A stretch of 62,155 nt of DNA, filler included, from Dugesia japonica (taxonomy: Eukaryota), in assembly GCA_001938525.1 (NCBI GenBank). It is 6 parts of 6 records of this genome, joined end to end, with 100 filler letters (N's around TTAATTAATTAA, not from the genome) between each part and the next. Parts side by side here need not be neighbours in the genome. Positions count along the whole stretch, not along the records: positions 19,592 to 32,599 come from MQRL01601515.1; 5 more parts are not named here. One strand, written 5' to 3'. Made by a program: the position numbers and the translations under genes. Position 1 is the stretch's first letter, and the number at the start of each line of letters is the position of its first letter. The notes beneath the pieces were generated by a model that had not been told where the DNA came from, did no database searches, and saw only the letters and a list, made by a program, of their open reading frames with translations. Shown here one piece after another: positions 1-62,155 of this stretch.

Positions 1-2
1 GA

Positions 3-1995
3 GCTAGATTAGCAAATAGAAAATCATTTTATACAAACCTCAAGCCAGAATATGGAAAGGATATTAATGTCAAAACTTATGAAAGTTCAAAAGGAAAAGG
101 CTTAGTTCCGAGAAATGAATATAATAGAGGTAATAATTTTAGTCAAAATAATAGAGACACAAATTACATACGTTTCAATCAACAAATCCATGACCACGGA
201 TATGGAAATAACAAATATGAACACGAAAATATGAACAGGAAAAGTCAATTCCTGACGAAGACAAGGTCGAAATATCGAATTGTTATCCAATATCAATAAT
301 TAAAACCTANNNNNNNNNNNNNNNNNNNNNNNNNNNNNNNNNNNNNNNNNNNNNNNNNNNNNNNNNNNNNNNNNNNNNNNNNNNNNNNNNNNNNNNNNNN
401 NNNNNNNNNNNNNNNNNNNNNNNNNNNNNNNNNNNNNNNNNNNNNNNNNNNNNNNNNNNNNNNNNNNNGTTTAGATAAATTTTGAATGTTGCATTTTACG
501 TATGATGAATCAATTTACCAGAAGATGACAAAATCCTTAAATAAATGTGTAGTTTTATTATTGTAATTTTTGTATTTTATTGTGTGAATTTTTAAATACA
601 TATTTTTCTACCAGAACTTGGTTTTTAATGAATTCTCTTAATTTAAGAAATAATAACTCCAACAGTGTCTATTGGCAAAGACAAAAAGATTCCTAAAAGA
701 CTTTACAATTTATCAGATTCCGAAAGAAAAATTTAAAAAGGCACAAGAATAAGTAGCTTAGAAATCTGGAAAGAAAAAACCGAATTCATCAGAAATTTTT
801 ATTCCAACAAATTTAAGGTGTCTCGTGTAAACGAATTGATTGATCAAATCGAAAAAGAAGATAACATTCCTTTAGAACATAATAAAAGGGTTAGAGATTA
901 ATATTAAAGTATGCTAAAATATTTAGTAAATGCGACACAAATACTGGTCATTGTAAAAAACTAAAGCATTACATTGCCACTAAAGAAGAAGCGCCGATCG
1001 CTGTTCCATCTGGATGAATACCGATAGAACTTGAGGATAAAGTTGATAATTTAGTTGCAGATTTATTGAAAAAAGAGATAATCAGGAAATGTGAAAGCCT
1101 ATGGAATTCACTTTTAGTGTGTATCACTAAAACCAATGGGAACATAAGATTATGTGTCGATTATCGGCACTTAAACTTAGTCACAGTCAGACCAATATAT
1201 CAAATTCCAAAAACTTCTCAGCTTTTTGATGCACTGATTAGAGCAAAGATATTTAGCGTTTTAGACTTATCTAATGGATATTATAATGTCGAAGTAAATG
1301 AAGCGGATAAACAAAAAACAGCATTCTCCACTAGAAGAGGTCAGTATGAATTTAATAGAATGCCATTTGGCCTGAGTTCAGCCCCAGCAACATTTCAACG
1401 ACTTATGCATCCGATATTGCAAAATAAATATTGGGAACAACGTCTTATTTATCTGGACAATGTATTGATATTTGGAAACTTGTATGAAAAAAATCTATCT
1501 CGATTGGAAGTAGTTTTAGTTAGAATAGAAGTATCAGGAGTTAAATTAAAACCTGAAAAATGTAATCTTTTGCTAAAGGAAGTTTCATATCTGGGATATA
1601 GAATTACGGCAGAAGGTATAAAAACAGATTCAATAAAAATAGAAAAAGTTTGAAATTGGTCAGAACCAGGGTGTTACTCAGATCTAAATTCCTTTATAGC
1701 TTTCTGTAACTATTATAGAAAACTTATAAAAGATTTTGCGTATGTCGTATTACCTTTAGAAACTATATTGAAACAAGTCAAACAAAACATAAATGGGAAA
1801 TATAGCAAAAAACAAATAATTTGGGATGCTGAAGGAAATGAAGCATTTAAAAAGATTTAGGAACTTCTAACAACAGCCACAGTTCTAGCTTGTGTTCTGA
1901 AAGAAGATATGTTCATATTAGACACAGATGCAAATCACTGTCATATTGGATGAATCTTAAGCCAAGTTCAAAATGGAGATGAAAAAGCTATCGCA
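3..1995 (+). mobile_element. Degenerate Ty3/gypsy LTR retrotransposon (probable gag tail, RT, start of RNase H), 3'-truncated
   Basis: ORF 1066-1653 has RLCVDYRHLN, LDLSNGYY, KTAFST, RMPFGLSSAPATFQ and YLDN (YxDD mutated). In frame past stops is FILDTDANHCHIG*ILSQ (RNase H). The stop-free frame 3-300 is taken as gag by position only. Confidence 0.9.
246..282 (+). ncRNA. Minimal type I hammerhead ribozyme
   Basis: Stem I CAATTC(246-251)/GAATTG(277-282); core CTGACGA 252-258; extra A259; stem II GAC-aag-GTC; GAAA 269-272; palindromic ATAT in place of stem III; UC cleavage site after 276. Confidence 0.8.
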
Positions 1996-1996
1996 A

Positions 1997-3900
1997 TTAA
2001 ACAATTATATTAGAATAGAACCATAAACATATTTATCTACAATTTAATCGATTTTAATTGACTGAATTAATTATTAATTTATAATTATTTCCTTATATCC
2101 CTCTTCTTAAGAAATTTTCTGTTTTTTCACATTTCTTTCTAATCGCTGTCCATTTTCTCCTTGTACCACATACTTTCTTACAAGAATTCTCTCAATTATT
2201 CGATAAAAACCTTCAAATCTGTTTTGGCTTTTATTTCTTGTTTCTATCTTGATGAGGACATAATTTCCTACTTTGAATTCTCTATTAGTAGTCACTTCTG
2301 AAATTCTTTGATTATTTCTCTCTAAAGCGTCTTACCAGTATCACTTTTCTCTGCTAATTTTCTTTACAAAATAAAATCTCAGCCGGCTCTTTCCAGTCGT
2401 CTTTCGTTATCTTGCGTTTATTGTAAATTCTATTTCCGGTAAAAGATCTGCCCAATCTGTTGTCTTTCTCTTTTTAAGTGTTGCATTAATTATATCGCAA
2501 ATTGTCCTAACTGTCTTTTAATTTGCCCGTTTGCATTGTGATGCATGCATAAATAATAAACAGTCAACAACTGTTTTAGTGTGATGCAATATTTTTTCAT
2601 GACCCGTCATTAAGTGTAATCCATATGCAACAACTCTTTCTCTGCCTTTTTTATCTTTCTGTGACAATACTGCTCAAATTATATCAAAACTTTGTTTATT
2701 GAATTCTTTGTTTATGTCTGGAAAACACAATATTGGTGCAGTCATTAGAGGTTTTTTCAAATCCTCAAAGGTATTGTTTATTTTATCTGCCCATTATAAT
2801 TTTTTGTTGCTTGAACCGCAGCAAAACTGTTCTAAAATCCTTGATTTTCTTGCATAGTTTTCTATAAACCTTCTGTAGTAATTAAAATTTTCTAAGAAGC
2901 CTCGCAACTTCTTCATTCAATTAGGTCTGCCAAAGGTTTTTATTACTTCTATTTTAAACTGATCAGTTCTAACACCATCTCTACTGATTATGTGTCCAAG
3001 AAGTTTTATTTCGCTTTGTAGAAACTGACACTTTTCGGGATTTATTCTTAAACCAGCCTTCAATTACTTCATAGTGTTTATCTTTATAGTTAGTAAATAT
3101 CATGATATCATCAAGATATACCATGGGTCCATTAATTTTGGCTACCACTTTTATCATCATCTCTTGAAATGTTTTCGATGCCGCTGCGATTTTGAAAGGC
3201 ATTTTATTAAAACAATATTGTCCATACTTTGTTGAAAACGCTATTTTTTCTAGAGATTCTTCTTTGAGTTCTACCTGATAATACGCATTTCCAAAATCTA
3301 TTCAACTGAAATATTTTGTTCCATCTAACTTGTCCAGCATTTCATTAGACATCAGAAAGGCTTGTCTTTTCGTTACTGCATTCATTTGCCTGAAATCCAA
3401 ACATATCCTTATGTTTTTCTTTTCCTTTTTCCAAACGCAAATCAGTGAAGTATTCCATGGCGAGTTGTGTTTTCGAATAATATTATTCTCAAACAAGTTA
3501 TGGATAGCTTCTTCAATTTTAGCATCCAAGTTCATTAGTTGACTATATGGTTTAATGTTAATTGGTTCACCACTTGCAGTTATTTTGTGTTTTATCAGAT
3601 GTGTGCGTCCTACATTTCACTTATCTGCCATGAAAACATCCTTTTTATTTCCATTTATTTTAAATAACCGTTTATCGTCTTTAAACTTCAGAATACTTAA
3701 AGCTCTAGCAAATCGTTCTCACTTATTAATTTGTCTCCCAAGTTTTGCTTCAATATTACAAATGTAATTTTTGACTTCTACATTAGCTTACTTTCAATAC
3801 AAGCTGGTATCTAAAAGCCTTCTGAATATCAATTCATCCAATCAAATCTGGCGTCACTCTTTCTGCAACTAAAAAGTTACCTCATTGTAAACATCAATTA
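1997..3900 (-). mobile_element. Second degenerate Ty3/gypsy element (RT, integrase C-terminus, PPT, partial 3' LTR)
   Basis: RICLDFRQMN (3302-3535), MPFKIAAASKTFQ and VYLDDIMI (2981-3202), integrase tail ...ERNVKK (2107-2295). Minus-strand PPT AAGAAGAGGGA precedes an LTR starting at 2097. Confidence 0.88.
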
Positions 3901-4770
3901 TCACTCCAGTTTTAACTTTCCCAACAATTTCAAGAAAAATATAAAGCACCAGCTTACTGGTTGAAAATCAGTTGAAGAACACGGGTGCCATGAGAAAATA
4001 TAAAAACGATTAAAACGCAAATAGAGACTGAAAGAAATATAGCTTCAGAATAAAGGATTTATTAGCAATAACCTGAATAAAGATTTCACAACAAGCAGAA
4101 AGAGATAGTAAAGAAACGTGGAACGAGTATTATTGAAACATCAGCAAGCGACGATTTGGAAATAAGGTGCAAAAGTAAACAGGGATGATGAGAAAAGTGG
4201 AAGATAGTATGGTACTAATGAGTAAGGGAAACATATTGCTGTGGATTGGATACAAACCATTTGCTATATTTAATCATTCGAATTCGATATATTATTACAA
4301 GGAAAAGCCAAGGAATTGTGGCAAGCAGTCAACACAAGCTAAGACTTGAATTTAACAAATTATTTCTACAATTTATTTTTTTCGTTTATTGTGAAAGTTA
4401 AACTTTGTGTAATTATTCACTTTTTAAAATTTTTTAACTATTGATCTGTGAATTAAAAAATTAAATATTTTCAAAATTACGAAACTAAATTAAGGCGTAG
4501 ATCATAAAAGCTTCAAAAATATGTTTCTTTTTAAAATTTTTATTAAAGTAACAAAAGATTTTTTTTAAAAAACGGTTTTATTTTTTCACAAATTTTCGAT
4601 TTTATCTTCTTCAGTTGTAATTGATTTATTCATTTTGAAGTTTAATATCAATTTTTCTAATTTTAAATCTTTTTATCATGGTTTTGATTGAATAATATTA
4701 TTAAAAATTATATTAATATCTAGTTTAAATTTTTTGATTAAATTTCATATTGTTTTTTTCTATTGAGTGC

Positions 4771-5200
4771 TGTTATACATATAATAGGTGTTAGTTGGGT
4801 TTTGAAAACTCAAAGAATCATTAACATCAGAATTCAAATTCATTACAACAATTTATTAAAATAAAAATTATATTCAAAAATAATTGTTAATCAAACAAAT
4901 TAAAATCCCGTATTTTAAATAATGATCCTTTTTCTAAAATTGAAAATTGAAAAATTTATTTATTTAGAATTAATTTAATTTAATTCACTTAAAAACATTT
5001 CATTTATCTACTTAATTTTCATTTAAAATTTACGACAAAATTTCCGCTCACTTTTAAAATTTTATTTATTTAAAAGTTAAACTTTATTATTCATTAATTT
5101 TAATTTATCCTTAATAATTTAAATCTCTCTTTTAAATAAAAGATTTTAAAAATAAGATCACCAATCACACAAAAATTTCAACTTGCTTTTCAAAACCGCT
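4771..5200. repeat. Dispersed LTR-like repeat; inverted copy at about 36540-36960
   Basis: ATCACCAATCACACAAAAATTTCAACTTGCTTTTCAAAAC near 5157 matches the reverse complement of about 36545-36585, and similarity continues along the block. Confidence 0.6.
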
Positions 5201-6400
5201 CACAGTAGGAATCTATTACTTTCCATTTTAAAATATTGTAGTCAGCATGAATATTATGATCGTGTATGAAATGTTTATATACTTCACTTTCATTCTGTTT
5301 GATATGTTCTATGATTCTGGTTCTGATTGTTCTAAAGGTTTTACCTATGTATGATTTGTACAAGTAATTTCATAAGTTACATTTTTTATTACATATGTAC
5401 CGGTTATTACATATGCATTTTGGCCCACATGAGTTATTCTTCGGTCTTTTTAGTAGAATTCCTAAGGGTGTTTGTGTTTTTGATATTATCCTAAGTGAAT
5501 ATGTGATCTTTGACTTGTACATAATATTCTGCATCAATTGACTACATTTTTCATTGATATATGGTAATTATTTACTGTATTTGATTTTTTTCTATTTTTC
5601 TTTTTTCTATTATCATTCTATAGTACATTTTGTGTTAGATATTTTGATATGACATTTTCTGGATAACCATTTCGGTAAAATTTATTTCTTAGTAGCTCAA
5701 TTGATACTGATACCATGTTTTTGTTAGATGATAATCGTTTTACTCTAATTCTTTCTTCTTTGATAAACATTATTTTTTGTCTTGTAGGGATATTGCTGCT
5801 CCATGGTAATATCAATCAGCTGTGAAATGGTTTTATGTATAGTTGGCTAGTTAACATTTGATTAAGTTCTTTTCTTATAAGTGTGTCAAGAAAATGTATT
5901 TTTTAATCTATTGCTTCTTCTAATGTGAATTGGGTGTTATTGTTGATATTTTTGGCTATATTAAGAATGTTTTCTGAGATAGTATTGGTAATGAAGAAGA
6001 TGTCATCTATGTATCTTAGCCAAAGTTTGATTTTACTATTTGCTTTATGGATGATTTCTTTTTTAATGTGATCCATGCCAATAATGGCTAATACTGGGGA
6101 TAAGTAATTGCCCATAGCTAAACATTTTTTTTGTTTATATAACTTATTGTTATATATAATACTGTCTGATCTGAGACGAAGAGTTATTAATGACTTAAAC
6201 TCCTTTTTTGTAATTCCTAAAATTTCTGAATAGATTCTATGTTCATCGTAAAATTTGTTCATAATATCTATAACATTATCTGGTTAATTGATTGGTACAG
6301 AACCATATAGATTCGTAACGTTTAATGTAAGTAATAAATTCTGATTAAGCACTGGAAGAGTATAAATAAGTTTCGTGTTATCGATAAGCAATTAAGTTAC
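5200..6400 (-). mobile_element. Penelope-like retroelement relic (RT plus GIY-YIG endonuclease)
   Basis: Minus-strand motifs LNVTNLYGSVP, YKQKKCLAMGNYLSPVLA, WLRYIDDIFFI, NGYP, then NVTYEITC...SYIGKTFRTIRTRIIEH (GIY-YIG). Frameshifted. Confidence 0.9.
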
Positions 6401-9190
6401 TAAACTTTTATTTGAAAACTGCACAATTAATATTATTAAAACACATATCACAATCCCCTTTCTTTTAAGTGTTTATCGTATATTAAGGACTTGGCTTCCT
6501 TTCACTCGTTGGAGATTGCCTTTTGCATTATACTGAGTTGTCTATAGAAACAGGTTATACGTCGTTTGTACTAACTGTCAAATATTATTGATTCATTAAG
6601 AGTTTATTTTTTATTTCTGAATTCCCCATTGAATCGTTTAACTTGGTGAAGATCTTGACGAATTACCTTTATTCCATCATCTAACTCTAAATTATAATTA
6701 GTGAGAAACCTGCATACCATCCACTATCCTGGAAATTGGTGTAAGTAACCCACTGTCTTCAGTTTTTACCATTACCCAATCTCCAATCTTTAATGTAGTG
6801 TTCTTATTTCTGCTTTATTTTCTTTTGGAACATGTCTTTTGCTTTTTGTTATTTTCTCCCTTTGTTTTTTAAAGTTATTCTGGAAATCCATCTTGTCAGT
6901 TTCTACATTTGCAATCAAAATATCTGGTTCCAAATCCATATTTTTCCCAAATAAAATTTCGTAAGGTGAAACCTCATGTTTTTTGTTATTTGATGATCTC
7001 ATATTTAGTTCAAAAAGGAATTGTTTTAACCCACGATTGGTTATGTCATTTACAAGATGCATAAAATTTGTCTTTGGTTTTTCTAAATACACGTTTTTTA
7101 AGTCCATTAACCTGATGATAATATAGAGCTAAAAATGATTGATTTATTTGTAATTTATTACATAATTCATTCTTTATTTCTGATTTAAATTGTGTTCTGT
7201 TATTAGAATGAATTATACTTAGAAACCCTAAAGTACGGTATCCATATTTCAAATATTATTTCGGTAACTGTCTTTACTGAAATATCTTTCAATGGTATTG
7301 ACGCTATATATCTAGAAAAAACATCCATGATTACTAAAATATATGAATACCCATCGGAATTTGGTTGGGGTCCAATTATATAGCAACATATCATTTCAAA
7401 TGGTTCTACCGCTGTAAAAGAAATTTTGATATTGTAACCAATTTCATTTCTCTGCTTTCTCAAAGCCCATATCTTTTAAATTTTTATTCATTGATGATAG
7501 CTCTTGATATTAGTCAAGGTTTATTTAGCGTTTGAACGGCCTAATTGACCGTGAAAATTTTTACAATGTCATTGATTTGCTTTCTATTATACTCCTTGTA
7601 AGAGTGATTCATGGATTTTAAATATCTGGGAAATTTTTTAATTTAGTGTATAGTATATAATATACTATATTATATTAAAAATATATATTATTAAAAGTAT
7701 AAAATTATTTTAAGAAATTATGTTGAGAAATAATTAAAACCTATCTAAAGTATATATTTATTAAAAATAAAATCAATATTTCAAAAATATTTTATTTTAA
7801 TGAATTGAAAATGAAAATTAAATTTCTCAGATTATTTGTTATTATTCTTCATCTTTTTTTATTTTTAATCAAACGCTTGTAATACTTGTGAAAAATTGTG
7901 AAGTTTTTAATTTAAATAATACTCTTTATAAATATATTTTAATTCATTGATTTATCGATAACATTCATCATATGAATTGCTCTTGCTGGACTTCGAAACT
8001 TTGACATTTCGTCTAGTTTTTGGGTCGATATGTTTTATTTCACATAGTTCTCATTGAAATTTTCCGAAATTTGCATCTGCATTTACATGTAATTGTTATT
8101 TTTTATGCTAAATTTAAAAACTATAAATACATAGTTCATCAATCCAGGAGCAGTGCTGTGATGTATTTGGTCTTTTCCAATTCAACATCAATGTTTAACT
8201 CTTATAGTCTGTGGCTATAATAAATTTCTTCCCCAATAAATAACTCTTGTATTTCTTCGTGAAGTAATAAACCGACATGAATTCTTTCCTGGTGATACAA
8301 TACATTTTTTCTGCATCAAAAACGTCTTAAATTCATAGTATATTACTTTTCTAATCTTCAATTTGACTTAAAACTGCGCCTATGGTAAAGTGACTAACAT
8401 CATGTATCCAATACAAAAATATCATTCCTATATGGGAACGAATAAGCTGGTGCGCTTGTGAGAGTCTGTTTTAAACTTTCGAAAGATTCCTTATGAAATT
8501 CTTCTCATTTTAAATCTACCTTTTTTCTGTTTCTCGTGATCTTCGCATCTCTCAACAAATACTCTAGCGGTTTAACAATATACGCAAAACCCTAAAAAAT
8601 TAGATAATCCTTCATTTGTATTAGAAATATTTTAATTCCTTATCGCACTAATTTTCTCTGGATCAGTTATAAATCCTTTGCTTGATTTTAAGTGCCCCAA
8701 ATATTTCTGAAATTTTCAAAAAAAACGCATTTCTTGGAAGATATCTTAAATCCAAACCTCCGTATCTTCTCTAACACTATTTTAAAATTTACACTGTGTT
8801 CCTCTATACTTTTGACGATAATCAAAATATCATCGAGATATATTTTTACCGAAACTTTCTTCTCTGAGAACCAAATGCATTATTCTTTGAAAAGTCGTTG
8901 GTGCTCCACACAATTCAAAAGGCCTGCAATTAAATTCATACTGACCTTTTCGTGTATCAAAAGCTCCTTTCCATTTGCCTTTCTCACTTATTTTTACATT
9001 CTAATAACCACTAAATAAATCAATTGCACTAAAGAATCTTGATCCTACAAATGAATTGAACAACTGTTGGTTATCTGAAATAAGATTTATAGGTCTGTTA
9101 GTTTAATTCTTTATAGTCTAAAGTTTAATTTTCTATAGTCTATACATAACCTTATGTGTTTAGATTTTTTTTTGAACAGTCATTATAACA
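6400..9190 (-). mobile_element. Third degenerate Ty3/gypsy element (RT, RNase H, integrase, PPT), interrupted by an LTR fragment
   Basis: KIYLDDILII near 8830; RNase H-like YCITRKEF...LLGKKFIIATDY; integrase GPQPNSDGYSYILVIMDVFSRY and SPYEILFG; PPT AAAAGAAAGGGGA followed by TGTGATA near 6452. Confidence 0.85.
7597..7900. repeat. LTR fragment of the same family as 24324-25188 (another trace near 9200)
   Basis: Starts TGTAAGAGTGATTCATGGATTTTAAATATCTGGGAAATTTTT, nearly identical to 24324 onward. Right boundary approximate. Confidence 0.7.
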
Positions 9191-9339
9191 ATTATTCAAA
9201 GATTTGAAATATCTGGGAAAATCTTTAATTTTTATATATATTATATTAAAATTTACATTCAAATATTTTTATAAAAATGTACTTAAGAGATTTTTAAAAT
9301 ACAAAACATTTTTTACATACAAATTAATTTAAATAATTT

Positions 9340-9358
9340 GTATTATTATTATTGATTA

Positions 9359-9420
<62 letters not shown>

Positions 9421-9659
9421 NNNNNNNNNNNNNNNNNNNNNNNNNNNNNNNNNNNNNNNNNNNNTTAATTAATTAANNNNNNNNNNNNNNNNNNNNNNNN
9501 NNNNNNNNNNNNNNNNNNNNTGTCGAAAATTTGAACTTTTTTACAAATAAATTTTGTTTTGATCGAAGCCTTATCTTATTTTAATGAAATCTATTTTGAT
9601 ATTAACTTATATAATTATGTAATGAAATACTGCTCAATTTATAATATAAAATTTCTTGA

Positions 9660-9723
<64 letters not shown>
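9340..9723. repeat. (ATT)n microsatellites bordering gaps (also about 18220, 18960-19125, 19455, 42470, 49080, 50875-51140, 51870, 54543)
   Basis: Visible trinucleotide runs. They produce the poly-I/L/Y/N ORFs in the track. Confidence 0.95.
9421..9520. other. Artificial 100-bp contig spacer N44-TTAATTAATTAA-N44
   Basis: Exactly 44 N, a 12-mer with stops in all six frames, then 44 N. Confidence 0.97.
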
Positions 9724-11284
9724 NNNNNNNNNNNNNNNNNNNNNNNNNNNNNNNNNNNNNNNNNNNNNNNNNNNNNNNNTGTTAAATTGTTTGGTCATTC
9801 TGTTGCATTTCACCAAGGCAGTTATTAATTTTTTATGGTATAAAATTACAGAATATATTGATGGCAAATATCATTAGAGATCATTAATAACTTATAAACT
9901 TTTATGTATAAACTTTTTTACATAATTTATTTTAAAATCTAAAAGTAACTTATTCACAAAGTTGGAATTTTACATCAAATTTTGGCAATTTCTTTTAGTT
10001 ACTTATTTTTACTACGTTGTTGTATCAGTTACAAAACTGGTTATATTCATTAATATAAATCATACAATGCATTTTAACTCAAATAAAACTAAACTAAGTA
10101 TATATTGACAATAATTTTCCGAGAAACATATATTGTATTTTATTTATCAAAATTAATTTCAAGTATAATTTTAAAATTAAAATCTAGTTTTCACAATAAA
10201 TGTATTCAGAAAATTGGTTTGAAATTATAATTCAGAAAAATGAAAATTTTCACAAAATTTTTATCATAGAAAAGTAAATTAATTTCTTTAATTGTTGTAA
10301 ATCTTTTAATAAAACTTCAACCATTAATTAAATTATCATTTTCACAAAACGCTCGCCCATTAAAACCAAAATTTCGTCATAATTATGTACGGTAAAATTT
10401 CCATAAGTATACCGAATTTATTCTTCAAGTTTTTTCTCCAGATAATCGAATTGACCAGCTCTTTGCGAAAAGGTTTTATCTGTAATTTTTTTGATAAAAA
10501 TTCGTTTAAATAGACCGAAATCCGCTTTGATTCAAAGTAGAAACCGTTTAAATTAGGCATAAACTAGGTGAGAGAATGCGACCTCTTAAATGAATATTAT
10601 TCAATTTATTATTGTAAAAAACAACGTTAATAAGCTAATTAACAAATTAAAAATTAGATTAATTGTATTTATATTACAGTGGAAACGACTAAATTAATTA
10701 TTAAAAAATAATTTAGTAATACAACAACCAAATATTATTTATATATTTCACTTACATTTGTTTAATCCCAGGTATTTTCTTAATTCTAGTTTTCACTAAA
10801 ATATTCTCTTAATAACATTTATCTAATTTAGTGTATCATATACGCAGTACCGGTGAGAAGATCTTTTTCACTTTCTTTGACTACGCTCCCCATTATTTTT
10901 TGAAATTTTGCTACTTGTTATCAACATATCATAATCAAAGGTTTTCAGTATATATAATAATAGCAGTTAGTTTTAACAATAATACATTATTTATTATTTA
11001 CAACTGCAAAGTTAATTTCAAAGAGTTTCTCTGTTTAAGTTTTAAATGTTTCGTTTTATGACTAATGTAAATAATGTAATAATCAAATTGATGGCATGGT
11101 GCCCACTTACGTGGGCCCTGCCTATTCGTTTATGATCAATTTTCTTAGCGTAATTAATGAAAACATCGCTAAATTAATAAATTTTTCTTTCGTATTTTTA
11201 AAGTTTAATCGATATTTTAATAAATAAGTTAAAAAATTATTGTACAAAAATCAATATATTTAATATTATTTTTATTAATTTTAG

Positions 11285-11584
11285 ATATCTCAGGAAAATA
11301 TTCAGCGCTTTAGACCACCCGCTGTTTGTAGTGGACATGATCATTTTGCAAACGTTCTATTAGATGAAGAATTCAGTATAAATGTCACCACTTTATGGTC
11401 ATTAATTTTCACTGATCATGCATTTTTCCGAGCTTTGTGTGCAATTCGATTTATTACTGATATCACTCAGAGTAATTGGTCCGATGATATTGATATTGGC
11501 AAAGAGCAGTGTCGAACTATTTATTATACGGTTAATTTAAAAAATAGAATTGGGCCAAAAAAATCACCTACAGTTGAAAAACAA
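11285..11584 (+). CDS. GRAMD1: Exon of a GRAMD1/Aster-like sterol transfer protein (N-terminal half of VASt domain)
   Basis: ttttag|...|gtaaat, 300 nt, phase 0-0. Translates ISQENIQRFRPPAVCSGHDHFANVLLDEEFSINVTTLWSLIFTDHAFFRALCAIRFITDITQSNW...RTIYYTVNLKNRIGPKKSPTVEKQ, matching the recalled VASt pattern (VDKLYDLLFTNSPF...W...R.I.YT..L.NP.APK...ETQ). Confidence 0.88.
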
Positions 11585-12199
11585 GTAAATGAAAATTATA
11601 CTGATTATGCTGTTTTTTATTTTAAAACGAGAGAATTTCTCTGAAAAATTAATATATTAATATTTGGTACTTTAAATTGTTACTTTCGCAACTATTTTCA
11701 AATTTTTTTCTATGTTTTATTAAAATTGATTGAAATAAAAGTTTTACAATTTTTATCATTTTAATAATAGCGTCAACAATCCAATGACGACGACGACGAA
11801 TACAGAATAAAATGATAAATTTTGATTTATAATTACTATAGGTATTTATATAAAAATGATTGAGTTATTCCTCTGCTTCAGGTGACAATATGTTTAGACT
11901 TAATTCTGCTCTTTTTGTGATTTATTTTAACGGAATATTTCCCATTTCTCATTTATTATTGATATATGAATTGTGTTTTCATAACTCATAAAATTAATAG
12001 AACTTTATATTTGTTCAGATAAATTGACTGTGTTAACAACTAACCAGAAATTTTTATATGAGAATTAGTTCGAATTGAGTACAAGAATAAATTGTTATAA
12101 AATATTTTCAAAAATCTCTATTTATAAATTTACAATTACAATTAATACGAGAATAACTTAACCAGTGATCATGTTTGAGATTTCAGTAAATTAAAAGCT

Positions 12200-12575
12200 T
12201 TGACGTGTGGTGTGTACAACGGGAATGGACGTAATCATTGCAAGCTAGTGACTTGCACTTTCTAGGAATTCTTCCTTCATGTGAAATAATTATAATTCCC
12301 ATTCCCAGTCACGACAGTGTTTTACAAAGTCACCCAACTATTTCTAGTAAGAAATACTCGTTGGAACTGCCATTTTAGCGCGCGTGCGACACCGGACATC
12401 TAAGGACATCACAGACCTATGATTGATCTCTTTTAATTAGCGAGGCGCTATTTATTCTTCTAAGAAGTGATTATTTACTTATTAAAATAAATACATTATT
12501 TAGTAAGTCAGTCTAGTTCGTTATTAGAATTAAACTGACAAATCGCTCCACCAACTAAGAACGTTCATGCACCAT
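12200..12575 (-). pseudogene. Degenerate 18S rRNA fragment (3' third) in the GRAMD1 intron
   Basis: Reverse-strand SSU landmarks with substitutions: GACGTGTGGTGTGTACAACGGG (cf. GACGGGCGGTGTGTACAAAGGG), CTAAGGACATCACAGACCT, ACAAATCGCTCCACCAACTAAGAACG. Confidence 0.92.
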
Positions 12576-13419
12576 AACAGCAACTAATAATAATCTTATA
12601 AAAAACAACATTTTGATTTAAGCTTTTAATTTAATGAAATAATAAACTTAATTTTTATTTTAATTTTTTTTGTTACTCACTATTTTAAGAGACATTTGGG
12701 ATCTAAATTAGTTTTCNNNNNNNNNNNNNNNNNNNNNNNNNNNNNNNNNNNNNNNNNNNNNNNNNNNNNNNNNNNNNAGAAAGTGGAGCGCAGATTAACA
12801 TTATTTCTGTATTTAAACTAATTTTCTAACTTGACAAAATCGTCTTTATTTTCTCTTTAAATCATAGTAGTCGTGAAATTTTTTATGAAATTTATAGTTG
12901 TTAACAAGTTAGATTTACTAAGATTACACGCGTTCATTTTCTACGTGGCGACTTATTATATTATTTTGATTATTTCACACATTATTGACTGAATTATATC
13001 AATCTTTATCGATTGTTAACTGTTGACGGATAAATTTTCTGAACATTCACTGTTTTACTTACCAATTATCTTTGAATATTATATCAGTTATTTATTAGTT
13101 TTGATTGCTGATATTTAGATTTTAAAATGTTAAAATATTCTTTATCGAAATTCTATCTCTATCTTTACATTAAATTTACAAATATTATTTTTAGTGAACC
13201 TGGTTAGTTATTGATTTTCAGGGATTTTGCCTGTATTTAGTGTTGATTTAATTCAATTTAGTTGAAAAAAATAGCGTGAAAATAAAAGACTGCTTGATTT
13301 AAAAATTTAAATATTTCCATATATTAATATTATATTATCAAATATTTAAAGAAAATAAATAATATTTAAATAGGTATTTATTAAATTTAAATCACTAAAT
13401 TATTATATTTAAGAGAGAA

Positions 13420-13903
13420 TTTTAGTTTTATTCAAAGACCATTTTTAAATATTTGGTTACATTCTTAAAATATCCATCGCAAAAATCCTCTGAGATCATA
13501 TCTAATCTTTCCTTATGATATGATAAAAGTTGCTTTTCAGTATTTTGAGTTCTTCAAACATAATTTTCCATTTTGAAAATTGATGTTCAATTCGATTATA
13601 TGATGGCAAGAAAATTAATTTGTGCTCAATGCGTTCAACACAATCTTTAATTACTTGGCTTTTATGTAAATCCATATTGTCCATAATCAGCACGCATTGC
13701 TTTAGGTTTTGCGCTTCCAATAAACATAAAACCTTCTTTCTAATGATCATTCGTTATTAAAATTGTTATAATTATTTATGAACAGCAAAAATTGAACAGA
13801 TGATTCATCTCCGAGGCAATATTTTAAAAACGATGCGAATTTCGGTATATGTTTAATAAATGATTGTCGTAAATAATTAAAACCACTAGTAGAAGCAAAC
13901 CTG
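13420..13903 (-). mobile_element. Tc1/IS630-type DDE transposase relic
   Basis: VLIMDNMDLHKS...KLIFLPSY-NRIEHQFSKWK resembles the DN..H / LPPYSP.LNPIE..W block. Confidence 0.8.
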
Positions 13904-28003: not shown

Positions 28004-28929
28004 ATACCCAACAATTGACAACAACACTTGCAAGTACTGCTTTAATAATAAACTGTGTGTGCATGTTTATGTGTGAATGTGATGACTGATTCTGATGATG
28101 TGTGCGGTTACTGTAAACATAGTCATGCACGTAGATTAGTGAATGCTTTCAAATAGTCATGAACGCTGAGACGCGTAAATAAAATAAAATTGAATATTAT
28201 AATATTCACTTGATATGATGAACTATCTAATTCATGACATTTTAAGTCTAATATAATAAAACAACGAATTGATTTAATACATTAATAAAATTTATCGTTT
28301 TAAAATACAATTTTCAATGTTGTTTTTATTTGAAAACTTTAGTTTGTAAAAGTAAAACTAGAAAAAATTCATCAAGAATAATATTAATGCAATGTTTATA
28401 TTTTTACTTTCAAAAAGAAAATTCCTTACATTATTGAGTAGCGGTTTAAACAATATCTAAATTTTTTAATTAAAAATTTCACAATAAATTTGGGAGTACA
28501 TAAATATATTTCAAATCATTATAAAACAATAGTTATTAAAACAAAATCACCTATATATATTTAATTGATATGTAACCTAAATAAAACAATTGGTTTCAAA
28601 TTTTGAAATGAATAATTGAGAGAATTGTACGTAATTATTAAGAAAAGTTCGGTAATAAATAAATTTATAAATATTTATATAGTTGATGTTCATTGAAATT
28701 TTGATATTATAAATTAGATTTTACGTTTTGTTTTTCTACACTATCGTAATTGTTTAGATAGTTTTATGAAAATTTTAATAATATATTGCTGTATTTAAAA
28801 AGTAAAAGGACTTTTTAAATACACTCAAACCTGTTTTGTGCGTTATTTTATGCGGTCCATAAAATATTATGTATTTTGATGGACTTCATATAAAATCGCA
28901 GAAAAACAGATATGAGTGTGAAATAATCA

Positions 28930-29150
28930 TGCATATTTCTTTTGCCTTCTTCTCTAAGTAAATCCCCTCTCGTACGAAGACACGTTTATCAACGTTGAAT
29001 CCAATCTTCGAAACATTTTTTATATTCAATTCTGTAGAATTTTCATCAGCGCATCTTTCGATTTTTGTTTTCTTGATTTCATTGACTCAAATCGGTTTTT
29101 TTCAAAGTAGTTTCTTTATTTGTTGAATGTTTGGTGAGAAACTCATGAAT
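28930..29150 (-). mobile_element. Mariner C-terminal relic
   Basis: CFEDWIQR...RGD-like tail typical of mariner transposases. Confidence 0.55.
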
Positions 29151-29978
29151 GATGATTACAAAAAATTAATGATTTTGGAGTGCGTTTTGCTGCTAAACGT
29201 GTAAAATAAAGATATAATAAAAAATATAATTAAATATATAAAATAAATAAAAATATTAATGTTGACATACTTAGAGGGATTATTACCATAGTAAATCAAC
29301 AATGCATGAGTTTAGTGGCTGAACTTAAATAATACAATTATCCCAAAAAATATATTTTGTTATAAGATTTGATCCTATATTCCTTAATATATTTATAATA
29401 AATAAAACAATATTGATATAAATACACTAAATAGTACTCCTTATTTTACTGTTAAAAATAAATTTACTTTTAAAATTAATGTATTATCAAACGTAAAACA
29501 ATTATTACAAGTTGAATTTAAAAACCAATGTATTATTAAACGTAAAACAATTGCAAAATATTGAGCCTCAGTTGTGAATCTAGAGGAGATCCAAAATGTT
29601 GTACAGCTATGAAATGGTAGTTTTCTGAATTTAACAACAGTATTTTTACTAAAAATTGACTGAAAATGGGAACAATTAACCGCCAATTTTTATAATAAAA
29701 TCATTAAATTTATATTTGAAAAAACAGAAAAATTTTAAATCAATTTCCGATCAATTATTGAAATTTTCATGCAGTAATAATCATTGGGAATTATTTGCGA
29801 TTGTCACTGTTTACAGATTAATTAAAGTTTATACATAGAAATAAATAAAATAAATTTTACAAGTTTGTAGAATAAAAATAATAAAATAAAACTTACAAAT
29901 TTGCAGAGTAAAATAATTGTCAGAATTCAATAATCATAATATTCGAAATGAAATTAAATGCTCAGAAATAAATAATAT

Positions 29979-31392
29979 TCAGTCAAAATAGTCAAATTGA
30001 TAATAATAGTCAAAATAATCATATTGAATTGTTGAATGATTAAGCTTCTTGGGTATTGATCGAATATCGAATATTGGTTGATTTGAGTATCTGGTTCTTG
30101 TATATGTTTTTGTTATGGTTTGTATTTTCCCCAACAAATGTTCCCCTTCGAAAGAAGATGCATCTGCATCTTGAGTAAGAAATAGGGTAAAGAATGGACA
30201 TCCCATATCATGTAATCCGGAGGGTATTGTATTCGAGCAAGGTTCGTTGAATATACAAGGGTTAAATTCTTCTTCAATATTTGGCAAGGTAGGATATTGG
30301 GACGTAGGTATTGAAAATATCTCAAGTGGTTATCTTTGTCTGGTGGGGTTGTAAATTTTTGGTTCCTTTCCTATTGATTTTTTACAATTATCTGCTATTC
30401 TTTTTAATTCTTGTTTTTCTCTTTTTTCTTCCTTTAGAATTTCCTCGTAATGTTTGAATAGGGGTGCGTATTTTGGTAAATCACCTAATAGTTTTTGAGT
30501 AATAATTTTAATAGTAGTGATCTTTTGGCCAACGTATAGGATTGCATGTCCTGCTTCTACAGTTTCTGATGTTATCGATTGGACTTCTGCAACGAATTCA
30601 TATGGTACTTTAAATATTGGTGATTGAAGTATACCCTTTTGTTGTTTACCGTCGATGAGATGATTATAATAACGGCCCGTTTGGTAATATAATCTATGGG
30701 GTAATATATCTTTGTGATGGAGCAAGTTAAACTGTGAGGCGGTTTTAGTCGTACGAAATTTTTTAACAAATTCAAAGCGATCTGGTATCTTGATTCTGGT
30801 GTTGAAACGTCTTAGTTCATTATTAAGATGAAGTTGCATGTATCTTTATCCTTTTTAGATTGATTCACTATTTTGACCGTGCACATATCAGTTTGTATTT
30901 GGCTGATAGATATGAGATCTCTCTGGATAGTCATTGTTTTTTCCGACCAGATCTCCAAATTCGAAGATATCCTCTTGATAATATAAAGGTAGGTGGTGTG
31001 CGGTTCTTGTAAAATTATTGAAGGAGACTTTGAGGGTTAGTAACATACTAAGTTGTTGTCCTACTTTTAATGGTGGCATTTTTATGAAGAAAACTCTCTT
31101 AGGGTGGAAATCATATATTCTACATGAACGGCAAACTGGACAAGGGACGAGATTTAGATTGAAAAGGAGGAAGGCCTTAAGTATACAATTAAAGCAAAAG
31201 AAATGGCCGAATTCTAGGATTCGAGGAATTTCAGGGTTGTCTAAACAATGTCATCTGATGTATAATACATAATATTTGTGACATCGTCCCAACCATAAAT
31301 TAGTGGATATTTTTGGACGAGTTTTTTACATATAAGATTATTTTACAATTGTTGTGTAAGTATATTTTCCTTGCAGCTAATTCAGGATCCAT
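29979..31392 (-). pseudogene. Intronless, disrupted RNF10/Mag2-like C3HC4 RING protein (about 470 aa when reconstructed)
   Basis: MDPELAARKIYLHNNCKIIL / PLIYGWDDVTNIMYYTSDD / CLDNPEIPRILEFGHFFCFNCILKAFLLFNLNLVPCPVCRS...KRVFFIKMPPLKVGQQLSMLL. Track ORFs 30888-31079, 30330-30839 and 29979-30287 share one frame, separated only by stops. Confidence 0.72.
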
Positions 31393-31466
31393 CTCTAAAA
31401 ATAAATAATGTAATTATCTGTACATATTAAATACTTATTTATACGTATACATATATATAAGAATAA

Positions 31467-32194
31467 TTATTTGGTTATGGATAGAGGTAGCTCTTGCCTA
31501 TCTTCTTCGAGGGCTATGCTGTCATACATTACGTTTGCGACTATGAACTTATATTTATTGTCTATTCTCTTTGTGCCAAATGTTACGTATGCCTCATCAT
31601 TAGTTAAATCTTTTACGGTGACTGTGGTATTTAAAGATTTTTCNCTCATAATGCCTGACATGTCTATTAGAAACTTTCCAATGTCTAATATTTTAATATT
31701 AGGGTCAAGTCCAAGTTCATCGTCACTGTCATCATTATCACTCGATTCATCGTCTGTGAGATACTGTATAGTCTCTTTACAGAATTGTACTTCATCAATT
31801 GTCAAATCTTCTAATGACTCCGTTCATGGTTCTTTTCTTTCGTGATTGGATTGAGCTTGAATCTTCACTGCTGTATCTATCCTCGTCTGAATCGGTATCA
31901 CTATCAATTTGTATTGGGCTTCCAGGTACACTTGTCATCTGCATATCATACTCATTATCTTTATTTTCTCTTCGTTTCTTAGGTGATGACGCATTATTGT
32001 CAATATCTGATTCTTCATCAAGGTCAACGCCGCTGTACTTTAATCTCTTAGTACTGTTATTCTGGTTTATATTAGGTTTTGCATGATTGTCTGTAGGAGA
32101 TTTAGTTTTGTTTATGGATTCATAGATTTCATTTTTATCCTTTCTCTGCAATGCTACGGGCCAGTAGTTAGCTGTAGGAGGTAATTCCTCTCAT
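31467..32194 (-). pseudogene. Intronless acidic/Ser-rich protein of about 240 aa with NLS-like PKKRR; two frameshifts; no recognised family
   Basis: Reconstructed M/EELPPTANYWPVALQRKDK...SPKKRR...DSDTDSDED...RKKRTM/TESLEDLTIDEVQFCKETIQYL...ELPLSITK*. Single-base shifts near 32190 and 31825 join the track ORFs. Confidence 0.6.
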
Positions 32195-32599
32195 AAATAA
32201 AAATATTAAAATACATCAAAATATATAACAAAAAATATAATAACAAATAATAACAAGAAATATAATAAAATGTATTACATATTCTATTCTATTTTTAATT
32301 TTTTATTAGATTTTATTTGTTTTATATAGTTTTATTATACATTTTATTATATTTGTATTAAATTTTTTATTATGCATTTTTAAAAAAATGAAATATATAG
32401 CAAAAAATATAATAATAAATAGTAGATGGATAGTGGCGGATGGCACCACGCACACTTTCAGCAGAACCCCCCCCCCGACGTAATCGGATTATTACATAAG
32501 TGGTTCCATTTTTTCTCTGTGTATCTAGTTGGCAAGATTATTTGCACACAAATTATGTCATCAGATTAATTTCATCGCCGGGAAAATTTACGTAATAGG

Positions 32600-32699
32600 N
32601 NNNNNNNNNNNNNNNNNNNNNNNNNNNNNNNNNNNNNNNNNNNTTAATTAATTAANNNNNNNNNNNNNNNNNNNNNNNNNNNNNNNNNNNNNNNNNNNN
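32600..32699. other. Artificial 100-bp contig spacer
   Basis: N44-TTAATTAATTAA-N44. Confidence 0.97.
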
Positions 32700-32896
32700 C
32701 TTAGTAATATTTTCAGTAAATCTATATGAATTTATAAAATCTGGTTATCCAAATAAAATTTTGACTTGAAAAAATACAAACTAATGTCTCAATTGATAAA
32801 TAGATAGTTATAATTTACACATGGCTGGCAACAATTTTTATATAGTTTACTAAAAGGTTTTATCAAAATTTTGGTTTTTTTATTGATATTGGATAA

Positions 32897-32933
32897 CAAT
32901 TCGATATTTCGACCTTGTCTTCGTCAGGAATGA
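32897..32933 (-). ncRNA. Minimal type I hammerhead ribozyme, near-identical to 246-282
   Basis: Minus strand reads cATTC-CTGACGA-A-GAC aag GTC-GAAA-TA-TC/GAAT. Confidence 0.75.
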
Positions 32934-32981
32934 ACTTTTTTAAATTTTCTTTTAATCAGAGGTTGTTGTAATTAGTATATA

Positions 32982-35106
32982 TAGGGTGATTATATGCTTG
33001 TATGTGACTACAATTTATTCATTACTTAATAAAATTGGTATATAAATGCTTAGTCTTGATGCATATTCATTTGATAAATTAGTAAGAAGTCAAATAATTT
33101 ATTTGAACAAATTAATTCTACCTGGTACTATGTGTGATATTAATTGACTTTACTCTCTTACACTGGTTTTACTGTAACACATGGGCTTTACTGTGACCAT
33201 CAGTTTTACTGTTACACATTAGTTTACTGTATCACCTATGATTTACTCTATCACATTGGCTTATTGTACTAATATGCTTACTCTATGAATGGTTTTACGG
33301 TGTTCCATTGGTTTTACTCTATTACATTAAGTTACTATACTTATTTATTTATGAAGAAGATTGAAAATAATTGTATGATAAAAATAACACACATAGACTG
33401 TGCTGTGTTCATTGATTAATAGATTTATTTACTGTATTTGCCTAATACGTAATACACACAAATGTGTTTTGCTGTATACAACTCGATAATTCGGTAAACT
33501 TTTCAAAAATACGATCAACAGTTACGTAATATACAACAATGTGTGTCTTCGGATTTTTCCATTGGAAAAGTTATGTAATAAATTTTTACACACAAAGAGG
33601 GGGGTTACTGAATGTTTGCAGAGGCTGACAGCTACTATCCATCTACTTACTCTATATTTTCCTGATTTACCTCTATTTAGCTATATTTTCCCTTATTTTC
33701 CACCATTTTTTATTATTTAGCACTATTTAGCTATATTTAACATATTTGTACTATTTTATATTTGGTTTTAATGCATAGTTTCATAGACCTCATTTCAATA
33801 ATCTTTATATAGTGTCATAAATTAATAAAAGAAGACAATAAGACTGAGTGAGACCTAGTATGATATGCATTTTTATTAAAAATAATAAAACTATTTCATT
33901 ATATTTTAATCATCTGATTACCCTTGTGCTTCTTTGCTTGCCCTTTGGTTCCCTGCTTGCTCTTGGGTAATTATATGTTGATTTTTCTTTTAAATACCTT
34001 ATATTCAGATACATTGTTAAAGAATAATAGTTCAACATGGTTAATATGGATCTCATCATTAAAAATATTGATCTTAATATTGAAAATATAGGTTTAATGG
34101 GAAATATGGGTTTAATGGTAAACATGGGGTTTTATCATGAAAATACGGTTTTAACAAGAAAATATTGGTTTTATAATGAAACTATTGATTTTATCATTGA
34201 ATATAAAATATAAATAAAAGATATAAAAAAAGATATATAATTTACTAACCCCGTGAAATTTAATCTGTAATTTTATAGTAGTTGATAAAAATTATCTGAA
34301 ATTGCACAGTAGTCTATAAAAATGTTAGGAAATTGCATAGAAGTCGATGAAAATTTTATGAAATTGCACAGTAGTCGATAAATATTTCAAAGTCCTATGT
34401 AGAAAAATGGGAAAATAATTCAATTATTGCATAGAAGTCTCCAAATATTTTATGAAATTACACAGTAGTCGATAAAAGTTTTATGAAATTGCAAAGTAGT
34501 CGATAAAAATTTATGAAATTGTATAGAAGTATTAAAAATTTTTATGAAATTTACATGAAATATGCAAGATGAATGAATAATAGGTTGCATTACATACAAA
34601 GTATTTGTCCAGTACAAGTGTGAGAATATTGCAATATGAATTCCACTCACTCGACATTCTAATATTTCTCAAGGAAATAAATAAATGAAAATTATTGATT
34701 CTAATACTGATAAGTTTCATGACCCACTAATTCTTTCATATAATTACTTGGTAAAAATTTGTTTCAATTGTTAAAATTGTAAGGGAGAATATCTTAAGAT
34801 ACACAATACTTGTTACAAACAGCTATTTCAACACAATACTAGCTATCATCAAGTCTTAATACATAATGCTCGCTACCATTAAGTCTTAACATATACAATA
34901 CTTACCGTCTTTAAGTATTACTATACACAATACTCGATACCATTACGTCTTAACATTTTACAATACACACTAACAACAGCTCTATCAACATAATACTCGC
35001 TACCAACAACTCTTAACATATAGAATACTCGTAATCATCATTTACATATTAATTATTCAGTTGATGGTTTAATCTGTTCATCACTTATTTCCAATAGTCA
35101 ACCCTA
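32982..35106. mobile_element. 2.1-kb non-coding element with short imperfect TIRs and five internal tandem arrays
   Basis: TATA-TAGGGTGATTAT at left, ATAGTCAACCCTA-TATA at right. Arrays of about 19 bp (33145-33340), 10 bp (33650-33760), 18-22 bp (34035-34180), 30-31 bp (34250-34560) and 31-33 bp (34800-35035). Confidence 0.6.
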
Positions 35107-37088
35107 TATATTCATACTAAATATATACTTTGCAACCAATAACCGATTATTTCTTCACATATTTTCAACTTAATATAGAAATGTCCTTTGACAATAGACC
35201 TTTCAATGTGCTTTATTAACCAATTAATCATATACTTGTAATATAAATTTACTCTTTCATTCATTGAAATTCTAACCAATTATTTATATTTACCTTAAAA
35301 CATTAATTATTTAAATTTTCAAAGAAATTTTAAAGAAGAAAGAACAGGATAAATAATTAAATATTAATTAAACAGTACATTTACTGTTTAATTTACTGAA
35401 GAACAAAGACCTGCAAAGAGTGAGAAACCATTGATATTTAATGATCAGTGCACAGCGATCAGAACTCTGATGACTAAATGCCAGTGAACAGTGAGATAAC
35501 CAAGAAGTGAGAAAAAATATCAATGAAAAGTATATTATCATCCAAATTCACATAAAAAATTAACCAAAATTGACCTTATCGAATAAATTATCATATTTTA
35601 TGTTCCTCTGAGACTCCCAAATTAAGTACTTGTTTTTTTCAATAACTTTTTATCTATAAAGTTTGGTTGTTTTTAACTTTGTTATTCGTGATCAGCAAAA
35701 AATTCTATATCGAATAGATGATTTTATTATAAATTTTGAGTTACTTTTGATATTTTCAAAAAAATGTTACCAACTCTGTGAGGACGGGTGTACATATTTG
35801 TTAGAAAGCATTTTTAGCAAAACGATATTTTAATTTTGTACAGTCACTTTTTCCTTCGGAGTAAAATAATACCAAATTTGAAAACATACGAGTTATGTAC
35901 GCAGAGAAAATTTAGTATAAAAATTCAAAATTTGAAATTTTTTCACGACAAAATCACATTTAAAGTATTAACTTTGGCGATTTTAGGTTAACATATTTGG
36001 AATCAGCAAAAGACTCTCTATCGAATAGACACTTTCTTCACTTATTATTTTAGAAGAAGAGGTGTTGCAAGAAGAATAAGCACATGTTGGGGGATCCATA
36101 GACGAATTTGTTATTGAAACAGATTTGTGCAGATGTCACCAGATTTTGGAATTAGATGTTTCAACATTTAACATGAGAGAGATAATTTTCCCAGATACTT
36201 TGGTACAAAACTGATTAAAATAATTGAAGAAATGAAGGATATAGAAACTCAGTTTGGAATGCATGTAGAGTTCATTAGAGATCATAAAATGAAAACTTGT
36301 TGTTTTAAAATTTGTTTAAAAATGAAATTTATAGTTTGTTTTTGTCTTGTCTTAAATAAATCTTGGAATGAAAAGTGTTTATTTTTTCAATACAAAGATG
36401 AATGTTAACAACAATAGAATGTGATATTTGCTACAAATTAGACGCTGATGAAATTATTGATGAATATCCTGTTATAAAAGCAAGAAAAATTATAAGTTAG
36501 AAATAAGTCTGAATTATTTATGTAGATATAATTATTATAAATGTGTGTTTTGAAAAGCGAGTTGAAATATTTGTGTGATTGGTGATTATTTTTTTAAAAA
36601 TATTTTTTTTTAAAAAAATATTTAATTTATAGATGAAAAATTTACATAACGAATATTTGGTTTTAAATTTTGAATGAAAATTAAGTAATAAATTAAAATT
36701 TTTGAATGAACGAATATTTGGCTTTAAATTCTAAAATGACGATTGAATAATAAAGTAAACCTTTTAAATAACTTAAAATAAATTTTAAATAATTTGAAAA
36801 ATGGTCACCAACTAAAACACGGGATTTTAACTTCTTTGAATAAACAAATGGTGTTAGTTATAGTTTCCTATTTGTGAATAAATTTTCAATGGAATTGAGT
36901 TTTGATATTAATGATCCGATGAGTACTCCAAACTCATCTAACAATAAACAAATACGATTTCTGTTATTCCTAATTTATTTTGTTATATACTTTTAATTTT
37001 TATCATTTATTTTCATAATAAATTGTATTTTTATTTACATATACATTATGTAATTCATATAAGTAAAAAAAATATTTTCAAATATGTT

Positions 37089-38318
37089 TTAAGTGTATGA
37101 ATTAATTTAAATGGATTGTAAATTGATTGTCGTTACAGTATTATATCACATCGATTAAAATTCTTGCCATCTTCCTGTCAAATAAGCATTATCTAACTAC
37201 AGTTTTCAGTATGCTTAATTTAAAATTAATGTAATATTTGTTTTCATTTTTAGTATTAATTATGTTGAAATGTATCCCAAAAAACGTAATTTACCGGAAG
37301 CCTTGCTTTTTTGCTTTCGTTTGAAAAATATTACTATGGAAAGTCAACAGATGCTATCAGAATTATATTGGAATTGCACACCGTTGATTTCAAACTGTTC
37401 GGATTGGTTTCGCCTGCTTCAAAGTGGTGTATTTGACACAGGTGGCAAGGAACGTCCAGGACAACGAAAGAAAATTGGAGGCTTTAATCAATCAAGACTC
37501 AACTGTAACGCAAGAACTGCCAAAATTATTAAATGGTAATTAATCAACAATTTCTAGACGTTAGAAAACTATTAAAATGCAAGAAAATTGGGTCCCGTAT
37601 ACGTTGGTGCTAAGAGACGTGGAAAAACATAAAATAACTTGCAAAATAGTTCTTAAAAGGAACAAAAAACGTTTTTAACATAGTATCATCAAAGGTGATG
37701 AGAAATGGATTTGATTCTATAATCCGAAGCGCATGAAATCATGATACAGGTCAGGCAAACCATTAAAATCGATTGCAAAAAAAAATATTCACAGTACCAT
37801 ACAGAACTCTTAATTTGATGGAATCGTATGGGAGTAGTTTATAAAAATCAATTAATTCAAATTAAATGGAGCATTAATAGAAAAACAGTCAGATTACAGG
37901 AAAAAGCACGACAAAGTATTTTCACAGTACGCCAGCCATCATCTACATACTGCAAAATTTGCCAAGGACACGTTAGAAGTACTTTACTGTGAGGTCATAC
38001 CACACCGTAGTATTGCTCAGATATTGCTCCTTCGAATTTTCACCTATTCCGATCAACGACACATGCCCTATCCATGCAGTACTTCCACTCTTATGAGGAT
38101 TCCAGAAAATGGGTCGAATCGTGGATAGCCTCATGTCGCGTTCTTTCGCAATAGAATCCACCTTTTACCAGCAAGCTGGGGGAAAGTAGTGGACAATGAT
38201 GAACAAAAATTTGATTGAGATATTGGTAATCCGTTTTTATGATAAAGTTGTATTTATCTACTTTTATATAAAAAATAATGTTGTATAAAAACCATTTAAA
38301 ATTAATGCATACACCTAA
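37089..38318 (+). mobile_element. Full-length decayed mariner (about 1.23 kb)
   Basis: TIRs TTAAGTGTATGAATTAATTTAAATGG / CCATTTAAAATTAATGCATACACCTAA, TA at right. Motifs WVPYTL, GDEKWI, YCSDIAPSNFHLF. Confidence 0.9.
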
Positions 38319-38709
38319 TATAACTGATTAAATTATTTTTGTCATATATGCATTTTACCTCGGTTCTCCTTAATTTTTCGCGTTTAAATATTTACTGACT
38401 ATTACTTTAATTCTATGATGTATCAATCTCTAAATGTAAAAATTGTTACTAATTTTACAAATCAAAACTTTAATTCATTGCAAATTAAAAATAAAGTAAC
38501 AAATGTAATTAAAAGATTAGCTGGGAAAATTCAATTTAAGCTTGTATCATTTAAAAAAAATACTTAGTAAAATTAAGCACAAGATATCTGAACCATATTT
38601 AAAATAAATTTTTAATGAATCTACAATTATTACAATGACACTAAATAAACTTAAATTCAAGTTAATTGTTTGATGCCAATGTTAGAAATATTTGGAATAT
38701 ACTTAGACA

Positions 38710-39774
38710 TTATTTACAGTGAAATCTATGATAAATCTGGTAAAAGATTTCAATCGTTCTTTTTCTAAATACTTTTCCCGCGGCACAATAAAATATCCAA
38801 TTACTGCATGCATTTAAGTAGCAAATCGATCGAAACAAATAGTAATAAAATTTATGACTGGAATTTGAAATAACTTTTGCTTGAACTGTAAAATTAAGAA
38901 TCATAAAATATATAAGCAGCGGATATGTAGTAATGATATACCAAATATTCATTGATATTAATAAATATGTGACATGATTTGCTGCATCACGTTTAGAATT
39001 TCGTTTTTGAACATCATGAATATTTATTTCTCTTCGAATTTCAATATTTCCTAATGAAGGATGATGATTTCGCATATTAATATCTGTGCATAAACTATTT
39101 ATTGATAAAGTCTTAACTTTTATATTACTTTCAATTGGCTGTCGAATAGTCCAGCAAATTATTACTGTAGTAAAAGTCATTGCACCAAGCGGAATTACTC
39201 CCCACAAAATCATATCGCATAGTGATGTTACTTCAAAATAATCACTGGATGGTGGATCACAATCTCCTTCTCGTACTCGCCAGTAAACAATATAATAAAT
39301 ATGCGGAGATAATAGCAAAATAGTAACAATTGACCATATGATTAAGGTTCTTTTAAAAGGAAACAAATATCGTGCTCGAATTGGAATTATAGTAAAAACA
39401 CATCTTTGTACGGACATGAGAGCTTGCATATAAGCTGACCAATAAAAGAAGTAATTAGATAAAAAGGTATGCAGAGCACAAAATACATTGTTAACGTCTC
39501 TTAAGTCAAATTTAAAAAATACCTTACCAATCATCCACAACGTTTCAGTACAAATTATCATCATATCTCCAATGCATATACTCACTAACCACAATAACAT
39601 TGATTTGGGAAATAACTTCGATAAGTACAAAAATATTAAACAAAAAACTGTGCCCAGTAGTCCAATTATTGTTACAAATATCAAGTACCATCTTAAAAAG
39701 TAAAAACAAAGGTATGAAAAAGAAACACTGTCTGATTGACAAGATTTTGAAATTACAGAATTATTGAAATCCAT
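38710..39774 (-). CDS. Intronless rhodopsin-class GPCR, 354 aa, peptide-receptor-like orphan (FMRFamide/Srw-like group)
   Basis: Intact ORF with seven hydrophobic segments, TM2 GD, Cys atop TM3 and in ECL2, SVQRC at the DRY position, TM5 IPL, TM6 TTYP, TM7 LNACSNWIFYC...FR, and N-terminal NNS sequon. Confidence 0.93.
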   Translation of the reverse strand: MDFNNSVISKSCQSDSVSFSYLCFYFLRWYLIFVTIIGLLGTVFCLIFLYLSKLFPKSMLLWLVSICIGDMMIICTETLWMIGKVFFKFDLRDVNNVFCALHTFLSNYFFYWSAYMQALMSVQRCVFTIIPIRARYLFPFKRTLIIWSIVTILLLSPHIYYIVYWRVREGDCDPPSSDYFEVTSLCDMILWGVIPLGAMTFTTVIICWTIRQPIESNIKVKTLSINSLCTDINMRNHHPSLGNIEIRREINIHDVQKRNSKRDAANHVTYLLISMNIWYIITTYPLLIYFMILNFTVQAKVISNSSHKFYYYLFRSICYLNACSNWIFYCAAGKVFRKRTIEIFYQIYHRFHCK

Positions 39775-42368
39775 TTATTAACTAAATATAATTTTTTGAA
39801 ATTGTTTAAATTAAAAATAAATTGATAATTATAATATCCAATCATATGCAAGTGTATCTAAACAGGAATGATATTTACCATTTATCATACATCTCCCCAT
39901 GAATCGATCAAAATTTTTATCAATCTATAAGAGAATTAAAATTTGATATTTTTAATCTATAATTCCTTTTCCCACATCAATAAATTCATTTTCATAATAG
40001 CGATATTTTCCGCAAAATAACAATAATTTTTTATATTTGAATTTGTATATGAAGAATAATTAATTTAACTAATGTAGCATAAATATAATTATTATAGTTT
40101 AACGCACTTTATGAACATTTCCCAAAAATTGGCTTAAATTTTGACTTTTAATTAGCATTGCTAAATAGTTGTATTTTTGATGAAAATAAATTTCAATTTA
40201 ATATTAAAATTAAGATATTTGACTAATTTTGCAATGAGAAAANNNNNNNNNNNNNNNNNNNNNNNNNNNNNNNNNNNNNNNNNNNNNNNNNNNNNNNNNN
40301 NNNNNNNNNNNNNNNNNNNNNNNNNNNNNNNNNNNNNNNNNACTAAATAAACTTTAAGTAAATAATTTCACTTTTATATAAAAGAAACTAAAGTTTAATA
40401 CTAGGTAGATCAACCCCTTAGAGTAGAAAACCTTTTTAGTTAAAGATTCTTATCTAAATGATGGGATTAAAAAACATTCTCAGCTGACTGTATTTGCGTA
40501 TTGGCTTATTACTGACCTATCAGATTGCAAAAATTTTCGTAAGTGGTTTAGTATGCACCAATCAAAATGCGTTGTGAGTATGAATTTGGCTACTTACAAC
40601 TTTTTTCATTGTTAAAAGTAGTAATCAATAAAAATTAAACTAATCAGAGATGCAGGTGCTCACTGGATCAATAAATATCGTGCATGTCAACGCTGGAACT
40701 AAGCCATACCTTTACATAGAGAAATATTTTTGGTTTAATTTAATGACATTTTATGAGGGCATTATGAATACATCACTTGTTTTATTCTATGAAAATTATT
40801 GATGTTCAAATATAAAGTTTGTTCTGCTTACAGTGTTGATTCCGAAACCAAATTTTTCATAAAGAAAAAGAAATTTTGTGACGAATAGTACAAATTTAAA
40901 ATAAAAATATAGTTGAAAAATTTACAGAAGTAAGTCATTTAACTCATTTCTTTTTACGTCCTTTTTGAGTCTTTATATTAAAAATTCAAATAATAGAAAG
41001 CAAAGAATTACAGTATCCAAGTCTTTTCATAAATTAATTTTTAATTTTAAAACATTTCATCAAATTCTCTTACTCCCACCTCCCCACCCTCACGAAAATA
41101 CATGACAGTAGGGTCTGCGACCGTATGAGTTATCGCGCATTTATTGATTTTCGATGTGATTAATTAATGATTTCCTATCTGATTGATTATTGATTGTTTT
41201 AAAGTGCAAGTGCAAGTGCACATTATTGATTGATTATTGATTACCGAAGTGTTTGATTATCGATTTTTGATGTTCGCTTATTTAGAGTGTTAGGAGGAAG
41301 GGAGGGAGGGAAGAAAGGGTGTTTGAATTGACCAATCAAAATGGTGAGGTCATGCTGTCCAATACACCGTATATTGGTTTTAATTAAGTCTAGTTACCCG
41401 GAATTTCAATTTTTTTGTTTTAATTAATAAGTATATTTAGCAGAAAATTCAAATTTTTTATTTCGCTGGAAATTTAAAAATTTATTAATTTTTAAAATTT
41501 TTTTGTTATTGTTTTTGTTGGTGGGAAATTTTATTATTTTTCTTTTCTTCTTTTNNNNNNNNNNNNNNNNNNNNNNNNNNNNNNNNNNNNNNNNNNNNNN
41601 NNNNNNNNNNNNNNNNNNNNNNNNNNNNNNNNNNNNNAGATCTTGTTGATCTGTATATAATTTCATAGATAACTGTTTAAGAAAATATTGCTGTTGGTTA
41701 CAGCGTGGTTTTGTCGGTTTTTGGTTTTAAAAGTCTAGTGTTGCGAGTTTTTGTTGGATTTGGATGAATTTTGGTTTGAATGACTGAGAAATACGAGGTA
41801 CAGGTGATGGTGTAAAGGTTTGATATTTTGTTGTTGATAGTGCGTGTATGTGTAAGTATATATTTGAAAAATAAAAATCGTGACAGAATGGATTATTTTT
41901 GGGTTTCAATGGTAAATTTGACTTAGCCATCAAAATCTGTCTAAAGTTTGCCAAAGGTAACTATGAGTTAAAATGTTTGTCTGTTCCATGCATGCGGCTT
42001 TTGTGTTGCAAAAATATTTAAAGTATATTTTTAAGGTTTTTTGAGCTCTGAAATAAGAAAAAAGGCATTTATTAAATTTTTTTTATAAAATTTAATAGTT
42101 ATCAACAATAATTAATTGTTTTCATGCATTGTTCCAGTAACAGTCTTATTTTTTTTCATGCCATTACATTACCTCCTCCGATATGTGCAGTCCGACGTAG
42201 TGAACTCATCAAGGTCCAATAGCTTATAATCGAGTTCGTTCATAATTGAACTTATCGATCAGCTTGCGTCGTTTTAACTAGGCTAATCTCGATAACGGTG
42301 TTTGCATCTCTGTTAGCAATGCTTCCGTCCGTTCACATCCGGACCTAAATTAATCACCGCTACAATTG

Positions 42369-42468
42369 NNNNNNNNNNNNNNNNNNNNNNNNNNNNNNNN
42401 NNNNNNNNNNNNTTAATTAATTAANNNNNNNNNNNNNNNNNNNNNNNNNNNNNNNNNNNNNNNNNNNN
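42369..42468. other. Artificial 100-bp contig spacer
   Basis: N44-TTAATTAATTAA-N44. Confidence 0.97.
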
Positions 42469-43094
42469 TTATTATTATTATTATTATTTTTATTATTATT
42501 ATTTTTATTATTATTATTGTTATTATTATTATTTTTATTATTTCCATAATTATTAATCGCCCTGTACAAAAATATTGTATACATTTCACATCTATCTTTT
42601 TTACTGTTTACTAGGAGCCAAGGTTTTCTGATCATACTTATCTTGCCGTTAATCAAATATTACAACGAACCTTTACTTATTTTGTGAAAGTTTATGGCAA
42701 TAATTTATGCAATTCAGTTTTGTCTAATAAACGAAACAGCGGAAAGCTTTAAGGAGTGTTTGTAAATTGTGTAACGTTTAATGGGGGAGAAGGGGTAATT
42801 TTTATAGGTGTTACTGGAATTAAATTTTGTTAATTAACGAATCAAAATTGCATTATAACAATGATAATTCAAATTGTTTTTATCTTAACAAATCTAAACT
42901 CCTAACATTAACATTAAATACGAAATTTAATAAAATTTAATGATGATTTTTCTAAAAATCAAATCCAAATTTTCTTTTGTTATTATGTTTTAATATGACA
43001 TATAAACACCGTTAAATAAATAATCAAAGTATTTATATAATTTGAACTAAATTTTAAAATTTTTACCAAACTTAGTATCATTTCAAATATTAGT

Positions 43095-43275
43095 TTATAT
43101 TAATTATATTAATTAATTATATTATTAATTATATTATTATATTAATTATATTATTATTAATTATATTATTATATTAATTATATTATTATTAATTATATTA
43201 TTAATTATATTATTAATTATATTATTAATTATATTATTAATTATATTATTAATTATATTATATTATATTAATATT
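43095..43275. repeat. AT minisatellite (ATTAATTATATT variants)
   Basis: Visible 12-20 bp units. Confidence 0.9.
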
Positions 43276-43289
43276 GAGCTCATAAAGAA

Positions 43290-43500
43290 TATAATTTTAT
43301 AATTACAATTGTTGTGAGAATAATTGTTGGACTTAACCATTGATTGCATTTGAGATTTCATTAAAATAAAGAAAATGCTTCGATCTAAATAAAATGTATT
43401 TGTAAAAAAATTCACATTTTCGACACTTGTCTTCTTCAGGAATGATGACCTTTTGATAGATTCAAAATGACAATATATCTTTGCTACAAAATTCTTAATA
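43290..43500 (-). repeat. Short hammerhead-bearing repeat; further copies at about 9521, 22330-22520, 44090-44240, 44780-44930, 45230-45470, and a related type at about 4430-4620, 19190-19450, 61900
   Basis: Minus strand CATTC-CTGAAGA-A-GACAAGTGTC-GAAA, then shared GATCGAAGC...TAATGAAATCTC...GTCCAACAATTATTCTC. Confidence 0.8.
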
Positions 43501-46229
43501 TTTTATCAAAATTTTATTTTAATTATAATTTCGTTATTTCAAAATTTNNNNNNNNNNNNNNNNNNNNNNNNNNNNNNNNNNNNNNNNNNNNNNNNNNNNN
43601 NNNNNNNNNNNNNNNNNNNNNNNNNNNNNNNNNNNNNNNAAATAATTAAAATATGTATTTGTATTTATTTAAATATTAAAATATTTAAATTATTTATTTT
43701 TTAAATTAAAATATTTTATTTAATTATTATTTATTTTTAAATATTTAAAATATGTATTTTATTAACATTAAAATATTACAAACTTTAAAACTTTATATTA
43801 AAATACTAAAATAAAATTATTTACTTCTATCAACTTTTAATAAACATTCATAAGCTTCTCCCAATTCATATTTTAAAAAGATTTTATCAATATTCTGTAA
43901 CTAAAAAAATAATTTTTACATTTAATTAATTGATACAACTTTTTTTTAATTTTTATTATTGTAGTTATAGAAAATCATGTATATCTTAGGTTAATCCTCT
44001 TTAATTCAATTTGATTAGAAAAAAGTTTTGAGATTTTATTTTAAAATAACAAAATATAATTTAAATAGACCAATAAAATTGTGGTAAAATGTAAAGAATT
44101 TTGTAGCAAAGATCTATAGTCGTTTTGAATCTTTCAAAAAGTCATCATTCCTAAAGAAGACAAGTGTTGAAAATTTTAATTTCTTTAAAAATACATTTTA
44201 CTTTGATCGAAGCTTTTTCTTTATATTAATGAAATATAATTAGATAGTAAAGATTTTAACTATTTTAAATAAATGAATGCTACTTAATAAATTTTATTAT
44301 AAATATTTATAAGTATTCATAAAATATAACAATGAATAAGATAGTAAAATAAAAGCAGCTCTTTAAAGCTTTCCAAAAAGCGTTTCATTTAAAAACGAAA
44401 AATCAAAAAGATTGCAATGAATATTGGAATTCAATTAAAAATAAACATGAGTTGGTATTAACTTTTGATGAAATACTACGAGATTTAAGAAACAGGAGAA
44501 AAATTGAAAAATGATCTGTCAAGATCTATCAATCGGTTGGAGCAATGCCTAGTTATTACTTTGGGTGCTCCAGGATTTACCAGCCATGTTTCATTATGGT
44601 GTCCTTCGTCTTTGAAGTAATATGTGGCCTAACATTGTTATGCAACGATTTGAAAGGACGTTTTTTATTTTCCCTATTAATTTAAAATTAATTTAAAATT
44701 ATCCAGTAAAATTTCATTAAAATAAAAAAACGTTTGCAAATTCTTTAGTATAGATAAAATTAATCAAAAAGTTTAATTTTTGAACAAGACAATAGTCGAA
44801 AATTAGGACAACTACCAAAGAGAAATAAAAAAAATAAAAAACAACATTTTATTCGAAGCTCTTGATTTCATGAAATCTCAAATGTGATCAATGTTTAAGT
44901 CCACCAATTATTCTCGCCATAATTATATTTGTAAAATTAAATTTCTTAGTTAAGTTAATTTATTTACGGCTTATTTATTTATAATTATAATATGAATAAT
45001 TTTTCTTTAATTACTTAACATTTAGTTGATTTATGAAATTCTTCCAAAATAATTCTTTCACTATTATTTACTTAATTTTAATTAATTTAAGGAGTATTTT
45101 CTTATGAATATGTTAAGTAAATTGTTAAATTTAGAATAGTTTGATTTAATATGTTAAGCATGTTAAGTATTTAATGCTTGCTGATTATAAATATTTTTTC
45201 TTATCTTTTTAAATCTAATTATGGATTCATTAAAATAAACGCTTCGATCAAAATTTGTTTTTGTTTGATTTTGATAATAATTCTATTATAAAAATAAATA
45301 TTGAATGAATTTAAAAGTCAATTACCAACGAAGACAAAGTAGAATATTAGAATTATTATCGAAAACAAAAAATCCAAATTTTGATCGAATTTTTTATTTT
45401 AATGAATTCTGAAAAAACGATCAATGGTTACGTCTAACAATTATTCTCGCAATAATTGCAATTTTAAAATTAATTATGGATCATCGTAATACTTTTCATT
45501 TCAATATTTAAGGTGAAACTGACTTGCATTAGTTTAGGATAATGAGCAACTCAGTTCTTTTCTTTTTACTTGTTCCATTTAAAATTTACGTTACAAATCA
45601 TAAGTCATATTTTAATATTTTATTTATCTGAACTTCGGTGGCAGTTCTGATATTTTAATGTTTCTATTTAGAATTTATATTAAAATTTAGTAGTCGTATT
45701 TTAATATTGTGTTGCTCTTAACGTAAGGTTTCATTTTTTGTAATAATTTAGTAAATTCCATTTTTAGGGGCGATTAACTCTTTAGTCATGCTATTTTAAG
45801 AACTTCTAGAATAATAGATAGTATTTTATTTTAATGTAGATTTTAGTATTCATTTTTTGTTATCAAGTTTGCCTCGTTAGCATTGGAATTTCAAATTGGT
45901 TTAATTGTTTAGATAATAGTTTACTCACAGTTTCAATGGTATTTTTCATCTAATGATATAATACCATAATAATGATACAATGATATAATGTTATAATAAC
46001 TTTAAGTATAAATTTTGTTTTGTTAACTATAGTTGACACTTTTCAATACATCAACTTAGATAAACATACTCACATCCTGAGATATGATCAATAGTGAAGG
46101 CACGGAAGTGAATCTCTATTGGATCCCTATAGAGATCTCTATAGGATAATCTCTATATAGGATCTCTATAGGGTTTTCAAATTGAAAGTTCGTTTTTTTT
46201 GCAAAATTAAATGTTATTTAGACAAATAT

Positions 46230-46790
46230 AAAAATTAAGTCAATCAAGTATATATTCTCCATTTCTATCTACAACCACTTCCCAACGTTTGATCAAACTT
46301 TCAATGCCATTCCTATACCAGGGACTGGACTTTTCATTAAAGAATTGACTCAGGACAGTTTCGATATCATGAATTCTGTCAAACATTTTGTCACGAAGAA
46401 AATGCTGTAGAGATCAGACCAAATAGTAATCTGAAGGTGCAATGTCTGTGCTATTTGGAGGCTGAGACATTACTTCCCATTGAAAGGATTTTAGCTTTTG
46501 CTGCGTCACTTTTGCAGTGTGTCGCCTAGGTCCGTTGTAATGAAATATTATTTTGTTTTTGCTGATCAATGCAGGACGTTTCACAAGTAATGCATCTCTC
46601 AAATGGTCAAGAATTTTTTAATACAATCAGACTTTATTGTCAGACCCTTCTCCAATAATTTAAAATGAATTACTCCTTCGCAATCCCAGAAGACACTCAA
46701 CAGGAACTTTTTAAGGTGAAGTCCTGCTTTCACAACTGGTACAGGGAATTGACCTGGAGATAACCATCGATTTTTGTTATGTAGATATAA
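46230..46790 (-). mobile_element. Mariner 3' relic (smaller relics at about 44540-44650 and 52035-52350)
   Basis: FHYNGPRRHTA...WEVMSQPPNSTDIAPSDYYL. Confidence 0.82.
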
Positions 46791-47959
46791 AGAGTACTAT
46801 CAAAGTTTTACTGTAGTTAAAGTTTCAAGTTTAATAGTCTGAATGGTTTGTTTTTACGTTGTTTTTTTATAGGTTTGAAAAAGTGGTTAATAGAAAATTG
46901 TATGGTTAAATTAAGTTCAATTTTAATAAATTGATCATCTAAATGAAAATAATTATTTTAATTGTAACTATAGGAAAAGCTTTGAACTGAGATACTATAT
47001 TCGTAAGAGTCCTTCTAGAACAAATGGAGAGATCTACAGTCGCACGGAAAAGTTGGTTTAGTTAAATTGCAATGGTGGAGAGTCGCAACAGTAAACCAGG
47101 TGAATGGGAAAAGAATGTTGTGAAAACCCGAGTTCAGTATAATGAAAATATAATTTAGGGACGTTAGATCAAGTTCTTTGCAGGGTTTTACTTGGCTATT
47201 TTACCCTAAGACTTAAATTAAAGTTGAGTTGCTTAGTTAGAACCCCAGAATTTTGATGATGCACAGATGTTTAACAAAAAATAAATAGTATTATCTTATG
47301 TGATACAATTAACAATCAACAAGATAATTATCAATTAGACATGAATATATAATGCTTACTAGAGAAACATTTCAATAACATAATAATAAGATCCAAAAAC
47401 GAAAATACTTATAAAAATAGAATGTACCGACAGTAAATCTTAATTGCGGTGAAAAAGACATACTTATAAAAGTAATTTTTTAATTTGAATGAAATAATTT
47501 CTTATCTAAGGTAAAGTAATCTAAACTTTATTTAAAAGAAAATGTTTCACTAACGTAAAATCTATATTCTTTTTATCAAAACACGATCATACATGTCTTT
47601 TGAATTACAAATTTAAGGATAAAAATTGTAAAGAAATTTGTTCTGTTTTACTGCTTCAGATTAAGAGTTTTTCACATTAATAATTTAAATTCAATAACTT
47701 TTATAGGATTTTATTTCTTTCAAGTTTTTTAACCAAATTTTTGATTTTTAATCGTTTTGGATATTTGAGAGTTTTGGACTAACGGAATTTGGATTGAACT
47801 GTAATAATAAGATTATAATAATAAAATAATATCATTACAAAATAGTATTAAAGAACTCATTGCAGACATTAGGCGCATTATAATTTAACAAAGATTCTTT
47901 TAAATCCAAGTAACAACTACAAAACAATTAAAATGCCATTACTAAAGTTTGGTTTAGAT

Positions 47960-48243
47960 CAGGGGTGCACAACATGCGGCCCTCAACTATGTTACATGCG
48001 GTCCGGGACCCAAGTCTATGAAAAATCCAAAATGTATATTTTTATAGAAATATAATTCTATACAACCAACTAGCTGCAAAATGACACTTTAACCATGGTA
48101 TATTAAATTGTTGAATTATAAAGTATAGTATAGTAGCTATAACATCAGTGATGCATAATCTTCAGCCCTAAATTTTCACATAGCCGTGACATCAATTTAA
48201 ACTGATGATACGGCCAGTCTAGAAAAGAAATTGTGCACCCCTC
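47960..48243. mobile_element. hAT-type MITE 1
   Basis: TIR CAGGGGTGCACAA / TTGTGCACCCCTC; 8-bp TSD GTTTAGAT on both sides. Confidence 0.9.
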
Positions 48244-48251
48244 GTTTAGAT

Positions 48252-48566
48252 CATGGGTGGCCAATCAAAATTATCTTAAGGGCAACTTCGGAAATGCATT
48301 ATAACTCCCCAGGCCGCATATAAAATTATAAGCACATATTAGATTTAGAGTAAATCTTTAGACATTTTTTTTGGAGTGAAGAATTGTAACATAATGAGTT
48401 ATTATTAATGTGTTTACTATTATTCTTACATGTAAGCATAGATAATATAATAATAATGATATTAAACGCATTTTGTAAAAATATATATATTTTTGAAAAT
48501 AACTATCGAAATTTATATTTGGTAAAAGTCAGATGATACTCGCGGGCCTCGTGTTGGCCACCCATC
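48252..48566. mobile_element. hAT-type MITE 2
   Basis: TIR CATGGGTGGCCAA / TTGGCCACCCATC; 8-bp TSD GTTTAGAT on both sides. Confidence 0.9.
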
Positions 48567-49073
48567 GTTTAGATAAATAATTATTAAAAATATAAAAATT
48601 TCTTAAACGATTTAATCCGGTTGTACCGATAGGAAGAAAAGGGTAAAATATAAATAAAAACACTTCAATTAACTCTTTTTAAAACAACAAAGTAAATTTA
48701 TTCAATTCAATTTTCTTGTATTTCTTTAAATGGACAGTTGTTACATTTACATCTGTTTATTTACATATTTGAAACAAACTCTAGTTGAGTGTAATTGTGA
48801 AATTATTTATTTATGATAAAAGAAAAATAAACAGAAATTCAACGATACTAAACTGCAATTAAAGTACAAAATTATTATAAATGTAAATAAATCTTACTTA
48901 ACATATTTTACTGATTAAGTGTTTGTACTTATCATTTGAAGATTATTTTCAATGAAACAAGTGTCACTTTTAATGTCATTTTAATTCATTTTAATGATTA
49001 AAACACAACATCAAAGATATAAATATTTAACTTTTGCTTACAACATTTCCAATTTAAGACCGCTTTCTTATTG

Positions 49074-49141
<68 letters not shown>

Positions 49142-50895
49142 NNNNNNNNNNNNNNNNNNNNNNNNNNNNNNNNNNNNNNNNNNNNNNNNNNNNNNNNNNN
49201 NNNNNNNNNNNNNNNNNNNNNNNNNNNNNNNNNNNNNNNNNNNNNNNNNNNNNNNNNNNNNNNNNNNNNNNNNNNNNNNNNNNNNNNNNNNNNNNNNNNN
49301 NNNNNNNNNNNNNNNNNNNNNNNNNNNNNATAAAATAATAATCAAAATAAAATGTAGAAATGAATATGGCCCAAAAGATTAACAGCAATTTTAACCTCTC
49401 TATAATATTTAAATTGAATAATTAAAAAAATTATGTTTATATAAATTATTATTTACATATTCAAATCAATATTTTACAATTTATAAAAACAAAAAACTGT
49501 CTTTCGACTTTCAATGATTAATAAATCTAATTTGCAAACAAGGTTGTGTTAACAAGTGAACTATTTAAAAATTGTTGCTAAGGGATATTAATAAAAGAAT
49601 TTTAATGAATGATAAAAATATTTAAGGATCTAAAAATGATGTGTTAGAGAATTAAACATTTATTAAATAATCTCTGTAAAATCTTTTAAAATACTTTGAA
49701 TTCACCGTTGATTATTTCATATTTCGCTGAATTACTTAAATTGCATGAAAAAATACGTTTAATTCATTTCTCAGAAGCGATATTATTAGAAACAACATCA
49801 GTTCAGCATTATTTAATCTTTGAAAATGTATCAGCAATAATAGAAAAAGTAAACTATAAACTGAATTTGTGATAGAACGATACGCATTATTAACATACAA
49901 GTCATTGCTACACTTTTAACTACATAAAATTATCAAAATTATTTATGTCTTTCAGCGGCATATATAATATGCAAATCGATTTAGATTTTATCTACAATTT
50001 AACAAAATTTAATTCTTTGTTCGTTTTAAAGAATCAAATAGTTTGCTATGAAGTCAACGATACAATGTTAATTAAGGTATTCTAATCCCGGGATTGACGA
50101 AATTTTTACGGGATTCTAATCCCGGGATTCAAGTGATTGGATCGCGTCATTATTCAAATTAAGTGAAATTTATGATTTTTGTTTAAATCTATTGAAATTA
50201 ATAATTTTAAATTAATTTTTTACGAAAATTCGTTTTTTGTATAAATTTTTAAAATTTTTCAAAAAATTAACATTTTTAATTTTTAATCAAATAGCTACTT
50301 TTACATCAATCATTTAGAATGACCTCGGGATCATATCTAGTAAGAAAAATAAAACTTTTGAAAAAATAAAAAGTATCTCAAATTTGATATTCAACCCATC
50401 TATTTGATAGAGGATTTTACGCAAATCAAGAATCTAATAACCTAAAATCGATAAACTTTAAAAATTTTATTACGAGACACTGTCAATAAAACAAATTAAT
50501 AAGAATAATTTTTTTTATGGAAATAGACNNNNNNNNNNNNNNNNNNNNNNNNNNNNNNNNNNNNNNNNNNNNNNNNNNTTTTACTATTTTTTGGGGTTTT
50601 AATAGAATTTTAACGCATCATTCAAGATAAATACAAATGTGTGTATCAGTTTTCAAAAATTTTCGAAATCACGTGATCCAAAAAAACGTCGGAATTTGTA
50701 TTCCCTACTTTCAATGTATCAAAAATTTCAAAAACGACCTCGATTTATTCAAGTAACACATATTCAAGAGCAGACTGTAAAAGTCATAAACTAAAAAACA
50801 TTTATGACGTTAAAATTGCTTATATTAAATAAATAACGCCCGTGGCCAAACGAATTTTTAATTTTATTTTACCTATAATAATAATTATTATAATG

Positions 50896-50948
<53 letters not shown>

Positions 50949-51076
50949 NNNNNNNNNNNNNNNNNNNNNNNNNNNNNNNNNNNNNNNNNNNNNNNNNNNN
51001 NNNNNNNNNNNNNNNNNNNNNNNNNNNNNNNNNNNNNNNNNNNNNNNNNNNNNNNNNNNNNNNNNNNNNNNNNNNN

Positions 51077-51138
<62 letters not shown>

Positions 51139-51338
51139 GTAATATATAAAACCATAAATAATAAAAAAAAGTAAATAAAGAAACACCAAATAATTTTTTA
51201 ATAAATTAAAATTTTAAGAAAAAAAACTCGTGAAAACTGAAGTAAAATATAATTTCAAACATAATATAAATTTACTTATCAATACTTATTAGCAAAATAA
51301 TTTTTTAATTAATTAATTTAAAATTTATTAAATTTTAG

Positions 51339-51500
51339 AATCATATACAAATTATGGGATGTTTGTTTATTAGCAGTCAAGTATGTTGATAGTTCCAATA
51401 CTGACTATATCTTCTTAAATCCAATGTCAAAAACTTACAAAATAGAGTCAGATTCAATGATTGCAATTGTAATGGCAAGAAATGAAGAGGCTGCTAACAA
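51339..51500 (+). CDS. Exon of a Slo/BK-family potassium channel (end of RCK1)
   Basis: ttttag|...|gtaaat, 162 nt, phase 2-2. IIYKLWDVCLLAVKYVDSSNTDYIFLNPMSKTYKIESDSMIAIVMARNEEAAN aligns with recalled Slo1 CFVKLKLLMIAIEY...[26 protein letters not shown]. Confidence 0.72.
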
Positions 51501-51896
51501 GTAAATTATTAAATGAATTTCAATAATAACTGAATAATTTGGAATAATAATTGTAGAAATCAATAATAAAATAAGTTTAGCGTTTTTAAGAAAATTTAAA
51601 ATATAAAAAATTAAATCTGTAATTTGCAAATTAGAAAACACTTACAATTGCACAGATTTAATGTAATGGCAAACCTGAAATTTTTCGGTATACTTTATAT
51701 AATTTATTACTTTTGTGCATGTCGGGGTAGCAAAATAAATCACAAAAGTAAATAAATTAAATTATAGTGACTTGACATAAAATTTTCTTTATAAATATTT
51801 AAATCCGGTTTTTTGCAAAAAAGAATTAGCAATAAATAAAAAATAATAATAATTGTGGTAAATTTTTATAATAATAATAACAACAACAATAAAAAC

Positions 51897-51932
<36 letters not shown>

Positions 51933-52032
51933 NNNNNNNNNNNNNNNNNNNNNNNNNNNNNNNNNNNNNNNNNNNNTTAATTAATTAANNNNNNNNNNNN
52001 NNNNNNNNNNNNNNNNNNNNNNNNNNNNNNNN
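51933..52032. other. Artificial 100-bp contig spacer
   Basis: N44-TTAATTAATTAA-N44. Confidence 0.97.
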
Positions 52033-53349
52033 TACTTTGATCAATTAAGAAGACTAGAAAGCTGGATAAAAAATACAAGACCAGGACTTATCAATAGAAA
52101 AAATGTCATCATCCAACAAAACAATACTTATACTTAAAAGCTCATACTGCAAAAAATGTAGAGATTTAGAGTAGGACGTTCTTTCTCACCTCACATCGCC
52201 TCTTTAGATTATCATTTGTTTGAGTTTTTTCAAAATTACCTGAATAGAAAATAAATTTTTTTTATCTAAGTCATCTAATTTTTATGAAGAAGGGTTTCAT
52301 GAATTTAGGTTTAAGATGATAAAATATCATAGACAACAATAGAAATAACTTTGATTAAATTTTTCCAAAGTTAAAAAGTCATTTTTTAATAAAATATATT
52401 CGTTGCATTTTGAACTTTACAAATAAATATTTCTATTAAATGGATTTTCTAGTTTGTAAATTGAAAAGTCTTCTAAGTTATAAAAATGCGACAAGAATTT
52501 TATTTTTAAATTTCAATTTACTGGTTGCGAAATAATTTGCGGTCACAGGAAAATATTTCTGTTAATTAATTGATTTCTTTTAAAATCTATTTGAGAAATT
52601 GGGAGCTCTTTCAAATCTGTTATTTAACAATTACATGAATTTTTAAAAGAATCTCTTTAAAGAAATAAGTTTAAAGTACACGTTAAGTCAAAAGGATATC
52701 ATTGTACAATAAATCGGCAGCAGGGATTTTATAGTTTGGTCGTTAGGAATCTTTGTATACAATCATTTAAATAGATTTGAATTTTCCGAAAAGTATTTTA
52801 AGTAATTGCCAAATTTTTATGCACTTGGTTAAGCTATGTTCTGTATCTGTTGACTAGAACAATCAATTTAACAAACTATTGGACTCACTNATCAAAAAAA
52901 TTAAAAAATTCCAGTCGACCGATTAATTGGCGTTTTCTATATTAAATGAACGGAAAGAAAATTTATATTAGCTATTGAATAAAGGCCAAATAGTTACTTT
53001 TCAAAGTTAATTTTCCAAGAAATTGCATTAAAGCTGCATGAATCAGCGACGTCTTATTGGTATCACGTGGAACAAAAACATCATTTACTAATAGATTTAA
53101 AACCAATCCAAATTAAAATATCGAGGGTCTCCTATGATTACTTCATTTCAAAATCAAGTACACTTTCTCCAAAATTAGTATTGGCTGATTGATAAACTTT
53201 ACCCATATTGATAGGATACCATTTTGTTACATTTACAAACATTGGTGAAATAAAAAAGGATAGTGTTAGGTAATTCTTCAATTGGTAATTCATTTTCAAA
53301 ATCACAACTATTTTTAGACATAATTTATTTCAATTCACACAGCTTATTC

Positions 53350-53452
53350 AATTATATAATTATATAAGAATAGAACCATAAAAATATTTATCTATAATTT
53401 AATCGATTTCTATTGGTTGAATTAATTATTAATTTATAATTATTTCCTTATA
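53350..53452 (-). repeat. LTR end of the same family as 1997-2097 (probable solo LTR extending left)
   Basis: AGAATAGAACCATA...TTATAATTATTTCCTTATA is shared, and similarity stops at the same base. Confidence 0.75.
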
Positions 53453-53699
53453 GATAGAAAGTTTAAGGCTTAAATATGTCATTAAATAGGTAATGAAATA
53501 ATTAAATATGCAATTCTGCTTCAAGAAGTAGTCAAATCAGTTTGAAATTATTGACTGATACTAGTGAGCTATTTTCTTTAATATTAAACTAATGGACATT
53601 CAAAGATTATTCGTGTTAAAATTTAACATGAATAAATTCTCAATGTTTAAAATGTTTTTAATCTCTGTTGTGATTTATTGGAAAAGAACTTGACTGAGC

Positions 53700-54190
53700 C
53701 TGATTTATTATGTGAGATTGTTTTAAGTAAATTATGGACTTTTGCTATATATAATATGATTTTTGATTAAATAATGAATAGTACAAACTAATTTATGAAG
53801 TTGCTATAGGTTCGCCTCTTGCCCCTACTTAAGCTTCTTTTTTCATTCGAGAATTTAGTAAAATATTTATTTGTGTAGTGGCATTATACCATAGCGTATA
53901 AACGCTATGAGAATGACGTTGACCCTTTTCTAAATTATATAAATTCTTTGCATAGCATCATTAAAATTACTAATACATTAGAATGTCAATTTAAACTTTC
54001 TTTCCTTAACGTAATATAAAAAAAATATAAACAGAATTATATGACAAACTAACAGATGTAGAGTTGTATACAATTCTTGGTAGATTTTGTGAATCTCGCT
54101 ACATAATTAAAAGACTGTTGCATAGATCGTGAACANTTTAATTTTCATTTTGAAGTCTATCGCAAGTATTCCAAGTTTAACTTCCGTAAT
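53700..54190 (+). mobile_element. Heavily decayed Penelope-like RT fragment
   Basis: VAIGSPLAPT (cf. GVAMGSPLAP), followed by KLSFLNV-type thumb motifs. Confidence 0.6.
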
Positions 54191-54607
54191 AAATAAAAAT
54201 TGGTATTGTATTAATTTTTTAGTCCTTAATCTGATTTGTGGAAGAAATTACATAATTGATTACATAATCAGATATTATTATAAATGAAAATTTTTTGTGA
54301 AAATATTTAATAAAAAATATTTTTTAAAATGTGTTTANNNNNNNNNNNNNNNNNNNNNNNNNNNNNNNNNNNNNNNNNNNNNNNNNNNNNNNNNNNNNNN
54401 NNNNNNNNNNNNNNNNNNNNNNNNNNNNNNNNNNNNNNNNNNNNNNNNNNNNNNNNNNNNNNNNNNNNNNNNNNNNNNNNNNNNNNNNNNNNNNNNNNNN
54501 NNNNNNNNNNNNNNNNNNNNNNNNNNNNNNNNNNNNNNNNNNAATAATAATAATAATAATAATGGCAACAACAATATTAATAATGATAATAAATACAATA
54601 TTTTCAG

Positions 54608-54788
54608 AATATAAGTATTGATCAGATATCAATATCTGGATCAGACATGCACAGTATTTATTCTGAAAACCATGAAGGTATCGATAAAGATCCAGAATTG
54701 ATGATTGGTTTAGCACATAATTCTAATACCGGAAGACTTACTGTTGAAATAATTAGAGGTAGCAGTTTGTCTAAAGACAAAAACAAAG
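54608..54788 (+). CDS. SYT14/16: Synaptotagmin-14/16-like exon (linker and start of C2B)
   Basis: ttttcag|NISIDQISISGSDMHS...PELMIGLAHNSNTGRLTVEIIRGS...|gttagt; cf. PELLVGLSYNATTGRLSVEMIKGS. Confidence 0.9.
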
Positions 54789-54836
54789 GTTAGTGTTGTT
54801 CTTTTTAAAAGATTAAAAAATGTGGAATTCATTAAG

Positions 54837-55049
54837 ACTTTTATGTTAAACTCTCTATGTTTTCCTCTTCTGGTCAGGAGTTATCGCATACTAAGACCTC
54901 AGTAAGGAAGAATACTACTTGTCCAATTTTCAAAGAATCATTTATGTTTCAAGTGGCACTATTCCAAATGAAAGAAGTAACTCTTATGGTGTCAGTATTT
55001 GCAAAGAAATCAGTCCATAGAAAAGATATTGTTGGTTGGCTATCATTGG
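54837..55049 (+). CDS. SYT14/16: Synaptotagmin-14/16-like exon (C2B core) after a 48-nt intron
   Basis: (D)FYVKLSMFSSSGQELSHTKTSVRK...PIFKESFMFQVALFQMKEVTLMVSVF...IVGWLSLG|gtaag. FQVALFQ is characteristic of Syt14/16. Confidence 0.92.
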
Positions 55050-55494
55050 GTAAGAAAATAATTGATTTCAACAATTAATCTAAAACATTTTATAAGGAAG
55101 ATTATAATTAATTTCAATTTTTATTTAGAATTTAACTTAAAGTAATTAAAATTGTTATCCAAATTTATTAAAATAAATGTAATTAGTACAACTATTCGTT
55201 TATAGTTTTTATTTTTAATCAAAAGATCATATTTATTATACATTTTTTTTTAATATTTTGAATTTTAAATTTACAGTATGATTCATTATTATGCACACCT
55301 TTATTCATTNNNNNNNNNNNNNNNNNNNNNNNNNNNNNNNNNNNNNNNNNNNNNNNNNNNNNNCACATAATTTTCGGGTAAATAAAAATTGATTTATAAA
55401 TTTTTTTATTTTGCAGATTTCTTTGACAGTGAAATCCTCAGAAATAAAATTAATAAAACTAAATTTTAGATAAGCATTTGATCAATAAGTAATC

Positions 55495-56505
55495 TATTAG
55501 GTTGATCAGAAAGTTCGTTCGGTTTCTCGGAAGATAAATCTAATAAAACACACAAATAAACTTATTCCACAATTTATGCACCATTAGGTTTGATAATCTG
55601 TTTCTATCAATTGGCCAGTTTCATGATTCAATCAGTGAAGAATTTTCTTGGTTTTTTATAGTTATCCAGGTGAATTTTGATATTCTGTAGGAAACTGAAA
55701 ATTGTAATCTAAAGGGACAATATCAGAATAATGGGATGATTTCAAACATCCCATTTTAATTCTTAAAGTTTTTTGCCGTATATATAATGCCAAAAGAGGA
55801 CGGGATTTATCGAGATAATATACCACACCTTTTCGATTAGCTATTTCCGAATTTATTTTAGTCACTTCTGGTTTCAAATCATCTAGTTGATGACAATACT
55901 CGGAAGTCTTAAAGGTTTTATTGTTTTGTTAAAAGATAATAATAGACTATACCTTCCCAGTCCCACCAAACCAAAATTAAAATGGTTTTAGGATGCAACC
56001 CTACTTTAGATTGGTGAATGAAAAAATCTATAGACTTTATCCATAATCTTTTATGTTTATTCTTTTTATAAACGATACATTTCCATCACTTTTCATGAGC
56101 TTTTTTAATAAAAAGATCTTCCTCGCTTCTTTTCAAGTGAAAGTTACAAGCAGAAATGCACTTATTAATATTTGCGTTAGTCAATTTATAAGATACCGAA
56201 GTATATTATCCTAGTTATGCCAAAAGAGCTATGACAAATGCCTTACTTTTTGCATCTCATAAAACTCTCGCGTTGTTCTGCATTGTCTCCTTTTAATTCA
56301 GCTCATTATAAGTTCATCATAAGATACAACATTATAAACTACTTGATTTCTGAATAATAGAGCGGTAATAATATGATAAAATTTATCTGCAAGTTAAGAA
56401 CTTGCATAATAATAGACCAATATTTTGATTTGNAGTGCAGTAGAAACATTTTGGTATACAAGAGGCGCAGAAAACCGAAAAAGTACGAGAATCATTGACC
56501 TAATA
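55495..56505 (-). mobile_element. Decayed mariner with both TIRs
   Basis: TATTAGGTTGATCAG... / ...TTGACCTAATA; NRKGVVYYLDKSRP and YSDIVPLDY. Confidence 0.8.
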
Positions 56506-56899
56506 TATTGCTTTAGACTGTTTACAATGACATCTGTTTTTATAATTTATAAACATAGTCTTTTAAAATCCTTTTCAGCTTAACATGAATTTTAAAAACA
56601 ACTAAAATTCTGTTACAGCAAATAAGAAAAATTGTAACAAAAGAGGATTTAATATCAACTTTTAAAATGTAATAAATTTATGCATCTATTTTGTAATTTT
56701 ACGTTAAGTGCACAATAAAAAATATTAAAATCATATTATTTTGGGAATAAATATCAGTTTTCATTGACATATCTAGCATATTTCTATTATAATTGATAAC
56801 TCGTAATTTAATTGCTATATTAATCTGGTATTAAGTCATTAAGTATGAAATGTCGTATTTTTAATCAAACGTTTGTGTTATTCTCTATCAAGCAAAAGG

Positions 56900-57800
56900 A
56901 AATACATTTTTTTGAAATATGCCCTTCAACTATCAATACAGTTCTGTCATCTTTATGGTAAATGGTTTATTCTAGCAGAGAAAACGTGTGGTGATAGAGT
57001 GACAATAAAATCACGAAAGACATTTTTTGTAGCCTCTTCAAATTTGAAAAATTTCCCCACCAATAAGTTGTCTAATGCCTAAAAGAAATAATAGTCTGTT
57101 GAAACAAGGTGATAAAGAGTTTTCAATTTCAACGCCTGAAATTTGAGCAACGTTGATCGAGAATTATCTTGCAAGAGAATTTTCCTATCTCTATTGACAA
57201 ATCTCGACAACTTAATCGCTAACAACCTCACCATGTCGTCTATTTGGTTGCAGAAGACATCCGCTAAAATGGACTAACCAGGTTTTAAACAGCTGTAATG
57301 AATAATACCAGCGCTTGATCTCAAACAGATATCATTACCTTCTTTTGGTGATTTATTTTTCAACCAATCATTGAGTTGAACGCTTAACATCATCAAAACA
57401 AATCCATGATTCATCAATGTGTCATTTTACGTAGAAAAAATGGTTTGTCTTTATGTCGTGACAGTAAAAAAGGAAAGCTTCTAGACTAATTCTTTTCTGC
57501 TAATCGCTAAATTCATTCGGAACTAATTGATCTAATTTTTTGACTTCCAATTTGTTTTAAATGTTCGATTATTGTTAGAATGGAAACGTTGAACTTTAAA
57601 CTTAATTCGAGAGTATTTTGAGAAGATTTTCTTTCAGTAAAGTTTTCACATCATCATTATTAACCTTCGTCTGAGATTGCCTACATGGCTTACTTGCGAG
57701 ACTAAAATCTCTAGAACAAACGTTTTAAAACCATTGCTGTACTTTTCGCTTATTGACGACATTTTTACAACACTTCTCTTATATTTCGAACTGTATGTCT
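56900..57800 (-). mobile_element. Mariner relic(s)
   Basis: KVQQWF...DFSL...EHLKQIG...LVPNE, HIDESW. Confidence 0.65.
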
Positions 57801-58209
57801 ACCATTGGTACTACGATGGAACTCATTTTCAAAATTAATATCAAATATGGACCTATCCAATATTTTTGAAAATTTGATCAAAAAAGACGATTCATCAAGT
57901 AATCAAAAATTAAAACGTGTCGTTAAAATAGAAATGACATATATATACAGTCAAACAAAAACAAATAATTATCAAGGTCAAATATTAAAAATATCTCCTG
58001 TCAAACTTTGGACTTCAGGAAATCAGACATTTCATAGTTAATTACCTAAAGTATTGAAAAATATATAAATAANCTTAAGTGAAAATTATTTTTATTATTT
58101 AACAAAGGAAAAGTCATTAACTTCAATTTTTCTTGCTTATAATAATGCTATTATCACAATATAAACACATACGCTATTAGAATAATAGTTTAAATATATG
58201 TATATAAAA

Positions 58210-59050
58210 CAAAACAGTGCCAGAAAAAATATCCCACAAAACGATACAACTAAAAAAATCGGATTAAATGGCGCAACGGCAAAAAGAACAACATTTAAAA
58301 AGATAATAATATTTAAAATAATATAATATTTAATCCAAATATTCTTGAAAAATAATTTTTTAAATATTCATTTTAAATAATATTTATTTTTGTAGCACTG
58401 AATCTATTTTCTTAGTTTTTTAAAATACACGTACTAATTGATTCTTCAGCGATTTCTTTAATTGACATATTACTTCCAAATAATTGTTTCTGAGGTTCCA
58501 GCTGCATTTGAAGATTTATTTAATAGTTGTTATCGTCTATTGACTTTACTAACCGAGTACTGGGAAGATATTTATATTGGATTACTAAGAAGAAATGAAC
58601 TCGGAGATTTAATGTCTTCTAGAAGTGTATGGAATATAAAATACCGAGTAGTGAAAAATCTTCCTCGAACCAATAATCTAGTGGCAGTTCAGCANCATAG
58701 TTTTAAATGAACTATAGATTGCAATAACCTACCAGTGTATAAACTAATCGAAAGTTTAGTCGAAGGAAATATCATGATGAATTGAAAATTCAACGATTCA
58801 ATTTAGGCTTTAGACCTAATTATTATTATCTCAATACAAGAACGTCCAATTAAATCGACGTCTTAAATTATAAGTACGAATTTATGGAACCATTTCGACC
58901 TTGAACTATTTGGTTTATTATTTGAATTATAAAATTATTTTCGTGTTTGCAGTTTAAATTTCTTAATTTGTGTTGAGCCATTTATGCTTGAGCTCATTTG
59001 TAGTAGCGCCATTATATCTTTCGNCGTTTTTTATTGAGCCATATAATTGA
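58210..59050 (+). mobile_element. MULE deletion derivative
   Basis: YWEDIYIG...VWN...LPRTNN.V...H..FK C-terminal MULE motif, with degenerate inverted ends. Confidence 0.7.
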
Positions 59051-61069
59051 GAAGATAATATTTCTTTAAGATATAAATGTCAATGAAGATAATTCAATTT
59101 ATATTTATTTAATAATGACTTTAGATATATTCATGGACATTGGCAAGAACTATTTTAAAGTGGTGCAAGCCTTACTTTCTGAAATATAGAATTTATTTTA
59201 AACTTAACATAAATGAAAAACATTTTAACCTTTTTCAATCAAGTTAAATTGATTTAAACGGCAAAAACCTAATTCAGATAAAAGTTTTTATGAATATTTT
59301 AAAACTTTATTCTATCACAATTAAATTTTTATATTATCAAAGAAATTAACTTATATTTTAAAGGTATGCAATTTCAATGTTTACACAACCCTGTGGACGT
59401 CCATGGATGTATCCAAAACAATTTCTAATTTAAAATTTCTATCTATTTATGTAGATCACGACGGTTTCAGATATTATTTATAGATGAAATCAAATTTCAT
59501 TTTTGTTACAATAAATTCAGCAAACATTTACAAATTTTAAACTTGATTAACTAAATAAAGCAAATTTTCATAAATCTGTTGCTATTGATGAACCTGAAAA
59601 CGTCTTTGTAATTCAAGATATATTTTCTGAAGATACACAGAAAAGCAGTGCCGATTTACCTACATGCTTAAGCCTAGGAACTCGCGATCTAGGGGATCTC
59701 AATTCGAGGTGTAATAAATTAATAATGAAATTTTACGCTAAAACATGTCTATATTGAAAATTGAAACATTTGAACTGACTTTAACTAACTAAATGCGCTG
59801 TTAATTTTGCACACTTTATTATATCTTTCTTCTAAAAAGTAGGCATGCAGAATCGATGCCAACAAGAGCTGTTTATTTACGTATAACCAGGCAATGCATA
59901 AATTTATTATAAATCACAGTAATAATTATAATATAAATAATACCTAATTATGTTTTACGCGATAGATACGTTCCGCGGAAACTCGCATAATAATTTATTA
60001 ATATCAGCATTCAATATAAATAAGAGAAATTAGTAAAGGAAATCTCCTGTATAAGAGTGTTGTAGATTTTTCGTATCACACAGTTTAGTGTTTATTTCTA
60101 GAAACATAATAAAACAAATACCTACATATTTTTTGTCGCGAAAATCTTTTCAAACTAACAAATATGAAACACGTAAAAACATAGTGCAATATTTCTTTGG
60201 AATCATGTAAAGACAGAATTAGGTGTATACTAATCACAATATATTGCGTTAAACGTATTTACATATTATAATATTGATATGTTTTATTATAGTTTGTCAT
60301 GTGTTTTACAAAAATGAAAATGGGATATGAAGGGACAAGGACTATAGAGAGCCGGCACTGTGAAGTGGTCTCTTAAGAAAGTTAGCCTAGGGCCTCCGAT
60401 TATCTAAATTCGACACTGCAGACACCATATAAAAATTTTTTCTTTAGTAAAGTTTTATTTTAACTAAATGAAAAAGAAAATAATTTTTAAATATAAGCCA
60501 TAAACTTTTGAAACCAATTACCAGCCGTTCATTTCTTTATTGAATCTTTTTCAAATGCAAAAAAAAATCTTTCGACAGTCCTCTGTTTTATTAGACCCAA
60601 TGTTAAACTCATATAATAAGCAAATAAACTAATAATAAACTAACTTGAGAAAAACAATGAAAACCGCAAATAAAAATATTTGAACCAAATGTCTTATTAA
60701 ATTCAATTATATTCCAAATAATATTCCATTATATTCGAAAATAAATTTAGATTAATTGATTTTTTGAATATAGGAAAATATTTTTATTACAAAATTATAT
60801 GAAACCTAAAGTGATTTTAGGTTTTGTTTTTAAAATATTTAATTGTCTCTATATCAATTTTTGGACAAATTTGGAATATAAACCACATTATTATTAGTAT
60901 TAGTTGTCCAATTAAGTATTTGCCGATTTTCAAAATATACATTTCGCTAATTATAATTTATTATTTTTTCCATAAGAAAACAATTTGTTTGAATATATTG
61001 TTTAAAATCAATCATGTACTTTTATAAATAAAATATTAGAATATAATATTTGAAATTATTTATTATTTA

Positions 61070-61570
61070 AAATGGCAAATAGAAATCAATCATTCATCAC
61101 TGCTTATTATATGAGTTTAAAATATGGTTTAATACCACCGAGGTCTGTCGAAAGATTTTTTTGCATTTGAAAAAGATTCGAGTCTGACATATTAGGAGCT
61201 TGGTTTGGTTTTTTCAACGTAGAAACAATATGATTGCATATTCATTACATTGGAAAGAGGCGGAAATTAAGTAAATATAGATTCCAATGACTGACAATAT
61301 ACACATGTCATTTTATTCGGCTAAAAATATAGCNATTTCCTATAGAATTTTTTCTTGCGACGAAAAGTGGATATTGAATTCAAATCATAAGAAAATATAT
61401 CATTGTTTATCTCATATGGATCCCTTGCCACGAGTTCTGAACTATTCTGGAAAATGTTTTTACGTGTGTTTGGTGAACCTTTGAAGAAATCATTCATTGC
61501 GAGTTTCTAAAAATGCAAGAACAGAAAACCACCGACATCTATTGTGCTGTTAGAAAAAGAAGGTCCTATT
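61070..61570 (+). mobile_element. Mariner relic; inverted copy of its 5' part at about 60480-60720
   Basis: RIFSCDEKWIL. 61140-61181 is the reverse complement of about 60540-60585. Confidence 0.7.
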
Positions 61571-62155
61571 TATTCAAGACAGCGACGGATCCATGAATGT
61601 TAAATGGGGGGCGATATACAAATAATTACGTCGTTTATTATGTAATCTACCGGGAAGATAAATTTTTAGTTTAAATAAAGTGAAATTAATGATTTTTTGT
61701 TTACATTTAATAAAATTAATTTTTAATAAATTTTCACGGAAATCCAGTAGAAAAGTCTANTATGTTTAAATATTAAATTTTTTAAAAAATAAAATTAAAT
61801 ATTTTCAAAATGAAGAAATTTTATTAAGACTTAGGGCAAAAATGTTATTTTTCATTTTGCTTAGGATTAAAAAGTTCAAAAATTTAATTTTCTACGGCTT
61901 AATTTTTTGATTTTGTCTTCTTCAGGAGTTGAGATTGAATAAATCAATCATAACTCTCGAAGAAGATAAACTCGAACATTTGGGGAAGTAAGTTAAATTT
62001 TTGAAAATTTTAGCCTCAATAAAAGATTTTAAAAAACACTTTTTAATATAAGTCTTAGTTTATTTTCTTAATTTTGAAAAAATTTAATTTTATTCAGAGA
62101 TAAATGGTTAAAAATTTTAAAAAAGAGAATAATTACCAAAAAGGTAACTTTCAAA

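Follow-up and report, generated by a model that had tools for sequence, protein, structure and literature searches.

A broken two-gene block in Dugesia japonica with a compact RNF10/Mag2-like RING gene, probably the accessory region of a large Ty3/Gypsy-type retroelement

How did a RING gene resembling RNF10, the ligase that marks stalled ribosomes for breakdown, come to lie 74 nt from an unrelated gene in a planarian genome? We analysed a window of 62,155 nt from Dugesia japonica, in which a first-pass annotation had described two co-oriented intronless genes about 75 nt apart. The block is real, broken and repeated. Both genes lie on the minus strand; the gene 1 stop ends at 31467 and the gene 2 ATG lies at 31392, with 74 nt between them. 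The three minus frames of 29979-32190 hold five open stretches of at least 110 aa, a number reached in 0 of 1000 base shuffles. Thus co-oriented coding remnants at this spacing are present, but "intronless" applies to the coding part only, because gene 1 has no in-frame start ATG and AG acceptor-like sites precede both genes. The contrast that had been drawn with spliced host genes nearby did not hold locally, since the window consists of contigs joined by N-linkers and the host-gene pieces found sit on other contigs. All of the motifs quoted for the window were recovered (YLHNNC at 31362, WDDV at 31291, KRVFF at 31100, VGQQLSM at 31064 and a K/E/R coil near 30431). It had also been noticed that the ORF track misses the RING; the first Met of the RING piece lies behind the RING, so an ATG-based ORF list would miss it. 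The features, in window positions, are:

32386..32599 (bin edges, not exact ends), no strand: tandem-type repeat of very high copy number where the contig ends, upstream of gene 1, seen from depth
31467..32190, minus: gene 1, Ser-rich and acidic, about 240 aa in all; a frame break separates its two open pieces (32190-31798, 31823-31470)
31393..31466, minus: AT-rich spacer of 74 nt; T-rich tract and an acceptor-like AG two bases before the gene 2 ATG
31392-29979, minus: gene 2, compact RNF10/Mag2-like
31251..31392, minus: pre-RING part of gene 2 (MDPEL, YLHNNC, WDDV), in two frames because of frame breaks
31044..31250, minus: C3HC4 RING with RNF10-type extension (KRVFF..VGQQLSM), from Pfam and hhalign
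30264..31043, minus: RNF10-type core, from the middle to the C-terminal part; it contains a helical hairpin, the LYYQ beta region (30692) and a long K/E/R helix (30431)
30198..30263, minus: C-terminal N-x-C-x5-C-x8-H-D-x2-C motif, common to gene 2 and the compact family only
29979..30197, minus: tail of gene 2 in the read-through frame, up to its stop (29981-29979); the reading frame here is unreliable
29250..29978, no strand: AT-rich repeated 3' flank with short tandem duplications (36 nt and 49 nt), seen from depth
11285-11641, on another contig than the block: VASt exon, a host-gene piece
38713-39774, on another contig than the block: GPCR, a host-gene piece

Gene 2 had been reconstructed as a C3HC4 RING protein. 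Its RING piece passes the Pfam zf-C3HC4 cut-off (PF00097; 22.6 bits vs 21, E 9.7e-5), but the window copy has Cys or His at only 6 of the 8 zinc-ligand positions, against all eight in RNF10/Mag2; the first position is lost in a frame break, and the third holds a residue other than Cys. By hhalign, the RING and its extension matched the compact family described below at 98.8% and canonical-type proteins at 97.4%, the latter (P0001 against profile A4) over 105 columns that include the RING. The RNF10/Mag2-type post-RING extension is present, and its direct support is modest because it scored 1.6 bits against the canonical-type profile, with 6 of 500 shuffles as good. Upstream of the RING, the aromatic-x-x-x-N and W-x-x-V motifs are visible, split over two frames and weakly scoring; the pre-RING likeness to RNF10 is there as motifs but is weak taken alone, since 2/300 and 23/300 shuffles scored as well against the canonical pre-RING profile. 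The core carries in-frame stops at 30890, 30857, 30848 and 30332, and the predicted model of window gene 2 is poor (pLDDT 49). The C-terminal Cys/His motif, modelled without confidence (pLDDT <50), may bind metal or RNA; a looser form of the pattern occurs once in six frames of the 62-kb window. Behind it, the family profile found no compact-family match in the tail 29979..30197, within which other copies vary by indels.

Gene 2 matched 2 among 1,835,955,588 proteins, P0002 and P0003; the alignment to P0002 (445 aa) covers query positions 2-304 (E 1.8e-5). A word-based protein search with read-through gene 2 retained 0 of 1696 candidates. Starting from P0002, a set of 1908 candidates yielded 6 more relatives (404-446 aa), and we call P0002 and P0006-P0011 (seven clusters, 404-446 aa) the compact RNF10-like family, for which there is no established name. 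The family profile is collinear with window gene 2 over its whole length (positions 54-406, 43.5 bits, E 6.6e-15) at an identity of only about 20%.

For comparison we used nine proteins that we label canonical-type from RNF10 motifs; no source names them RNF10. The compact-family profile matched the canonical-type profile at 99.8% over 283 columns, and the Atlas model of P0002 matched RNF10-named clusters with TM 0.59-0.61 over about 300 residues. Outside the RING, window gene 2 scored 12.7-15.3 bits against the compact family (0/500 shuffles as good). Its region far from the RING, with the FYQ-type domain and the charged helix, gave 12.7 bits against that family (0/500) vs -2.1 bits directly against the canonical-type profile (88/500). 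The proposed kinship to RNF10/Mag2 beyond the RING is therefore borne out, with the compact family as intermediate. The N-x-C-x5-C-x8-H-D-x2-C motif is present in gene 2 and in 7/7 compact representatives and in 0/9 canonical-type proteins, and all eight RING ligands are invariant in the 18 of 18 intact rows of the alignment. In a tree that contains no animal RNF10, window gene 2 and the compact family stand apart from the nine canonical-type proteins (99/99), on a very long window branch (3.11). Window gene 2 keeps a canonical-like W-x-x-V pre-RING motif that the P0002 family lacks. Fold searches with the P0002 model returned RING-only or generic helical-hairpin rows, which does not make the fold a new one, PDB searches turned up no RNF10 structure, and in prokaryote genomes 0 of 64 pattern matches were confirmed.

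RNF10 in mammals and Mag2 in yeast ubiquitinate the 40S proteins uS3 and uS5 (PMC13075771, PMC12008924). The compact form shares with them the C3HC4 RING and the same extension, the helical hairpin, the FYQ-type beta region and the long charged helix. It differs in length (about 440 aa vs 494-782 aa in the canonical-type rows and clusters seen), in lacking the low-complexity tail, in having the Cys/His motif, and in an uninterrupted coding part present in many copies and broken in the window.

One of the seven compact clusters has DNA context, a locus (L001) whose sequence begins inside an integrase. There, the integrase end is fused to a membrane domain and is followed by the RNF10-like ORF and then by a 691-aa exonuclease-like ORF with an RNase T-like part (Atlas 0.94). 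The integrase is of the GPY/F type, with Ty3 Gag-Pol as its best PDB match (E 1.4e-14 over 7-184), and its tail consists of a hydrophobic segment, an fn3-like stretch (E 0.077) and a membrane-like segment. Because the closest intact relative thus lies directly behind a retrotransposon-type integrase, the compact RNF10-like gene is likely to be carried as cargo by a large retrotransposon and not by a DNA virus. No LTR, repeat, terminal purine tract (PPT), RT or gag was seen in L001. Likewise, in the window contig, which ends at 32599 upstream of the block, neither pol nor an LTR or PPT could be linked to the block, and no integrase lay next to it. The gene order also differs: gene 1 has no counterpart in L001, and L001 ORF1 and ORF3 found no match in the window (best E 2.4). 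A Gypsy integrase remnant at 25200-26100 (rve E 0.098) was considered as part of the block and treated as a separate insertion, since it lies downstream of the block and ends in its own purine tract.

Planarians carry giant Gypsy-like LTR retrotransposons, Burro and GYPSM1, with accessory ORFs and tandem repeats, and decayed fragments of them are common; the cargo described for large planarian Gypsy elements includes ubiquitin-linked (MATH, Ubi/SUMO-like), apoptosis and ribosome maturation (midasin-like) domains (PMC6431247). We liken the block to them by description only; that account gives no RNF10-like gene, and its sole mention of a RING is an AIR1 label. Flatworms also harbour envelope-carrying Ty3/gypsy elements, the Platyhelminthes GAG-ENV-POL errantiviruses (PMC13524379), which the membrane-type domain fused behind the L001 integrase resembles. 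Unlike these, neither L001 nor the DNA beside the block showed env, gag or RT, and the words "RING", "ubiquitin", "accessory" and "fibronectin" do not occur in the main text of PMC13524379.

Gene 1 has no in-frame ATG at its start, where an AG acceptor-like site precedes it, and it contains two basic clusters (PKKRR at 31983 and RKKR at 31842). It had no Pfam match at E<=1; its C-terminal piece had no PDB match and no viral-contig relative, and matched one PHROG at E 0.061. By its composition, gene 1 probably encodes an acidic protein that acts in the nucleus as a regulator of this element. Other copies of gene 1 align at about 85% and end at 32190-32191 (records 6, 12 and 13), and the alignment of diverged copies stops within the spacer at 31399-31408. 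Splicing may occur at the spacer AG site; the ATG of the L001 homologue of gene 2 also directly follows an AG.

Upstream of gene 1, the terminal repeat reaches summed depths of 7.4e4 and 8.5e5 in the last two bins of X1, with joints that go back and loose ends that loop, and it is probably the reason that the assembly stops there. It need not belong to the same element as the block. It had no Pfam or Rfam match and 0 matches in a viral-contig pattern scan; Rfam gave none over 25000-32599. An RLRRGG string near 32480 had pointed to a ubiquitin-like gene upstream, a candidate that we rejected for want of Pfam or PDB support, the DNA being high-copy tandem repeat. In the 3' flank, the median summed depth in X1 (310) is similar to that of gene 1 (311). 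No element boundary was found in 29250..29978, and the element may run on past 29250.

A mobile, many-copy origin agrees with the many diverged copies in the sequencing runs. Diverged contigs are numerous in three contig sets, as in the many related copies of Ty3/Gypsy elements. Summed depth along the block varies about 50-fold, from 125 to 6259, vs 6.5 and 17 for two records that hardly differ from the window, and at positions such as 30163, 30965 and 31071 another letter is carried by 16-38 distinct contigs. Within the coding region depth is highest in the bin 30146-30257, at the Cys/His motif, and in the RING region it peaks at 31042-31153, at the post-RING motif. Conservation that peaks at protein motifs across diverged copies fits the suggestion of coding selection before decay. 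The two genes are linked in at least one other copy (joint 31022 to 31512), joints skipping 489 and 811 nt mark deleted variants, and one 1949-nt contig matches gene 2 up to 31400, with no piece on gene 1 among those listed. The window copy decays neutrally: 7 of 27 differences are synonymous, with 27% expected. This test, which addresses decay of the window copy and gives no dN/dS among copies, used 27 of 40 listed differences (739 in total), 13 being dropped as non-coding or near frame breaks. In one poly(A) RNA run, of which a quarter was read, depth stayed under 3 over both genes and no splice joint over them was among the joints listed.

From the broken two-gene layout, the many diverged copies, the compact RNF10-fold kinship and the integrase beside one family member, we consider that the block probably represents the accessory genes of a large Ty3/Gypsy-type retroelement, in a copy that is now dead. 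Gene 2 would then be a compact RNF10/Mag2-derived RING protein, predicted in its intact form to be a ubiquitin ligase acting on host 40S surveillance. The first-pass annotation had instead placed the block in a large DNA element or virus that captured RNF10. Such an origin, in a Polinton, a Ginger1-like or Helitron-like element or an unknown DNA virus, now seems unlikely: the sole relative with DNA context sits behind a Ty3/Gypsy-type integrase, and viral collections gave RING-only matches. With profiles from outside the RING, L001 was the only one of 34 loci to score; the 33 from IMG/VR reached 3.5 bits at best (E 0.43), and L002 and L003-L034 were dropped as relatives because their matches are RING-only. 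BFVD gave no match at E<=0.001 (TM at most 0.13), viral-contig scans with window pieces, P0002 and L001 ORF1 gave nothing, and 18 frames of the rest of the window contig, where decay of the DNA makes the test a weak one, held no Pfam family at E<=0.01 and none of pPolB, capsid or HUH type. A DNA element would fit with the lack of an adjoining retroelement gene in the window, with a contig that ends in a tandem repeat without a replication gene, with that high-copy repeat abutting the block, with the absence of gene 1 from L001 and with the many RING genes of giant viruses. Gypsy-like integrases also occur in Polintons and in Ginger1 DNA transposons, where they have the GPY/F motif and accompany ubiquitin-pathway cargo (OTU, Ulp1). 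Typical Ginger1 elements, however, are described as having terminal inverted repeats and one transposase ORF whose tail is an OTU or Ulp1 protease (PMC2836005), whereas L001 has an fn3-like, membrane-type tail and two further ORFs.

It is quite improbable that gene 2 arose from flatworm RNF10 as a fast-evolving paralogue in the host or as a processed copy, was amplified with neighbouring DNA, and owes its likeness to the L001 family to common descent from animal RNF10 or to long-branch attraction. The lack of animal RNF10 in the tree, the long window branch, the canonical-like W-x-x-V motif absent from the P0002 family and the neutral-like differences would all suit such a copy. Against it, the compact family shares C-x5-C-x8-H-D-x2-C at identical spacing with gene 2 and the nine canonical-type proteins lack it, outside the RING it is the compact family, not the canonical profile, with which the window scores, and there are many diverged copies, an unrelated gene linked at a distance of 74 nt and next to no poly(A) RNA in one run. 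Less probable still, the block could ride as a passenger in a repeat that is non-autonomous and mobilized by a different element's enzymes, the proteins of the block having last been selected in an older autonomous element; no autonomous gene lies in the contig, deleted variants exist and depth is strongly uneven along the block. Depth peaks on protein motifs and alignments of diverged copies that end at gene starts argue against a passenger and fit selection while the family diversified.

For the retroelement, we propose that an ancestor took up an intron-free copy of host RNF10, which lost its low-complexity tail and gained the Cys/His motif. Splicing to the AG acceptor before each accessory gene would yield the sub-genomic RNA from which that gene is read. 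The intact compact-family protein is predicted to be an active ligase because none of the eight RING ligands varies within the family. It would most plausibly dock on the 40S or compete with host RNF10, tilting ribosome quality control toward the long mRNA of the element; given the element, we put this at somewhat below even, hardly ahead of action on a new substrate, for instance a protein of silencing or stress. The window copy would have decayed neutrally after its insertion.

Host-derived accessory genes in large Gypsy elements are already known; no report of RNF10/Mag2 as transposon or virus cargo was found among the open-access titles and abstract openings searched. As a tentative and rather unlikely generalization, large animal retroelements may carry a ubiquitin ligase derived from RNF10, retained between lineages that diverged deeply (about 20% identity, with the added Cys/His motif in common), and use it to rewire 40S quality control. 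If true, a captured surveillance enzyme would let a mobile element attack or shield ribosomes directly. Herpesviruses are reported to act on ribosome quality control through deubiquitinases; the opposite case, a retroelement that brings a ribosomal ligase, would make ribosome surveillance a front of transposon-host conflict. The intact compact members, at about 440 aa, are stripped-down RNF10s that mark a likely minimal core for structure and substrate work.

The two-gene block occupies the end of a contig (19592-32599), as follows from the joining of the window's contigs by N-linkers, which start at 9421, 19492, 32600, 42369 and 51933. It consists of:

32190-31467 (stop included), minus strand: gene 1, split into two open pieces (131 and 118 aa)
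ATG at 31392 to the final stop at 29981, minus strand: gene 2, 74 nt after gene 1

Gene 1 starts without an in-frame ATG. Its pieces are acidic (19% and 24% D+E) with two basic clusters, and any role proposed for it would be a guess from this composition. Gene 2 occupies three frames up to and within the RING; the third carries four in-frame stops (30890, 30857, 30848 and 30332) ahead of the final one. Five open stretches of at least 110 aa fall within the 2.2 kb of the block, a number reached in none of 1000 base shuffles. The first-pass annotation had described a RING-bearing two-gene cassette; we confirmed co-oriented genes 74 nt apart and a RING piece above the Pfam zf-C3HC4 cut-off, but the frames are broken and only 6 of the 8 RING ligand positions are occupied in the window copy.

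To find relatives we used P0001, the gene 2 translation with X substituted at stops. A word-based protein search matched none of 1696 candidates. A full HMMER scan of 1,835,955,588 representatives returned exactly two proteins: P0002 (445 aa), collinear with P0001 over query residues 2-304, and P0003 (576 aa), where the match was confined to the RING region. P0002 belongs to a compact family of seven clusters (404-446 aa, 44-51% identity to P0002), all from short assembled contigs, across which the RING ligands are invariant. The compact-family profile matched that of nine longer proteins (P0003 and P0012-P0019) at 99.8% over 283 columns; on the basis of their motifs, we provisionally class these nine, none labelled animal, as canonical RNF10/Mag2. 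The P0002 Atlas model gave TM scores of 0.59-0.61 over about 300 residues against clusters named RNF10.

With the RING removed, the window protein scored 12.7-15.3 bits against the compact-family profile, a level that none of 500 shuffles reached, and 1.6 and -2.1 bits against the canonical-type profile, equalled or exceeded by 6 and 88 of 500. The proposed RNF10 kinship beyond the RING is therefore real, but it runs through the compact family rather than through a direct canonical-type match. Towards its C-terminus the window protein has N-x-C-x5-C-x8-H-D-x2-C, as do all seven compact representatives but none of the nine canonical-type proteins; a looser form of the pattern occurs once in six frames of the window. 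A 17-row tree, unrooted and with a very long window branch (3.11), split the window protein and compact family from the canonical-type rows (99/99). The predicted P0002 model (pLDDT 70.7) is confident as far as roughly residue 370, which excludes the Cys/His motif; that of the window protein is poor (pLDDT 49.2), with a similar order of helices and strands. The window gene belongs to the compact RNF10-like family, and its predicted mode of action is that of RNF10. We do not file it as an RNF10 member, because this copy has a broken RING and its substrate is only predicted.

Next, we aligned material from 4 of the 24 listed runs to 29250-32599: contigs from three of them and reads from the fourth, an RNA run. 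Run X1 gave 4227 records, many on the terminal repeat. Its summed depth over 29250-32385 was 125-6259. By comparison, two records that differ from the window at 0 and 2 places gave values of 6.5 and 17. Summed depth does not measure copy number; we take it to mean no more than 'many'. At single positions, up to 38 distinct contigs in gene 2 and up to 12 in gene 1 carried another letter. The highest coding depth bins were 30146-30257 (the Cys/His motif) and 31042-31153 (RING end plus extension), and alignments of several diverged records ended at 31399-31408 and 32190-32191, the gene starts. These peaks and ends fit selection on the proteins during family diversification. The window copy itself decays neutrally, since 7 of the 27 differences listed in coding segments are synonymous, against 27% expected by chance. 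One contig each of X1, X5 and X8 (the last labelled with a second species) joins 31022 to 31512, so at least one further copy, itself carrying a deletion, has both genes side by side, in keeping with the suggested linkage. A 1949-nt record with gene 2 only, among the pieces listed, counts against strict linkage. The window block is a repeated, decayed two-gene unit. About a quarter of the RNA run was read; of the 316 reads that fell on 29250-32599, 98% continued into unlike sequence. Depth was below 3 in every bin of 29922-32161, and no spliced read was seen.

A metagenome scan reduced 51 pattern matches to one locus, L001 (6071 nt), which gives the DNA context of one of the seven compact-family clusters. 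It has three co-oriented ORFs and no LTR, purine tract or RT. ORF1 starts within an integrase that matches Ty3 Gag-Pol best in the PDB (E 1.4e-14, residues 7-184, up to and including a GPY-type motif). In the fusion region (700-1804, plus strand), it continues in frame into a hydrophobic signal-like segment, an fn3-like stretch (one or two domains; E 0.077, below cut-off) and a membrane-like segment. ORF2 is the RNF10-like gene, so an integrase adjoins one compact-family member. In ORF3 (3801-5876, plus strand; 691 aa), residues 170-345 resemble an RNase T/DEDD exonuclease (0.94 by Atlas features), with no sequence support from Pfam or PDB; the ORF is possibly a second RNA- or ribosome-related cargo. 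On visual inspection, the typical acidic catalytic motif appears degenerate in this part.

We lean towards a Gypsy-type retroelement as the carrier. The DNA virus or large DNA element first proposed was not borne out: seven viral-contig scans gave nothing or matches to the RING only, and the integrase lies beside the L001 member. Among 34 loci, L001 alone scored with outside-RING profiles, and no BFVD entry matched at E<=0.001. Pfam found no family at E<=0.01 in 18 frames over most of the remaining contig, a weak test on decayed DNA. Membership of the block in a DNA element is nonetheless conceivable, if unlikely, because the contig gives no sequence upstream of the terminal repeat. Ginger1 transposons resemble L001 in having a GPY/F integrase but differ in typically having a single ORF whose tail is of OTU or Ulp1 type (PMC2836005). 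We consider it improbable that the gene is a host paralogue, and there is only a slight chance that the block is a non-autonomous passenger.

For a Gypsy-type carrier, we propose that a large element captured an intron-free RNF10 and that its accessory genes would be expressed through splicing. Upstream of the gene 2 ATG, two bases away, are a T-rich tract and AG; in L001 an AG immediately precedes the ATG of the RNF10-like gene. RNF10/Mag2 ubiquitinates uS3 and uS5 on ribosomes stalled in scanning or just past the start codon, after which RIOK3 drives 40S decay (PMC13075771; PMC12008924). We take the element's version as an active ligase still meeting the 40S subunit because both RING and non-RING core are kept. 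It would then tag 40S or displace host RNF10, and the effect on 40S would help a very long mRNA of the element to be translated; Burro ORF1, for scale, has 4,873 aa (PMC6431247), and Burro expression is treated in PMC8532177. It is nearly as likely that the element ligase has turned to a different substrate.

Accessory cargo in large planarian Gypsy elements is of a known kind: giant ones have accessory ORFs with ubiquitin- or ribosome-related domains (PMC6431247). In the literature searched we found no report of RNF10 as transposon or virus cargo, though Repbase, Grohme 2018 or supplements could list such an ORF. RNF10 is named in one transposon paper, which deals with a host transcript under a Helitron-borne promoter (PMC4778049), and the main text of PMC13524379 contains neither 'RING' nor 'ubiquitin'.

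Several other features were seen. Giant-virus contig L002 carries three tandem paralogous small RING genes (9719-11731, plus strand), unrelated to RNF10 outside the RING. The sequence at 32386-32599 is a tandem-type repeat with units of about 50-130 nt and X1 summed depth near 8.5e5, present under the second species label too and with some RNA reads. After a decayed Gypsy integrase end (25186-26100, minus strand; rve E 0.098) come a G-rich purine tract and TG, resembling a PPT-LTR junction; 2116-2543 is similar. A decayed coding-like stretch at 27100-27900 (minus strand), with a Cys-rich piece (CPICY) and no Pfam match, may be a further accessory remnant. An open piece at 21885-22151 (minus strand), without a Pfam match at E<=0.01, contains SDLNPLDFHIW, which we take to resemble Tc1/mariner transposases. 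At 14711-16114 (plus strand) a FLYWCH finger (E 2.5e-4) is followed by further pieces that resemble a decayed Mutator-like transposase. Finally, 38713-39774 (minus strand) encodes an intact, single-exon seven-helix receptor of 354 aa that matches Srw weakly (E 0.0028).
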